Part shown: positions 1 to 64,000 of the stretch, piece after piece | Layout of the letters: each line of letters begins with the position of its first letter | Numbering within the stretch: position 1 is the first letter of the stretch | From: Planctomycetota bacterium | GTDB lineage: Bacteria > Planctomycetota > UBA8108 > SXIK01 | DNA length: 64,000 nt | Assembly: GCA_965223845.1 (NCBI GenBank) | Contig: CBDCXR010000004.1 | Span: forward strand, 352,001 to 416,000 | Direction: 5' to 3' | The notes under the pieces: model-generated | The model's database searches: none | What the model was told of the DNA's origin: nothing | What the model saw: only the letters and a program-made list of their open reading frames with translations | Program-made: the position numbers and the translations under genes

Positions 1-1
1 C

Positions 2-700
2 CGTCTCGTAGGTCGGGATCGCTTCGTCGAAGGCGTTCAGCTCGACGTAGGCCATCCCGAGCCAGTCGTGCGCCCACGGCGACGCCGGATCGATGGCGAT
101 GACGTCTCGTAAATGGTCGCGCATGGTGGCGAATTCGCGCGCAAAGTAGAGGACGGCAGCCTTTCCGATCTTGAAGCCGAGCTCATCCGGCGCGAGCTCC
201 GTCGCGCGCGTCGACTCCGCGATCGCCCGAGGGTGATCTCCCATCGCAGCGAGATAGAGTGCGTACCAGTGCCGCGCTCTTGCGTCCGTCGGGTCGAGAC
301 GAATCGCGTGTTCGAGAGAGAGCCGCGCTCCGTCCCAGTCCCAATCGCAGAGCCGGACGATCCCGAGTGCGACGTGCGCCGCAGCGACATCGCTTCCTAA
401 TTCGGTGGCGCGATTCGCGGCGTCTCTCGCGCGCGGGAGAGCTCCTTCACGCGAGTAGTACCCGAAGCACCAAAGGGTCGCGAATGCTTCGGCGACGCCG
501 GCGTGTGCCCGAGCGTCGTTCGGGTTTCGCTCGAGTGTCTCTTCGTGGAGCGCGACGACGCCTTCGAACGCTCGGCGATACTCTCCGCCGAGGGACGGCG
601 CAGGCTCGCGGTGGATGGGATCGCTCGGCGCGTCGACAACCGGCGAACAAGCGGCGGCGGTGAGGGCGACGACGAGAACGAAGAGTCGGCGTTTCTTCAT
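2..700 (-). CDS. TPR-repeat lipoprotein (partial, runs off the left edge; absent from the supplied ORF track)
   Basis: Manual translation from ATG at 700: MKKRRLFVLVVALTAAAC (lipobox-like Cys), then TPR-like helices (AHVALGIVRLCDWDWDGARLSLEHAIRLDP; ARHWYALYLAAMG; WAHDWLGMAYVEL). The frame is open to the window edge. Confidence 0.85.
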   Translation of the reverse strand, partial: MKKRRLFVLVVALTAAACSPVVDAPSDPIHREPAPSLGGEYRRAFEGVVALHEETLERNPNDARAHAGVAEAFATLWCFGYYSREGALPRARDAANRATELGSDVAAAHVALGIVRLCDWDWDGARLSLEHAIRLDPTDARARHWYALYLAAMGDHPRAIAESTRATELAPDELGFKIGKAAVLYFAREFATMRDHLRDVIAIDPASPWAHDWLGMAYVELNAFDEAIPTYET

Positions 701-816
701 CGGATGGGCTCGTTCGCCCTACCTTTGTGGACGGCTCGGGTACACTGGAAGCTCGTCGATGGCCGAGGATCTCTCGTTGCCGTTTCGGCTCAACATCGGA
801 AGGTGGATCGTCCGGG

Positions 817-3800
817 ATGACGGAACAGAAGTCGAGAGCACGATTCCTTCTTGCGGGGATTGCGCTCGTGGCCGCTGCAGTCGCGATCGTTGTCGTCTTC
901 GATCGAGGCCGACGAGAGGAGAGGACTCCCCCGGTCGAACTCGCCGAAGGCGACGATTCGGCTCCGCCGGCAGAATCCGAGAAGGACGGCGATCGGCTCG
1001 AATTCCGCAGCGCGGACGAGGCGCGCGCGTTTGTCGCGCGTGCGAAGTCGTCGCTCGCCCGTCAACCGGGCGATGCGCGCCTTCACCGACAGCTCGGAAC
1101 GGCCCTGAGCGCGCTCGGTGAGCGAGACGACGCGCTCGCTCACTACGGCCGAGCCGTAGAGCTCGCGCCGAGCGACGCCGAAGCGCAGAACGATTTCGCC
1201 GTACTTCTGGCCGCGAGCGGGCAGATCGAGCGGGCCATGGCGCACTTTCGCGCGGCGATCCGCGTCGACCCCGATCACGCCGAGAGTCGAGTCAATCTCG
1301 GGAATACGCTCGTCGTTCAGAGAAAGTTTGCGGAGGCGATCCCGCACTTTCGCCGTGCGATCGCAGTGCGGCCGGACTACGCGAAGGCGCACAACAACCT
1401 CGCCGTCGCTCTCAAGGAAACGGGGAGTATCGACGAGGCGCACGTCCACCTTCGTGAGGCGATGCGTTTCCGTCGCGAGCAGGCGGCGTCGACGTCTCGC
1501 GACTCTCCGGCCGTCGCGGAGAGACGAGAGGGCGCCGAAGATTCCGCGGATTCGCGAAGAGCAGCGGAGCGCGACGCCGAGGGTGTCGCGGCGATGACGA
1601 CGCGACGCATCGAGTCGGAGCGAGCGTCGGCCGCGACCGCTCTCGATCCGAGCTCCGACGGCTGGGAGTCGGAAGCGGTCGCCGAAACGGCGAAAGCGCG
1701 GCTCGAGCGACTCGCCGCACTCCTCTCGGGTCCGGGACCGATCGACCCGACGAGCTTCGACGGCCTCGTCTCCGCCGATCCCGAGTCGACGGAGTTCGAC
1801 GGGAAACTCGAGGAGGCGTACCGCGACGCGGTCCTCACCGTGCGCCGTCGAGCGGCGCCCGTCACGAAAGAGGATCGGGTGAACCGAGGGCGCGCATCGC
1901 TCGCGAAAGCACTCGAAACGCTCGCGGCGCCGCTCCGTGGAGCGAGCGATGTCGAAACGCACGTAAAGATCGTCCGCGTCGATCTCGCCGGCGATTCCGT
2001 CGCTACCCTCGCGTACTTCGACGCGAGTGGTCGTACGGGCGCGGGTGCAGTCGGAGTTCGCGATGTATGGCGATGCCGCTGGGCGCGAGAGAACGGTGAG
2101 CTGCTTCTCGATTCTCTGAGTTCGGACGACTACGAACGGATCGACGCTCGCGGATCCCGGTGGTTCACCGACTGTACGGCGGCGGTTCTCGGAGCGAACG
2201 ACTCGTTCGAGCGCCAGCTCGTTCCCGGACTCAACCACTGGCTCGCCCGCATCGAGCGGGTCCACAGCATGCACGTCTTCGCGCGTTACGGACTCGCGGT
2301 CGGCGACGTCAACGGCGACGATCTCGACGATGTCTACGTGTGTCAGCCGGGCGGTCTCCCGAATCGGCTCTACGTGCAGAACGCGGACGGGACGGCGAGC
2401 GACACCTCCGCGGCCGCCGGGGTCGACTGGCTCGACCACACGAGCAGCGCGCTCCTCGTCGATCTCGACGGTGATGGCGATCAGGATCTCGTCGCGGCGA
2501 CGATCTTCGGACTCATCCTCATGGCGAATGACGGGCGGGGCTCGTTCGCTCGTCGCGCGGTTCTTGCGCCGCGCGACATCGATCTCCACTCTCTGAGCGC
2601 CGCGGATTACGACGGCGACGGAGACCTCGACCTCTACATCTGTACGGACTTCGCGCAGGAAGTCGCACGCCCCGGGGCAGGAACGGGATTCGTTTACCAC
2701 GACGCGAACGATGGCGGAGCGAATCTTCTCTTTCGAAACGACATCGCGTCGAGCGAGGACGGGGCGTCGGTCGAGGGTGGGGCGACTTGGTCGTTTACCG
2801 ACGTCACGAAGGACGTCGGGCTCGACGTCGACAACCGCCGGCACAGCCTCGCGGCGGCGTGGGAGGACTACGACAATGACGGCGATCCCGACCTCTACGT
2901 CGCGAACGACTACGGTCAAAACTGCCTCTACCGAAACGACGGCGGACGCTTCGTGAACGTCGCTCGCCAGGCGGGCGTCGTCGATTTCGGCTCGGGAATG
3001 TCGGTGAGCTGGGCCGACTTCAACCGCGACGGTCGCTTGGATATCTACGTCGGGAACATGTTCTCCTCGGCGGGAAATCGCATCACGCGCCAGCTCGGCT
3101 TCAAACCCGGCGTGAACGAGACGACGCGCGAACTCTACCGCCGTTTCGCGAAGGGAAACTCCCTCTTCGAGAACATTGGCGGCGGCACGTTCCGCGAGGT
3201 GGGCGCGGAAGCGGGCGTCGAGATGGGGCGCTGGGCGTGGAGCTCCGTGTTCGCGGACATCAACAGCGACGGCTGGGACGATCTCCTCGTCGCGAACGGC
3301 TACATCACGACGGAAGACACCGGCGACTTGTGAAGCTTTTTCTGGCGACAGGTCGTGTCGCACGGACGAGTCGCAGTGAGGGACGTGCCGTCGAGCGGGG
3401 GCGCGGCGACCGCCGGCACTCGGCTCCACGATTTCATCCGGCGGGGACGCTCCTTTAGTGGTCGAGAGCGAAACTGCTGCTTTCTCAATACGGGGCGCGC
3501 CGCGCGCCGGTTCGCGGATGTCTCCACCGTGAGCGGGTTCGACTTCGCCGACGACGCCCGTGCGATCGCGCGCGTCGATTGGGATCACGACGGCGACCTA
3601 GACTTTTGGGTCGCGAACCGAAGCGGGCCGCAAGTGCGCTTTCTCCGCAACGATGTTCCTCGTGCCGGTCGATCGATCTCGCTCGCTCTAGTCGGCACTC
3701 GCTCGAATCGCGACGCGATCGGAGCGCGCGTCGAGATGGTCTTCGCAAATGAGGCGCATCCGAAGCTCGTCCGCTCGCTCCGCGCGGGAGACGGCTTTCT

Positions 3801-5103
3801 CGCGCAGTCGACCAAGTGGCTTCACTTCGGGCTCGGGGAGGCGACCGAGATCGAACGCGTCACGGTGCGGTGGCCGAACGGTGAGGAGGAGGACTTCCGT
3901 GACGTCCGCGCGGGCGGACGCTTCCGTTTGGTGGAAGGACGCGGCGTCGCCGAAGCGTCGCCGAAGCGTCAGCCAGGCGTGCGGCTTGTCGAGACTCCGC
4001 CTCGCGAGTTCACCTCTCGTGAGCCGCGGCGCGTCGTCTCGCGAGCGCGGCTTCCTGTACCCATACTCGAGTACGACGACTTTGACGGCGAGCCGCGATC
4101 GGTGTTTCGCGCCGCCGATGAGGACGCGACCGGCGCGACCGAACCCCGCGCGATGCTTCTCGTTCTGTGGGCGAGCTGGTGCCCGCCGTGCATCCTCGAG
4201 CTCCGCGAGATCGCCGAACGCGCGGGAGATCTTCGCGCAGCCGGTCTCGACGTCGTCGCGCTCTCGGTCGACGGGCTCGCGGAGAAGCCGGGACGCTCGC
4301 CGGCGGAGCTTAGTGACATCATCGCGCAGACCGAGTTTCCGTTCGCAGCGGGCCTCGCTCGCGAGCGCACGCTCGAACGCCTCGAGCGCGTTCACGATCG
4401 ACTCTTCGATCTTCGTCGGCGATTCCCCGTTCCCGTGAGCTTCCTCATCGACGGACGAGGCGAGCTCCTTACGATCTATCGCGGTCGTCTCGGAGTCGAC
4501 GCGCTCCTTCACGACGTGGAGCGGGCGAAGACGCGTACGCTTCGCGCGAGTGCACTCCCGTTCTCGGGTCGGTGGCTGCGCGAACCTGGGCGCTTGAGTC
4601 CCTTCACACTCGTCTGGGAGCTGCTCGCAGGCGGCGACGCACATGCCGGAATCCGGTACTTCGCGAAGCACCACGATCTCCTCCGCGCGCACGTCCGATT
4701 TCCGCAGCTCGCCGTGCTCGCGGGAAACGCACGGCTCTCGCGCGGAGACGTCCGAGCGGCGATGGCGCTCTACCGCGAAGCCATCGCGCGCGACGCGGAA
4801 TACGTCGATGCGCAGAACAACCTCGCGTGGGTGCTCGCGACCCACGCGGAAGACGGCGTCCGCGACGGTGCCGAGGCGGTGCGACTCGCGCAGTCGGCGC
4901 TCCAGAAGTCAGAGGGCAGGTTGACTTCGGTGTGGAACACCCTCGCCGCCGCGCTCGCAGAGGCGGGAGACTTCCCGCGGGCGATCGAAGTGGCCGAGCG
5001 AGCCCTCGAGCTCGCGCGCGACCGCGAGCAGGGCGAGCTCGCCGAAACGATCGAGCGCCGGCTCGCGCTCTACCGAAACCATCTCCCGTACAGATCCCGG
5101 TGA
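817..5103 (+). CDS. TPR + FG-GAP/VCBS beta-propeller + ASPIC/UnbV + thioredoxin-like (CxxC) + TPR protein (CRTAC1-like), read through an in-frame TGA at 3331-3333; candidate selenoprotein
   Basis: ORFs 727..3333 and 3355..5103 share a frame with only one TGA between them: ...GYITTEDTGDL*SFFWRQVVSHGR... N-terminal TM helix and TPRs. FG-GAP repeats (GDVNGDDLDD, DLDGDGDQD, DYDNDGDPD) continue after the TGA (DWDHDGDLD). ASPIC/UnbV (SNRDAIGARV...LHFGLG), WASWCPPC, C-terminal TPRs. If not read through, these are two genes (817..3333, 3355..5103). Confidence 0.75.
3331..3366 (+). promoter_or_regulatory. Putative bacterial SECIS element directly 3' of the in-frame UGA
   Basis: TGA, then an 11-nt spacer (AGCTTTTTCTG), then a perfect 6-bp stem GCGACA/TGTCGC (3345-3350/3356-3361) closing the loop GGTCG. 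The stem extends through TCTG/CGGA with one bulged A. The apical CAGGTC matches the E. coli fdhF SECIS top (GCAGGUCUGC). Confidence 0.7.
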
Positions 5104-5213
5104 TGCACCCGCATTCTCGCGGAAAGCCGTTGCAAAGGCTGCTAGCGCGAGTTGCGATGTTCGGACGAGGCGTGGGTCGCGTCTCGATCGAAACGGGTCG
5201 GAGGAAAACCATC

Positions 5214-6779
5214 ATGCGTCGTTCTGCCGCCGTCGTCTTCGCGTCCGTTCTCGTTTTCTCCGCGGCGGGAATCGTCTCCGCGGACATCATCGCGCCGACG
5301 GAGGTTCGGGCGACGAGCCAGTTCGGGCTCGGGGTGATCGTCGTCGACAGTCTGATCGACGGCTCGGGACTCGACGGAGCCGGTCCGATCGCGTCTCAGC
5401 TCCACGACAACGACGACGACAACATGTGGTTCTCGGGCTGCGAAGATGCCGGGATCGCAGGAGGGACTCCGGCGGAGTGTCCGACCGGGTTCGAGGTCCC
5501 GCCCGTAGACGAGCAGATCGTCGAGTTCGTCTTCGACACCGCGTACGACCTCGGCTCGGCGCTCGTGTGGCAGTACAACGAGTTCAACGACACGGTCGGA
5601 CCGCTTGCCGAACGCGGCGTGAAGCGTCTCGAGATGCTCGTCTCGCCGAGCCTGGAGGGCGAGTTTACGGCCATCGGCGAGTTCGAGCTCGCGCTGGCGT
5701 CGCCGGGGGACGAGGCCGGCGCGTTCACCGCGCCCGTCCAGAGTCTCGACGTCTGCGATCTCCCCGCGACGGACAGCGTGCGTCGCGTGCGCTTCCATCT
5801 CCTCGAAGCGCACAGCGGCGGCGAGGCGGACTACGTCGGCCTCTCTGAGGTGCGCTTCGAAGGCGTGGAGGCGGCGAACGTCGAGCTCATCACTCCGTCG
5901 GGAATCACCGGGACGAGTCAGTTCGGACTCGGCATCGTGACCGACAACTTGATCAACGGCTCTGGGCTCGATGGCGAAGGAGCCGTCGAGGATCAGCTGC
6001 ACACGAACGACAACGCGACGATGTGGTTCAGCGGGTGCGAGGATGCCGGCCTCCCGGGGGGAACGCCGCCCGAGTGTCCCACCGGCTTCGAGGTGGCTCC
6101 GGTCGACGAGCAGGTCGTCGAGTTCGAGTTCGACGGGAGCTACGATCTCAGCTCGGCACTCGTGTGGCAGTACAACGAACGCTCGGGAATCGGGCCGCTT
6201 CCGGGGCGCGGAGTAAGGACCTTCGAAATGCTCGCTTCGCCGAATCTCACCGACGATTTCGTTTCGCTCGGGACGTACGAGCTTGCGGTGGCGAGTCCAG
6301 CGGCAGAGCTCGGGGTGTTCTCCGAGCCGGCGCAAAAGATCGGCATTTGCGGACCGGAGTCGACCGGGGTCCAGCGCGTCCGCTTCCGCATCCTCGAGGC
6401 TCACAGCGGCGAAGCGATGGACTACGTCGGGCTTTCCGAAGTGCGCTTTCAAGGGACACCGCTCATTCCCTCGGTCGGTCAGCTCGCGGGCGATGCCAAC
6501 CAAGACGGCGACGTGAATGTGAGCGACATCATCACCGGGATCAAGCTCCTCTTCCCGACGTTCTTCCTACTCGATCGGAGTCCGGCATCACCGCCGTGCG
6601 CCACGGACGCCGGCAATGTCGCCGTGCTCGACGTGAACGGGGATGCCGCTCTCAGCGCGGCTGATCTCCTTTACTTGGCGCAGTACCTCTTCGGTGGGGG
6701 ACCCGCACCGGTCGGCGGTGTGTGCATCCGGGTTCCCGAGGCGGACTGTGACGAGAACGCTGCCTGCAGCGGTGGGTAG
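5214..6779 (+). CDS. Secreted protein with two tandem discoidin/galactose-binding-like (DUF4457-like) domains and a C-terminal dockerin
   Basis: GGAGG RBS at 5200-5204, ATG at 5214, signal peptide MRRSAAVVFASVLVFSAAGIVSA. A ~195-aa unit occurs twice (TSQFGLG...MWFSGCEDAG...ALVWQYNE...YVGLSEVRF). Dockerin: GDANQDGDVNVSD...DVNGDAALSAAD. Confidence 0.8.
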   Translation: MRRSAAVVFASVLVFSAAGIVSADIIAPTEVRATSQFGLGVIVVDSLIDGSGLDGAGPIASQLHDNDDDNMWFSGCEDAGIAGGTPAECPTGFEVPPVDEQIVEFVFDTAYDLGSALVWQYNEFNDTVGPLAERGVKRLEMLVSPSLEGEFTAIGEFELALASPGDEAGAFTAPVQSLDVCDLPATDSVRRVRFHLLEAHSGGEADYVGLSEVRFEGVEAANVELITPSGITGTSQFGLGIVTDNLINGSGLDGEGAVEDQLHTNDNATMWFSGCEDAGLPGGTPPECPTGFEVAPVDEQVVEFEFDGSYDLSSALVWQYNERSGIGPLPGRGVRTFEMLASPNLTDDFVSLGTYELAVASPAAELGVFSEPAQKIGICGPESTGVQRVRFRILEAHSGEAMDYVGLSEVRFQGTPLIPSVGQLAGDANQDGDVNVSDIITGIKLLFPTFFLLDRSPASPPCATDAGNVAVLDVNGDAALSAADLLYLAQYLFGGGPAPVGGVCIRVPEADCDENAACSGG

Positions 6780-8214
6780 ATTGCGCTCACTCGCGCGTTC
6801 GGCTCGGATTGGCGAGCTCACCGGTGGGATCCGCGCCCTCCTTCTTCTCCTTTCCGCGTTCGTGTTTAGTGCGCGACTCGGCGCGGCGGAGCGACCGCAT
6901 ATCGTCGTTTTCATCTCGGACGATCTCGGCCGGCTCGAGACCTCGGTCTACGGATCGAAGGACGCGAAGACGCCGAATCTCGACCGCGTCGCCTCGGCCG
7001 GAATGACGTTTGAGAGCGCGTACGTCGCTTCGCCCTCGTGCTGTCCGAATCGATATTCGCTTCTCACGGGACTGATGCCGTCGCGGCACGGAGCGCATCC
7101 GAATCACAGCCGCGTGAAGCCGGGGACGAAGTTCCTTCCGCCGTTCCTCAAGTCGCTCGGTTACACGATCGCATCCTTCGGGAAGATCGCTCATCGCCGG
7201 AGCTCGTTTCCGGGCTGCGATTTCAACTCGCCGCGACCGCGTGATCTGTCCGTGAACGTGCGGGACTGGTTCCGCTCAAAGCCGGAGGGGCCGATCTGCC
7301 TCCTCGTCGGAGATCGCCGTCCGCACGTATTGTGGACTAGCGAGTCGATCTACGACCCAAACGCGGTCCGATTGCCTCCCGACTTCATCGACACTCCCGA
7401 GACGCGCGAGCACTGGGCGCGCTACCTGACGGAGATCTCGGGCATGGACGGAGAGATCGGACGCATACTCGCCCTCGCGTCGGAGAACCTCGGCAAGAAC
7501 TTCATCTTTCTCTTCACCAGTGATCACGGCGGGCAGTGGCCGCGCGCGAAGTGGAATCTGTACGACTCCGGGACGCGGATCCCGCTCATCGTCTCCTGGC
7601 CGGGGCGAATCGCCGCCGGCGTTCGGACGAACGCGTTCGTGAGCTGGGTGGATCTCGTGCCGACGCTCCTCGATCTCGCCGGCGGTGAGGTTCCGAAAGA
7701 GATCGACGGTCGCTCGTTCGCCGCCGTTCTCCTCGGGACCGCGACGTCGCATCGTGAACGGATCTTCACAACCCACACGGGCGATGGTGTGATGAATGTC
7801 TTTCCGATGCGAAGCGTGCGCGTAGCCAATTGGAAGTACATTCTCAACCTGCGGCCGGACGCTTGGCACACCACTCACTCGGATCGCTTGCGACGCGATG
7901 GCTCCGGTGCGTTCTGGAACTCGTGGGACGAAGCAGCGAAGACGGATGCCCGAGCAGCATCGATCATCCGGCGCTACCGTACGCGCGCGCGGGAGGAGCT
8001 GTTCGACTTGTCGCGCGACCCGTTCGAGCTCACGAACCTCGCCGCGGATCCGAAGCACCGCGACCGTTTGGCCTCGCTCCGAATGGCGCTCTCGAGCTGG
8101 ACGACGGCGCAGGGCGACTCGCTCGAGCCGCACCGTGATCCCTACCTCCGCTCGAAGCCGATCCCCGACCTGCGACGCGAGCGAGAGCGTTCGAAGCGCG
8201 AGGCGGGACGATAG
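6772..8214 (+). CDS. Sulfatase (Cys-type, formylglycine-dependent)
   Basis: PHIVVFISDDLG, CxPxR motif (SCCPNRYSLLTG), GKIAH, FTSDHG, ELFDLSRDPFELTNLA. Start codon uncertain. Confidence 0.9.
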   Translation: MGRLRSLARSARIGELTGGIRALLLLLSAFVFSARLGAAERPHIVVFISDDLGRLETSVYGSKDAKTPNLDRVASAGMTFESAYVASPSCCPNRYSLLTGLMPSRHGAHPNHSRVKPGTKFLPPFLKSLGYTIASFGKIAHRRSSFPGCDFNSPRPRDLSVNVRDWFRSKPEGPICLLVGDRRPHVLWTSESIYDPNAVRLPPDFIDTPETREHWARYLTEISGMDGEIGRILALASENLGKNFIFLFTSDHGGQWPRAKWNLYDSGTRIPLIVSWPGRIAAGVRTNAFVSWVDLVPTLLDLAGGEVPKEIDGRSFAAVLLGTATSHRERIFTTHTGDGVMNVFPMRSVRVANWKYILNLRPDAWHTTHSDRLRRDGSGAFWNSWDEAAKTDARAASIIRRYRTRAREELFDLSRDPFELTNLAADPKHRDRLASLRMALSSWTTAQGDSLEPHRDPYLRSKPIPDLRRERERSKREAGR

Positions 8215-8282
8215 ACTACCGCTACCGCGTGGGGAGCGTGTCGCACCGCGGAGTCGATTTCGATCCAGAGGAGGTAGCCGCC

Positions 8283-8768
8283 GTGCCGCGCTACATGATC
8301 AAAGAACGGTTTTGGTCCTTCGGCGACACCTTCCAGATCTTCGATGCGGACGGAGAGCCCGCGTACGAGGTCGTCGGCCGAGTCTTCAGCTGGGGTGACA
8401 AGCTCAGCTTCCAGGATCTCGACGGGGCCGAGCTCGCGTTCATCTCGCAGCAGATGCTGTCGTTTCTTCCCCGCTACGAGATTTCGGTCGGAGGAGAGCC
8501 GTTCGCCGAGGTGCGGAAGGAGTTTTCCTGGTTCAAGAAGCGGTTCGCGCTCGATGTTCCTGGTCCCAACGACTACGAGATCGAGGGCTCGTTCTGGATT
8601 CACGACTACGAGTTCCGCCGGCGCGGACGAGTGGTCGCGACGGTGAGCAAGGCGCTTTGGGCATGGACGGACAGCTACGGCATCGAGATCGTCGATGACG
8701 AGGATGACGTGAGCATCCTCTGCGCAGCGATCGTGATCGACCAGGTGCTTCACGACGGAGATTCTTGA
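8283..8768 (+). CDS. LURP-one-related / scramblase (tubby C-terminal-like) protein
   Basis: GAGGAGG RBS before GTG 8283; KERFWSFGDTFQI...GSFWIHDYEF...WAWTDSYGIEI...AIVIDQ pattern. Confidence 0.85.
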   Translation: MPRYMIKERFWSFGDTFQIFDADGEPAYEVVGRVFSWGDKLSFQDLDGAELAFISQQMLSFLPRYEISVGGEPFAEVRKEFSWFKKRFALDVPGPNDYEIEGSFWIHDYEFRRRGRVVATVSKALWAWTDSYGIEIVDDEDDVSILCAAIVIDQVLHDGDS

Positions 8769-8901
8769 CGCTTCTTCGATCGAGTTGCCGTCGCGTGCCG
8801 TTCTTTCGAGAAGACGAGGGCCGAATTCGCCGCTACGATCACCGGAACGGCCTCGGGACCTCTCCGGTGGCGCACGCTCACGATCTTGATGGAGGACCTC
8901 G

Positions 8902-10017
8902 ATGCGACGCTTCTACCTCCTCGCGTGTCTCGCGGGTGGTTTGATCGGAACCGCTTCCGAGGTCGAGTCGTCCCGCTCCGATTCGGTTCCCGCGCTTGCG
9001 CTCGCGCATTCAGAACCGGTGCAGGCGGCGCTGTTCAGCCCGGACGGGAAGCGCATCGCCACCGCGGCGAAGAGCGGCGCGGTGCGTATTTGGGATGTCG
9101 CGAGCGGTGAGCGGCTCGAGACCATGGCCGGGAGCTCCCACGGAAAGGCGAGTCGCGACCCGCTCCTCGGGATCGCCTACCGGCCCGATGGCACGCGGAT
9201 CGCCGGACGCTCTGAGGACGAGCACGTCTACGTCTGGAACCCGGTGAACGGCGAGTCGATCGTATCGATCTGCGGCCGCAAGTGGAGCTTCGCCATCGCG
9301 ACGTTCAGTCCGGACGGACGCCACCTCCTCACGGTCGAATACGGTCGAGCGGAGATCTACGACGCCGCGAACGGAAAACACGTCGGCGCGCTTCAGAGCG
9401 GCGACGACGACTGGGTCGAGACGGCGCACTACAGTGCGGATGGCCGACGCATCGTCACCGTTACGAAACGGGGGATCGTGACCGTCCGGGAGGCGAAGGG
9501 GCGTGAGGTCGTTCGCGTGCTGGAAACGTCGAAGCCGAATGCGGATTTCGCTCGACTCGATCGGAAGGGAAAGCGCGTCGTCACGCTCGCCGGCGACCGC
9601 TGGGCCCGAGTGTGGGACGTTGCGAACGGAATCGAGCTCTACTCCGTGCCGATCGGAAAGCGGGGCGTGCAGGGGGCGCGTGTCGCGCGGTTTGGCCCGG
9701 ATGGCAGTGTTCTCGTCACGGCGGTGCGTCAATCCAGCGCGCGAATCTGGGACGCTGCGACCGGGAAGCGGATCGCGACGCTCACGGGTCACGAGAAACC
9801 GATTCGCTCGGTCGCGATCAGTCCGGATGGACGACGAATCACGACCGCGTCGACCGAAGACTCCGCCCGACTGTGGGACGCGAAGACGGGGCGACTTCTG
9901 CGCCTCTTCGAGCACAAGGACAGCGTCTACACGGCGGTGTTCAGTCCGGACGGCAAGCGAGTACTTACGGCTTCGAAGGACGGCGCGGCTTGCGTCTGGG
10001 ACGTTTCCGCGGAGTAG
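8902..10017 (+). CDS. Secreted WD40-repeat protein
   Basis: Signal peptide; repeated FSPDG...IWD motifs (GHEKPIRSVAISPDG...ARLWD). Confidence 0.9.
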   Translation: MRRFYLLACLAGGLIGTASEVESSRSDSVPALALAHSEPVQAALFSPDGKRIATAAKSGAVRIWDVASGERLETMAGSSHGKASRDPLLGIAYRPDGTRIAGRSEDEHVYVWNPVNGESIVSICGRKWSFAIATFSPDGRHLLTVEYGRAEIYDAANGKHVGALQSGDDDWVETAHYSADGRRIVTVTKRGIVTVREAKGREVVRVLETSKPNADFARLDRKGKRVVTLAGDRWARVWDVANGIELYSVPIGKRGVQGARVARFGPDGSVLVTAVRQSSARIWDAATGKRIATLTGHEKPIRSVAISPDGRRITTASTEDSARLWDAKTGRLLRLFEHKDSVYTAVFSPDGKRVLTASKDGAACVWDVSAE

Positions 10018-10023
10018 TAGTTC

Positions 10024-11316
10024 ATGAATCCTTTTCGATCGGGCGTGCTTCCTCGTCTTGCCGCGTTCCTGCCTGCGACCCTCTTCGCGATCGCCCCGCT
10101 GTCCTCTGAAGAACTGGCGAGCTCGCCGGTCGAGCTTCGACGACTCGCGGAGCTCACCGGGATCTGGCGTGTCGAAGGTCGAGTCCGCGCGAGCGCCGAC
10201 CGTCCGTGGATCGAGGTCGCGGGCACTGCTCAGGCTGAGACGATTCGCGGCGGGCGTTTCATCGTCCGCACGTTGCAACTCGCGCCGGCGGGAGAGACGT
10301 CTCCGGCGATCGAGCGGTCGAGCCTCTTCGGTTTCGACGAGCGGGGCGACCGGCTACGCCGGCTCTCGACCGGTTACGGGCGCACCGCGGTGGTCGTCGA
10401 GGATGGAAAAGCAGACGGCGATCGCCTGATCTTCAGCGCCAGTGAGGCGTCTGCGGGCACCCCGGCGCGGCGCTCGGTCATCGAGCAGGCGGGGGCGGAG
10501 ACGCTCAAGGAGACGACGTATTCCGTCGGTTCGGGCGGAAGCGAGAGGCTCGTCGAGTCGCTCGCTCTCGTGCGCACGGAAAGTAAGGCTGCGATTCTCC
10601 CGCTCGTCGCGAGGAACTCGGCGGGGATGGAGCTCTGCCGCATCGATCCCGGGGAGTTCGTCATGGGGAGCGCCGAGTCGGAAAAGGGGCGCGAGGACGA
10701 CGAATCGCCGCAGCGCACCGTTCGGATCACGCGTGCGTTCTATCTCGGCGGCACGGAAGTGACCCAGGCGCAGTGGGCGGACGTCATGGAAACGCGGCCG
10801 TGGGAAGACAACAAGAACATCGAGAAGGGCGAAACATTGCCCGCGGTGCTGATTCGATGGAGCGACGCCGTTCAGTTCTGCCGCAAGCTCAGCGAGCGTG
10901 AAGGGAAAACGTATCGTCTTCCGACCGAAGCGGAGTGGGAATACGCCTGCCGCGCCGGCGCGGCGACGGAGTTCTACTGGGGCGTCGGCTTCGATCCCGA
11001 GTTTGCGTGGAGCAGCAAGAACGCGAAAGGCCTTCAGCCGGTCGCGACGCGGTGGCCGAATGCGCGCGGGCTCTTCGATATGGGCGGAAACGTCTGGGAG
11101 TGGTGCCGTGACTGGCACGGTCCGTATGACGCGGACGGCGGGGAAGATCCCGTCGGCCCGGCGAGCGGTGAGCGGCGCGTGATTCGGAGCGGCTCCTACA
11201 GCAATAGCATGTGGGACTGCCGATCGGGCGAGCGCGGTGCCGTGCCACCCGACGTTTCGTTTGGGGCGAGCGGGTTTCGCGTCCTTCTCGAGATTCCGAG
11301 CCCGAAGTCACGCTGA
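10024..11316 (+). CDS. DUF1579-like N-terminal domain fused to an FGE-sulfatase (SUMF1-like) domain
   Basis: Signal peptide; LTGIWRVEG...GGRFI N-domain; GEFVMGS, TEVTQAQW, YRLPTEAEWEYACRAG, GLFDMGGNVWEWC, GFRV. Confidence 0.85.
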   Translation: MNPFRSGVLPRLAAFLPATLFAIAPLSSEELASSPVELRRLAELTGIWRVEGRVRASADRPWIEVAGTAQAETIRGGRFIVRTLQLAPAGETSPAIERSSLFGFDERGDRLRRLSTGYGRTAVVVEDGKADGDRLIFSASEASAGTPARRSVIEQAGAETLKETTYSVGSGGSERLVESLALVRTESKAAILPLVARNSAGMELCRIDPGEFVMGSAESEKGREDDESPQRTVRITRAFYLGGTEVTQAQWADVMETRPWEDNKNIEKGETLPAVLIRWSDAVQFCRKLSEREGKTYRLPTEAEWEYACRAGAATEFYWGVGFDPEFAWSSKNAKGLQPVATRWPNARGLFDMGGNVWEWCRDWHGPYDADGGEDPVGPASGERRVIRSGSYSNSMWDCRSGERGAVPPDVSFGASGFRVLLEIPSPKSR

Positions 11317-11334
11317 GCGAGTGTGCGGTCGCGC

Positions 11335-11883
11335 TCAGCGCCGGCGCCGCGGTCCGCTCAGCTCGACGATCCCGCGGATCCTTCCCCACTCGGCCGCGGA
11401 GTCGCCGAGGTCGTTCCACCGGCCCCGCTGGCGGAAGTTGATCATCCCGAACGGCTCGCCGGCCTGTTCGTTGTTGGGCTCGCCGGGCAACCAGTTGGTG
11501 AACGCGAGCTCCTCGCCGCTCGTCCAGCGCCACTCGCCCTCCGAGTCTTCGTCCGTGCAGCCGATCCACATCGCGTCGCTCCCGAACGTATCGACGACCC
11601 ACTCCTGCTCCTCGGCGTCGTTGATGGCGACGAGGTGGCCGCCGATCTCACGCGCGTACTCCTCACCCTCGTACCACGTACAACCGGACGGAGTGAGTCG
11701 GTAGAGATTCCCGCGGAACTCTTTCCATGTTTCGGGTGAGCTACGGAGAAGATCCCACCTGCGGTAGCGCCAGGAGATCTCGTCCCATCCCGCGATCACG
11801 CCGGCTATGAGGACGATCAAAACGCCGCCGCCGATGTAGATCGCGATCCGTCGCCCGCCGCGAGAGTGCGCTTCGGTTCTCAT
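11335..11883 (-). CDS. Membrane-anchored C-type lectin domain protein
   Basis: From ATG 11883: one TM helix, then GGHLVAINDAEEQEW...WIGCTD...EGEWRW...FTNWLPGEPNN...WND (CTLD with EPN and WND motifs). Confidence 0.85.
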   Translation of the reverse strand: MRTEAHSRGGRRIAIYIGGGVLIVLIAGVIAGWDEISWRYRRWDLLRSSPETWKEFRGNLYRLTPSGCTWYEGEEYAREIGGHLVAINDAEEQEWVVDTFGSDAMWIGCTDEDSEGEWRWTSGEELAFTNWLPGEPNNEQAGEPFGMINFRQRGRWNDLGDSAAEWGRIRGIVELSGPRRRR

Positions 11884-12061
11884 GCCTGCAGCTCCGTAGG
11901 CCACCCAGTCACGATTGTAGCCCGAAATCCCGTTCGCACCGTACGGGGCCGGTCGCTCCCAACTGTTCGTTCGCCCGCCGGAGTTGACTCCCTCTACGAA
12001 CTTGACTACGGTCGATGGGCCAGCATCCGAGTGAGTCAGCGGGCAGATGAAGGGAGGCGCG

Positions 12062-13645
12062 ATGTCGCTAGCAAGAACGATTCGCCGGCCGACCAGTACG
12101 GCCGTGATGGCCGTACTGGTGCTCGTCAGTGCTCGGGGCCTTACGGACGATACCAACCAGACGGCCGAGTCGGGCGCAGCCGCGGACGAGTGCCCGGACA
12201 ACACGAAGATCGCGTCGTATCCCGAGCTCAGAGATACGACCCGCCGGACGATCGAACGGGCTCTCGATCTCTTCAAGCGCTCGGATTCCTCGCCGCATTG
12301 GGACGCGATGATTCAGAAGGGGCGGGCCGGACTGAAGGGCGTGGCACGGCGGGACAAGAAGACTCCGCTTCCCGAGTTTTATCTCGGTATGTCGTACTTC
12401 GAAACCATGCTCTACGACGCTGCGGAGAAGTGGCTCGAGAAGGCGCTCAAGGCATCGCCCACTTTTCATGAGGCGCACCTCGTGCTCGCGCGAGTGAAGA
12501 TCATCGCGAAGGACTACAAAGCGGCGCTCACGCATACCGAGAAGGCGCTCGAGATCTGTCCGAAGTTCTTGCCGGCCGCCTATATCAAGTCGGAGTGTCT
12601 CGTCCGGCTCAATCGCATCGAAGACGCGCTGCGATTCTTCGACGAATCGCCGGCGACGAGAGATTTGCCGCGCACGTTCGACGAGATCATCGAACTCGAG
12701 GAAGAGGAGGTTCGTCGGAATCCACCGCGACGGCCTCCCCCTGTTCCCGACTCCACCGTTGTGGACGAGGCGAAAGCGGCTGAGGAAGCCGAGAAGGAAG
12801 CGGAGCTAGAGCTCCGGCGCAGCGGCACTCGGCTTCGTGTGCTCCTCCAGCGGGCCGTGGATGGTCCGGAGTGGGGCCGCGGTTTCGTCAAGGAATCGAA
12901 GCACTACCGCATTTCGACTCCCGTCTCTCAAGCGTTCGCGGACGAGGCCTCGGAGCGGGCGGAGCTGATCCACGAGCTCTACCGCAAGCTGTTTCCGAAG
13001 ATCAAGCGGCCGAAACGAAAGTACGAAGTTTGGATCTACGGTTCCGAGGAAGAGTACATCAACTCGGGTGCGCCGGTCGGCACGGCCGGCTACTACGACA
13101 CGACGTTTCGCCGCCTCGTGCTGTACTACGAGGAGCGAAACCTGGATTACACGTACTCAGTTCTTCAGCACGAGGCGTTTCACCAGTTCTTCGACGACTA
13201 CGTGAGGATCGCTCCGCCGTGGTTCAACGAAGGGCTCGGTGAGTACTTCGGGGCGTTCGAGCTCTACAAGCGAGGAAAGAAATCGTATCTCCGTTCGCCT
13301 CGCGATCTCGGTCAACGGCGCTCGGCGTCGGCGCTCGTTCGATCTCGCGGGTACACTCCGCTCCCGATCTTCCTCCGCATGAACCAAGAGTACATGTACC
13401 GCCGAGCCGGTGTGCACTACGCCCAGGCACTGTCCCTCGTCCACTTCATGCTCGAAGGCGTCTCCTACAATCGCGACGTCGGCGTCGGTCTCGTAACGAA
13501 GCGAACCTACCGCAAGGTTCTCCTCGAGTACTTCAACCAGATCCGCCGGGGCAAGAACCCAGTCCAGGCTTACGACGCGACCTTCGCGAAGATCGACCTG
13601 AAGATGTTCGAGGAGGACTGGATCGATTTCGCGTCGAGGCAGTAG
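12062..13645 (+). CDS. TPR + DUF1570-like zinc metallopeptidase-motif protein
   Basis: GGGAGG RBS, signal peptide, TPR helices, HEAFH followed by PPWFNEGLGEYF, and YAQALSLVHFML. Confidence 0.8.
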   Translation: MSLARTIRRPTSTAVMAVLVLVSARGLTDDTNQTAESGAAADECPDNTKIASYPELRDTTRRTIERALDLFKRSDSSPHWDAMIQKGRAGLKGVARRDKKTPLPEFYLGMSYFETMLYDAAEKWLEKALKASPTFHEAHLVLARVKIIAKDYKAALTHTEKALEICPKFLPAAYIKSECLVRLNRIEDALRFFDESPATRDLPRTFDEIIELEEEEVRRNPPRRPPPVPDSTVVDEAKAAEEAEKEAELELRRSGTRLRVLLQRAVDGPEWGRGFVKESKHYRISTPVSQAFADEASERAELIHELYRKLFPKIKRPKRKYEVWIYGSEEEYINSGAPVGTAGYYDTTFRRLVLYYEERNLDYTYSVLQHEAFHQFFDDYVRIAPPWFNEGLGEYFGAFELYKRGKKSYLRSPRDLGQRRSASALVRSRGYTPLPIFLRMNQEYMYRRAGVHYAQALSLVHFMLEGVSYNRDVGVGLVTKRTYRKVLLEYFNQIRRGKNPVQAYDATFAKIDLKMFEEDWIDFASRQ

Positions 13646-13647
13646 GC

Positions 13648-13680
13648 GTTCGCCGCCTCTCTCGCATTCCCTCGGCGAAC
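13648..13680. terminator. Hairpin between convergent genes (possible terminator)
   Basis: GTTCGCCG...CGGCGAAC inverted repeat just after the stop at 13645; no U-tract. Confidence 0.3.
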
Positions 13681-13726
13681 GCTCGGAACAAGCGTCCGAT
13701 CGGGAACGAGATCGGGCGGTTGGGCC

Positions 13727-14266
13727 TTACTCCTCTTCGTCGAGAGCCGCGTGCAGCACGTCGAGAGTGCTGATGATCCCGACGAGCCGCGCGTCGTCGT
13801 CGAGTACGACGACACGATGCACGGCCTGGTCGGTCATGCACTCGAGGATCGAGCGCAGCGAGGCGTCCTTTTGCACGCTGACGACGTGAGTCGTCATGAA
13901 GCGCTCGGCCGGTTGTGCGGCCGCCGGAGCGACCGAATCGCCGACTTCACGCAGGCGCTCCTCGTAGATCGCTAGCGGAAGCGCGAGCTGCGATTCGAAG
14001 AACGCCGACGCCTGAGCGCGCCGGCGCTCGTCGTCGATCGCCGTCTCTGCGCCGACGAGATCTCGCGCCGAGAGAACTCCGACGCAGACTCCGTTCTCGT
14101 CGACCACGGGGGCGCCGGAGATCCGCTCTTCGAGGAGCACCGTGGCTGCGCGAGCCAGCGGGTCGCTGCGCCGGATCGTTACGACGTCACTCATCATTAC
14201 GTCGGCTGCGCGGGTCATATCGAGCCAGTCTCCCAGGGTGGTCGCGGAAGCTCGGTTTACGTCCAT
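13727..14266 (-). CDS. CBS-domain pair protein
   Basis: AADVMMSDVVTI...ISGAPVVDENGVCVGVLSARD; FMTTHVVSV...VHRVVVLDDDARLVGIISTLD. Confidence 0.85.
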   Translation of the reverse strand: MDVNRASATTLGDWLDMTRAADVMMSDVVTIRRSDPLARAATVLLEERISGAPVVDENGVCVGVLSARDLVGAETAIDDERRRAQASAFFESQLALPLAIYEERLREVGDSVAPAAAQPAERFMTTHVVSVQKDASLRSILECMTDQAVHRVVVLDDDARLVGIISTLDVLHAALDEEE

Positions 14267-14303
14267 CGGACCCTCTTCGGTCGGTCGTACGGATCGAGTC
14301 GGT

Positions 14304-14894
14304 TCAGTCTGGACTTCCCGACTCGTCGTCCTCGGTCTTATCGCGGAGCTCGCGGACGTCGGCGTAGCGGTGGCGGCGAGAGAGCTCACTCTTGTACGCC
14401 GCCACGCTCCGTACCAGCGATCTGAGCGCGCGGACGAATGCGGGATGCCATTTCGCGTCGGAGATCGATGCGCAGAGGGTCCGGCGCGGCAGGTGAAGCG
14501 ACAGGTGAACGTCGGACGATCCCCGCCGCGCGTCGTCAGCGATGTCGACGCGGAGACTGGCGCGAGGGAAGCATCGCACGGTGCGCTCGAGGACGCTGTT
14601 GCGGACGTGCTCCTCGATCTGTTGGCGACGTTCCCGTGCTTTCTCTCGCTGCGAGCAGTGGACGGCGACGTTCAACCGAGCGCCGCGATCGGATTCCGCT
14701 TCACCACGGTCCGCTCTCGCGCTCGAGAGCTCGTCGAGCGTGCCGTCAGAGGGGGGAGTTCCGCTCTGCACCGTAGCTTGCACGTCGCTAGCTGCTCGGC
14801 GGCGTCGCGTGCGCGGTTCGTCTTCTCCGGTGTCGCGAAGGCGAGGGAGACTTTGGTGCGGCTTTCGAATCGGGGAGTGGTCGACTTTGGACAT
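14304..14894 (-). CDS. HPF/RaiA-like (ribosome hibernation-type) domain protein with a disordered N-terminus
   Basis: AAGGAG RBS before ATG 14894. The C-terminal beta-alpha-beta-beta-beta-alpha pattern (LNVAVH...IEEHV...LRVDI...VHLSLHLPRRTLCA...AFVRALRSLVRSVAAYK) resembles HPF; assignment is by pattern only. Confidence 0.55.
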   Translation of the reverse strand: MSKVDHSPIRKPHQSLPRLRDTGEDEPRTRRRRAASDVQATVQSGTPPSDGTLDELSSARADRGEAESDRGARLNVAVHCSQREKARERRQQIEEHVRNSVLERTVRCFPRASLRVDIADDARRGSSDVHLSLHLPRRTLCASISDAKWHPAFVRALRSLVRSVAAYKSELSRRHRYADVRELRDKTEDDESGSPD

Positions 14895-14902
14895 GGCGCG
14901 TA

Positions 14903-15403
14903 TCAACTCCTTTCCGCCGCGGTGAGTCGGGGCTCGGGGGATTCGAGACGATAGAAACGACTGCAGAAATCGAAGTTTTGGAGAACCTGAAGAAGATCGA
15001 GCGCGGACAGCATCCCGATCGGTTCGCCGTCTTCGACCACGAGGAGCCGATGGAGGCGGAGTCGGCACATCGCATCGGCCGCGTCGACCAGTTCGTCGTC
15101 GGGAGTGACGAAGTGCACGCGCCGCGACATGACGCGTGCGACCGGCTGCTTTCGGAGCTCGGCCTCGAGCTCCGCGTGCGTTTCGCTCGTGTCGGTGAGC
15201 TGGCGCGCGATCCACCGGACGACGTCGTACTGTCCGACCATGCCGACGAGTGCGCCTGCATCCGAAAGCACCGGCACCCCACCGACGTGATACGACGCGA
15301 GGATCTTGTCGAGCTCGCTGATCGGCGTGTCTTCATGCACCGAGACCAAACAGTCACGGCGGACCAAATCTCGAACTCGGAGCGGTGCGCGCGTGTCTCT
15401 CAT
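14903..15403 (-). CDS. CBS-domain pair protein
   Basis: VRDLVRRDCLVSV...VGGVPVLSDAGALVGMVGQYD; VMSRRVHFVTPDD...LHRLLVVEDGEPIGMLSALD. Confidence 0.85.
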   Translation of the reverse strand: MRDTRAPLRVRDLVRRDCLVSVHEDTPISELDKILASYHVGGVPVLSDAGALVGMVGQYDVVRWIARQLTDTSETHAELEAELRKQPVARVMSRRVHFVTPDDELVDAADAMCRLRLHRLLVVEDGEPIGMLSALDLLQVLQNFDFCSRFYRLESPEPRLTAAERS

Positions 15404-15590
15404 GGAATCCCCCTTGTTTTGCTTCTTCCGCTGATCGAAAGCGGCGCCGGAGTGAGGTTTTCGTTTGAATCGCCGCCCGGATTCCTCGGTGTGGTGTCAC
15501 AGCTGCTGACCGCGGTGCCCGATCCGCTGCTTTCGGGGCGCGATCCACGTCGCGTGAGGAACCCGGGCGAACTGTTCTTCGCGTCGCTTG

Positions 15591-15606
15591 TGCAAACCGC
15601 ATTCCA
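15591..15606 (-). promoter_or_regulatory. Sigma-54 (-24/-12) promoter for the CBS-HPF-CBS operon
   Basis: The minus strand reads TGGAATGCGGTTTGCA (GG-N10-GC, with TTTGCA), ~190 nt upstream of ATG 15403. Confidence 0.7.
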
Positions 15607-15807
15607 GCGCCGCCGCCCTGCGACGTGACGAGAGACTCCGGCCGGAGACCCGCGGGGCGAAGCGCTCGAGCGGGCATCGACCGCGAATCATTTCGCTTTC
15701 GTCGAGCCAGAAGGGAGATTGTTCGCAGCCTTGACGTCGCAATCGACCGGTTCGCTCGGGTGGCGGCCGACGTGCCGAAAATCACCCGCTCGCACGGACG
15801 CGGACGT

Positions 15808-17460
15808 TTACCCTTCGGGGCGAGTTCTTTCCCGGAGAACCTTGAGCGCAGCGGCGAGACTCGCGGCCTCTGTCCCGCCCGTATCGATGCGGTGAGCGGT
15901 GTCGGTGGGCAGAGAGCGCGTGCGACGTTGCTTCGCGAGGACGTCCGGAGTGGCTTCGGACGGATCCTCGCCTTCGGCCAGGCGGCGGCGAAGCCGCTCG
16001 TCGGCCACCGCGTCCGGGACGACGCATTCGAGGATGGTCACCGCGCTCGCGGCGTTGCGTGCCTCGTGTTCCATCGCCGTGAGATCGCCCGCCGAGGAGA
16101 ACGTGGCATCGACGACGACATGGGCGCCGGCGCGGAGGAGAGTTCCCGCGCGCTCGGTGAGCGCCGCGTAGACCTTTCGGCGATTCTCGACGGAGTAGCG
16201 GCCGGCAGCGTAGGCGGCGTCGCGGGCGTCGTCCGCCACGGCGGGAACGATTTCGCGTCGGAGCTCGTCCGAGCTGAGCACGTCCGCACCGAGCTCCCGC
16301 CCGAGCCTGCGCGCGAGCGTCGACTTTCCCGACGCCGAGAGGCCGCCGACGAGAACGCAGCGCGGGCGGCCGAGCCCGAGACTTGTCGAGTGCGCGAGCT
16401 CGAAGTATCGGATCGCCGCGCGCCGGTGAGCGTCGATCTCACGTCCGCATGACACCTGCTGAGCGCGGAGGAGATGGACCTTTGCGCGGACGTGTGCGCG
16501 GTAGCTCACATAAAAATCGATGACGGTCGTGATGCCCTCGTCGCCCGAGGCCTCGATGTAGAGATCGAGAAAGTCGCGCCAGAGACTCGGCTCTCCGAGA
16601 AGGAAGAAGTCGACCGCCAAGAAGGCGAGGTCGCTTGCGACATCGCCGCAGCGCAGTCGATCGGAAAACTCGATCGCATCGATCACGACCGGGTCGGGGA
16701 CGAACGCGACGTGGTCGACGCGAAGGTCGCCGTGTCCCTCGCGGATGCGCGCTTCGGCGACCCGTCGTTCGAAGACCTCCGGGCGAAGAGCGAGGGTCGC
16801 GAGCTGCGCCGAGCGAATCGCCGCCCGCCGCGCGGCGCTGATCACGTCCCCGATCGCTCCGCTCGTTTCGCGAAAATTGTCTTCGCAGTTCTTGCGAATC
16901 GCGGTTACTGCGCCGTACTCGTCGACTTCTCGCCCCGTCGGGGCTTCGGCGTAGAACCGCGCGAGAAGGGCGACGAGCAGTTTGAGATCGGCCCGGGGGA
17001 ACTGCCCTCGCGCGATGCGTTCTCCGAGTAGCGCGTCGTCGGGAATGCGGCGCATGAGGACGAGCGCCTCTACTGCTCCCGGCGGAGTCGCGCCGGTATC
17101 GCGCACCCACTCGAGCTTGCCCGCGCGCTCGACGACGACGAGAACACCCGCGTAGATCGAAGGGGCGAGGCGGCGATTGATCCGAACTTCGTCGCGGCAC
17201 CGCGCGAGGCGATGCGAAAACGTCGAGTAGTCGAGGAAGCCGAACTTGACCGACTTCTTCATCTTGTACACGTACGAACCGGCGAGGAATACGAGCGAGC
17301 CGTGCGTCTCTCTCGTTTCGATCACGTTCACTTCGTGATCGTACGAGTCGGGCCGGGAGAGGAGCTCGATCACGCGTTCTTGAGTGCGGCAGGTGGACAT
17401 CGCGCGCGCCATCGCCTCGACCGGAGCGTCGGACGCGGAGCTCGGCGTCTCGCGGCTCAC
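15808..17460 (-). CDS. Bifunctional aminoglycoside-phosphotransferase-like / AAA P-loop protein (Rv2004c-like)
   Basis: ETHGSLVFLAG..VYKMKK.V.FGFLDYST, EVRINRRLAP, REGHGDLR, DAIEF..RLRCGDVASDLAFL; P-loop GGLSASGKST; GTGA overlap with the upstream regulator. Confidence 0.9.
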   Translation of the reverse strand: MSRETPSSASDAPVEAMARAMSTCRTQERVIELLSRPDSYDHEVNVIETRETHGSLVFLAGSYVYKMKKSVKFGFLDYSTFSHRLARCRDEVRINRRLAPSIYAGVLVVVERAGKLEWVRDTGATPPGAVEALVLMRRIPDDALLGERIARGQFPRADLKLLVALLARFYAEAPTGREVDEYGAVTAIRKNCEDNFRETSGAIGDVISAARRAAIRSAQLATLALRPEVFERRVAEARIREGHGDLRVDHVAFVPDPVVIDAIEFSDRLRCGDVASDLAFLAVDFFLLGEPSLWRDFLDLYIEASGDEGITTVIDFYVSYRAHVRAKVHLLRAQQVSCGREIDAHRRAAIRYFELAHSTSLGLGRPRCVLVGGLSASGKSTLARRLGRELGADVLSSDELRREIVPAVADDARDAAYAAGRYSVENRRKVYAALTERAGTLLRAGAHVVVDATFSSAGDLTAMEHEARNAASAVTILECVVPDAVADERLRRRLAEGEDPSEATPDVLAKQRRTRSLPTDTAHRIDTGGTEAASLAAALKVLRERTRPEG

Positions 17461-18845
17461 TTGTCGTCGGGATGTTTCAGGTGGTGCAGGTCGAACTTGT
17501 CGACGCGGTAGCGGATCTGATCCCGATTGAGGCCGAGCAGCTTTCCCGCGCGCGTCTGGTTGCCTCGCGTCAGGCGAAGTGCCTGTTCGACGAGATCGCG
17601 CTCGATCGCCTCGAGTGAGACGCCACGCGCGGTCAGCGTGATCGTGTCGTTCGGGCGATCCGCGGACTCTTCGATGAGGCTCAGCGGGAGATCCTGGGCG
17701 TCGAGCTCGTCACCCGTGCCGAGGATCATCGCCCGCTCGATGGCGTTGCGAAGCTCGCGGACGTTCCCCGGCCAATCGTAGGCCTCGAACCGCTCGAGGA
17801 GCACTTTTTTCATTCCCCGAACGTTCTTCTTGAACTCGCGATTGAAGTGCTGGATGAAGTGCGCGACGAGGAGAGGGATGTCGCCCTCGCGTTCGCGGAG
17901 CGGCGGGAGTCGAATCGGAATCACGTTCAGGCGGAAATAGAGGTCCTCCCGGAACTCGCCGCTCGCCGCGAGCTTCTTCAGGTCGCGGTTCGTCGCCGCG
18001 ACGACGCGGACATCGACCTCGATGTCTTTCTGTCCACCCACGCGACGGAACCGCCGCTCCTCGAGAACGCGGAGCAGCTTCGCCTGCAGATAGGGGCTCA
18101 TGTCGCCGATTTCATCGAGAAACAGCGTGCCGCCGTCGGCGAGTTCGACGAGACCTTTCTTTTGCCCTTTCGCGTCGGTGAAGGATCCCTTCTCGTGACC
18201 GAAGAGCTCGGATTCGAGGAGTCCCTCGGGGAGCGCCGTGCAGGTGATGTTCATGTACGGACCGTCTGCGCGCGAGCCGCCGTAGTGGATCGCCTTGGCG
18301 AGGACGTCCTTCCCGGTTCCGCTCTCTCCCTGGATGAGCAGCGTCGAGGAGGGCGAGGTGAGAACGCGCTCGACGAGTCGAAACACCTGCTGCATGGCCG
18401 GTGACTCGCCCACGATGGCGCTCCTCTCGAACTCTCCGCGCCGCTCGTCGCGCAGGCGCTGGAGCTCGTCGCGCATGTGGCTGTGGCTGAGGACCCGGCC
18501 GACGCGGAGCGCGATGTCGCCGTCGGCGAAGGGCTTCGCAACGTAGTCGGTCGCTCCCGCTTGCATCGCGCGCACGGCGTTGTCGATGCTCGAATGAGCG
18601 GTGATCATGATGACGTTTTGAGCGATTCCACTCTCGCGGATGCGCTCGAGAACGTCGACTCCCGTCATGTCGGGAAGCTTGTAGTCGAGGAGGATGACGT
18701 CGTACGAGCGGTCCGCGAGGGCGCGCAAGACTCCGTCACCGGTTTCGGCCTCCTCGACGTCATACCCTACTTCGGAGAGGCTCTCCTTGAGCGACCACCG
18801 AATCAGCTTCTCGTCGTCGGCGACGAGGATGGTTCCTGAGGGCAT
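17457..18845 (-). CDS. Sigma-54-dependent response regulator (NtrC/AtoC family)
   Basis: Receiver (ILVADDE...LLDYKLPD), Walker [24 protein letters not shown] (GAFTGA-like), [28 protein letters not shown], Fis-type HTH. Confidence 0.95.
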
Positions 18846-19058
18846 CGGTTCTCTTTCGCGTTTCGAGTACGGATACCGCGATCGCGCCTCGCAAATCGCT
18901 CGCCTCCGGGATTCGGCCGCTCGCGGCGCGGTTCGGAGCGCGAGAATCCCCGAGAGGCGCTGATTATTCCCCGCTCGCCGCGAGTTTTCTCCCGATTTCG
19001 CGGGCGCGAGTTCTTCGTTCGGGACGAGTTTCTCCTGCCGAGTCGAGTTTCCGTCTTC

Positions 19059-19074
19059 TGGCCGCGCGTTTGCT
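19059..19074 (+). promoter_or_regulatory. Sigma-54 (-24/-12) promoter for the cbb3 oxidase operon
   Basis: TGGCCGCGCGTTTGCT (GG-N10-GC), ~105 nt upstream of ATG 19180 and divergent from the sigma-54 activator gene. Confidence 0.75.
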
Positions 19075-19179
19075 TTCGCCCGAATCGCGATTGCGGACGG
19101 GACCTGGCGTGTCTGCGAACTCGAGTTCGCGGATCCGCGGGAGAGCACGAATCGGTTCGGGGGAGACGAACGAGAACAC

Positions 19180-20052
19180 ATGCGTGTGATACTTGCCATC
19201 GTGACGCTGCTCACGGGCGTCCTCTTTTGGGGTCTCTTTCGCTCGGGTCATCACCTCGGAGCTCTCCGGACGTCGGAACCGAGCTCCGATCCGGTTCACG
19301 AGCAGATGACCGATGAAGGCGAGGCGGGCGCGCGGCTCTACCGTCTCTACTGCGCCGGCTGCCACGGGGACGGAGGCGCGGGCGATGGCCCGGCGGCAGC
19401 CTTCCTCGACCCGAAGCCGCGCGACTTCACGACGGGCGTGTACAAGTTCGTGTCCTCGCCCGGTGGGACGCTTCCCTCCGACGAAGATCTCCACCGGACG
19501 ATCACCTACGGGCTCTACGGCACTTCGATGCCGGGATGGAAGTTTCTCTCGCTCGTCGAGCGGGAGCAGCTCATCGAGCATCTGAAGACGTTCTACGATT
19601 GGAGCGAGGGCTATACGGCGCCGGACGTTCCGTTCTACGAGAATCCGTTCGACATTACCGAACCCGACGACGTTCGGCGGGCGATCGAAGCCGGGCGCGT
19701 CGTGTATCACAAGGACGCTACCTGCTGGCAGTGTCACCCGGCATACATGCCGCGCGACGAGCTCGAGACGATGATCGGGGGGCCGGCGCGACCGGATCTC
19801 ACCGCCAGTCTCAGCAAGCCGGACATGTGGGAACAAGTGGTGAAGCCGCCGGACTTTCCTCACGATCGGTTGAAGTCGGTGCGCGAGCTGCGCGATCTCT
19901 ACCGCGTGATCACGGCGGGCGTCGGAGGAACGGCGATGCCGACATGGAAGTCCGCGCTCAGCGGAGAGCAACTGTGGGCACTCACGTTCTACGTCGATTC
20001 GCTCCGCCCGCGAAGCCTCGCCCTGCAGATGATCGCGGGAGGTGAAGAGTGA
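19180..20052 (+). CDS. Membrane-anchored diheme cytochrome c
   Basis: N-terminal TM; CAGCH and CWQCH heme motifs; PKPRDFT.G.YKF; distal Met motifs GTSMPGW and GTAMPTW. Confidence 0.9.
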   Translation: MRVILAIVTLLTGVLFWGLFRSGHHLGALRTSEPSSDPVHEQMTDEGEAGARLYRLYCAGCHGDGGAGDGPAAAFLDPKPRDFTTGVYKFVSSPGGTLPSDEDLHRTITYGLYGTSMPGWKFLSLVEREQLIEHLKTFYDWSEGYTAPDVPFYENPFDITEPDDVRRAIEAGRVVYHKDATCWQCHPAYMPRDELETMIGGPARPDLTASLSKPDMWEQVVKPPDFPHDRLKSVRELRDLYRVITAGVGGTAMPTWKSALSGEQLWALTFYVDSLRPRSLALQMIAGGEE

Positions 20053-21470
20053 GCTCCACTGACGCGAACCTGCGCCCAGCGAACGGAGGATCTGTGAACG
20101 AATCGCCGAGCGTTCCTCTCGTGGAGCGCCGTCTCGTCCTGTACCACCTCGCCGCGGGGATGGTGTGCCTTCTCGTCGCGCTGCTCGGCGGGTTTCTCTA
20201 CTCGCTCGCCTTTCTCCAGAAGTATCCGGCGGAAGGCGTCTCCGTGCTCTCGCCCGGGCGAGTCCGCATGGTTCATACGAATCTCATCGCCTTCGGATTC
20301 CTCGTGAACGCCTTCGTCGGCTTGCTCTACTGGGCCGTCCCGCGCATGACGCACCGCCCGGTGTACAGCGGGAAACTCGGGTGGCTGATCTTCGTCGTGT
20401 GGCAGCTGATTCTCGTCGGAACCTTCGTCGGGATCCTTCTCGGAGAAGCGCAGGGGCTCGAGTGGGGCGAGACGCCGGTGTGGGTCGACCCGTTCGTCGT
20501 CGTCGGCGCCGTTCTTCTCATGGCGCAGTTCTTCCCCTCGATCGCCGGCGCGCGCGGGAGGTCGCTCTACGTTTCGAACTGGTACATCAGCGCCGGGCTC
20601 GTGTGGACGGGACTCACGTACATCATGGGGAACTTCCTCCCCGAGTACTTCATTCCCGGAGCGTCCGGTGCCGCTCTCACGGGGCTCTACATCCACGACC
20701 TCGTCGGCCTCTTCGTGACGCCGATGGGTTGGGGCCTCATGTACTACTTCGTGCCGATCATCATCAAGAAACCGATCTTCAGTCACGGCCTCTCACTGAT
20801 CGGATTCTGGGGACTCGCCTTCTTCTATCCGTTGAACGGCGTCCACCATTTTCTCTACAGCCCAATCCCCATGTACGCGCAGTACGGCGCCATCGTTGCG
20901 ACGATCGCCGTCGAGGTCGTCGTGATGACGGTCATCGTCAACTTCTTCGCGACGCTCTTCGGCCGCGGAGACCTGCTCCGAACGAACCTCGCGATCCGGT
21001 GGTTCTACACCGGGATGATTCTTTACTTCGTCACCTGCGCGCAGTGCGCGTACCAGACGACACTCGAAGCGCAGAAGATCATCCATTTCACGGACTGGGT
21101 CGTCGGGCACGCTCACCTCGTCATGTTCGGCGTGTTCAGCTTCTGGATCTTCGGCACGATCGAATTCGTCTGGCCCAAGCTCGCCGGACGGGAGTGGTTC
21201 TCGGCGCGGCTCAATCACTGGGCGTATTGGCTGTGCACGATCGGACTCGTGTGCATGTTCGTGATTCTGCTCGCGGCGGGGTTGATGCAGGGATTTCTTT
21301 GGAAGTCGCTCTCACCTTGGGAATCGTCCGTCGTGAGCTCGTTCCCGTTCTGGTGGGGGCGGACCCTGAGCGGGATTCTCATCATCCTCGGTGTGACCCT
21401 ACTCGCACTCAACATGCTCTGGACCGCGCGCGGCGGACCTCGCGCGAACGAGCGGACGATCGGAGGCTAA
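20049..21470 (+). CDS. ccoN: cbb3-type (C-family) cytochrome c oxidase subunit I
   Basis: About 12 TM helices; GRVRMVHTN, YIHDLVGL, FFYPLNGVHH, FTDWVVGHAH supply the six His ligands plus the helix-VII Tyr. Confidence 0.9.
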   Translation: MSSTDANLRPANGGSVNESPSVPLVERRLVLYHLAAGMVCLLVALLGGFLYSLAFLQKYPAEGVSVLSPGRVRMVHTNLIAFGFLVNAFVGLLYWAVPRMTHRPVYSGKLGWLIFVVWQLILVGTFVGILLGEAQGLEWGETPVWVDPFVVVGAVLLMAQFFPSIAGARGRSLYVSNWYISAGLVWTGLTYIMGNFLPEYFIPGASGAALTGLYIHDLVGLFVTPMGWGLMYYFVPIIIKKPIFSHGLSLIGFWGLAFFYPLNGVHHFLYSPIPMYAQYGAIVATIAVEVVVMTVIVNFFATLFGRGDLLRTNLAIRWFYTGMILYFVTCAQCAYQTTLEAQKIIHFTDWVVGHAHLVMFGVFSFWIFGTIEFVWPKLAGREWFSARLNHWAYWLCTIGLVCMFVILLAAGLMQGFLWKSLSPWESSVVSSFPFWWGRTLSGILIILGVTLLALNMLWTARGGPRANERTIGG

Positions 21471-21473
21471 CCC

Positions 21474-22091
21474 GTGGAGAGATTCAGTCGGATATTCCTC
21501 GTCGCCGGACTTCTCTTCTTCGGATTCGCCTTCGCGATCATGGCGGTGATTCCCTACCTCCACTTCGTCGACCTGCCGGTCGAGACGGCGGAGGATCTGG
21601 CGCCGAGCGTCATGGCCGCGTTCCAGGATCTCGAGGCGCGCGAGCCGGAGGCGTTCCGGCGCGCCTTCCCGAACGGAGCGACGACCGAGCACGCGGCGGA
21701 GGCGCTGCGTCGCGGTCGCAAGATCTTCATTGGCGAAGGCTGCTGGCACTGCCACTCGCAGTTCATTCGGCCGGTATCGAACGAAGACGTCCGCTGGGGC
21801 AAGATCTCCTACGCGGCGGAGTTTCAGAACGAGCTTCAAATGCCGCCGCTGCTCGGGACTCGGCGCGTCGGTCCCGATCTCGTTCGTCAGGCGAACGTCC
21901 ACTCGAGTGACTGGCACTTTGCGCACTTTTACAACCCGCGCAGCGTGTCGCCGACTTCCGTGATGCCGCCGTTCCCGTGGTTCTTCGACACGGACGGCGA
22001 GCGTATCGTTCCGAATCGTGACGGCTTTTCGATCGTGACTTACGTGCAGTGGCTCGGCAGCTGGATTCCCGAGGAGGCCCGTCTTGACTGA
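21474..22091 (+). CDS. ccoO: cbb3-type cytochrome c oxidase subunit II
   Basis: GRKIFIGEGCWHCHSQFIRP, LGTRRVGPDL, HFYNPRSVSPTSVMPPFPW. Confidence 0.92.
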   Translation: MERFSRIFLVAGLLFFGFAFAIMAVIPYLHFVDLPVETAEDLAPSVMAAFQDLEAREPEAFRRAFPNGATTEHAAEALRRGRKIFIGEGCWHCHSQFIRPVSNEDVRWGKISYAAEFQNELQMPPLLGTRRVGPDLVRQANVHSSDWHFAHFYNPRSVSPTSVMPPFPWFFDTDGERIVPNRDGFSIVTYVQWLGSWIPEEARLD

Positions 22092-22383
22092 GGAAACTCT
22101 CAAGCGCCGGCGTATCGCACAGTATGTCTGCGTCGTCATGCTGCTCGCCGTTTTCATCGGAGCGTTCGGCTTCGTTTACAAGCTCGTCCAGTTCGCGCGG
22201 GAGGCGATGGGCGAGGATGCGGCGAGCTTCGCCGTCGTGCCGGTGCTCACCTACGCGTGCGTCGCCGGGGGATTCCTGAGCCTCTTTCTCTGGTCGCTTT
22301 CACGCGGGCAGTTTCGTGACATCGAGGGGCCGAAGTACCGCCTGCTGGAGGACGAGGAGCGCTATGAGCGAGACGGTGTCTGA
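22084..22383 (+). CDS. ccoS: cbb3 oxidase maturation protein, CcoS-like, with an extra N-terminal TM helix
   Basis: FLWSLSRGQFRDIEGPKYRLLEDE matches the CcoS W..GQF.D.EGP..R.L.D pattern; located directly after ccoO. Confidence 0.7.
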   Translation: MTEETLKRRRIAQYVCVVMLLAVFIGAFGFVYKLVQFAREAMGEDAASFAVVPVLTYACVAGGFLSLFLWSLSRGQFRDIEGPKYRLLEDEERYERDGV

Positions 22384-22567
22384 CGAGCACGCGAGGGCGG
22401 CCACGACGCCCGGTGCTGGTGAAGGCGGAGAAGAGTACCTGAGCTACGAGGGCGCGGTCGTTCCGTGGTTCGTGGTTCTCCTCTGGCTCGGCTTCATCGC
22501 CTTCAGCGTGATTTATCTCCTTCGGTTTGTTCCCGAGAGCTGGATGGAGTGGTTTGCCGGTGAATGA
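22364..22567 (+). CDS. Small single-TM protein, resembling the CcoP N-terminal helix or a CcoQ-like subunit
   Basis: GAGGAG RBS, ATG 22364; YEGAVVPWFVVLLWLGFIAFSVIYL; overlaps both neighbours. Confidence 0.65.
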   Translation: MSETVSDEHARAATTPGAGEGGEEYLSYEGAVVPWFVVLLWLGFIAFSVIYLLRFVPESWMEWFAGE

Positions 22568-23249
22568 GCAACAACAACTGCGGGAGCAGATCGCAGCAAA
22601 GCAGCTCGAGCTGCAGCGGCTCGAGGACGAGCTCCACTCCGCGGGGATCGGCACGGGACCGGAAGCCTGGCAGCCGACGGGCTTCTACACCGCGTACTAC
22701 CTCCTCGCCGGCGGGCTCCTCGGATTCGTCGCCGCCTGGGCGGCGCTCGCGTGCAACGTCGTCGGCGCCGCCTTCGTCGGGCTCGACGACCCGCTTCGCC
22801 TCCTTCGCGTCTACTCGACGATCATCGGCGGAGAGCGAACGGTGGAGAGCACGGAGGCTGTCGTCCTCGTATTCGCGATCGGGCTTCACACCGCGACGGG
22901 GATGGTCTGCGGGGCGCCGATCCACGTCGTTCTCAGTCGGTTTTTCCCCCCGCTCGGCCCCGTGGTTCGCATCGGCATCGGGGTCGCCCTCGGTCTCGCG
23001 ATGTGGATCATCAACTACTACGGGATCCTGTCGTGGCTCCAGCCACTCATCGACGGTTCGGACGAAAGCTATATCGTGAAGACGATTCCCGCGGGAGTCG
23101 CCGCTAGTACACACGTCGTCTTCGCGGTGATCGTGACGCTGCTCCAGCCTCTCGCGCGCTTCGATCCGAAGACGTATCGATGGACGCCGGCTACGGCGGA
23201 GACGAGCGATGTAGATCCCGCGCCCGAGAGCGGCGACCCCGGCGAGTAG
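22560..23249 (+). CDS. Uncharacterised multi-pass membrane protein in the cbb3 operon
   Basis: Coiled-coil start and about four TM helices carrying His residues (GLHTATG, STHVVF); translationally coupled to neighbours. Confidence 0.75.
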   Translation: MNEQQQLREQIAAKQLELQRLEDELHSAGIGTGPEAWQPTGFYTAYYLLAGGLLGFVAAWAALACNVVGAAFVGLDDPLRLLRVYSTIIGGERTVESTEAVVLVFAIGLHTATGMVCGAPIHVVLSRFFPPLGPVVRIGIGVALGLAMWIINYYGILSWLQPLIDGSDESYIVKTIPAGVAASTHVVFAVIVTLLQPLARFDPKTYRWTPATAETSDVDPAPESGDPGE

Positions 23250-23251
23250 AG

Positions 23252-25537
23252 ATGAGCCCTGACGCCGTCTCCTATTGCTCGCTCTGCGGACTTCCCTATC
23301 GAAGCGCGGAGTCGAGTTCGTCGGGAGACGACGGGTATTGCTGCTACGGGTGTTCTCTCGTGGATTCCCTCACGCGCGGTCGCGGGGGAGACGGTCACGG
23401 GGGAGACGGGGGCGACCCGGCCGAGCGAGCAGCGCAGTGGATTCTCGCTCGTATCTTCCTCGGCGTGTTCTTCGCGATGGGGGTGATGGTCTTCTCCCTC
23501 GCACTCTACGCCGACGTCTCGTACGGGGACGGCGTCGACGGCCACGCTCTCGGACCGCTCGCACCGGCGTTCGGCTGGCTCGCGATGATCTTCGCGACGC
23601 CCGCCGTCCTCCTCCTCGGCGGTCCCCTGCTGATCCAGACGATGGGAATCACCTTGCGCGGTCGTCCGCTCCTTCGGGCGCTGACGCCGAACCCCGTTGC
23701 GGCGCTGATCGGAATCGGCTCACTCTCCGCCTACGTGCTTTCGGTCGTTCATCTCGTCAGCGGGCGCGGTGAGGTGTACTTCGACACCGCCGTGATGATT
23801 CTTCTCCTCCTCACCGCCGGGCGCTTTCTCGAAGCGAGAGCGCGCGCGCGTTTCGCCGGTGAGAGACGAAAGCTCGAGGCGTTCTCCCCGGGCCCGGCCC
23901 GTCGCGTCGCTCCGGACGGAACGACCGCACCGATCGCCATCGAATCGCTCCGGCGCGGCGATCACGTCGCGGTCGTCGCGGGCGAGACGTTCCCCGTCGA
24001 CGGACGCGTGGTCGAGGGCCGCGTCAGCGTCGATCCGTCTCTCGTCACCGGCGAGAGCCGGTCCGAGGATTGCCGGCCCGGTGCGAAAGTTTTCGCCGGT
24101 ACGGTTTGCCTCGATGGCTCCTGCGTCGTCGAAGCGACGGAGCTCGCCGGCGAGCGTCTCGTCGATCGCATCCGCGGGCTCGTCGCCGCCGCTCACCTCG
24201 GCCCGCGGATGGAGCGGAGCACGGCGCGGTGGTCGAGGCGTGTGCTCGTCGGTACGCTCTTGGCCGCGGCAGCGACGTTCGGTTACTGGCTCATCGCTTC
24301 CGATTGGATCTCGGCGCAGGAGAACGCTCTCGCTGTCCTCTTGATCGCGTGTCCCTGTGCCGTCGGGGTCGCGGCTCCGCTCTCCGTCCACGTCGCGCTC
24401 GTGCGCGCGGCGCGCCGGGGAATCCTCGTCCGAGACGGCTCCTGTCTCGAAGATCTCGGCCGCGCGAGAACCGTTCTCTTCGACAAGACGGGCACTCTCA
24501 CCGAGCGCGAGCTCGAAGTGAGCTCGATTCACGCATTCGCCGGCGAGCGGGACGAGGTCGTCCGTGTCGCGTCGTCGCTCGGTCGCGAGTCGACGCATCC
24601 GGCTTCGCGCGCCGCGGCGCGCACCGGCGCTCGAGTCGAGGCGAACGCACCGAGACTTCGCGGCGTCGGCGCGGTCGCGGGTCGCGGCATCGCTGCGGAG
24701 CTCGACGGTGAGCCCGCCACTCTCGGCAGCCTCGAGTTCGTTTCCGCACGACACGGCAGAGGAACGGCGGGCGGCTCTTTCGCGCAGCGTCTCCGTGACT
24801 TCGAGGGATCGCTCGACCCCGGTGAGAGCGCGGTCTTCGTGGCTCGGGGCGAAGAATTGGCGGGGGCGATCCGACTCCGCGAATCGCTCCGACCCGAGGC
24901 GAGCCCAGTCGTCCGCGAGCTCGAGGGCGCCGGACTCGAAGTGCGGGTGATCACCGGCGACCGCGTCGAGCGCGGGCGCGAGGTCGCGGGAAGACTCGGA
25001 GTGCGCGCGAGCGGGGGACTGAGTCCGACGGCGAAGCTCGCCGAGCTCGACGAGGAGATCGAGCGCGGCGCAGTTCCCATCGTCGTCGGTGACGGAATGA
25101 ACGACGCGCCGGCGCTCGGCCGCGCACCGGTCGGAGTCGCGCTCGCGGACTCGGCGGACGTCGCCGCGGTTGCCGCCGACATCGTCATCGCCGATTGGCC
25201 CGGCCGGCGTGAGCTCGAGGCGATTCCTTTTCTCGTCGAGCTCGGTCGCGTGACCCGGCGTCGAATCCGGTTCAGCCTCGCGTGGGCGTTCGGATACAAC
25301 GCAATCGGAATCCCGTTCGCGGCGCTCGGCTTTCTCCATCCCCTTCTCGCGGCGGTGTTGATGCTCGTCTCGGGGATCGGGACGATGGCGATCGCCGCGG
25401 GCGGCCGCCCGCTCGCCAGCGGCGGCGAATCCACGGGGAGCGCGCGAAGCCCGAGCGCAGACGATCGACTCGCGGACGACACTCCCGCCTCGATCGGGTC
25501 GCCTCTCTCCATTCCGGCTGGGGTGGGCGAGCGATGA
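23252..25537 (+). CDS. ccoI: Heavy-metal P1B-type ATPase (CcoI/FixI-like)
   Basis: N-terminal CSLCG...YCCYGC, YFD, VTGES, IACPC, FDKTGTLT, THP, GDGMNDAPAL; cbb3 operon context. Confidence 0.85.
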   Translation: MSPDAVSYCSLCGLPYRSAESSSSGDDGYCCYGCSLVDSLTRGRGGDGHGGDGGDPAERAAQWILARIFLGVFFAMGVMVFSLALYADVSYGDGVDGHALGPLAPAFGWLAMIFATPAVLLLGGPLLIQTMGITLRGRPLLRALTPNPVAALIGIGSLSAYVLSVVHLVSGRGEVYFDTAVMILLLLTAGRFLEARARARFAGERRKLEAFSPGPARRVAPDGTTAPIAIESLRRGDHVAVVAGETFPVDGRVVEGRVSVDPSLVTGESRSEDCRPGAKVFAGTVCLDGSCVVEATELAGERLVDRIRGLVAAAHLGPRMERSTARWSRRVLVGTLLAAAATFGYWLIASDWISAQENALAVLLIACPCAVGVAAPLSVHVALVRAARRGILVRDGSCLEDLGRARTVLFDKTGTLTERELEVSSIHAFAGERDEVVRVASSLGRESTHPASRAAARTGARVEANAPRLRGVGAVAGRGIAAELDGEPATLGSLEFVSARHGRGTAGGSFAQRLRDFEGSLDPGESAVFVARGEELAGAIRLRESLRPEASPVVRELEGAGLEVRVITGDRVERGREVAGRLGVRASGGLSPTAKLAELDEEIERGAVPIVVGDGMNDAPALGRAPVGVALADSADVAAVAADIVIADWPGRRELEAIPFLVELGRVTRRRIRFSLAWAFGYNAIGIPFAALGFLHPLLAAVLMLVSGIGTMAIAAGGRPLASGGESTGSARSPSADDRLADDTPASIGSPLSIPAGVGER

Positions 25538-26247
25538 GTGGGCTCGAGCTCGGCTGGGTCTGGCTCGCCGCGGTCGGCGCCGCCTTTGCGGGTTCGCCGC
25601 ATTGTGCAGGCATGTGCGGACCGTTCGTGCTGTCGTGCGCAGCGGGAGGACGCGGCGCCGTTCGCTCGTCGCCCGTCTTCTACCTCGCGGGGAAAACGAC
25701 GACCTATCTGACTCTCGGAGCGCTCGCGGGCTGGGGAGGCCAATCGCTCGCGCGGCTCGGACGGCCGAGCACGATCGCACTCGGAATCCTCGCGGCCGTC
25801 TCGTTCGGAGGACTCGGACTCCACCAGCTCGGATTCCGGCCCCGAATTCGCGTACCGCTCTCTGCGAACGTGCGCGGGGCGTTCGCCGCCGCGTTCCGCG
25901 GAGTCGACGCGCTCCCGTTCGGAATTCGATCCGTGGGCATCGGCGCTCTCAGCGGACTTCTTCCCTGCCCGCTCGTCGCGGCATTTCTGCTGGCCGCTGG
26001 CGCGAGTGGATCCGTTGTCCACGCGCTCGTAATCGCGTCGGGGCTCGCCCTCGGAACTGCCCCGGCGCTGCTAGCCGTCGCGTGGATCCACGGCTGGATC
26101 TCCGCTCGCGCGCGAACTCGCTGGCTCGGCTTGAGCGGAGCATTTCTCCTCGCCCTCGCCGCGTACACCGCGTACCGAACGATCGCGGAACCGCCCTGCT
26201 GCGAACTCGCCCCACCCCCGCCAACCTCGCTCGGCTCGGCGAACTAA
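25534..26247 (+). CDS. DsbD_2 / TauE-SafE-like cbb3 assembly membrane protein
   Basis: GSPHCAGMCGP, GKTTTY..LGAL, GLLPCPLV, LGT.PAL, C-terminal PPCC. Confidence 0.85.
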   Translation: MSGLELGWVWLAAVGAAFAGSPHCAGMCGPFVLSCAAGGRGAVRSSPVFYLAGKTTTYLTLGALAGWGGQSLARLGRPSTIALGILAAVSFGGLGLHQLGFRPRIRVPLSANVRGAFAAAFRGVDALPFGIRSVGIGALSGLLPCPLVAAFLLAAGASGSVVHALVIASGLALGTAPALLAVAWIHGWISARARTRWLGLSGAFLLALAAYTAYRTIAEPPCCELAPPPPTSLGSAN

Positions 26248-26320
26248 CCGAGGAAGCTGGCGCAAGCCTCGACGCGAGTCGAAGAGAACGCGCGAACACC
26301 ATCGCGCGCCCGTCCACACA

Positions 26321-26466
26321 CACTCTCACCCTTCCCTACCCGTTCTCTCTCTCTCTCCTCTCCCTCTTACTCCTACTCCTATTTCTACTCTTCCTCTTAC
26401 TCCTACTCCTACTCCTACTCTTCCCCTTCCTCTTCCTTCGTGTCCTTCGTGCCCTTCGTGTTCAAA
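26321..26466 (-). repeat. (RCACGAAGG)x3 followed by a ~110-nt polypurine tract (copy 1)
   Basis: The + strand has CCTTCGTGT CCTTCGTGC CCTTCGTGT at 26435-26461, preceded by a pyrimidine tract with TACTCC hexamers and a CT run. Confidence 0.85.
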
Positions 26467-26489
26467 CTCTCCCGAGAACGAGAGAAAAC

Positions 26490-27971
26490 CTAGCCCGTAA
26501 CCATAGGAAGAGAAAGCGTAACAACCGCCCCGCCCGCCGGAGCGTTCTCGATGCGCACCGAGCCCCGGTGAAGCTCGGCGATCCGCTTCGCGATCGGAAG
26601 CCCCAGTCCGGTTCCCGCACCTTTCGTCGTGAAGAACGGCTCGAACGCGCTCGTGCGCGCCGCCTCCGAGAACCCCCGTCCCGTGTCCTGGACCGCGATG
26701 TCCAAGCCGTCCGGGTCGTTCGAGCGCTTCTGCGTCGTGACGGTGATCGTCCCCGATCCATCCATCGCCTGGCGAGCGTTGACGAAGAGATTGAGGAGAA
26801 CGGATCGGATCATCTCGGGGTCGCACTCGACGCTCACGCGCTCGGCGGACACGCTGAACTCGATGCCGCTGAATTCGGCGTCCGAACGTGCGAGCGAGAC
26901 CGTTTCCTCGATGAGGACGTCGACGGGTACGCTCCGCGTCACCGGCATCTTCGGCTTCGCGAAAGTGAGGATATCGTCGACGCTAGCGTTTAGGGCGAGG
27001 ACGCGATCGATCGTCTCACCGATGATCTCGCGGTCGGCCTTCGAGCTCGATCTTCCCTCGAGCACTCGCAGGACGCCTACGATGCCGGTGAGCGGGTTTC
27101 GGATTTCGTGCGCGACGACCGCCGAAATCTCACCGAGGCGAGCGAGGCTCCGCTGTCGGAGGAGCTCGGATTCGATCTCCCGTTCGCGTGTCCGATCGCG
27201 GATGATTCCAGTGAAGAACCGGCGGTCGCCGAGCCGAAGCTCGCTCACGGCGAGACTGACGGGAAACACTGTGCCGTCCTTTCGGTGCGCGTCGACGTTT
27301 CGGCCGATGCCGATGATCTTCCGCTCGCCCGTCTGAAGGTAGGCTCTCAGGTAGTCGTCGTGTTCTTCGGCGACCGGCGATGGCATGAGGCAATTGACGT
27401 TTCGTCCGACGAGCTCCTCGGGATCGTAGCCGAAGAGCGTTTGACACGCACGGTTCGCGCTCTCGATCGTCCCGCGTTCGTCGATCGTGATGATCGCGTC
27501 GACCGCGGCGTCCACGATCGCTCGGACGCGCGCGGACTGCTCGTCGGCGACACGCTTCGACCGTTCGCTCTCCGTCAGATCGCGCTGAATCGACAGGTAG
27601 TACTTGGGCGTGCCGTCGACTGAAAGGATCGGGACGACGTTCCACTCGACGGTGTACTCCGTCCCGTCCTTCCGATAGTTCGTGGTCTTCCCCTGGAACG
27701 GACGGCCGTCGACGAGCGCCCGGCGCATCTCGTCGAGAGTCCGGCGTTCGGTTTTCGGGCCCTGGAGCACCCGGGGAGTCTGGCCGAGGATCTCGCTCGG
27801 TGAGTATCCGGTGACGCGCTCGAACGTCTCGTTGACGTAGACGATCTCCGGCCCCGGCGGCTCGAGCTGTGCGGTGGTGACGACACAGACGAGGTCGCCC
27901 ACGGCGTCGAGCGCGGCGAGGGCGACCTCGAGCCGGTCGGAGTCGGGAATGTTCGACGGTCGGTGGAGCAC
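26490..27971 (-). CDS. PAS-PAS sensor histidine kinase, FixL-like heme-PAS
   Basis: Second PAS LMPSPVAEEHDDYLRAYLQTGERKIIGIGR...RKDGTVFP matches FixL (proximal His, IIGIGR Arg). H-box AHEIRNPL, N-box NLFVNA, DTGRG, FEPFFTTK, GTGLGL. Start uncertain (frame open to 28205). Confidence 0.9.
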   Translation of the reverse strand: MLHRPSNIPDSDRLEVALAALDAVGDLVCVVTTAQLEPPGPEIVYVNETFERVTGYSPSEILGQTPRVLQGPKTERRTLDEMRRALVDGRPFQGKTTNYRKDGTEYTVEWNVVPILSVDGTPKYYLSIQRDLTESERSKRVADEQSARVRAIVDAAVDAIITIDERGTIESANRACQTLFGYDPEELVGRNVNCLMPSPVAEEHDDYLRAYLQTGERKIIGIGRNVDAHRKDGTVFPVSLAVSELRLGDRRFFTGIIRDRTREREIESELLRQRSLARLGEISAVVAHEIRNPLTGIVGVLRVLEGRSSSKADREIIGETIDRVLALNASVDDILTFAKPKMPVTRSVPVDVLIEETVSLARSDAEFSGIEFSVSAERVSVECDPEMIRSVLLNLFVNARQAMDGSGTITVTTQKRSNDPDGLDIAVQDTGRGFSEAARTSAFEPFFTTKGAGTGLGLPIAKRIAELHRGSVRIENAPAGGAVVTLSLPMVTG

Positions 27972-28199
27972 GTCGGGCTCGACGAATGGGAGTCGTGAGT
28001 TTGCGGGCGGCGCGGAAGCGAAACCCCGCACGCGGGTGTGAGCAAGCAGCGGGCCAATCCACTCGGTTTCGGTACCGTCGGCGACGCGGTTCGTCCGCGC
28101 GGAGACGATTTCGGCTGAGTATCGCGCAAATCTGCATGAGGTGGGGAAAATTCCCCGCGGCCTCGTCAGACGCACGCGACATCTCCCGGGGAAACCGGA

Positions 28200-28215
28200 T
28201 GGCACGGTACGTGCG
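28200..28215 (+). promoter_or_regulatory. Sigma-54 (-24/-12) promoter for the universal stress protein gene
   Basis: TGGCACGGTACGTGCG (TGGCAC-N5-GTGC; GG-N10-GC), ~100 nt upstream of ATG 28318. Confidence 0.75.
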
Positions 28216-28317
28216 ATTCCAGAGAAACAGCCGACCGCACGCGACGTGCGACGGATTCGCGCGCGAACGCCGGTCGAAGTCCCCGGGCGGGTCCGGGCCT
28301 AAACGGAGGGCCGAACG

Positions 28318-29226
28318 ATGCTGTCGAAGATCCTAGTGCCGACCGATTTCTCCGAGCGCGCGCGCGCCGTGTATCCCGCCGTCGCCGACTACTGCCGGAA
28401 ACGCGATGCCGAGCTCGTTCTCGCGCACTCCGTGCAGTCGATCCTTCCTATCTATTCGCTCCATGCGCGAGGCGTGGCGGTCGACGTACCGGCGGAGTCC
28501 TTCGTCGCGGGCGTCGCCGATGAACTGAAGAAGGAAGCGACGCGCGACGTGTTCGACGGGGTGAAGCTCGCGACGGAGCTCGTCTACCACTCCGACCCGA
28601 TGGCGGAGCTCGGGCGATTTGTCGCGCGGGAGAAGATCGACCTCTGCGTGACGACGACCCACGGGCGATCCGCGATCGGTCGCTTCCTTCTCGGAAGCTA
28701 CGCGAAGCGGCTTCTCCGTGAGATGTCGTGCCCCGTACTCGTCTGGCGGGGGACCGGGACGACGCTTCAGTTCGAGCGCGTCGTCGTTCCGTTCGACTTC
28801 TCGACGAACAGCCGCGCAGTTCTGCCTCAGGTGAAGCTCTGGTCGGAACTTTTCGGAAGTCGGTTCACGTTCGTTCACGTCGTCGAACCGTTTCCGTACA
28901 CCTTGAGCGACGCTCCCGGAACGGAGGCGCTCGTCGCGATCGAACGGTCGATGGCGGCGGCTCCAGAGCGTGCGCAGGTGGCCTTCGACGATCTCTCCGC
29001 GGAAGCGCTCGGCGGAATCGAGCACGACTGCAAGGTCTGCGCCGGCAATCCGGCCGAGGAGATCGTGAAGACGGCCGAGGCGACGAACGCCGACCTGATC
29101 CTCACCGCGACGCACGGCGCCACCGGATGGACGCGTCTTGCGCTCGGAAGCGTCGCCGAGCACGTCGTCGCGACGGCGCCGTGTTCCGTAATGACGGTGC
29201 GCTCGCGTCCCGAAGAGGCCGAGTGA
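28318..29226 (+). CDS. Tandem-domain universal stress protein
   Basis: KILVPTDFSE...TTHGRS...LLGSYAKRLLR; RVVVPFDFS...ATHGATG...LGSVAEHVVATAPCSVMTV. Confidence 0.93.
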   Translation: MLSKILVPTDFSERARAVYPAVADYCRKRDAELVLAHSVQSILPIYSLHARGVAVDVPAESFVAGVADELKKEATRDVFDGVKLATELVYHSDPMAELGRFVAREKIDLCVTTTHGRSAIGRFLLGSYAKRLLREMSCPVLVWRGTGTTLQFERVVVPFDFSTNSRAVLPQVKLWSELFGSRFTFVHVVEPFPYTLSDAPGTEALVAIERSMAAAPERAQVAFDDLSAEALGGIEHDCKVCAGNPAEEIVKTAEATNADLILTATHGATGWTRLALGSVAEHVVATAPCSVMTVRSRPEEAE

Positions 29227-29264
29227 GAAGCCCTTCGCGAGAGCGTGCGGCAGCGAGTTAGAAA

Positions 29265-29291
29265 CCCGCTCGCGACGGCGTCGCGAGCGGG
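29265..29291 (+). terminator. 12-bp perfect hairpin downstream of the USP gene
   Basis: CCCGCTCGCGAC-GGC-GTCGCGAGCGGG; no U-tract. Confidence 0.4.
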
Positions 29292-29614
29292 CAACCTCGG
29301 CGACCGCACGGTGGAAGCGTACGGCCACCCCCTCGTGATCGGACGAGTCTTCTCGTTTGCGTGCCCCTGATCGGACTACACTCCGAGTTGTGCCGCTCGA
29401 ATCGGTGTCCGAGGGCGACGGGAGACACGTCCGAAGTCCCGCACACCGAGCACTCCACCGACTTCGCTACGAGGCGGCGGCGCCGGGGGGCCGTGACCGT
29501 GGCCCGTGACCGAGCGCGTCCGGCTATACTCGTGGTCGCCGGCCCGCCCGCGGAGGACCGGTCGGAGGCGTCACTCGAAACGAGTCGAGGACGTGCGGCC
29601 CGGGGAGAGAACGT

Positions 29615-32473
29615 ATGCACGACAGGGGGTGTGAGCTCACGACACGTCGCGCTCAGGCGGTGGTCTGGCTTGTCGCGGCCGGAGTCTTCGCGAACACGCC
29701 TGGATCTGCGGAGGCGGACTGGATCACTTACCGCGGTGACTCGGAGCGGACGGGTCGCGTCGCCGCGGCGCTCGAGCTACCACTCGAGCTAGCGTGGACC
29801 TACACCGCGCCGAAGCGTCCTGCTCCGGCCTGGCCCGCGCCGGCGAAGCGCGACATTTGGAATGAACGCGATCGGCTCGCACCGCGAGTCGTCTACGATC
29901 GCGCGTTTCACGTGGTCGCAAAGGCGGGTCGGGTGTACTTCGGTTCGTCGGCCGACCATAAGCTCTACTGCCTCGACCTCGCCACCGGCGCGGAGCAGTG
30001 GAGCTTCTTCACCGAAGGGCCGGTGCGGCTCGCACCGAGTTTGTCGCCGCTCGGCATCCACTTCGGCTCCGACGACGGGTCCGTGTACACGCTCGGGTAC
30101 GACGGCCGTCTCCTCTGGTCGATCCGAGTCGGCCCGAATCGACGGCGGGTCGCGGGGAACGGAGCCTTGATTTCACCGTGGCCGGTGCGGACTGGTGTTC
30201 TCGTGGAGGGCGACACGCTTCGCGTTTGCGCCGGCCTCTTTCCCGAGGAGGGGGTGTGGCAGGTCGCTCTCGACGCGCGGACCGGACGCGAGCTCGGCCG
30301 CGGCGCTCTCGGGATCTCGCCGCAAGGCTATTTGACGGTCAGCGGCGACGATGTGATCGTCCCGAACGGACGCGGGAAACCGGAGATCGTCGCGCGTCTC
30401 GAGCGACGCGGCAGAGGGTCCGCGGCCGCGGCGATCGAGATCCCTACGCGATTTCGGTACGCGCAGATCGAGACCGGAGAGATCACGTTTGCCGGTGGGG
30501 ACGGCGAGGTCGCGGCGTTTTCGAACGACGACGGCCGGAAGCTCTGGTCCGCGCGCGTGCAGGGAGTCGCGTGGTCACTCGCAGCGACGGCCGGTCGCTT
30601 GCTCGCGAGCACGAGCGAGGGCGTCGTTCATTGCTTCGCGAGCGAGGTGAGCAGCGTTCCGCCTCGAACGGCGAACGGCCGCCGCGCGCGATCGAGTGAC
30701 GCGCCCTCGGAGTTCGTCCTCGCGCGCGAGTGGTCGCGCGGCTGGGGCGTCGTGTTCGGAAGCGGAGACGGCACGCTCCTCGCCAGGCTGGCGCGGGACG
30801 GGCCCGAACGGCGCCTGGCCGGATACGAGTGGTCGCCGGAGCTCGTCGATCTCTCGCGACAGCGCCTCGATCGCGCGGGAGTCTACGGTCGAGTCGCCGT
30901 CTTCGCCTGGGACCGCGCGCGCGAGGCGTCTGCGGCGGTGGAGCTCACCTGTCTCGCGAATCGGGCTTTCGTTACGGCCCGCGGAGCGCCGTTCGTCGAG
31001 CCGGCGGCTGCGTTTCACGCGGTCCGTCCGGGAGGAGCGCTTTTCCTCGAGGACACGGGAACGGCGCGCGACTGGGACGAGTGGCGGCGGGCGAACGCCG
31101 CGCACCGAGACCCCGAGATGGACCAGAAGGGGTGGCGGGTCTATCGCCGTCCCGCCGTGCCGGGGGGCGGATCGTGGACGCATCTCTACGCCGACGCCGC
31201 GAATTCCGCATCGAGCGGCGACCAGCGGGTGGACGGTCGGCTTCGGCTCCAATGGTTCGGCGAACCCGGTCCGCGCGAGATGCTCGACCGGCACCACCGC
31301 GCGATGGCGCCACTCTGTCGCGACGGTCGGTTGATCGTTCCGGGCGACGGCCGGGTGTTCGCGGTCGATGCCTACAATGGCACGCCGCTTTGGACGCGCG
31401 AGATCGACGAGTCGCGTCGACTCGGAGTCGGGCGCGATGCGGGGAGCATGGCGCTCGGCGGCGCCAATCTCTACGTCGCGTCGGGTGCGACATGTCTAGC
31501 GCTCGACGCGGCGACGGGGAACCGCGTCGCCGTGTATTCCGTCCCGGCCCCGAGCGCCGCCTCCCGCTGGGGATGGGTGGCGCTCGACGGTGCCCGAGTG
31601 TACGGGTCGGCCGCTAAGCCGGACGGGTCTCGGCGCGAGCTCGGACGGACGACGATCGACGAAATCTACAACGACCACCAAGCGATCGTCACGAGTGACG
31701 CGGTGTTTGCGTTCGAAAAGGGCGCCGCGCGTCCGGCGTGGAGGTACGGCTCGGAAAAGGAGACCGTCCTCAACCCGACGCTCACGGTCGGCGGCGGGCG
31801 CGTGTACTTCGTGCGAGTTGACGCCGGCGCGGCAGCGGGCCGAACGGATTTGAAGTCGCTGCTATCTCACCCGGCGGCAGTCGTCGCGCTCGATTCCGCT
31901 ACCGGCGAGCCGATTTGGAGTCGCGAGCTCGATCTCAGCCCGCTCGAGCACGCGGTGTACCTCGTGTTCGCAGAGAATCGTCTGGTCCTCTGTGGGTCGC
32001 GAAACGCGAACGGGACGGTCTGGTTCGATTTCTGGGGGCTCGATGCGAACTCGGGCGCGGTCCTCTGGGCCGAGTCCCAGGACAACGGCGTCAAGGCCGG
32101 CGGAAATCACGGCGAGAAGGACTACCATCCCGTCGTCATGGGCGACCGGATCTATCTCGAGCCATTCGCGCGCTCGCTCTCCGACGGGAGTCTCGTCCCC
32201 GATTGGGGATGGCCGCTCGCCGGGAAGCGGCGGGGGTGCGGGACGTTCTCGGCATCCGCGCGAGCGCTCTTCTTCCGGCACGCATCGGCGACGGCGTTCG
32301 ATCTCGAATCCCGAACGCTCGATCCCGTGACGCGCGTTACGCGGCCCGGCTGCTGGATCAACATGATCCCCGCGGGAGGGATGGTGCTCGTTCCCGAGGC
32401 GAGCTCGGGATGCACTTGCGATCACCCGGTGCAGACTTCGCTGGGGTTCATCGCGGAGTCGATCCTCCGGTAG
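29615..32473 (+). CDS. Secreted PQQ-like / BamB-like beta-propeller repeat protein with a central methyltransferase-like segment
   Basis: DWITYRGDSERTG, VYFGSSADHKLYCLD, WTHLYADAANS, RGCGT, RPGCWINMIPAGG...PEASSGCTC. Confidence 0.85.
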   Translation: MHDRGCELTTRRAQAVVWLVAAGVFANTPGSAEADWITYRGDSERTGRVAAALELPLELAWTYTAPKRPAPAWPAPAKRDIWNERDRLAPRVVYDRAFHVVAKAGRVYFGSSADHKLYCLDLATGAEQWSFFTEGPVRLAPSLSPLGIHFGSDDGSVYTLGYDGRLLWSIRVGPNRRRVAGNGALISPWPVRTGVLVEGDTLRVCAGLFPEEGVWQVALDARTGRELGRGALGISPQGYLTVSGDDVIVPNGRGKPEIVARLERRGRGSAAAAIEIPTRFRYAQIETGEITFAGGDGEVAAFSNDDGRKLWSARVQGVAWSLAATAGRLLASTSEGVVHCFASEVSSVPPRTANGRRARSSDAPSEFVLAREWSRGWGVVFGSGDGTLLARLARDGPERRLAGYEWSPELVDLSRQRLDRAGVYGRVAVFAWDRAREASAAVELTCLANRAFVTARGAPFVEPAAAFHAVRPGGALFLEDTGTARDWDEWRRANAAHRDPEMDQKGWRVYRRPAVPGGGSWTHLYADAANSASSGDQRVDGRLRLQWFGEPGPREMLDRHHRAMAPLCRDGRLIVPGDGRVFAVDAYNGTPLWTREIDESRRLGVGRDAGSMALGGANLYVASGATCLALDAATGNRVAVYSVPAPSAASRWGWVALDGARVYGSAAKPDGSRRELGRTTIDEIYNDHQAIVTSDAVFAFEKGAARPAWRYGSEKETVLNPTLTVGGGRVYFVRVDAGAAAGRTDLKSLLSHPAAVVALDSATGEPIWSRELDLSPLEHAVYLVFAENRLVLCGSRNANGTVWFDFWGLDANSGAVLWAESQDNGVKAGGNHGEKDYHPVVMGDRIYLEPFARSLSDGSLVPDWGWPLAGKRRGCGTFSASARALFFRHASATAFDLESRTLDPVTRVTRPGCWINMIPAGGMVLVPEASSGCTCDHPVQTSLGFIAESILR

Positions 32474-32677
32474 CTCGCGCCTCGGCGGGGATCGCGGGCG
32501 GCGATCGGTGAATCCGGTGAGCCGCTTTCGGTGCCCGGAACTCCGCGCGAATTCCCGTATGGCTCGGTAGAATGGCGGGCTGGTTGCCCGTGGGCAGACC
32601 GATCCGCCTGGGTACGGGAGAAGATTGTGTATCCGACTAGAGAAGCATTCGAGCCGCGAGGTGTCCGCGGCCGAGGG

Positions 32678-35600
32678 GTGGTGAACGGCCGCGTTAGGGC
32701 CGCTCGAATTGCGTTCATGGCCGCGCTCGCATTCGGGATGTCGATTCTCGATCTCGGCGCGCAGACACTCGTCGTCACGGAGTTCCTGACGTCGAACACG
32801 AACGGTCTGCTCGATGCCGACGGCGACGATTCAGACTGGGCCGAGTTCCACAACCCGACGGACGCCCCGATTTCGCTCGACGGCTGGGGCGTCACGAACG
32901 ACCCCGCCGATGCATTTCAGTGGGTGTTTCCCGCGATCGATCTCGCTCCAGGCGGGTTTCTCGTCGTGTTCGCATCGGGGAAGGATCGCGCGGACCCCGA
33001 GGAAGAGCTCCACCTGAACTTCAGATTGTCGCCGGACGGCGAGTACTTCGCGCTCGTGCGGCCGGACGGCGTCATCGAGCAGGAATTCAATCCCTATCCG
33101 ATTCAGCGGCGGAACGTCTCGTACGGAATCGGCCAGCTCGTCGAGACGACTCCGTTCATCGTCGAGGGCGGGAGCGCGCGCGTTTTCGTTCCGCAGAACG
33201 GCACGGTCGACGCTACGTGGACGACGCGTGAATTCAACGACGCCGGCTGGACGCTCGCCGAGTTGCCCGCGGGATACGACACCGAGGACGGCGGGCCGAT
33301 CATCGATGAAGTCAACCTCGCTCGGGACGGTGTCGCGACGCAATCGTCGACGGCGTTTGGGGGAGATGCGGCGCGGGCGATCGACGGGAACACGAGCGGG
33401 AGTTACGGCAGCAACTCGATCACGCACACCGGGAACAACGCCGGCTCGTGGTGGCAGGTCGATCTCGGCGAGGAGCACCCGCTCGGTCGCATCGTCCTTT
33501 GGAATCGTCTCGATTGCTGTAGTCAGCGGCTGTCGCGGTTTCGCGTGACGGTCACCGATGGCCTGGGGGAAGTGTCGTTCACGGAGGACTACTTCGAGGA
33601 TGGCGGGTTTCCCGCGAACCAGGACTTCGAGATCGAGCTTCCGATCGGGACGCGCGGAGAGATCGTTCGAGTCACCAAGTTCGCGGCTGACTCTTCGGGA
33701 AGTCACTACCTCTCGCTCTCGGAAGTCCAGGTATTCGGCGGCCCGGCCGGGCTCGGGTCGCTCCTCGCGACGGATCTCGAAGCGGAGATGAACGGCGTCG
33801 GATCGTCGCTCTACCTGAGGATTCCTTTCGACTTCGCCGGCGGAACGGAAGTCGAGTTCCTGAATCTCAACATGCGGTACAACGACGGCTTCGTCGCCTA
33901 CCTCAACAACGAGGAGATCGCGCGCGCGAACGCGCCGGGGGCGGTCGCATGGAACTCCGAGGCGACCGCCGAGCGGTCCACTGCCGAGTCGACCGCGTTC
34001 GAGACGTTCAGCGCGTCGAGCGCGGCGCTCAGGGTTGGCGAGAACGTACTCGCCGTGCATCTTCTCAACGTCGCTTCCGACGACACGAATGCGTTCGTCG
34101 ATATCGCGCTCGAAGGCGTCACGATCGAAGACGCGGGCAATGTCTACTTCACGACGCCCACGCCGGGTGGCGCGAATCCCGAAGACGGCCTCGCGGGACT
34201 CGTCGCCGACACCACGTTCAGCGTCGACCGCGGTTTCTACGAGAACCCGATCGAAGTCGAGATTTCGACCCTCACGCCGGGCGCAGTGATCCGCTACACG
34301 ACGGATGAATCCGAGCCGACCGCGACCCACGGAGAGGTCTACTCGGGTCCGATCCAGATCGACACGACCACCGTCCTCCGCGCGGCCGCGTTCCGGAGCG
34401 GATTCGCTCCGACGAACATCGATACGCACACGTACATCTATCTCGACGACGTCATCGCCTCGAGTGTGATGGATCCCGCGATCACCGGGCACGCCGTGTA
34501 CGGCCCCCAGATGCGAAACGCGCTCACCGATCTCCCCACGATTTCCCTCGTCTCGGAAGACGCGTTCAACGACGGGACCGAAGTCAGTACGTCGATCGAG
34601 TTCATCCGCCCGGAGGACGGCTCCGGCTTTCAGGAGAATCTCGGCGTGAAGCGCTTCGGCGGTGCGTTCACCAATTTCGCGAAGAAGAACTTCCGAATGT
34701 ACTTTCGGAGCGAATACGGCGTCCCGAAGCTCAAGTACCGGCTCTTCGAAGGACACGACCGAGGGATCCGAGCGGTCGAGCGATTCGATCAGCTCGAGCT
34801 GCGCTCGGGATCGCACGACATGAACCAGCGCGGGTTCTACATGTCGAACCGATTCACCGACGACACCATGCTCGACATGGGGAACGTCAATCCTCACGGA
34901 CAGTTCGTCCACCTCTATATCAACGGCACCTACTGGGGTCAGTACCACCTGCGCGAGCGGTGGAACGCCGACATGCTCGCCCAGTATCTCGGTGGCGAGA
35001 AGGAAGACTACGAGGCGATCAACGGCAACTGGAACGTCGGCGGCTGGGCGGAGCCCGGAAGTCCGTACGACGGCGACGGCTCGGCGTGGTCGCGCATCAA
35101 ATCCCTTCGGAACAACTACGAAGCGGTGCGGCGCTACCTCGACGTCGGTCACTACGTCGATTTCATGCTCATGTTCATGTTCGGGAATTCGGAGGACGAG
35201 TACCGCTGCGTCGGCCCGACGTCACCCGGGAGCGGGTTTAAGTTCTTTCTGAACGACGCCGACGGCTTTACGCGGAGCGCGGGGAATCGCACCGTGAGGC
35301 AGCAGCCCGGCCGCGAGGATGGAGACGGACCGGGAAGCATCTTCAGCATGCTGCTTGCGGAAGGTCACCCGGACTACAAGACTCTCCTCGGCGATCACGT
35401 CCACCGGCACTTCTTCAACGACGGCCCGATGACGCGCGCGAAGAATATCGCTCGGCTCGAGGAACGCTGTGACCAGGTTCGCCGCGCGTTCTACGCTGAG
35501 GCGGCGCGGTGGGGCTACCGGAGCCCGACATCGTGGGAGTCGGCGAAGAACAGTTACATCAACACGGTGCTCTCGACGCGCACGGAGACCGTGATCTCGC

Positions 35601-37222
35601 AGTACCGGAGCGCCGGATTCTACCCTCGACTCGAGGCGCCGGAGTTCGCCCAGCACGGCGGGCGCATCCCCGAGAGCTACCAGCTCACGATCACCGCTGA
35701 GGACGGGACGGTCTACTACACGCTCGACGGCCGCGATCCCCGGCTGCCGGGAGGAACCGTTCTCCCCGACGCGCTCGAAGCGGGCTCGCTCGAGAAGATC
35801 AAGCTCGTCTCCGAAGGCGCAAGCGCTCGGTGGCTCGTCCCGTCGGACGGCTCCCTCGGACTCGACTGGACGGCGTCCGACGGCTTCGACGACGGTAGCT
35901 GGAACGTCGGGGCGACGGGATTCGGCTACGAACGCTCGTCGGGTTACGAAGACCACATCGCGACGGACGTTGAAGCGGCGATGTACGACGTCAATCCGTC
36001 GATTTACCTCCGGATCCCGTTCGATCTCGACGGCGCACCCGCCGGGACGCTGAAACTGCTCGCGAAGTACGACGACGGATTCGTCGCCTACCTAAACGGA
36101 GTCGAGATTCTGCGAATCAACGTCGACGAGGAGACGGCGTGGAATTCGAGCGCGCTATCGAGCCACAGCGATTCGCTGGCGGTGATCTTCGAGGAATTCG
36201 ACATCCCGGAGCACGTCGGTCTCCTCCGAAACGGCGAGAACGTTCTCGCCTTCCAGGCGATGAACCGGACGACGACGAACGGCGATTTCCTCTTCTCGCC
36301 CGAGCTTCTCGTCGCTCGTCCGCTCGAAGGGCAGGAAATCATCCTCGATCGTACGACGCACGTGAAGTCGCGTGCCTTCGACGGTGTCAACTGGAGTGCA
36401 CTCAACGAGGCGACGTTCGTCCGGCCGTCGCTTCGAATCACCGAGGTCATGTATCACCCCGAGGATCCGGGTCCCGGCGTGGACGACGACGATGTCGAAT
36501 TCGTCGAATTCCAAAACGTGATGGACCACGCGATTTCTCTCGACGGGATTCAGCTCCGCGGCGGGATCGAGTTCGATTTCGGCGAGGGCGACGTGCCGGG
36601 GCTCGATCCGGGTGAGGTCGTCATCGTCGTCGGCGACCGGGACGGCTTCGAGGAGGTCTACGACACGACCGGAATGCTGATCGCGGGCGAGTTCCGCGGG
36701 AATCTTCACAACGCGGCGGATCAGGTGACCCTCATCGAGCACGGCGATACGACGATCGACTTCGTCTACGATGACCGGTGGTATCCGGAAACGGACGGCG
36801 GCGGATTCTCGCTCGTCATCGTGGATCCGCTAGGCGAGCTCGAGAATTGGGGACTCACCGCCGACAGCTGGCGAGTGAGCTCCGATCGAGGGGGCTCGCC
36901 GGGCGTCGACGAGACGGGCGGTTTCACGGGCGGACGTCAGTTCGTCGGTGACTCGAATCAGGACGGCTCGGTGAACATCGCCGACGCCGTGTCGCTTCTT
37001 CAGCGACTCTTCGGCGGAGGTGCGATCGACGCGCTGCCCTGTGATGGCGAAACGATGACGGACGGCGGGAATCTCCGCGTGTTCGACATCAACAGCGACA
37101 GCGGCGTGAATCTCGCGGACGCGGTCTACCTTCTCAACTATCTCTTCGCCGACGGCTCGCCTCCCGCGGCGGGAACTCAGTGCCAGCGGATCGAAGGCTG
37201 CGGGAGCGCGTGCGTCCGGTAG
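32678..37222 (+). CDS. Secreted lamin-tail + F-type lectin + CotH kinase-like + dockerin protein (copy 1)
   Basis: LTD (VVTEFLTSN...DWAEFHN; LRITEVMYHP), F-lectin ITHT...WNRLDCCSQRL, IRYTTD, CotH region (KKNFRMYF, VHLYINGTYWGQY...ER), dockerin GDSNQDGSVNIAD. Start uncertain. Confidence 0.85.
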   Translation: MVNGRVRAARIAFMAALAFGMSILDLGAQTLVVTEFLTSNTNGLLDADGDDSDWAEFHNPTDAPISLDGWGVTNDPADAFQWVFPAIDLAPGGFLVVFASGKDRADPEEELHLNFRLSPDGEYFALVRPDGVIEQEFNPYPIQRRNVSYGIGQLVETTPFIVEGGSARVFVPQNGTVDATWTTREFNDAGWTLAELPAGYDTEDGGPIIDEVNLARDGVATQSSTAFGGDAARAIDGNTSGSYGSNSITHTGNNAGSWWQVDLGEEHPLGRIVLWNRLDCCSQRLSRFRVTVTDGLGEVSFTEDYFEDGGFPANQDFEIELPIGTRGEIVRVTKFAADSSGSHYLSLSEVQVFGGPAGLGSLLATDLEAEMNGVGSSLYLRIPFDFAGGTEVEFLNLNMRYNDGFVAYLNNEEIARANAPGAVAWNSEATAERSTAESTAFETFSASSAALRVGENVLAVHLLNVASDDTNAFVDIALEGVTIEDAGNVYFTTPTPGGANPEDGLAGLVADTTFSVDRGFYENPIEVEISTLTPGAVIRYTTDESEPTATHGEVYSGPIQIDTTTVLRAAAFRSGFAPTNIDTHTYIYLDDVIASSVMDPAITGHAVYGPQMRNALTDLPTISLVSEDAFNDGTEVSTSIEFIRPEDGSGFQENLGVKRFGGAFTNFAKKNFRMYFRSEYGVPKLKYRLFEGHDRGIRAVERFDQLELRSGSHDMNQRGFYMSNRFTDDTMLDMGNVNPHGQFVHLYINGTYWGQYHLRERWNADMLAQYLGGEKEDYEAINGNWNVGGWAEPGSPYDGDGSAWSRIKSLRNNYEAVRRYLDVGHYVDFMLMFMFGNSEDEYRCVGPTSPGSGFKFFLNDADGFTRSAGNRTVRQQPGREDGDGPGSIFSMLLAEGHPDYKTLLGDHVHRHFFNDGPMTRAKNIARLEERCDQVRRAFYAEAARWGYRSPTSWESAKNSYINTVLSTRTETVISQYRSAGFYPRLEAPEFAQHGGRIPESYQLTITAEDGTVYYTLDGRDPRLPGGTVLPDALEAGSLEKIKLVSEGASARWLVPSDGSLGLDWTASDGFDDGSWNVGATGFGYERSSGYEDHIATDVEAAMYDVNPSIYLRIPFDLDGAPAGTLKLLAKYDDGFVAYLNGVEILRINVDEETAWNSSALSSHSDSLAVIFEEFDIPEHVGLLRNGENVLAFQAMNRTTTNGDFLFSPELLVARPLEGQEIILDRTTHVKSRAFDGVNWSALNEATFVRPSLRITEVMYHPEDPGPGVDDDDVEFVEFQNVMDHAISLDGIQLRGGIEFDFGEGDVPGLDPGEVVIVVGDRDGFEEVYDTTGMLIAGEFRGNLHNAADQVTLIEHGDTTIDFVYDDRWYPETDGGGFSLVIVDPLGELENWGLTADSWRVSSDRGGSPGVDETGGFTGGRQFVGDSNQDGSVNIADAVSLLQRLFGGGAIDALPCDGETMTDGGNLRVFDINSDSGVNLADAVYLLNYLFADGSPPAAGTQCQRIEGCGSACVR

Positions 37223-37518
37223 TCGACGTCCATCGGGGTCATGTTCGCCGAATGTCCGTCCGCCGCCTCCGATACCGACGCTCGTCCGCCGGAAGAGAGG
37301 ATCTGTCCATTGCGGCGAGCGCGATTCGGTGCTGAAATGAAAGTGGAGACGTTGGGTCGAACGGTAGACTCCACACCAAGACGATTCTGATCGCTTTGAG
37401 AGACCGGGCCGGGGTCCGTTCGGATCATCGCCCCCGGAAGGGTACATCGTAGACGAGCGTCGCTCTCGGGAGAGGGCGTCCTCAGGTTGAGCGAGCGAAC
37501 GGCTCGTAGGAGGGACCG

Positions 37519-39564
37519 ATGCGTCGATGGATCGCGCCCGCGCTAGTGGCGGGAACTCTCGTTCCGAACTTGTTGTTCGGTGCACTTATCAATGTCGCCC
37601 CCATCGGGACGGCGACCCAGTCGTCGGATTTCGGGGCGGGACAGTTTCCTGCGAGTCTCGGGATCGACGGGAACACGGGGAACTTCACTCACACCGCGGC
37701 CGGAGACACGCCCGCGACGTGGCAGGTCGATCTCGGCGTCGCGCTCCCGATCGAGGAGATCATCCTTCACAACCGGGACAACTGCTGTGGCACACGCCTC
37801 CGCGACATCACGGTGCAGATTCTCGACGCGGCGGAGGCGGTCCAGTGGGAATCCGACCTTCTCAATCCCGAGAACGCGGACGGCGCCCCCGAGACGATTC
37901 CGCTCGATATCGTCGCCCTGAACGGAAGCGCAGTGACGGGCTCCATCGTGCGCGTGATTCGTACGCCGGATCCGGACTTTTCGGGGAATCCCGGAGTCGA
38001 AAACGGTGACGAGAGCGACGTGCTCTCCCTCGGCGAAGTCGAAGTCTTCGCCGACTCGGCGAGCCTCCCCCTCACGATTACGAGTCAGCCGCAGGGCCGC
38101 CGAGTCTACGTCGGAACCTGTGAGGTCTCCTTCAACGTCGGCGTCGCGGACACGGCAGACGTCACGTACCAGTGGCGGAAGGACGGCATGGACCTCGCCG
38201 GCGAGACGGGCGCCTCGCTCACGATCGAAAACGTGCAACCGGACGACGCCGGAACGTACGACGTGGTGGTCACTCGGAACGCCGAAGAGGTCACGAGCGA
38301 CGGCGCCGTCCTCGATGTCCCGGGGCGAAACCTCGCGATCTTCGGCTCGGCGTCCCAGACGACCACCGGATTTGGTGGGAACGCCGAGCGCGCGAACGAC
38401 GGCAACACGAACGGTGCCTACCCTGCCGGCTCGGTCACGCACTCGAACGGCGACGAGATGGGCTCGTGGACCGTGCAGCTCTTCGGCGAGAGCACGATCG
38501 ACTCGATCGTCGTCTGGAACCGGACGGACTGCTGCTCGCATCGGCTGATCAACACGAAGGTCTCGGTTCTCGATGCCGGTGGGGCCGAGCTCGAAAGTCA
38601 CGAGATCACCGAGGACACGACGGGCGTCGTGAACGTTCCGATCGTCTTCGCGGCGCCGGTGCCCGGCGCGGCCGCCGTTCGCGTCCAGCGAACCGCCGCC
38701 GATGGCGAGGGCGCCAACTGGCTCTCCCTCGCTGAGGTCGAGGTCTTCGGCGACGGTCCGTTCCCCGTCGACGATCCGAACCTCACGCAGCGCTGCGGCG
38801 TGAGCGTGTCGCAGTCGACGCAGCTCGGCGGATTCGCGCCGGAGCTCGCGATCGACGGCAATCTCGGGAACTTCACCCACACGCTCGGGAGCGACGACGC
38901 GGCCCAGTGGGAGATCGACTTCGGCGAGGTGATCGACATCGGCCAGGTCATTCTCTACAACCGAACGAGCTGCTGTGGTTCGCGCCTTCGCGATATCACG
39001 GTCGAAGTCCTTGCGGGCGATGTGGTGGTCTACACCTCGGAGCTCCTCAACGCCGAGAACGCGCTCGGCGCGTTCCCGAACGGTCCGCCCACGCTGGACG
39101 TCGACATCATCGAGGACACCGGCGGCACCGTTCAGGGCGACAAGGTGCGCGTTTCGCGCGCCCCGGATCCGGACCTCTCGGGTTCCGGCGGACAAGGGAA
39201 CGCGGACGAGGGGAACGTCCTTTCTCTGGGCGAGGTGCAGATCTTTGCTGCGCCGGTCCTCAGCCAGATCACGGGCGACTGCAACCAGGACGGCGAGCTC
39301 AATATCGCTGACGTCCTTTGCGGCGTCGGCCTCCTCTACCCGGGATTCCTGCTTCTCAGCGAGCCGGCGAACTTGCCGTGTTCCGGAGACCTCGGGAACC
39401 TCGCGGTGCTCGACACCAACGGCGACCTCGCCCTCGGCAACGCCGATCTGGCTCACCTCGCGATGTTCCTCTTCGGGGGTGGCGCGGCGCCGAACGGTGG
39501 CGCGGGCTGCCGCCTCATCGATAAGGGATCGTCGGGCTGCGACACCAATCCCGGCTGCCTCTAG
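37519..39564 (+). CDS. Secreted protein: three F-type-lectin-fold domains + Ig domain + dockerin
   Basis: Signal peptide; HNRDNCCGTRL, WNRTDCCSHRL, YNRTSCCGSRL; Ig (ITSQP..YQWRKDG..DAGTY); GDCNQDGELNIAD. Confidence 0.85.
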   Translation: MRRWIAPALVAGTLVPNLLFGALINVAPIGTATQSSDFGAGQFPASLGIDGNTGNFTHTAAGDTPATWQVDLGVALPIEEIILHNRDNCCGTRLRDITVQILDAAEAVQWESDLLNPENADGAPETIPLDIVALNGSAVTGSIVRVIRTPDPDFSGNPGVENGDESDVLSLGEVEVFADSASLPLTITSQPQGRRVYVGTCEVSFNVGVADTADVTYQWRKDGMDLAGETGASLTIENVQPDDAGTYDVVVTRNAEEVTSDGAVLDVPGRNLAIFGSASQTTTGFGGNAERANDGNTNGAYPAGSVTHSNGDEMGSWTVQLFGESTIDSIVVWNRTDCCSHRLINTKVSVLDAGGAELESHEITEDTTGVVNVPIVFAAPVPGAAAVRVQRTAADGEGANWLSLAEVEVFGDGPFPVDDPNLTQRCGVSVSQSTQLGGFAPELAIDGNLGNFTHTLGSDDAAQWEIDFGEVIDIGQVILYNRTSCCGSRLRDITVEVLAGDVVVYTSELLNAENALGAFPNGPPTLDVDIIEDTGGTVQGDKVRVSRAPDPDLSGSGGQGNADEGNVLSLGEVQIFAAPVLSQITGDCNQDGELNIADVLCGVGLLYPGFLLLSEPANLPCSGDLGNLAVLDTNGDLALGNADLAHLAMFLFGGGAAPNGGAGCRLIDKGSSGCDTNPGCL

Positions 39565-39710
39565 TCGAACGGCCTGAGGGATGTTGACGAGTGAGGGGCG
39601 ACCCGGGACGATCGGGTCGTCCCTCACTCTTTTTGGTTCGAGTTTGGGGCATGGCGGGGCGGACTCAGGGATCTAGATCCGTGGACAGGCCGCCGGCGAT
39701 AGGAGTTTGC

Positions 39711-42700
39711 GTGGAATCGAGCTGCAGTCACGTTCGGGTGGGGTTGCGGGTCCTCGGCTATTCGATCGCGGCGGTCGCGTGTCTCTGGCGGCCCTTGGCC
39801 GCTCAGAGCGACGTCCGCATCACCGAGTTTCTCGCCGTGAACGATGGCATCGTCGTGGACGAGAACGACGACGCGTCCGACTTCATCGAGGTTCACAATG
39901 CGGGAGTCTCGGCCGTGGATCTCGACGGCTGGTTCCTCACCGACGATCCGGCCGTGCTTCTTTGGCAGTTTCCGGCGGTGACTCTGGCACCGGGTGATTT
40001 CCTCCTCGTCTTCGCGTCCGGCAAGGATCGCCGCAATCCCGATTCGGAACTCCACACGAACTTCCGGCTTGCGGGGGATGGCGACTATCTCGCGATTGCG
40101 GAGCCGGACGGAACGATCGTCCACGAATTCGCGCCCACGTTTCCCACCCAGCGAGAGGATGTCTCGTACGGAATCGGGCAGACCGTCGAGGCGACGGAGC
40201 TGGTCGGCGAGCGCACGGCGGTCCGCGTGCTCGTTCCCTCGGGTGGCGGGGACGGCCTCGACTGGACCGAGCGAGTTTTCGACGACGCGAGTTGGCGCGC
40301 GGGGACGACCGGTGTCGGCTACGACACGGACGACACGATCCAGCCGGCCCCGGGTGAGTCGCGCAATCTCGCGATCGAAGGACTCGCGTCACAGTCGTCG
40401 ACCCTGGGCGGGTTCGTCGCCGGACTCGGGATCGACGGCGACCCGGGCAATTTCACGCACACGGCCGCGGGCCAGAATCTACCGGCGACGTGGGAGCTCG
40501 ATCTCCAGGGGACGTTTCCGATCGCTTCGATCGTCCTCCACAACCGCGACGGTTGCTGCGCGTCGCGGCTTCGCGACATCACGGTGTTCGTTCTCGATGA
40601 GAGCGGCAACAACACGCTCTACGAGAGCGACCTCCTCAACCCGGAGAACGAGCTCGGCGGACCGGACGAGATCACGATCAACCTCGTCGAGGAGCTCGGT
40701 GGCGGCGTGAACGGCGGCATCGTCCGCGTAGTCCGCACTCCCGATCCCGATCTTTCGGGTACCGGCGGCGCGGGCAACTCCGACGAGCCGGACGTGCTCT
40801 CCCTCGGCGAAGTCGAGGTGTGGGAGGGCGCGAGCGGATACGGCCGGTTCATCGGAACCGACGTCGAGGCGGAGATGTCCGGCGAGCACGCGACGGCGTA
40901 TCTGCGGATACCGTTCGACGTCGCTGATCCCGCTGATTTCGATCTGCTGACGCTCAGGATGCGCTACGACGACGGCTTCGTCGCCTACGTCAACGGGATG
41001 GAGGTCGCTCGTCGAAACGCCCCCGACTCGCCCGCTTGGAACTCGTCGGCATCGGGATCGCGGTCCGATTCTCTCGCCGTGGTGTACGAGACGATCAACG
41101 TGACGAGCGGGATCGACGCACTCGTCGCGGGGACGAATATCCTCGCGATCCACGGGCTCAACACGAGCACGGGCAGCTCGGACTTCCTGATCGCTCCTCT
41201 TCTCGAGGGCGCGAGTCTCGTCGGCGGCGGCGAAGTGTATTTCTTGGAGCCGACACCGGGCGCCCCGAACGACAAGCCGGGCTTCGCGGGATTCGTGGGC
41301 GACACGACGTTCAGTCTCGATCGCGGTTTTTACAGCACGCCGTTCGACGTCGAGATCACGACGAGCACGGAGGGCGCCTCGATTCGCTACACGTTCGACG
41401 GGACGGAGCCGACGCCGACGCGAGGCTTCGTCTATTCCGGCCCGATCACCATCGACACGACGACGAATCTTCGGGCGATCGCGTACAAGTCGGGCCTCGA
41501 GCCGTCGAACGTCGATGCGCAGACGTACATTTTCCTCGACGAGATCGTCGTCCAGGATCGTCAGGCCACGCTCGACCGCGGATTCCCCTCGAGTTGGGGA
41601 AGCACGTCCGCCGACTACGGCATGGATCCCGATGTCATCGGACAGAACGGTACGGATCGCTACGGCGGGAAATACACGCAGACGATCAGGGACGATCTTC
41701 TCGCCGTGCCGACCGTATCGATCGCGATGGACATCGACGATATGTTCGGCTCGGGCGGCATCTACACGAACTCGGGAAGCCGCGGCCTCTCCTGGGAGCG
41801 TCCCTGCTCGTTCGAGATCATCTATCCCGACGGTCGGCGCGGAAAGCAGGTGAACTGCGGCGTGCGCATCCAGGGCGGAGCGTTTCGGAGTCACGGACTC
41901 ACGAAGAAGCACTCGCTTCGCTTCCTCTTCAAGGCGATCTACGGGCCGACGAAGCTGCGCCATCCCTTTCTCAAGGGCGGCGGCGCCGAGAGGTTCGACA
42001 CGCTGACGTTCCGCGCGAACTCGAACGACGGCTGGCAGTGGAGCGGGGCGGGCGACAAGCCGCTTTACGTGCGCGATTCTCTCGGGCGCGAGATCATGCT
42101 CGCCATGGGGCAGCCGGCCTCGCACGAGACGTTCGTCCACCTCTTCATCAACGGGGTCTACTGGGGTCTCTACAACCCGGTCGAGCGGCCCGATCACTCC
42201 TTCTCGTCGATCTACGTTGCGGGAGAGAAGGAAGAGTGGGATGCGATCAGCAACGGCTCGGCGACGAACGGCGACAAGAACGCGTGGAATACGCTCGTCT
42301 CGCGAGCGCGGGCAGGACTGTCGAGCAACACGGCGTACTTCTCGCTCTGCGGAAAGGACCCGGACGGGACGCCGAACCCGGCGCTCGAGACGTTCATCGA
42401 CCCGGTCAACTTCGCCGACTACATGATCACGAATCTCTATCTCGGAAACACCGACTGGCCGAACAAGAACTACTGGATGGGGCGGCGGCGCGTCGATGCG
42501 ACCGGCTTCAAGTTCTACATGTGGGACTCGGAGTGGTCGCTCGATCTGCGTTCGAGCGTTAACGAGAACCGTCTCGGAGTGAACGTCGGCATCGCGGAGC
42601 CGTGGCCGTTCATGCGGCAGAACGCCGAGTTCCGCCTCCTCGTCGCCGATCGCCTGCACAAGCATTTCTTCAACGGCGGTCCGCTCTACGTCGATCCGGC

Positions 42701-44537
42701 GCGTCCGGGGTGGGATCCCGCGCATCCCGAACGGAACATGCCGGCCTCGCGCTTCATGGAGCTCATCAATATCGTCTCCCGCGCGGTGGTCGCCGAATCG
42801 GCGCGTTGGGGGGATCAGCATGCCTCGACGCCGTACACCCGGGACGAGCACTGGGCGCGCGAGCGGGACGATCTCCTCGCGAACTACTTTCCGCGGCGGT
42901 CGGCGATCGTGCTCAATCAATTCAAGAGCGCCGGGCTTTACCCGAACGTCGACCCGCCGATCTTCAGCCAGCACGGCGGTCTCATCGACCTCGGTTTCGA
43001 GCTCGCGGCACAATCGGAAGAAGGTTCGGTGTACTACACGATCGACGGCTCCGATCCGCGTCTCGTCGGCGGTGACGTGTCGCCGACCGCAGGCGAAGCG
43101 GGTGCGGTGGAACGAACCACGCTCGTCGACGTCGGAGACACCGTTCGTTATCACGTGCCGGCGAACGGCGCGCTCGGGATTTCCTGGACGAGCCGCACGT
43201 TCGCCGACGGCGGCTGGATGGTCGGGACGACGGGAGTGGGCTACGAGCGCTCGTCGGGATACGAAGACTTGATCTCGACGGACGTCGAGAGCGTTCTCTA
43301 CGACCAGAACACGACGATCTATCTCCGCATTCCGTTTCAGTTCTCGGGCGCCCGGCCGCCGCTTCTCAAGCTACTCATGAAGTACGACGACGGATTCATC
43401 GCGTATCTGAACGGTCAGGAGATCGCATCCGCCAATGTGCCCGACGATCCGGATTGGAGTTCGGGTGCGCCGTCGAGTCATTCCGATTCACTCGCGACCG
43501 TCTTTCAGGAGTTCGACGTCAGCGAGCACGCCGGGGCGCTAGTCGACGGCGAGAACGTCCTCGCGATCCACGCGATGAATCGGACGTCGACCAACGGTGA
43601 TTTCCTCATCGTCCCGCAGCTCGACGCGGCGGTTCCGCTCGAGGGTCAATCGATCGTCCTCGACGAGACGACGACGGTCCGGGCTCGGGTGCTCGCCGGC
43701 GAGACGTGGAGCGCACTCAACGAGGCCACGTTCGTTTACGCGCCGCTTCGCATCACGGAGGTGATGTACCACCCGGTGGATCCGGGGCCGGGATTCGACG
43801 ATGACGACATCGAGTTCGTCGAGGTGAAGAATATCGGCTCGGCGCCCGTCGATCTCGCCGGGGTGACGATCTCGGGGGGAATCGAGTTCGACTTCACGGA
43901 CGGAGACGTCGCGACGCTGCTCCCCGGTGACTTCGTGGTCGTCGTCAATAACTTCGAGGGTTTCGAAGCCGTGTACGATCCGGCCGGAATCCAGATCGCG
44001 GGGGAATTCGACGGCAATCTAGGGAACGACAGCGAAGTGCTCACTCTGAGCGCTCACGGATTTCCCGTGCTCGAATTCGCCTACTCGGACGCGTGGTACC
44101 CGGAGACCGACTCGGGAGGACATTCGCTCGTCATCGCGGATGCGGAGGCCGATCTCTCCGAGTGGAATGTCGCGGACGGCTGGGTCCCGAGCGCTGAGAT
44201 CGGCGGTTCGCCCGGCACGGAGGACGGGGATTTTGTCCCACGCGGCTGGCAGATCTCCGGCGACGCGAACCAGGACGGGAGCGTCGACATCGCCGACGCG
44301 CTCTCGATGCTTCGGCGTCTGTTCGGCGGTGGCGTCCTCGCGGCACTCCCGTGCGAAGACGGGGCCCTCCCGACGGAGGGCGCGAACGTAATTGTCTTCG
44401 ACGTGAACGAGGATGCAGGGTTCAATGTCGGAGACGCGGTCTTTCTGCTCAACTACTTGTTTGCCGAGGGGCCGCCACCCGGCGGTGGGTTGGGTTGCCA
44501 GCGTGTTGAAAACTGTGTGAGCGTGTGCCGGCCGTAG
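39711..44537 (+). CDS. Secreted lamin-tail + F-type lectin + CotH kinase + dockerin protein (copy 2)
   Basis: AGGAG RBS before GTG 39711; same architecture as 32678..37222; CotH motifs KHSLR, VHLFINGVYWGLY...ER, GNTDWPNKN, WDSE; dockerin GDANQDGSVDIAD. Confidence 0.87.
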   Translation: MESSCSHVRVGLRVLGYSIAAVACLWRPLAAQSDVRITEFLAVNDGIVVDENDDASDFIEVHNAGVSAVDLDGWFLTDDPAVLLWQFPAVTLAPGDFLLVFASGKDRRNPDSELHTNFRLAGDGDYLAIAEPDGTIVHEFAPTFPTQREDVSYGIGQTVEATELVGERTAVRVLVPSGGGDGLDWTERVFDDASWRAGTTGVGYDTDDTIQPAPGESRNLAIEGLASQSSTLGGFVAGLGIDGDPGNFTHTAAGQNLPATWELDLQGTFPIASIVLHNRDGCCASRLRDITVFVLDESGNNTLYESDLLNPENELGGPDEITINLVEELGGGVNGGIVRVVRTPDPDLSGTGGAGNSDEPDVLSLGEVEVWEGASGYGRFIGTDVEAEMSGEHATAYLRIPFDVADPADFDLLTLRMRYDDGFVAYVNGMEVARRNAPDSPAWNSSASGSRSDSLAVVYETINVTSGIDALVAGTNILAIHGLNTSTGSSDFLIAPLLEGASLVGGGEVYFLEPTPGAPNDKPGFAGFVGDTTFSLDRGFYSTPFDVEITTSTEGASIRYTFDGTEPTPTRGFVYSGPITIDTTTNLRAIAYKSGLEPSNVDAQTYIFLDEIVVQDRQATLDRGFPSSWGSTSADYGMDPDVIGQNGTDRYGGKYTQTIRDDLLAVPTVSIAMDIDDMFGSGGIYTNSGSRGLSWERPCSFEIIYPDGRRGKQVNCGVRIQGGAFRSHGLTKKHSLRFLFKAIYGPTKLRHPFLKGGGAERFDTLTFRANSNDGWQWSGAGDKPLYVRDSLGREIMLAMGQPASHETFVHLFINGVYWGLYNPVERPDHSFSSIYVAGEKEEWDAISNGSATNGDKNAWNTLVSRARAGLSSNTAYFSLCGKDPDGTPNPALETFIDPVNFADYMITNLYLGNTDWPNKNYWMGRRRVDATGFKFYMWDSEWSLDLRSSVNENRLGVNVGIAEPWPFMRQNAEFRLLVADRLHKHFFNGGPLYVDPARPGWDPAHPERNMPASRFMELINIVSRAVVAESARWGDQHASTPYTRDEHWARERDDLLANYFPRRSAIVLNQFKSAGLYPNVDPPIFSQHGGLIDLGFELAAQSEEGSVYYTIDGSDPRLVGGDVSPTAGEAGAVERTTLVDVGDTVRYHVPANGALGISWTSRTFADGGWMVGTTGVGYERSSGYEDLISTDVESVLYDQNTTIYLRIPFQFSGARPPLLKLLMKYDDGFIAYLNGQEIASANVPDDPDWSSGAPSSHSDSLATVFQEFDVSEHAGALVDGENVLAIHAMNRTSTNGDFLIVPQLDAAVPLEGQSIVLDETTTVRARVLAGETWSALNEATFVYAPLRITEVMYHPVDPGPGFDDDDIEFVEVKNIGSAPVDLAGVTISGGIEFDFTDGDVATLLPGDFVVVVNNFEGFEAVYDPAGIQIAGEFDGNLGNDSEVLTLSAHGFPVLEFAYSDAWYPETDSGGHSLVIADAEADLSEWNVADGWVPSAEIGGSPGTEDGDFVPRGWQISGDANQDGSVDIADALSMLRRLFGGGVLAALPCEDGALPTEGANVIVFDVNEDAGFNVGDAVFLLNYLFAEGPPPGGGLGCQRVENCVSVCRP

Positions 44538-44632
44538 CTCTACGCGCAGCGGACGGACACCACGCCTGGGTCTTGAGTCGCGTATCGCGACATCGTCTCG
44601 AGTGTCGAGCTCGACGCTCGAAAGGAGGGTAC

Positions 44633-47554
44633 ATGAGCGTGCAACGTTGGAGTTTCGCTCTTTCGTTTGTAGTCGCGTTGGCCGCCTCGGTCGACGCCCA
44701 AGTGAATATCGGCGCGTTTGGAACGGCGACGCAGTCGTCCGATTTCGGTGGTGGTCAGTTTCCGGCCTCGCTCGGAATCGACGGGGACCTCGGGAACTTC
44801 ACGCACACCGCGGCGGGACAGTTCCCGGCGACGTGGCAGGTCGCGTTCGACGACGAGTTTGCGATCGAACAGATCGTGCTCCACAACCGAGACAACTGCT
44901 GCCAGTCGCGCCTTCGCGACGTCACCGTCTATATCCTGAACGAGCCGCTCGATGTCCTCGATCCGATCGCGATCGAAGAGATCGACGAGGATCTCATCGT
45001 GTTCGAATCGGATCTGCTCAACGAGCTGAACGAGGGCTTTGAGTACCCCGGCGGCCCCGAGACGCTCACTGTCGACGTCGCGGGCGAGAACGGCGGCGCC
45101 GCGAGCGGCGTGGCGGTCGTGGTTCAGCGGACAAACGATCCGTTCCTCGATGGCTCGGGAGGCCAGGGAAACGCCGACGAAGCCGACGTGCTCCAGCTCG
45201 GTGAGGTCGAAGTCTTCGCGACAGTTGACGATCTGCCGCCGCGGATCACCCTCCAGCCGGTGAGCGTGCGCGCCTCCGCCGGCGGCACGGCGACGTTTGT
45301 GGTCGAGGCGATCGGTTCCGATCCTCTCACCTACCAGTGGGAGAAGAACGAGGAAACTCTCGACGGCGCCACGGATCCCACGCTCATTCTCACCGACCTC
45401 ACGATGGAAGATTCCGGGGATTACTCCGTGATCGTCATGAACGAGGTCGGACAGGAGACGAGCGAGGTCGTCACGCTCACCGTGACTCCGCCGAACCTCG
45501 CCCTCTGCGGTGTCGCCTCGCAATCGACGGAAGGCTTTGGTGGGGCGCCGGGCCGAGCGATCGACGGCAACACGAGCGGCGTCTACCCTCAGGGATCTGT
45601 GACGCACACAGCGACCGGCGACCTCATGCCCTGGTGGGAAGTGTCCCTGATCGAGAATGCGACCATCGAAGAGATCGCGATCTGGAACCGCACCGATTGC
45701 TGCGTTGAGCGGCTCTCGAACTTCGCGGTCGTTCTCCTCAACGACGCGCGAGAGGAGGTGTGGAGTGACGAGTTCTTCACCGATGGGACGTTCCCGGACA
45801 CGACGATCGATCCGTTCATCGTCGAGGTCGACGGCGTCGAGGCACGCACCGTTCGTATCGAGAAGCTCGACGTTATCGCGGGGAGTGAGTGGCTCTCCCT
45901 CGCCGAGGTCGAAGTCTTCGGCGGCGAAGCGGCTTCGTGCGAAGTCCCGGAGGATCCCGATCTCACCGGGCGCCCCGGCGTGCTCGTCCGTCAGAGCTCG
46001 CAGCTCGGCGGGTTTATCGCCGAGAACGCGATCGACGACAACTTCGGCAACTTTACGCACACGCAGGCCGGTGTCGGTCTGCCGGCGACCTGGGAGATCG
46101 ATCTCCTCGAGAACTTCGACATCGCTGAAATCATCCTCTACAACCGAACGAGCTGCTGCGGTTCGCGTCTCCGCGATATCACCGTGTTCATTCTCGATTC
46201 GTGGGAAGACGATGCGCAGGTTCTCTGGGAGAGTGAACTGCTCAATCCAGAGAACGAGCTCGGCGAGTTTCCGACCGGTCCCGCGGAGCTGCGGCTCGAC
46301 ATCGTCGAGCTGAACGGCAGCCCGGTGAGCGGACGCGTCGTGCGCGTCGTGCGCGAGCCGGACGACGACCTTTCGGGAAGCGACGGCCAGGGAAACAATG
46401 ACGAAGCGACCGTCCTTCAGCTCGGTGAGGTCGAGATCTTCGAGCTTCCGGACTGTCCGGATGCGGGGAGCGCCGATGACGGCGACACCCACTGCTCGAA
46501 TCTCGCGATCGCGGGTCCGGATGACGAGGGTCCCGGTGACTACACGGTCACCGCGGATGGCGCCGACGACACCGACGATCTCGTCCAGTACACCTTCACG
46601 GCCGTGAATCAGGCGAGTGGGACGACTCTGACCGTCGGTCCGCAGGGAGTCGGTTCCGCCGTGTTCGCGCTCACGCTCGGCACGTGGGACATCTCGGCCG
46701 AGGTCGACGACGATCTCCGTTGTCCGGATGCCGCGGACGACATGGCGTGCGCGACCCAGACAGTCGAGGTGATCGATCCGACCTGTGTCGAAGGTGAGGC
46801 GTGCAACGTCGCCCCGAAGGGCGTGGCGGGTCAGTCGACGACCGGATTCGGCGGCACGGCGGATCGAGCGATCGACGGCAATACGGACGGGACCTACAAC
46901 AACGGCTCCGTCACCCACACGGCCGGGGACGATCCCGAGCCGACGTGGGAAGTCATCCTCGACCAGTCCTACGACGTCGAGCGCATCGTCCTTTGGAATC
47001 GGGTCGACTGCTGCAGTGCGCGGCTCACGAACTTCACGGTCGCGCTTCTCGACGCCGAGGACGACGAAACTTGGAGCGACGAGTTCTTCACCGACGGCTT
47101 CGAGTTCCCGGACACGGCGGTCGACGGCTTCGAGATCGAGGTCGGAGCGATCGGAACGAGGGTGCGGATTCAGCTCCTCAGCGATCACGCCGGATTCGAT
47201 CCCGCGCAGTTCTTCCTCTCGCTTGCCGAGGTTCAGGTCTACGGCCTTCCGGCGGGCGATCCCCCGGGAGACGAGATCCGCTACGGCGACACCAACAACG
47301 ACGGTGGAGTGAACATCGCGGATGCGATCTTCATGCTGAACAACAAGTTCGGCGACGGCGGCGACCCCAGTTGTGTGGAGACGGCCGACGTCAATGCCGA
47401 CAACAGCTACAACATCGCGGACGCGATCTTCTTGCTGAACCGCCTGTTCGGCGACGGTCCGCCTCCAATCGACGGCGCTGGCCCGGACGGGGATCAGTGT
47501 ACGGCGCTGAATCCGGAGGGTTCGCTCGGGTGTGCGCTCTACGATAAGTGTTGA
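44633..47554 (+). CDS. Secreted protein: four F-type-lectin-fold domains + Ig + Cys-rich linker domain + dockerin
   Basis: AAGGAGG RBS, signal peptide; HNRDNCCQSRL, WNRTDCCVERL, YNRTSCCGSRL, WNRVDCCSARL; GDTNNDGGVNIAD...DVNADNSYNIAD. Confidence 0.87.
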   Translation: MSVQRWSFALSFVVALAASVDAQVNIGAFGTATQSSDFGGGQFPASLGIDGDLGNFTHTAAGQFPATWQVAFDDEFAIEQIVLHNRDNCCQSRLRDVTVYILNEPLDVLDPIAIEEIDEDLIVFESDLLNELNEGFEYPGGPETLTVDVAGENGGAASGVAVVVQRTNDPFLDGSGGQGNADEADVLQLGEVEVFATVDDLPPRITLQPVSVRASAGGTATFVVEAIGSDPLTYQWEKNEETLDGATDPTLILTDLTMEDSGDYSVIVMNEVGQETSEVVTLTVTPPNLALCGVASQSTEGFGGAPGRAIDGNTSGVYPQGSVTHTATGDLMPWWEVSLIENATIEEIAIWNRTDCCVERLSNFAVVLLNDAREEVWSDEFFTDGTFPDTTIDPFIVEVDGVEARTVRIEKLDVIAGSEWLSLAEVEVFGGEAASCEVPEDPDLTGRPGVLVRQSSQLGGFIAENAIDDNFGNFTHTQAGVGLPATWEIDLLENFDIAEIILYNRTSCCGSRLRDITVFILDSWEDDAQVLWESELLNPENELGEFPTGPAELRLDIVELNGSPVSGRVVRVVREPDDDLSGSDGQGNNDEATVLQLGEVEIFELPDCPDAGSADDGDTHCSNLAIAGPDDEGPGDYTVTADGADDTDDLVQYTFTAVNQASGTTLTVGPQGVGSAVFALTLGTWDISAEVDDDLRCPDAADDMACATQTVEVIDPTCVEGEACNVAPKGVAGQSTTGFGGTADRAIDGNTDGTYNNGSVTHTAGDDPEPTWEVILDQSYDVERIVLWNRVDCCSARLTNFTVALLDAEDDETWSDEFFTDGFEFPDTAVDGFEIEVGAIGTRVRIQLLSDHAGFDPAQFFLSLAEVQVYGLPAGDPPGDEIRYGDTNNDGGVNIADAIFMLNNKFGDGGDPSCVETADVNADNSYNIADAIFLLNRLFGDGPPPIDGAGPDGDQCTALNPEGSLGCALYDKC

Positions 47555-47587
47555 TGCCTAGGCGTTGATGCCGCGTTGAGCGGAAGG

Positions 47588-47623
47588 GGCCGCCCTGCTT
47601 TTACGAGCGGGGCGGCCTTTTTT
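47588..47623 (+). terminator. Rho-independent terminator
   Basis: GGCCGCCCTGCT-TTTACG-AGCGGGGCGGCC followed by TTTTTT. Confidence 0.9.
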
Positions 47624-47638
47624 ATTTTGGACGTGGAG

Positions 47639-47766
47639 TTTTACACGAAGGGCGCGAAGGTTCGCGAAGGCGGACGAAGGGGGAGGGAGAGGGGGAGGGG
47701 GAGAGGGGAGAAGAGGGAATAGAGATGAGAAGAGGGGAGAGAGAGAGAGAGGAAGATGGGGTGAGG
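47639..47766 (+). repeat. CGAAGG x4 followed by a ~90-nt polypurine tract (copy 2)
   Basis: TTTT ACACGAAGG GCGCGAAGG TTCGCGAAGG CGGACGAAGG, then an almost pure G/A tract with G-runs and a GA run. Confidence 0.85.
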
Positions 47767-47848
47767 TTGTGCTGCTGTATTGCGGAGTTTGGCCGGTCGC
47801 CGTAGCCTTTCATTATCTCTGTTTGCGATCGGAAGCGGGGGGTGAGGT

Positions 47849-48994
47849 ATGGTCTTGGCTCGGTGGCTTTGGGCGCTCGGTTTGTTGGTCGTTTTGGTTC
47901 TCGTGCCGATCGATGCGGCAGCTGAGGAGCCGAGAGACGATCCGCAGTACGCGTTCGGGGAGTTTTCTGTTCCTCGTCCGAGTGCGGGGGAGTCGGTGCG
48001 GTCTTCGGTTGACGTGTCCGCGGCGCTCTCCTATCTCGAAGGCGGGGCGCTTGCCTGGTCGAAGAACCGTGGTTGTGTGAGCTGTCACACGAACGGGACG
48101 TATCTCGCTGAGCGTCCGTCTCTCGGCGCGCGGTTCGGGGCGGTGAGCAGCGAGATCCGCCGGTTTTTTGTTTCGGAGCTCGACGAGCTGAAGGGCGCGG
48201 AGCGCACGAAGCAGCGCGGTGGCGTCACGCCGACGCAGATCACTTACATCGCGCGGGGACTTGCCGAGTGGGACGCGCACGTCGCGGGAAAGTTGTCGCC
48301 CGAGACGAGCTCCGCGCTCGAGCTCATGTTTGAGATTCAACTCGAAAGCGGTGCGTGGGGGAACGTCGACTGTTGGCCGCCGTTCGAATCCGACGAGTAC
48401 CACGGCGCCGTCGTCGGTGCGATGGCCGCCGTCACCGCTCCCGGTTGGCTGAAGGAGCGCGCCGCCGAGACGTCGCGTACCAAGTTTCGTAAGACGGTCG
48501 AGTATCTCCAGCGTGAGACGCCGCCTCACGATTACGCGCGCGTTTGGCTTCTTCGCGCCGCGTCGCGCATTCCGGAGCTCCTCTCGCGGGAGAGGAAGTC
48601 GGCGATCGTCGCGATGATCATGAAGAAACAGCGACCTGACGGCGGGTGGGCGCTTCGCAGTTTCGCTGCGCCAGAGGCGTGGGGCCGCGGGAATCGAGCG
48701 GTGAAGCTCCGCGGCGAGAGAGAGTTCTCCGACCCGCCGAGCGATGGCCATCAGACGGGAGTCGTCGTTCTTGCGCTGCTCGAATCCGGACTGCCGGCGA
48801 GCGACGCACGGATTGCCCGGGGCGTCGCGTGGCTGAAGCGAACTCAGCGCGAATCCGGGCGCTGGTGGACGCGTTCTCTGAACACGGACAAGCAGCACTA
48901 CATCACGTACAGCGGCACCATGTTTCCGCTCCTCGCGCTGGCGAAGGCGGGGGCGCTCGAGCGGATCTCGCAGAAAAAAAAGGCCGCAGACTGA
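47849..48994 (+). CDS. Secreted prenyltransferase/squalene-cyclase-repeat protein
   Basis: Signal peptide; QW-like motifs QLESGAW, QRPDGGW, QRESGRW; RGCVSCHTN; SDGHQTG. Confidence 0.8.
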   Translation: MVLARWLWALGLLVVLVLVPIDAAAEEPRDDPQYAFGEFSVPRPSAGESVRSSVDVSAALSYLEGGALAWSKNRGCVSCHTNGTYLAERPSLGARFGAVSSEIRRFFVSELDELKGAERTKQRGGVTPTQITYIARGLAEWDAHVAGKLSPETSSALELMFEIQLESGAWGNVDCWPPFESDEYHGAVVGAMAAVTAPGWLKERAAETSRTKFRKTVEYLQRETPPHDYARVWLLRAASRIPELLSRERKSAIVAMIMKKQRPDGGWALRSFAAPEAWGRGNRAVKLRGEREFSDPPSDGHQTGVVVLALLESGLPASDARIARGVAWLKRTQRESGRWWTRSLNTDKQHYITYSGTMFPLLALAKAGALERISQKKKAAD

Positions 48995-49050
48995 CGATTC
49001 GCGCGGTTCCTCGAGGCCGCCCTCTGCGCGGGCGCTGAGCTTCTCGAGCG

Positions 49051-50514
49051 TCAGGCGACGACTTCGTTCAGCACCCGCCCTCCGGTGTCCGTCAGCCGCC
49101 GCAGCCGTCCGGCGTGCAGGTAGCGCAGCTTCTCGTCCTCTAGCCCCATGAGGTGAAGAATCGTCGCGTGAACGTCGCGCACGTGAATCGGGTTTCCCAC
49201 GGACCGCAGGCTGAAGTCGTCGGTCGCACCGGCCGTCGCACCGCCCTTCACTCCGCCGCCGGCGAGCCACATCGCGAGTGCGTAGGAGTTGTGCTCGCGT
49301 CCGGGGTTGTTCCCGAGTCCGCCGTTTCGAAACGGCGTCCGTCCCATCTCCGACGCCCACACGACGAGCGTATCGTCGAAGAGTCCGCGCTGCTTGAGGT
49401 CCGCGAGGAGACCCGCAATCGGACGGTCGACCTCGCGGCAGTGTTTGATCATTCCGCCCTTTACGTTCCCGTGGTCGTCCCAGCTGTCGCCGGTGATCTG
49501 GACGCCGTGGATGAGGAGCGTGTAGCGAACACCGCGCTCGACGAGACGGCGCGCGAGAAGGCACTGGCGCCCGAATCCAGCCGTCGCCGAGTCGTCGAGT
49601 CCGTACAGCTCGCGGACGTCCGCCGGCTCGGACGAAATGTCGACGATCTCCGGTGCTTCCGTCTGCATGCGGAACGCGAGCTCGAACGCGCTGATTCTCG
49701 CTTCGAGCTCGTGTGCGCCGGGTCGATCGGAGAGATGCCTTCGGTTGAGCCACTCGAGTAAGTCGAACTCGCGTCGCTGCTCGGCACGAGTGAGGCCTGG
49801 GGGTGGCTCGAGATTGAGGATCGGCGTTCCGGTCGGGCGGAGTAGCGTTCCCTGGTAGGCCGCCGGAAGATAGCCGTTCGCCCAGACGGCGGCACCGTTC
49901 ACCGGGGCGCCGCGCGGATCCTGGATGACGACGTATCCCGGCATGTTGCGGTTCTCGCTCCCGAGTCCGTACGTGACCCACGAGCCGACGGACGGACTCC
50001 CGGGGAACTGGCTCCCCGTCGTCACGTGGAGCGTCGACGGGCCGTGGTTTTGATTGTCGGTCTTGATGCCGTGAATGAAGGCGAGGTCGTCGACGTGACG
50101 GGCGAGGTGCGGAACGAGCTCGGAGAGATAGCGGCCGGATTCCCCGTGACGCGCGAACTCGAACGGGCTGCCGATGCAGGCGTGCGGGAAGCGGAGACGT
50201 CCCTCGAGCTCTCCGGAGACCCCGAGGTCGCGCGGCAGCGGCTTTCCGTGGAGACGCCGGAGCGCTGGCTTGTGCTCGAAAACGTCCATCTGGCTGACGC
50301 CGCCCTGCATGAAGAGAAAGATGCAGTGCTTCGCTCCGGCGGATCCGTGAGTGACGCGAGCCGCGAGCGGGTCGACGGATTCGGCGCCGGCCTCGTCGGC
50401 GAGCATCGCGCCGAGTGCGAGCGCGCCAACTCCGTTCCAGGAACGATGCAGAAACTCCCGCCTCGACTCGTAGGCGCTGAAGGCGCGGAGGGGGCGATCA
50501 TGGGGCGTCGTCAT
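49051..50514 (-). CDS. DUF1501 domain protein (Tat signal)
   Basis: SRREFL twin-Arg signal; IFLFMQGGVSQMD, FGRQCLLARRLVERGVR, WDDH, SEMGRTP, GREHN. Confidence 0.92.
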   Translation of the reverse strand: MTTPHDRPLRAFSAYESRREFLHRSWNGVGALALGAMLADEAGAESVDPLAARVTHGSAGAKHCIFLFMQGGVSQMDVFEHKPALRRLHGKPLPRDLGVSGELEGRLRFPHACIGSPFEFARHGESGRYLSELVPHLARHVDDLAFIHGIKTDNQNHGPSTLHVTTGSQFPGSPSVGSWVTYGLGSENRNMPGYVVIQDPRGAPVNGAAVWANGYLPAAYQGTLLRPTGTPILNLEPPPGLTRAEQRREFDLLEWLNRRHLSDRPGAHELEARISAFELAFRMQTEAPEIVDISSEPADVRELYGLDDSATAGFGRQCLLARRLVERGVRYTLLIHGVQITGDSWDDHGNVKGGMIKHCREVDRPIAGLLADLKQRGLFDDTLVVWASEMGRTPFRNGGLGNNPGREHNSYALAMWLAGGGVKGGATAGATDDFSLRSVGNPIHVRDVHATILHLMGLEDEKLRYLHAGRLRRLTDTGGRVLNEVVA

Positions 50515-50531
50515 GGCGTCGTTCGGTCGAT

Positions 50532-53444
50532 TCAATCCACGTAGACGAATTCGTTTGAGCAGTAAAGAAGCCGGCAAAGACCGGTGAGGCCCTTCTCTGG
50601 CGGCGAATCATCGAGGAAACGACGCATTTCGCTGCGCTCCTCGTCGCTCGGCGTCCGCGCGAGAGCGAGGACGAAGGCGCGTTCGATCTGACGGTCGCGG
50701 TCGTCACCGGCATCCGCCTTCACCCGCGCGGCAAAGTGTTCAGCCTCCTCGTTCACGAACTCGCCGTTGTAGAGCGCGAGTGCCTGGAGCGCGGTGACGG
50801 AGGCTCGCCGTCGCGGACGAGATTCATCGCAGACGAGCGCGTCGAAGGTCTGGAGAAACGGCATCGTGAGCGTCCGTTGCTGGTAGATATAGATGCTCCG
50901 CTTTCGCCCGCGCTCGTCGTAGTCGGTCGCCCACTTGCTCGCCGAGTACTTCACGCGCTCAGCGATATTCTCGGGGAGCGGCGGGAAGATCGGGAGTCCG
51001 TACGACTCGGGGTTGAGCCGTCCGCTTACCGCGAGGACACTGTCTCGCACCGCTTCCGCTTCCAGTCGGCGCCGCCGAAACCGCCAGAGGAGCCGGTTCT
51101 CGGGATCGATCGTCGCGGCCTTCGCGTCGACCCGCTGAGAAGTTTGGCGGTACGTGCTCGACGTGACGATGAGCCGGTGCATCGCCTTGAGGCTCCACTT
51201 CGCCGCGACGAACTCGCCGGCGAGCCAGTCGAGGAGCTCGGGATGCGACGGGCCGCCGCTCAGCTTCCCGAAGTCGCTCGGGGTCGCGACGATGCCGCGG
51301 CCGAAGTGACGGTACCAGAGGCGATTCACCATGACGCGCGCGGTGAGCGGGTTCTCCGGACTCGCGATCCAGTCCGCGAGCGCCATGCGGCGGCTTCGCG
51401 TCGGCCAGCGCTTGAACGGATCGAGACGAATCTTCGCCGGCTCCTGGTTGCCGGTGACGCAACTCGGAAATCCCGCCTCGACGATCTCACCCGGATTGTC
51501 GTACTCGCCGCGAATCATTACCCGAGTCGTCGGCACACCGGGTTCATACGGGGGGCCGTAGGAGTGCCGGAGCGACATTGCGAGCGGCTCGAGTCGCTTC
51601 AGGTGTTGAGGAATGAACCGCTCTCGCGTCGAGAGAAAACGGTAGCGACGGCTCTCGTCCTCGCTGACGACGCTGCGATCGTCGAGACGGCTTTCGATGC
51701 CGTCGTCTGCCCCGAGCGCGGTCGGGTAGACGAACGTCGAGATGAACTTCCCCCTTCCGGCACCGACTTCGAAGCCGTAGCCTTCGCCCGTGTGCTCGAC
51801 CGAGTACACCGCGGCGAGGCTGCCGGTGCGATCGCGCAGAAACGAGGCGCTCTTTGCATTCGCGCGGAGGTAGTCTCCTTCGAATCGCACGGCGGGTGCG
51901 TCCACGGCGCCGAGCGTCGCGACGCGCGGCTGGAGTTTCGCGTCCGCCTGGCGGAGGTCGACCGACGACACTTTGTCTCGCCACGATGCGACCGCGCTTC
52001 CCGGAGCCGGATTTGGCGTCTCCGGGTCCGCATCGAGGTCCGACGCGTCGAGCCAGAAGCGAAGACCGTTTCGCGGTGGCTCGGCGCCTGCGTTCGCTCC
52101 GTTTTCGTACCTCGCGCGTACGTAGGTGCCAAACGCCGCGCGCTCCTCCTCGGAGAGAGGGTGATCGTAGATGAGGATTTCAGCGAAGCTCCCGCGGTGC
52201 TCGGCTCCGCGCGGGGCTCCGGTCCCTTCGGTGTAGAGACCGAGACCGATGTGAGCGGGGTCGGGAAGATCGCCGAACCACTGACCGCGATTCGATCCCG
52301 CGCGTCCCGCGGTTTCGCCCGCCCCGTGGCCGTCGGTGAAGAACGTCCACCTTCTGTCGGCGGCGCTGACCACCGTCCAGTGGATCTCGCCTCCGGCGAC
52401 GGGGCGGCGATCGAAGATGTAGTCGTTCCCGTCGATCATGCTCTGGATGCCGAAACCCGAGCGGGGACCGCCGAGGCGCTCGCTGAGTTGCGTCTTCAGC
52501 TCCGCGAGCTCGCGCTTGGCGTCCGTTCGTTCGCGCTCGAGCGCGGCACGAGTCGTCGCAGCCCACTCCTTCTCGCCGGTTCGGTAAAACTCCGCGGGAA
52601 GCGGCCCGCCGATTTGGAAGATGTCACCCGGCGCGGGCCGCTCGATGTTCACCGTCGAGAAGAACGCCTTCAGGCGGTAGAAGTCCTTCGTCGGGATCTC
52701 GTCGTACTTGTGATCGTGGCATTTCGCGCAGCCGACGGTGAGTCCGAGAAAGACGGACGCAACGGTCGAGGTGATCTCGCTGAGCATTTCATGGCGCGTC
52801 TCGTCGCCGCGCGGCTCCGTGAACGGTGCGAGGCGAAGAAACGTGAGGGCGACGGTGTGCTCGGCTGGCACCGCGGGCAGGTGGCCGGCTCCCATGACTT
52901 CGGCGAACTCATCGCCCGCGAGCTGTTCACGGATGAACCGATCGTAGGGCTTGTCGCGGTTGAGGGAGTCGATGACGTAGTCGCGGTAGCGCCATGCGTG
53001 GGGGAGATCGGGGTCGCCCTCGTAACCCGCGGTGTCGGCGTAGCGCGCGAGATCGAGCCAGAATCTCGCCCATCGCTCGCCGTAGCGCCGGTCGTCGAGG
53101 AGCCGGTCGACGAGCTTTTCGTACGCGTCGGGAGCTCGATCGGCGAGGGCGTCGGCGAGTTCGGCCGGACTCGGCGGCAGCCCGATGAGGTCGAGGTACA
53201 CGCGCCGGACGAGGGCGCGCCGCGACGCCTCTTTCGCCGGCTCGAGACCGTTCTCTTCGAGCGCGTGGAGGATGAACCCGTCGATCCCGTTCCGCGGCCA
53301 ATCTCTGTTCGCGACCGGCGGCGGCTCGACGGGGAGAGGCCGGTAAAACGGCCAGGGGCGCTTCTCGGGGGGTGCCGGCGGGTCGACCCCGAACGCGATG
53401 CCGCTCGAGGTGACGACCGCGAGGATCAAGGCGAATCGGATCAT
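50532..53444 (-). CDS. DUF1549 + DUF1553 (PSCyt2/PSD1) protein with an inserted LamG-like segment
   Basis: RRVYLDLIGLPP, YGERWARFWLDLARYADT, GLTVGCAKCHDHKYD, NPLTARVMVNRLW..HFGRG, HPELLDWLA, SNEFVYVD. Confidence 0.92.
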   Translation of the reverse strand: MIRFALILAVVTSSGIAFGVDPPAPPEKRPWPFYRPLPVEPPPVANRDWPRNGIDGFILHALEENGLEPAKEASRRALVRRVYLDLIGLPPSPAELADALADRAPDAYEKLVDRLLDDRRYGERWARFWLDLARYADTAGYEGDPDLPHAWRYRDYVIDSLNRDKPYDRFIREQLAGDEFAEVMGAGHLPAVPAEHTVALTFLRLAPFTEPRGDETRHEMLSEITSTVASVFLGLTVGCAKCHDHKYDEIPTKDFYRLKAFFSTVNIERPAPGDIFQIGGPLPAEFYRTGEKEWAATTRAALERERTDAKRELAELKTQLSERLGGPRSGFGIQSMIDGNDYIFDRRPVAGGEIHWTVVSAADRRWTFFTDGHGAGETAGRAGSNRGQWFGDLPDPAHIGLGLYTEGTGAPRGAEHRGSFAEILIYDHPLSEEERAAFGTYVRARYENGANAGAEPPRNGLRFWLDASDLDADPETPNPAPGSAVASWRDKVSSVDLRQADAKLQPRVATLGAVDAPAVRFEGDYLRANAKSASFLRDRTGSLAAVYSVEHTGEGYGFEVGAGRGKFISTFVYPTALGADDGIESRLDDRSVVSEDESRRYRFLSTRERFIPQHLKRLEPLAMSLRHSYGPPYEPGVPTTRVMIRGEYDNPGEIVEAGFPSCVTGNQEPAKIRLDPFKRWPTRSRRMALADWIASPENPLTARVMVNRLWYRHFGRGIVATPSDFGKLSGGPSHPELLDWLAGEFVAAKWSLKAMHRLIVTSSTYRQTSQRVDAKAATIDPENRLLWRFRRRRLEAEAVRDSVLAVSGRLNPESYGLPIFPPLPENIAERVKYSASKWATDYDERGRKRSIYIYQQRTLTMPFLQTFDALVCDESRPRRRASVTALQALALYNGEFVNEEAEHFAARVKADAGDDRDRQIERAFVLALARTPSDEERSEMRRFLDDSPPEKGLTGLCRLLYCSNEFVYVD

Positions 53445-54173
53445 GGTCGAGCTCGGTTCCGCTCGCTCAGGGCTCTTTCAAGTCCCTCGCCGTCGGCCGG
53501 CCCGAGGAACCTAGGCCCGTCAGCCCAGCGACTAAGTGATCTGCAACCCGCTCATCATAAGAGGCTTGTCGCGGCGCCCGCAAGTCCGCCGCGCGTCCTC
53601 GCGCCGCCGGAACTCGGTCCCCACGTTAGTCTTATCCTCGAAGCCACGCACGCGTCGCGACGGGGGTGCCTCGACTCTCTGCGCGGGCGGATTCGGTCCG
53701 GCGACGGCGGCGGTCGAGTGCTTTGGGTCCGACTGCGACTTGCGCCCGGGGGAATTCGATTCTACCGTTCGTTAGGTTCTGATACCTTGGTCGAGCGAGG
53801 TCGGCACCATGGTCGGCCCCGTTCGGGGTCGCGTCCCCGGGGCGCGACGATCTAAGCACGGCCGAACCGAAGCCGAGAACGACGGAGTGTCGGTCGGTTT
53901 CGATCCTCACGACGGAGGAGTCCTTTCTTCGCTCGGCGCGCATGTCGAGTGGATCGAACGGCCAACTTCTGCCGCGACCCGGTCTCTGCGGACGATTTTC
54001 ACCGGGTGATTCATGAACACCGTCGCGAGAGGGCGGAGAAGCCCGACGCAAACGCGATCGGATTAGACGGATCGTGCATCATTCGGTCGCTGGCTACGAA
54101 ACTTCGGGGCACCGGCCCCACGCTCACCGGGAGGGTCCCGGTAACGATCTCAACGTGTTGGTAGGGACTCGTC

Positions 54174-54530
54174 ATGTCGTCCTTTGAGGACAAGACGCTC
54201 ACGTGCGTCGATTGCGGCGCGGAATTCATCCACTCGGCGGACGCTCAGGAACGATTCTCGGAGCTCGGCTTCGCCGACCCGAAGCGCTGTCTCAATTGTC
54301 GGCGCGAGCGCAAGCGGTCCGGTGGTGGAGGCGGCGGCGGTGGTGGTGGCGAGTGGCGGTCCGGAACCGGCGGTGGCGGCGGCCACGGCGGCGGGGGTGG
54401 AGACCGCTCGCGCGGGCCGCGTGTCGAGCACGAGGTCGTTTGCGCGGAGTGCGGCGTCACGACGACCGTTCCCTTCGAGCCGCGCGGCGACCGTCCGGTG
54501 TACTGCCGCGACTGCTACCGTCGGCAGTAG
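54174..54530 (+). CDS. Zinc-ribbon + CxxC-x17-CxxC domain protein with a Gly-rich linker
   Basis: DKTLTCVDCG.EF...PKRCLNCR; VCAECG...VPFEPRGDRPVYCRDCY. Confidence 0.9.
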   Translation: MSSFEDKTLTCVDCGAEFIHSADAQERFSELGFADPKRCLNCRRERKRSGGGGGGGGGGEWRSGTGGGGGHGGGGGDRSRGPRVEHEVVCAECGVTTTVPFEPRGDRPVYCRDCYRRQ

Positions 54531-54645
54531 TCCCGACGCGTAGAGGTCATCGAGAGTAGATCCCTCGCGCCCGACGTTGAGGGATCCACTCTCGATCCTC
54601 AACCGAATCGTCTGCCGTCGTGCGGTCGACGACGCGCGCGAGCGT

Positions 54646-56052
54646 TTACTCCCACCAGTACTCGTGGGTCCAGTACGCGAATTGGTCGAACCCGCCGTGC
54701 GTCTGGGGCTCGTCCGACCCGTAGGCGAACACCTTGAACCGTATGCGATCGCGGACGTCCTCGGGGATGAGGTGAGCCGCGCCACGCGTGTTCTGCCAGC
54801 GGCCGAACGTTCGGTCGAGGTGAATCCACGGCGTGGCGTACATCGTGTCGACCCAGACGAGAAGCGTTCCGTTCGGCACGGTTCCCCCCCAGACTTCTTC
54901 GCGGTTCTCTGCGTTCGGATGGAGGCACAGGTTGTAGAAGCTGGCCTCCTTCTGCTTCCTCAGATACGGAACGACATCGTCGAGGAAGTCGCGAATGGTG
55001 CACGCCGCGCCCATGTAGACGATGTCCGCCGCCGGCGGATTCGGGTTCGACGCCATCCGGCGAAGCGCCTCCGAGAGCACGATGCAGCCCATGCTGTGGC
55101 CGATGAACGTGAGCTCGTACTCGCTCGGATGCCTCGCGACGAACTCTTCGAGGTGGTGGAGGAGAACGCCGAACGCGCCGGAGCCTCGCTTCGCGGAGTG
55201 CTCGCGATCGAAGGCGGTGAGGTCGGCTTCCCGGTTCTCGAACTCGCTCGGCTTGTCGAAGAGGATCATGGTGCGCCGGAGCATGTTCTGCCACGCCGCG
55301 TCGCCCAGCGTGTCGGCAACGGGTGTCGTCGCGAATTTGACGGGCGAAGTCGCGATCCAGCGAACGACCCCCCAGAAACGCGAGGGCTCCGCGTCGTCGT
55401 CGCTCGATTCGCGGACGACGAGGCCCGGCGGGAGCTCGCCGTTGCTCGACTGATCCTTAGCTCCCTCCCAGAGTTTCGCGAAGCGTGTGAACCAGCTCTT
55501 CGGCGCCTCCACCACGACGCGCCCGACATCGGCGAGGAAGTAGAAAGGAACCGCGAGGTGCCTCCACGCGGGCTTTCGTCCCTCCCGGATCGAGACGAGC
55601 TGCTCGCCGTAAGTGTTGATCGCCTCGCTGTGCCAGTTGACGAAGATCGGGAACGCACCTGCGTCTAGGATCTTCGGTGCGTCGCGAGCCGCTCGGCGCA
55701 GCGACGTCGAGAACTCGTTCAGCCCGCCGTGGACGTAGACGAGGATCTTCTTTTTTCCGGAATTCTGGATCGCCGTGAAGACCCGATCGAGATGCGCCGC
55801 GTACGCCGGCTCCAAGTTGGGGTTGTCGAGGAGATTCTGTTGATGCCGGAAGCCGTCCCGATCCGAAAACGGCGTGTTGGATCGGATCGGAATGAAGTTC
55901 CCGTCGCTATCGACGGCGACGATGTGCGGTAGGGCGCTGTCGGGGACTACGATCGCGCAAGACGCGAGGAACCCCGTGATGAGAAGAACGGCCGCTAGTC
56001 GCAGACGACCGGCGTGCCCCGCGCCGTTAGAGATGGACAGAGAAGATCTCAC
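54646..56052 (-). CDS. Alpha/beta-hydrolase-fold lipoprotein (DUF900-like)
   Basis: Lipobox FLASC; LVYVHGGLN; nucleophile elbow IGHSMG; YMGAAC. Confidence 0.75.
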   Translation of the reverse strand: MRSSLSISNGAGHAGRLRLAAVLLITGFLASCAIVVPDSALPHIVAVDSDGNFIPIRSNTPFSDRDGFRHQQNLLDNPNLEPAYAAHLDRVFTAIQNSGKKKILVYVHGGLNEFSTSLRRAARDAPKILDAGAFPIFVNWHSEAINTYGEQLVSIREGRKPAWRHLAVPFYFLADVGRVVVEAPKSWFTRFAKLWEGAKDQSSNGELPPGLVVRESSDDDAEPSRFWGVVRWIATSPVKFATTPVADTLGDAAWQNMLRRTMILFDKPSEFENREADLTAFDREHSAKRGSGAFGVLLHHLEEFVARHPSEYELTFIGHSMGCIVLSEALRRMASNPNPPAADIVYMGAACTIRDFLDDVVPYLRKQKEASFYNLCLHPNAENREEVWGGTVPNGTLLVWVDTMYATPWIHLDRTFGRWQNTRGAAHLIPEDVRDRIRFKVFAYGSDEPQTHGGFDQFAYWTHEYWWE

Positions 56053-56073
56053 AACGAACCCCCTGATTCTGCG

Positions 56074-57615
56074 TTAACGAATCGATTCCTCGGGAAGCTC
56101 GGTCTTGATCCCCTCGTCGATCGGCATCCGATCGGGAATCGCACCGGCCTCCGCGAGCAGACGTGCGAGCTCCGCCTGAAGCTCGCGCAGCGTTTCCGCG
56201 TGCGCGGGGTCGTCGACGAGATTGCGCCGCTCCCCGGGGTCGCTCGCGAGGTGATAGAGCTCCGCCTTGTGGCGGTCCGGACCGCCGTCGCCGTGCGGAT
56301 AGTGAACGTACTTCCAATCGTCCGTGCGCACTCCGCGGACGTTCGGCGTGTACGGAAACTGCTTCTCGTAGTTGTACTCGTAGAACCAGCTTTTACGCCA
56401 ATCGGTCGCCTCACCAGCGACGAGCTGCTTCCACGAGCGACCGTGCACCTTCTCGATCGGGGGGGCGGAGCAGATCTCGAGAACGCTCGGACAAACGTCG
56501 ATGTTGAGCACTTGCTCCTCGACCACAGTGCCCGCTCGTACGAGCGGTGGATACCGAACCAGGAGCGGGACTCGAATGCTCTCCTCGTGCATCGTCCGCT
56601 TGTCGATCATGCCGTGCTCCCCGAGAAGGAAGCTGTTGTCTCCGGCGAACACGACGAGCGTGTCGTCGAGCTCACCGAGCTCCTCGAGCGCGGCGTAGAT
56701 GCGCCCCACGCTGTCATCGACGCTCGCAATCGTCGCGGTGTAGGCCTTCACGAACTGCTCGAAAACTCGGACGCCTTCGGCGCTCGTGTCGGGAAACTCC
56801 TTCCGGAAGCCGTAGAGCGGTCCGTAGATTCCGTGCCACGTCGCGAGCCGTTCGCGAATCCAGTCGGGCTTTCCCGCGAGGTCGAATCCGCTCTGAGGGT
56901 AGGGGACCATGACCCGGTCGAACACGGTCTCGTACTTCTTCTCCGGGACGAACGGCCCGTGTGGGGCCTTGTGCCCGATCATGAGCAGGAACGGTTCATC
57001 ACCTTCGCGCGCTCGGAGCCAATCGACCGCCACGTCCGTGATCCGCGACGTGTAATAGCCCTTCAGCACGCGGCGAGTTCCGTTAACGTTGAACTCGGTG
57101 TCGTAGTATTTCCCTTGTCCCTTGTGCGAGACCCAATAGTCGAATCCCGGGCGACGCTCATCGTCCTGCTCGCCCATGTGCCATTTCCCGATATAGGCCG
57201 TCTCGTACCCAGCGGCTTGAAGCCGGCGGGGGAAGCTCGGCAGGTCATTCGGGTAGTCCGTGAAGTTGTTCACGACTCCGTGGGTGCTTGCGTAGAGCCC
57301 CGAGAGAAATGACGCTCGACTGGGCGAGCAGAGCGACGTCGTCACGAACATGTTCGCGAATCGCGCGCCCTCGGCGGCGAGCCGGTCGAGGTGGGGAGTC
57401 TTGAGGAAGGGGTGCCCCTCGACGCTGAGACAGTCCCAGCGCTGATCGTCCGTCAAGATGAACACGACGTTCGGGCGAGGCGCTCTCGGGGCGCGGCTCC
57501 GGAAGAGCTCACATCCGGGAAGGGCGAGCAGCAGGAAGAGCAGGATGGTGAGGTCGCGCGCGAGTGCTCGAGGGCGATGCGGGCGAGCGCGCGCAGCTTC
57601 GAACTTCTGGTTCAT
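56074..57615 (-). CDS. Sulfatase (Cys-type; lipoprotein-like signal)
   Basis: [54 protein letters not shown]. Confidence 0.93.
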
Positions 57616-57672
57616 CTCGGTGTCCTTCGATTCGCACCCCGGACGCGATTCGCCGATTGCCACGTCGACTTT

Positions 57673-58203
57673 CTACGAGCTCGCGGGCGGATTCCCCTCG
57701 CGCTTGGAACGAAAAAAATCGGTCAAAATACGCCCGCATTCCTCGGCTCGTACTCCTCCGGCGACGAGGGGGACGTGATTGTTCCGCGGGTGCGCAAGGA
57801 TCTCGTGGACCGACGTGTGAGCGCCCGCCTTGGGGTCGAGCGCACCGTAGCACACGTACGGCAGACGCGCGAGAACGATCGCACCGGCACACATGGCGCA
57901 CGGCTCCAGGGTGACGAAGATCGCTGCGTTCGTGAGGCGCCAGCTCTCGTAGTGAGCGGCCGCTTGCGTGATCGCGAGGACTTCGGCGTGTGCGGTCGGA
58001 TCAGAAAGGAGCTCTCGTTGATTGTGCGCGCGCGCGATGACGCGGCCGGTCGGGATGTCGACGATGATCGCTCCGACCGGCACCTCGTCGCGCTCCCGCG
58101 CCCGCGCCGCCTCTCGGAGCGCGACGTCCATCAGACTTTCGGGCGAATGGAGCTCAAAGAGCGCTAGGAGTTTCGCCTCGAACGACACTCGCTGTTCCTC
58201 CAC
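57673..58203 (-). CDS. tadA: tRNA adenosine(34) deaminase
   Basis: EVPVGA, DPTAHAE, TLEPCAMCAGA, YGALDPKAGA, LTDFFRSKR. Confidence 0.9.
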   Translation of the reverse strand: MEEQRVSFEAKLLALFELHSPESLMDVALREAARARERDEVPVGAIIVDIPTGRVIARAHNQRELLSDPTAHAEVLAITQAAAHYESWRLTNAAIFVTLEPCAMCAGAIVLARLPYVCYGALDPKAGAHTSVHEILAHPRNNHVPLVAGGVRAEECGRILTDFFRSKREGNPPASS

Positions 58204-58904
58204 TTGAACTATTGCTGACGAACGAGGCGGGATCTCGCTGACGGGGTCCGTCGATTGAGCGGCGATTGGAGCGCGAGTATTACTGCACGGAGAACTTTCG
58301 ACTCGTTCATGAAATCCTCGCTTTTTTCATTGGACTTAAAGCTCGGAGAAATCTATACATTGCGCTTTCAAGTAACGTAAGCTGCGTGCAAGGATGCGGT
58401 TTGCGCAAGCCGGCCCGGTGATCTTGGGGCGGCGATGTCGGCCCGGCGATATCTGCGCTACGAATCGATTCGCGTCTTGCCTTTCGAGTTCGTCCCGAGC
58501 GATGGGTTTTCTCCCATCGGAAGAACCGATCGGGACGGATCCGTCCGGACGAGTCATTTTCCCCAGCCCGTCAAGAATCGCGAACACTTGTCGTTCGGAT
58601 GGGTTCCGCGCGAAAGGCGCTCGAGGCCGAGGTCGCGAGGGAAAAGCGCGGTTTCACGAGAGTGCACAGCGGGTGAAGCTGTGGGGTGGCGCCGTGATGG
58701 GGGGGGCTGAGTGAGGAGCTCAGAGTGCGTCGTGGGCGGCGTTGCTGGGCGGTCGACCGACGAGCGTCGGTGTTCCCAAGGCCCAAGCCGACGGAGACCG
58801 CCACCGTGGGGAGTCGTTCGCCGGGGGCAATTCATCGCGCTGCGGGAGTCGGCTTCTGCAGTGTATCCGGCGGGGTAGTACGACTTGGTCGAAGGAGTGC
58901 ATCT

Positions 58905-59390
58905 ATGGCGAAGAGTTCACTGGAACAAGCTCTCGAGGAGTTGAAGGCGGAGCGAGATCGCATCGATTCAGCGATTGAGACTCTCGAAGGCGTCATCGGA
59001 TCGGTCGGCGGGGCGACGAAGGCGAAGCGCGGTCCGCGCGTTGCCAAGGGAACGAGGAAGAAAGCCGGCGCGAAGCGTGGAGCCAAGCGGCAGCCGCGCG
59101 GCGCGATGAAGGCCAAGCTCTACGAGATCCTCGGTGCGGCGAAGAAGCCTCTCGCCGTTTCGGAAGTGAGAGATCGGTTCATCGCTGACGGCTATCCGTA
59201 CAGCACCCCGCAGGTCCTCTACACCGCTATCTTCAATTCTGCGAAGACGGATCCCGGCGTGATCAAGACCTCGAAGGGGCTCCGCCTCCGTGCGGGCGCG
59301 AGCGCCGAGCCGAGAAAGTCGGGCCCGAAGAAGAAGGCGGCGACGAAGAAGAAGGCGGGGCGCCGGAAGAAGGCGAAGCGTCGCGGCTAA
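58905..59390 (+). CDS. Small basic protein: coiled coil + winged-helix-like core + Lys-rich tail (candidate nucleoid-associated protein)
   Basis: AAGGAG RBS, ATG 58905; LEQALEELKAERDRIDSAIETLE; K/R/A-rich linker; LYEILGAAKKPLAVSEVRDRFIADGY; tail KKKAATKKKAGRRKKAKRRG. Confidence 0.75.
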   Translation: MAKSSLEQALEELKAERDRIDSAIETLEGVIGSVGGATKAKRGPRVAKGTRKKAGAKRGAKRQPRGAMKAKLYEILGAAKKPLAVSEVRDRFIADGYPYSTPQVLYTAIFNSAKTDPGVIKTSKGLRLRAGASAEPRKSGPKKKAATKKKAGRRKKAKRRG

Positions 59391-59422
59391 CCTGAACGGC
59401 AGCCCGGGATCGTCCCGTTCCG

Positions 59423-59465
59423 CGAAGCCGAGTGCGCGGGTCTCAGACCCGCCCGCCCGGCTTCG
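59423..59465. terminator. GC-rich REP-like hairpin between convergent genes
   Basis: CGAAGCCG...GCGGGTC-TCA-GACCCGC...CGGCTTCG nested inverted repeat. Confidence 0.45.
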
Positions 59466-59489
59466 TCGCATCCGGGTCGTATCCCGCGA

Positions 59490-62400
59490 CTACTTCGAGG
59501 ACTCGGCGACCTCCACCGTCACCGCCATCACGATCGGCGCGGTCCGATCCGGCCCCTTGACGATTTGGATGCGTTCGATGCGACCCGCCGTCTTCGGTCG
59601 CACGGCCAAGTAGCGAATCTGTCGGCCGCGAAGATTGAAGGCGAGCTTCGACCCCGGCACGTCGAACGGCCCGATGTAGTCGGCGAAGTGCTCGCCGTCG
59701 CGCAGCGGATGGTCTTCGGTCGCACCGCCTTCGTAGACGAGTCGGACGATCATGGAGACCGATCCGTCTTTGCGCGGACTCTTGGCGCCCCAGCCGCTCA
59801 CTCCGCTCAAGAGGTGAATGGCGCGCGCTGCCGTGTTGCACGGAATTTCGACCGACTTTGGCATGCGCGGTGGGATCGCCCCGTTTGGACTATGAAGCAG
59901 AATCGCGTTCGGAACCTCGCTCCCCTTCGGATCGACGAGGTGGAACGGGACTCCTTCGAACACCTTCGGCTTCCAATCGCGAAACACGAGGCGCTCGCCG
60001 CGGGATCGTTCGCTGAAGAACATCCCCCGAGTCGAGACGACCGTCGCGGCTTTGTCTAGCGGAATTGGGAGAAAGCGGCCGCGATCCGTGAGGAACTCGA
60101 GGAGGTCGGCCATTCGCTCCGGCGAGAGCTGTTTTTCGAAACCCGCCGGCATGAGCGAAAGGCGGGATGCCTCGATGCTCTCGACGTCCTCCCTGAGGAT
60201 GCGGTGCGGTTTCCCCTCGGCGTCGTAGATCTCGATCGCCGTGCGACTTTCCGAGGTGAGCATGCCTTCGATGACGGCGCCGTCCGATTGAACGACGGTG
60301 TAGAGTCGGAAGTTGCCTTCGACGCTCCGGCTCGGATCGAGGATGTGAACGAGAAGCTCGCTCTTTGAGTGGACTGCCATCCCGGTGAGATCCGGTCCGA
60401 TGTCGGTTCCTTCGGTGCCGTGTTTGTGGCACTTGGCGCACACCTCGAGGTACGCCGCCTTGCCGCGCTCGACGTCGCCCGTCCGCTCCGTGATCGGAAG
60501 CAGGCTGTCGATGACGCGCTGGCGATCGGGGTCGGGCAGGTCCCCGCTTCGGGCGAGAAGCGCCGTCGCCTTCGCCGCGAGCTTCGCGTCTGGGTGGCGC
60601 GCGAGCTGCTGCTTCTGATCGAGTGTGAAGAGGTCGAGGTCGACGACTCCGCCTTCGGCCGCGTCGAGAAGCGCGCTCGTCCACGGCGCTCGCCGCAAGA
60701 GAACAACTTGGGCGCGACGTTTCGCGGTCGGAGTCAGCGCGGGCAGAGCTTCGACGATCGCCGTCCCGACCGCGTCGCTCTCGCTCGTCTCGACAGCGCG
60801 GAGAAGCCCGTCGACGAGCTCCGGAGAAGACTTTGGGTCGATCGTCTCGATGACGCTTCGCGCCGCGGTCGCGTCGCCGATCCGAAACTCGATGAGCTGA
60901 CGGGCGGCGCGCGCCCGTTCATCGTCGCTTCGATCCGTGTTCTGGATCTCCCCCGCGAGGCGACCGGCGATCGCTTCGGCCTCCTTCTCGAGTCCGCGGC
61001 TTCCCCAGCGCTCCGCGAGTGTGACGAGACGGCTCTGCGCTTCGGGAGAGAGCGACGCGAGGAGCGATGCGACGCCGGCTTCGACCGCGGGATCGAGGCG
61101 CGGGCGCGCGTTCGCCGGCCAACCGCGAGCGAGGCCCGTCACCACCGCGTCGGCGAGCGGCTGCGCCGTCCCCTTGAGTCCCGCGAGGAGCTCGCCCGCG
61201 CCGCCTCGGGTCGCTTCGCCGCGGGCCGCGTGCTCCGCGACGCGCTCGGTGACTTGCACGAGAGCGGCCGAGCTCTCGCCGCCCGCGCCGGCGCCGCGAA
61301 GCGCCGCGAGGAACGACGTGACGTGACGCGCTGCGGCCGCGGTCGCCGCATCGGGGATCCAGCGATCCTCGGCGTTCATCGGTTCGGCGAGCGCGCGACT
61401 GATCGCCGCGCCGGCGGCTTCGTGCGGAGGAAGCTCCGCGAGCGCGAGAAACGCCGCGAGGCGAACTTGAGCCTCATCGTCGAGGAGCGATTTCGCGGAG
61501 AGGATCGCAGCGGTCGAATCAGCGGTCCGCGGAAGCGCGAGAATCGCGTTTCGCCGCACGCCCGCCGATGGGTGGCGTAGCGCGCCGCGAGCCGCGGCGG
61601 CCGCGCCGTCGTCATCGCCGAGCGCGCCCAGTCCGTTCAGCGTCCAGAGCGCGTGAATCGCGCCCGGATTGAGCCCGATCGCGTCGGTCGTCGCGTCGTT
61701 CACGAGGCGAACGAGCGCCGGAACGACGTCCCGGCGGCCGCGCTCGACGAGAAGACGCTGCGCTTCGCGTCGCCAGAATTGGTTGTCGATTGCGAGCGCT
61801 GCGACGAGCTCCTCCGGCGGAGTCGAGAGATCGAGGCGTCGCGGCCGGTAGGCGGGTCCATCACCGCGCGGCACGACGCGATAGATCCGGCCGTGCACCT
61901 TATCGCGGAGATCGGTGACGTAGGCGTTGCCCTTTCCGGTCTTGAACCCGCGCGGCGTCGGGTTGTGCTGCACGATGTAGTTGTACCAATCGATCACCCA
62001 CACGGCTCCGTCCGGCCCGACCTCACTCATGATCGGCGCCGTCCACTCATCGTGGCTCGCGAGGAGGTTCCACGTGTTCCGACTGACGAAATCGCTCCCG
62101 CGCGGCTCGAGGAGGAACGTCGCAACGAGGTGGCCGGTCGGACCGTTCACGAATGCGGCCCGATTCCAATACGTCTTCGGCAACCGCCGCGCGGTGTAAA
62201 TCGCGTGTCCCGCCGCCGCAGTGAAATTGCCGTGATGGTCGACCTGCCGGACCTTTTCCGAGATCGGATAGAACTTAGCGTTCGTCGCCGTGCGACCGAG
62301 AACGCTCGAGGTCCATCCGCGAACCGATTCGTAGTAGCGATTCGGGATCGGGAGGTAAACGCTCGGGTTCCCGTTTGCCGTCGAACCGAAGAGGAGACCC

Positions 62401-63821
62401 TCCTCCGTGAAGCTCACGCCCCATGAGTTGTTGTTCGTATTGCGGAGAAATTCGAACTTCGATCCATCGGGACGAAAGCGGTAGAACCCCGTGCGAAAAC
62501 TGTGCTCCTCGCCGCCGACGGTGCCGCGGAAACCGGAGTACCCGACCATGCCGTAGACCCAATGGTCGAGGCCCCACTGAAGATTGCTCGGCCCGGCGTG
62601 GGTATCGCCGGTGGACCAGCCCGTGAAAAGGACGCGACGCTCGTCGGCGCGATCGTCTCCGTCGGTGTCGCGGAGAAAGAGCGTGTGTGGCGCCTGGTGA
62701 ACGATCACTCCACCCTTGTAGTGGAGGAGGCTCGTCGGAATGCTCAATCGGTCGGCGAAGATCGTAAACTTGTCCGCGCGCCCATCGCCGTCCGAATCCT
62801 CGCAGATCTTGATCCGATCTTCGCCCTGACGATCCGGCTTCAGCTCGTTCGGATAGTCGGTCGTCTCCGCGATCCAGAGCCGCCCTCGCGCATCCCAGCT
62901 CATGCAGATCGGCTTGTAGATCTCCGGATCCGCGGCGAAGAGGTGGAGCTCGAGCTGCGGCGCGAGCACCGCGTGGCGCATGGATGCCTCGGGTCGGAGC
63001 GGCTCTTGCATCTGCGTGAGAGCGTCCCCCTGCGTTCCCCACGAACGACCGGGGAGATAGTTCGGCAAATTCGCCTTTCGGAACGTGAACGACGAAGGAT
63101 CGGGGGGAGGACTGAGGAGCGTCGGCACGACGCGGTCGTCGCCGCAGGCCCACCGGATGCCGCGCTCGATGAGAACGTGAAAGCCCGGCTGACCCCACGT
63201 GCGGTGGTCGTGCCCGTACGCGGTGTAGAAAACGCGTCCCTTGCCGTGGCGGCGGACCCAGGTCCACGGCTCGTTTCCTTGCGTGTCCGGCCGTACCTGA
63301 AGGACGACGCGATCTTCGTTGTGCTTCGTGTGGACGTAGGTTTCGTCCCAGGTACGGAACTCGGGAATGCCCGCCATGATCGGGTGGTCCGGCGCCGTGA
63401 TCCGCGTGCGAAACTCGCCCGTGCCGTGGCTCTTGAACTGCGCGCCGACGAGCTCGATGTAGGCCGGCGAGTTGAGGAAGCAGTAGGACGCGCAGTGAAT
63501 CGGGATGAAGCCGCCGCCGTTTGCAACGAAATCGAGGAGCGCCTTCTCGGCCTCGGGCTCTATGCTCGGCCAGTTCGCGAACACGATGAGGCCGTCGTAA
63601 CGGGATAGCTTCTCAGCGTTGAGATCCCCGAGGTGTTCCGTGTAGTCGATCGCGATCCCGAGCTGCGCGAGGACCGGGATGAGCTGCTTCGAACGCTCTT
63701 CGGGTTGATGGTGGCCGCGATCACCGAGAAAGAGGACGCGGAGCTCACTGGCGGCGATCTCCGACGTCACCGAACCGATGAAGAGTGCAGTGACGAGGCC
63801 GAGCAGCCGATGTCGAAACAT
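59490..63821 (-). CDS. PVC-type heme-binding CxxCH protein (ThuA-like + beta-propeller dehydrogenase-like + HEAT repeats + cytochrome c)
   Basis: GGAGA RBS; ThuA-like FIPIHCA...GRVFYTAYGH; WDARGRLW..E..DYPN, DTDGDDRAD, DWYN....HN; HEAT repeats; CAKCH...IGPDL...SLMP. Confidence 0.9.
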   Translation of the reverse strand: MFRHRLLGLVTALFIGSVTSEIAASELRVLFLGDRGHHQPEERSKQLIPVLAQLGIAIDYTEHLGDLNAEKLSRYDGLIVFANWPSIEPEAEKALLDFVANGGGFIPIHCASYCFLNSPAYIELVGAQFKSHGTGEFRTRITAPDHPIMAGIPEFRTWDETYVHTKHNEDRVVLQVRPDTQGNEPWTWVRRHGKGRVFYTAYGHDHRTWGQPGFHVLIERGIRWACGDDRVVPTLLSPPPDPSSFTFRKANLPNYLPGRSWGTQGDALTQMQEPLRPEASMRHAVLAPQLELHLFAADPEIYKPICMSWDARGRLWIAETTDYPNELKPDRQGEDRIKICEDSDGDGRADKFTIFADRLSIPTSLLHYKGGVIVHQAPHTLFLRDTDGDDRADERRVLFTGWSTGDTHAGPSNLQWGLDHWVYGMVGYSGFRGTVGGEEHSFRTGFYRFRPDGSKFEFLRNTNNNSWGVSFTEEGLLFGSTANGNPSVYLPIPNRYYESVRGWTSSVLGRTATNAKFYPISEKVRQVDHHGNFTAAAGHAIYTARRLPKTYWNRAAFVNGPTGHLVATFLLEPRGSDFVSRNTWNLLASHDEWTAPIMSEVGPDGAVWVIDWYNYIVQHNPTPRGFKTGKGNAYVTDLRDKVHGRIYRVVPRGDGPAYRPRRLDLSTPPEELVAALAIDNQFWRREAQRLLVERGRRDVVPALVRLVNDATTDAIGLNPGAIHALWTLNGLGALGDDDGAAAAARGALRHPSAGVRRNAILALPRTADSTAAILSAKSLLDDEAQVRLAAFLALAELPPHEAAGAAISRALAEPMNAEDRWIPDAATAAAARHVTSFLAALRGAGAGGESSAALVQVTERVAEHAARGEATRGGAGELLAGLKGTAQPLADAVVTGLARGWPANARPRLDPAVEAGVASLLASLSPEAQSRLVTLAERWGSRGLEKEAEAIAGRLAGEIQNTDRSDDERARAARQLIEFRIGDATAARSVIETIDPKSSPELVDGLLRAVETSESDAVGTAIVEALPALTPTAKRRAQVVLLRRAPWTSALLDAAEGGVVDLDLFTLDQKQQLARHPDAKLAAKATALLARSGDLPDPDRQRVIDSLLPITERTGDVERGKAAYLEVCAKCHKHGTEGTDIGPDLTGMAVHSKSELLVHILDPSRSVEGNFRLYTVVQSDGAVIEGMLTSESRTAIEIYDAEGKPHRILREDVESIEASRLSLMPAGFEKQLSPERMADLLEFLTDRGRFLPIPLDKAATVVSTRGMFFSERSRGERLVFRDWKPKVFEGVPFHLVDPKGSEVPNAILLHSPNGAIPPRMPKSVEIPCNTAARAIHLLSGVSGWGAKSPRKDGSVSMIVRLVYEGGATEDHPLRDGEHFADYIGPFDVPGSKLAFNLRGRQIRYLAVRPKTAGRIERIQIVKGPDRTAPIVMAVTVEVAESSK

Positions 63822-64000
63822 ACGAATGTCTCCCAAGTGATTTTCGATCGAGTGAGCGGAACATCCTAACCGCTCTTGGCCGAACCGGTCGCCGAATCGG
63901 CCGCGCGGGAGAGGATTCTCGGGACATGAGGCCGCGGTTCGACCTGGCTTGCCCGGAACGCCTCGAGTGCGTATCCTCCCTCAAGCTTATCGGCGGTGAG

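Follow-up and report, generated by a model that had tools for sequence, protein, structure and literature searches.

Two open reading frames (ORFs) predicted in the window (the whole 64,000-nucleotide stretch of DNA that was analysed) very probably form one gene in which an internal UGA is decoded as selenocysteine (Sec) through a SECIS element, a reading that we base on sequence comparison. The gene is almost certainly the first to be seen of a widespread family of selenoproteins whose genes are split in two by gene callers. SelB and tRNA-Sec would decode the internal UGA at 3331-3333 under the direction of a 17-nt hairpin 11 nt downstream. The product, of about 1430 residues, would be anchored in the membrane by its N-terminus and carry TPR repeats, then a CRTAC1-like FG-GAP propeller and UnbV_ASPIC, a TlpA-like CxxC redoxin domain and more TPR. 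The features of the gene are given below.

817..5103, + strand: single gene with an internal TGA (translation with TGA read as U; homologues align across the TGA in one frame)
844..900, + strand: hydrophobic N-terminal stretch FLLAGIALVAAAVAIVVVF after a basic head (from the sequence)
1015..1479, + strand: N-terminal TPR repeats (Pfam TPR_1, TPR_2, TPR_11 and others; residues ~97-251 counted from 727)
2137..4056, + strand: CRTAC1-like FG-GAP beta-propeller plus UnbV_ASPIC (modelled region, residues 471-1110)
3331..3333, + strand: UGA, very probably read as selenocysteine (residue 869 counted from 727, 839 from ATG 817)
3345..3361, + strand: SECIS-type hairpin of 6 bp (3345-3350 with 3356-3361), loop GGUCG at 3351-3355
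3475..3480, + strand: Cys917-Cys918 (ERN-CC-FLN), where the strand after the insert begins
3715..3915, + strand: UnbV_ASPIC domain (Pfam PF07593, 63 bits, residues 997-1063)
4147..4467, + strand: TlpA/ResA-like thioredoxin-fold domain (AhpC/TSA; Pfam PF00578, 31.5 bits, cut-off 26)
4180..4191, + strand: Cys1152 and Cys1155 of the WCPPC motif (residues 1151-1155)
4942..5031, + strand: C-terminal TPR region (Pfam TPR_7, residues 1406-1435)

The gene spans 1428 codons, from ATG 817 to the TGA at 5101-5103. GTG 727 is an alternative upstream start, and the frame 727-5103 is open except for the TGA at 3331-3333, around which the DNA reads GAC TTG TGA AGC TTT TTC TGG CGA CAG GTC GTG TCG CAC. A sequence-only reading of this DNA had joined the two ORFs across the TGA, placed Sec at residue 839 of 1428 and described a hairpin with a GCGACA/TGTCGC stem and a GGTCG loop 11 nt after the UGA, with GTG 3355 inside it. 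Sequence and translation bore out the single frame and the hairpin geometry, the residue number agreed when recomputed from ATG 817, and GTG 3355 was found at the junction of the loop and the 3' arm. A check of the reads at the TGA had also been proposed: contigs from four runs (two samples of one study, possibly the source of the assembly) showed the stretch with 0 differences. No RNA run was listed as containing the stretch.

The same reading had named selA, selB, selD and tRNA-Sec as genes to be sought in the genome, and all were present. The tRNA-Sec scored 68.1 bits and was called SeC, with anticodon tca, by ARAGORN; selA scored 536 bits, selB 320 bits with a further C-terminal piece, and selD 308 bits. 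The four occur in the same genome, which marks it as having the Sec trait. In a 401-genome sample of the phylum, selA was found in 75 of 79 genomes bearing the family and selB in three of the other four, so that 78 of 79 had selA or selB. The expected tie to Sec-positive genomes was borne out in this sample with one exception, G258 (90% complete), which carries a TGA form with its hairpin while selA, selB and tRNA-Sec went undetected.

The TGA was strongly conserved. Each of eight paralogues in the source genome has one TGA, as does every one of the best 85 matches from 41 related genomes, and a TGA was present in 133 of the 150 matches listed from the 401-genome sample. The TGA column was identical in all TGA-flagged loci examined (29/29, 15/15 and 63/63). 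Among 140 loci bearing the motif, 106 had TGA, 34 had a sense codon and none had TAA or TAG. TGA forms span Acidobacteriota, Verrucomicrobiota and Planctomycetota, and were seen in named records of Akkermansiaceae, Roseibacillus, Verrucomicrobiales, Phycisphaerae/Planctomycetota and Pyrinomonadaceae. Homologues in organisms that use Sec thus share the position of the UGA, as in a selenoprotein, and the suggestion that it might be a private mutation failed, since 106 homologues share the column.

Sense-codon homologues had also been predicted, with Cys or another residue at the site. Sense codons were indeed found at 34 loci; Cys proved rare. The best 120 full-length homologues had mainly A (39), S (33), G (13), N (12) and E (6), with C in four, a count in which a U in a record would also be displayed as C; read from DNA, Cys occurred at 0 of 34 sense loci. 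Residues at the site of sense forms were A, S, G, N, E, D, Q, R and Y. Homologues with Cys, a classical sign of a selenoprotein, are thus largely wanting in these counts, which suggest that the site has no catalytic role conserved throughout the family. Besides this site, only D720 separated TGA from sense forms, and the tree implied 11 TGA/sense changes. Loss of the Sec trait as the sole setting of sense forms was rejected: five named sense-form genomes comprised two without and three with selA, and all 17 sense paralogues retrieved from the sample of the phylum came from genomes with selA.

The arms of the hairpin (GCGACA at 3345-3350 and TGTCGC at 3356-3361) follow an 11-nt spacer (3334-3344), and the element occupies nt 15-31 counted from the U of the UGA. 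Folding of a 76-nt stretch gave a minimum free energy z-score of -0.25 against shuffles, no excess stability, so the hairpin could not be judged from the window by itself, and its weight comes only from the comparison of homologues. Rfam gave no match in 3250-3450 at E up to 10. All six pairs were in register in 90 of 104 distinct TGA forms, and 11 of the 104, with fewer than five pairs, had an alternative stem of 5-10 bp nearby. Paired cells made up 92.3% in TGA forms against 84.3% in shuffles (0/500 reached the observed value), and sliding the pairing partner lowered the figure to 19-68%. Cells changed on both sides numbered 43, against 12.1 in shuffles (0/500), so the covarying hairpin that had been sought among homologues was found. 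Pair 18:28 in TGA forms was GU 36, AU 25, CG 21, GC 6, UA 4 and UG 1, pair 20:26 was AU 82 and GC 16, and the apical loop G (G22) was invariant. A stem-loop with a conserved apical-loop G and covariation has the hallmarks of a bacterial SECIS. The hairpin is encoded by the codons of a conserved peptide, W-R-Q-V-V-S (in the family W-R-Q-V-V-(S/P/A/T)), and part of its conservation is therefore protein-driven; 33 sense forms with the same encoded peptide motif were 58.6% paired. The earlier proposal that the UGA encodes Sec is thus supported by the tRNA-Sec with selA, selB and selD, by the TGA shared in one column by 106 homologues and by the covariation of the hairpin. Actual insertion of selenium is a step that we infer from these observations together with the frame and the fold.

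The domains proposed earlier were recovered by Pfam, together with TPR: FG-GAP_3 (PF13517) scored 127 bits, FG-GAP (PF01839) 76 bits and UnbV_ASPIC (PF07593) 63 bits. FG-GAP_3 and UnbV_ASPIC both exceeded their cut-offs, and an FG-GAP propeller followed by UnbV_ASPIC places the protein in the CRTAC1/ASPIC-UnbV family. An AlphaFold2 model of residues 471-1110 had a pLDDT of 91 and a pTM of 0.94, and the best PDB match of the model by Foldseek was murine CRTAC1 (9etn_A, E 1.5e-27, TM 0.72). The helix USFFWRQVV (model helix 399-407) begins with Sec in the model and belongs to a helical insert that separates two strands of a single propeller blade. Reactive thiols and selenols are typically found at the N-terminus of a helix. 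The AhpC/TSA redoxin domain, absent from the sequence-only reading, has a thioredoxin fold with a CxxC active site (PF00578 plus WCPPC), as in TlpA/ResA-like domains; whole-protein NCBIfam TlpA/ResA models scored far under their cut-offs, so the assignment holds at the level of the domain. The hydrophobic stretch at 844-900 is probably a signal anchor, in which case the remainder of the protein would face the periplasm.

This architecture is consistent with a periplasm-facing redox selenoenzyme built on a CRTAC1-like FG-GAP propeller. Sec would act as the redox-active nucleophile, and oxidised Sec would be recycled by the fused CxxC domain, possibly through Cys917 in many members. Such a redox relay between Sec and CxxC is a real possibility, to which we give slightly less than an even chance. 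An intact redoxin CxxC was found in 34 of 35 TGA forms versus 22 of 127 sense forms. Corrected for descent, the link counted four supported independent tree pairs, of which about two changed the same way, none the opposite way and about two showed no difference (sign test p ~0.5); with only these four pairs, statistical proof of a joint loss of Sec and CxxC was rejected. Cys917/918 was present in 24 of 24 TGA forms that carry the redoxin domain. Many TGA forms are without Cys917, some despite a CxxC (L076, L077 and L099), and short TGA clades are without any redoxin domain. Cys917 was therefore rejected as an obligatory partner of Sec, and we regard it as a candidate resolving cysteine that is not universal among TGA forms.

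More tentatively, and with doubt prevailing, the CRTAC1-like propellers of Acidobacteriota, Verrucomicrobiota and Planctomycetota may as a group be extracytoplasmic selenoenzymes with a relay from Sec through Cys917 to the TlpA-like CxxC. Sec would have arisen at a non-Cys site since the W-R-Q-V-V codons formed most of the SECIS, and lineages losing the UGA would have let the CxxC decay. If so, the abundant sense-codon homologues of Terriglobia would be catalytically dead relatives, and the Sec/Cys-pair rule would systematically hide selenoprotein families of this type.

Other readings of the internal TGA were weighed against decoding as Sec. Readthrough that inserts one of the standard amino acids (Trp, Cys or Arg, brought by a near-cognate tRNA and stimulated by the hairpin) agrees with the capacity of downstream hairpins to stimulate readthrough and with G258, where a TGA form occurs without detected Sec genes. 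We consider it very unlikely: the position, size and GU-containing loop of the hairpin match the Sec site of the genome's own FdhA-like gene and also the minimal SECIS of E. coli fdhF, 78 of 79 family-bearing genomes have selA or selB, and the codon is only TGA, never TAG or TAA. Gene callers predict two ORFs and a GTG lies 21 nt downstream of the TGA, as would suit a true stop with re-initiation at GTG 3355 and two separate proteins. That arrangement would break the chain within a blade of the propeller, which is modelled with confidence as a single domain. Frame and spacing are moreover identical in 106 genes in which the stop is always TGA, the GTG is the codon of a conserved Val also present in sense-codon single-chain homologues, and the 5920 full-length homologues are single chains; we judge this split highly improbable. 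Least probable of all, and refuted by the conservation of the TGA among homologues, is a private nonsense mutation, pseudogene or sequencing error. Nothing beyond the bare TGA speaks for it, against 106 genes in three phyla and the agreement of the contigs from four runs.

A further alternative rivals the functional half of our interpretation and not the decoding claim. Sec might be inserted and be non-catalytic, serving as a selenium-dependent expression gate or being almost neutral at a surface position that tolerates it. Its origin would have been eased by the W-R-Q-V-V codons, which supplied most of a SECIS beforehand. The variability of the site in sense forms (from Ala and Ser to Arg and Tyr) fits this, as do the drift after TGA loss to codons at least two steps from TGA (GAG, CAG, TAY), the 58.6% pairing of sense forms in the same register and the 11 changes implied by the tree. 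On the other side, 106 genes keep the TGA, at identities as low as ~35%, and one genome can have as many as eight such paralogues; were the residue unimportant, one-step changes giving Gly, Ser, Arg, Cys or Leu would be acceptable. The CxxC is intact beside the TGA in 34 of 35 forms, and the modelled Sec sits at a helix N-terminus. We regard a non-catalytic Sec as unlikely, though less so than the rivals to decoding.

The decoding signal resembles that of known systems. In E. coli fdhF, the UGA is followed after ~11 nt by a short hairpin with G-U in its apical loop. The genome's own FdhA-like gene (site CSRA-U-HAP) has the loop GGUCU (+22 to +26) on a stem of 6 bp, the same UGA-hairpin layout as in the CRTAC1-like gene, and in both cases decoding would depend on selA, selB, selC and selD. 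Unlike FdhA-type selenoproteins, the CRTAC1-like protein has another fold, its hairpin is encoded by the conserved W-R-Q-V-V-(S/P/A/T) peptide, and the site in its sense-codon homologues is Ala, Ser, Gly, Asn or Glu rather than Cys. It has the FG-GAP_3 and UnbV_ASPIC domains of CRTAC1/ASPIC-UnbV proteins, and murine CRTAC1 (PDB 9etn) is its best structural match; a ~60-residue helical insert with Sec, flanking TPR arrays and the fused redoxin domain set this subfamily apart. The redoxin domain has the W-x-x-W-C-x-x-C motif of TlpA/ResA oxidoreductases, with which it would share thiol/selenol-disulfide exchange. In contrast to ResA-like WAxxUGC selenoproteins (NF041054), the redoxin domain has Cys-x-x-Cys as its motif, and ~283 residues separate this from Sec, which is in a different domain upstream; the protein scored 29.5 bits against the NF041054 cut-off of 300, and its WCPPC motif has Cys. 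According to the main text of PMC4807772, the FmdB selenoprotein has Gly homologues in Planctomycetes, its Sec likewise aligned with a non-Cys residue; FmdB is unrelated to the CRTAC1-like family, in which the replacing residue is highly variable.

A literature search found no report of Sec in the CRTAC1/ASPIC-UnbV family. Full-text searches and the main texts of PMC13188914, PMC12013277, PMC13326102, PMC2398784, PMC9312934, PMC4807772 and bioRxiv 10.1101/2022.07.06.499078 held no FG-GAP, ASPIC, UnbV, TPR or propeller selenoprotein; the supplements (S9 Table of PMC4807772 and Table S2 of PMC12013277) and the content of BSepDB may list such proteins. Sec/Cys pairs serve as a filter in published prediction pipelines, as the main texts of PMC12013277 and PMC13188914 describe them, and the present family suggests that a real selenoprotein family can exist without such pairs. 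Gene callers split these genes into two ORFs, eight times in the source genome alone, and in common soil and marine phyla the family may make up a large uncounted share of the selenoproteome and of the need for selenium. A reactive Sec with a fused CxxC domain would be a first lead, open to experiment, on what bacterial CRTAC1/ASPIC-UnbV proteins do. The neighbouring genes, which encode a TPR protein, a dockerin-like protein, a sulfatase, a WD40 protein and an FGE-sulfatase, gave no functional clue. Some relatives carry tandem arrays of family genes.

The in-frame UGA at 3331-3333 is very probably a genuine selenocysteine (Sec) codon served by a bacterial SECIS. As the sequence-only reading had described, two open reading frames are joined through this TGA. 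With TGA translated as Sec, the frame 727-5103 holds no further stop until its terminal TGA, and Sec is residue 839 of a 1428-residue protein counted from the ATG at 817, or residue 869 when numbered from 727. At its N-terminus the predicted protein has a basic head and then a run of 19 hydrophobic residues. Its Pfam domains (numbered from 727) and the AlphaFold2 elements around the Sec site are as follows.

N-terminal: TPR repeats (Pfam)
FG-GAP_3/FG-GAP (Pfam)
Model residues 382-387: strand LLVANG, preceding the insert (AlphaFold2 model)
Model residues 399-407 and 422-435: two-helix insert (AlphaFold2 model)
Model residues 447-451: strand CCFLN, after the insert (AlphaFold2 model)
Residues 997-1063: UnbV_ASPIC (Pfam)
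Residues 1141-1247: AhpC/TSA redoxin domain (Pfam)
C-terminal: TPR (Pfam)

The TGA-joined gene encodes one protein, not two. Single-chain full-length homologues numbered 5920 (802-2554 aa), the closest named ones belonging to Candidatus Polarisedimenticolia, which would suggest Acidobacteriota as the phylum of the window. For residues 471-1110 AlphaFold2 gave one confident domain (pLDDT 91, pTM 0.94), with murine CRTAC1 as top PDB match (9etn_A, E 1.5e-27, TM 0.72). The UGA position lies within one propeller blade of this model, where Sec (model residue 399) opens helix 399-407. The GTG at 3355, earlier taken as the predicted start of a separate downstream gene, proved to be a conserved Val codon also present in single-chain homologues.

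Contigs from 4 runs span 3200-3500 with 0 differences, but they derive from 2 samples of 1 study, possibly the assembly's source, and their agreement is no independent support. Judged from the aligned homologues, a sequencing error at the TGA is already excluded by conservation. Each of the 8 paralogues in this genome has one TGA within the match, as does each of the best 85 rows from 41 related genomes (rows drawn from 22 genomes). In an even phylum sample of 401 genomes, 79 matched at E <= 1e-20; among the 150 rows listed, 132 had one TGA, 1 had two and 17 had none. TGA-flagged loci carried the codon in the identical aligned column (29/29, 15/15 named loci and 63/63 fetched regions). From a pool of 188 loci with a residue at the Sec column we kept the 140 with Trp four codons downstream, leaving out 48 (distant FG-GAP proteins lacking the motif, and the TGA form L060, whose motif is divergent). 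These motif loci comprised 106 with TGA, 34 with a sense codon and none with TAA or TAG, so the TGA is not private to this gene, and the conservation proposed as a check is present. Named TGA-form records came from Akkermansiaceae, Roseibacillus, Verrucomicrobiales/Verrucomicrobiota, Phycisphaerae/Planctomycetota and Pyrinomonadaceae, and named sense-form records from Terriglobales, Acidobacteriaceae, Tunturiibacter, Sulfotelmatobacter and Bryobacterales.

In some genomes of the phylum, TGA-form paralogues stand in tandem, 4-5 to an array and about 3.4-4.3 kb apart (at G259:C253:28861-43874 and on G316:C204, G330:C36 and G229:C19); they belong to the clade D-[W/Y]-U-T-F-F-W-R-Q-V-A-A-D. At window 3319-3362, summed word depth rose 7- to 20-fold in 4 metagenome runs, and several other contigs of these runs matched only 31-45 nt of TGA plus hairpin, with 1-2 differences. 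This pattern fits a module common to many paralogues or organisms.

The Sec machinery that had been named for searching is present in the genome (4 contigs totalling 7.93 Mb, 92% complete): tRNA-Sec at 68.1 bits, where the gathering score is 47 (ARAGORN: SeC, anticodon tca), selA at 536 bits, selB at 320 bits with a same-frame C-terminal piece, and selD at 308 bits. By this gene content, the organism can make selenoproteins. An FdhA-like frame with the site CSRA-U-HAP adds a selenoprotein gene of the classical kind.

G000:C4:4984214-4984963 (L229), minus strand: FdhA-like molybdopterin oxidoreductase gene, second selenoprotein gene of the genome, with in-frame TGA and GGUC-loop hairpin

UGA is not generally reassigned, which had already been judged unlikely: selA, selB and selD, like other long frames, have 0 internal TGA, and TGA is the terminal stop of 16 window stop-to-stop frames of at least 400 codons (TAG 16, TAA 9; a crude count, antisense frames included).

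In E. coli, the minimal SECIS of fdhF consists of a 17-nt hairpin that lies 11 nt past the UGA; SelB is bound by the G and U of its GGUC loop. In the studied gene, the hairpin reported 11 nt after the TGA was recovered, with arms GCGACA (3345-3350) and TGTCGC (3356-3361) and loop GGTCG. Its geometry is almost the same as that of the organism's own FdhA-like site, which has a 6-bp stem and loop GGUCU at +22 to +26, compared with GGUCG at +21 to +25 here. Folded as a single sequence, the hairpin is unremarkable (76 nt, MFE z = -0.25 versus shuffles), and the case therefore rests on homologue comparison. In a gapless 45-nt alignment of the 106 TGA forms, columns 15-20 were tested for pairing with 26-31 (T of TGA = column 1). 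Standard pairs filled 92.3% of 624 cells, compared with 84.3% in shuffles (0/500 reached the observed value) and 19-68% with slid partners, and 43 cells had changed on both sides compared with 12.1 in shuffles (0/500); the hairpin covaries, as had been anticipated for a Sec site. In pair 18:28, the wobble position of the Arg codon is matched with the first position of the codon following Val-Val (GU 36, AU 25, CG 21, GC 6, UA 4, UG 1), and the residue after Val-Val, which is Ser, Pro, Ala or Thr, shifts to suit it. For pair 20:26 the states are AU (82) and GC (16), the latter requiring Gln-to-Arg plus Val-to-Ala/Thr. All 6 pairs form in 90 of 104 distinct TGA sequences; 11 sequences form fewer than 5, and in each of these an alternative contiguous stem, 5-10 bp long, begins at positions 10-18. 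The loop G of bacterial SECIS models is invariant in the TGA forms (G22), and U23 occurs in at least 90%. Sense forms share the peptide S-F-F-W-R-Q-V-V, yet pairing reached just 58.6% in 33 of them (L102, whose motif is unrelated, was excluded), and only 2/34 had 6/6 pairs. One of these two, L189 (G383:C104:12750-13340), with GAG (Glu) at the site and a full 6-bp hairpin, has a TGA paralogue about 3 kb away (G383:C104:8952-9536) and looks like a recent Sec loss.

selA was found in 40/41 relatives and in 288/401 phylum-sample genomes, including 75 of the 79 carrying the family (tables matched by eye). Three of the selA-less carriers, G260, G359 and G360 (83, 67 and 84% complete), had selB above the cut-off. 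In G258 (90% complete), selA, selB and tRNA-Sec were not found, the sole RF01852 match being a tRNA-Leu; this genome nonetheless holds a TGA form, PDG-TGA-SCVWQAVVAQ, with a 7-bp hairpin (L232, G258:C36:100077-101882). The simplest reading is an incomplete bin. The named Acidobacteriota MAG G423, which has a sense form of the family (L090, with Glu), gave a selA match split into three successive pieces in different open frames (G423:C2:40345-41812); this selA may be frameshifted and decaying.

Cys, expected at the Sec site elsewhere, occupied it in just 4 of the best 120 full-length homologues. The other sense codons foreseen were common: A 39, S 33, G 13, N 12, E 6, D 4, L 3, Y 2, and Q, R, M and H 1 each, within strongly conserved flanks (D-L-x-S-F-F-W-R-Q-V-V). 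Among 17 sense paralogues from selA-positive phylum-sample genomes the residues were E 7, R 3, D 2, Q 2, A 2 and N 1. Besides the Sec site, only one column separated the two forms, residue 720 (numbered from 727; at about 2884-2886 in the window), which belongs to an earlier blade and lies in its D-x-D-x-D-G loop: Asp in 29/29 TGA forms, and Trp 67, Asp 20 and Leu 17 of 118 sense forms.

The family was not found in full-text literature searches or in the main texts of the papers covered, and as far as these searches go it is new. Its decoding mechanism is the classical one; unusual are the propeller fold, the lack of a Sec/Cys pair, the large number of paralogues within a genome and the placing of the SECIS in a conserved peptide motif. 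Published prediction pipelines (PMC12013277, PMC13188914) lean on Sec/Cys pairs, which may be why the family was missed in the literature searched.

C-x-x-C was kept in 24/24 TGA forms having the redoxin domain but in just 21/112 sense forms (others SxxS 33, AxxS 12, SxxC 11, AxxC 8, etc.; tail alignment). An independent named set gave 10/11 versus 1/15, and the pooled counts were 34/35 versus 22/127. Cys917/918 occurred in 24/24 TGA forms with the redoxin domain and 0/5 short TGA forms without it; in a wider set it was absent from many TGA forms, some of them with CxxC. On a FastTree phylogeny of 179 rows, TGA/sense state changed 11 times and CxxC state 14 times. Because only 4 supported independent pairs resulted (about 2 the same way, 0 opposite, about 2 without difference; p about 0.5), the Sec-CxxC association is limited to a suggestive one, possibly owed to descent. 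TlpA-type domains are typically extracytoplasmic. Given this domain, the N-terminal hydrophobic stretch, Cys917/918 and the CxxC association, we tentatively propose a periplasm-facing redox enzyme, a possibility we hold at somewhat under even chances, in which Sec would be the reactive residue and the fused CxxC domain would recycle it.

Downstream in the window, a sulfatase is encoded at 6643-8214, followed in turn by a WD40 propeller protein at 8902-10017 and a DUF1579 + FGE-sulfatase protein at 10024-11316; a dockerin-type domain sits in a frame that terminates at 6779.
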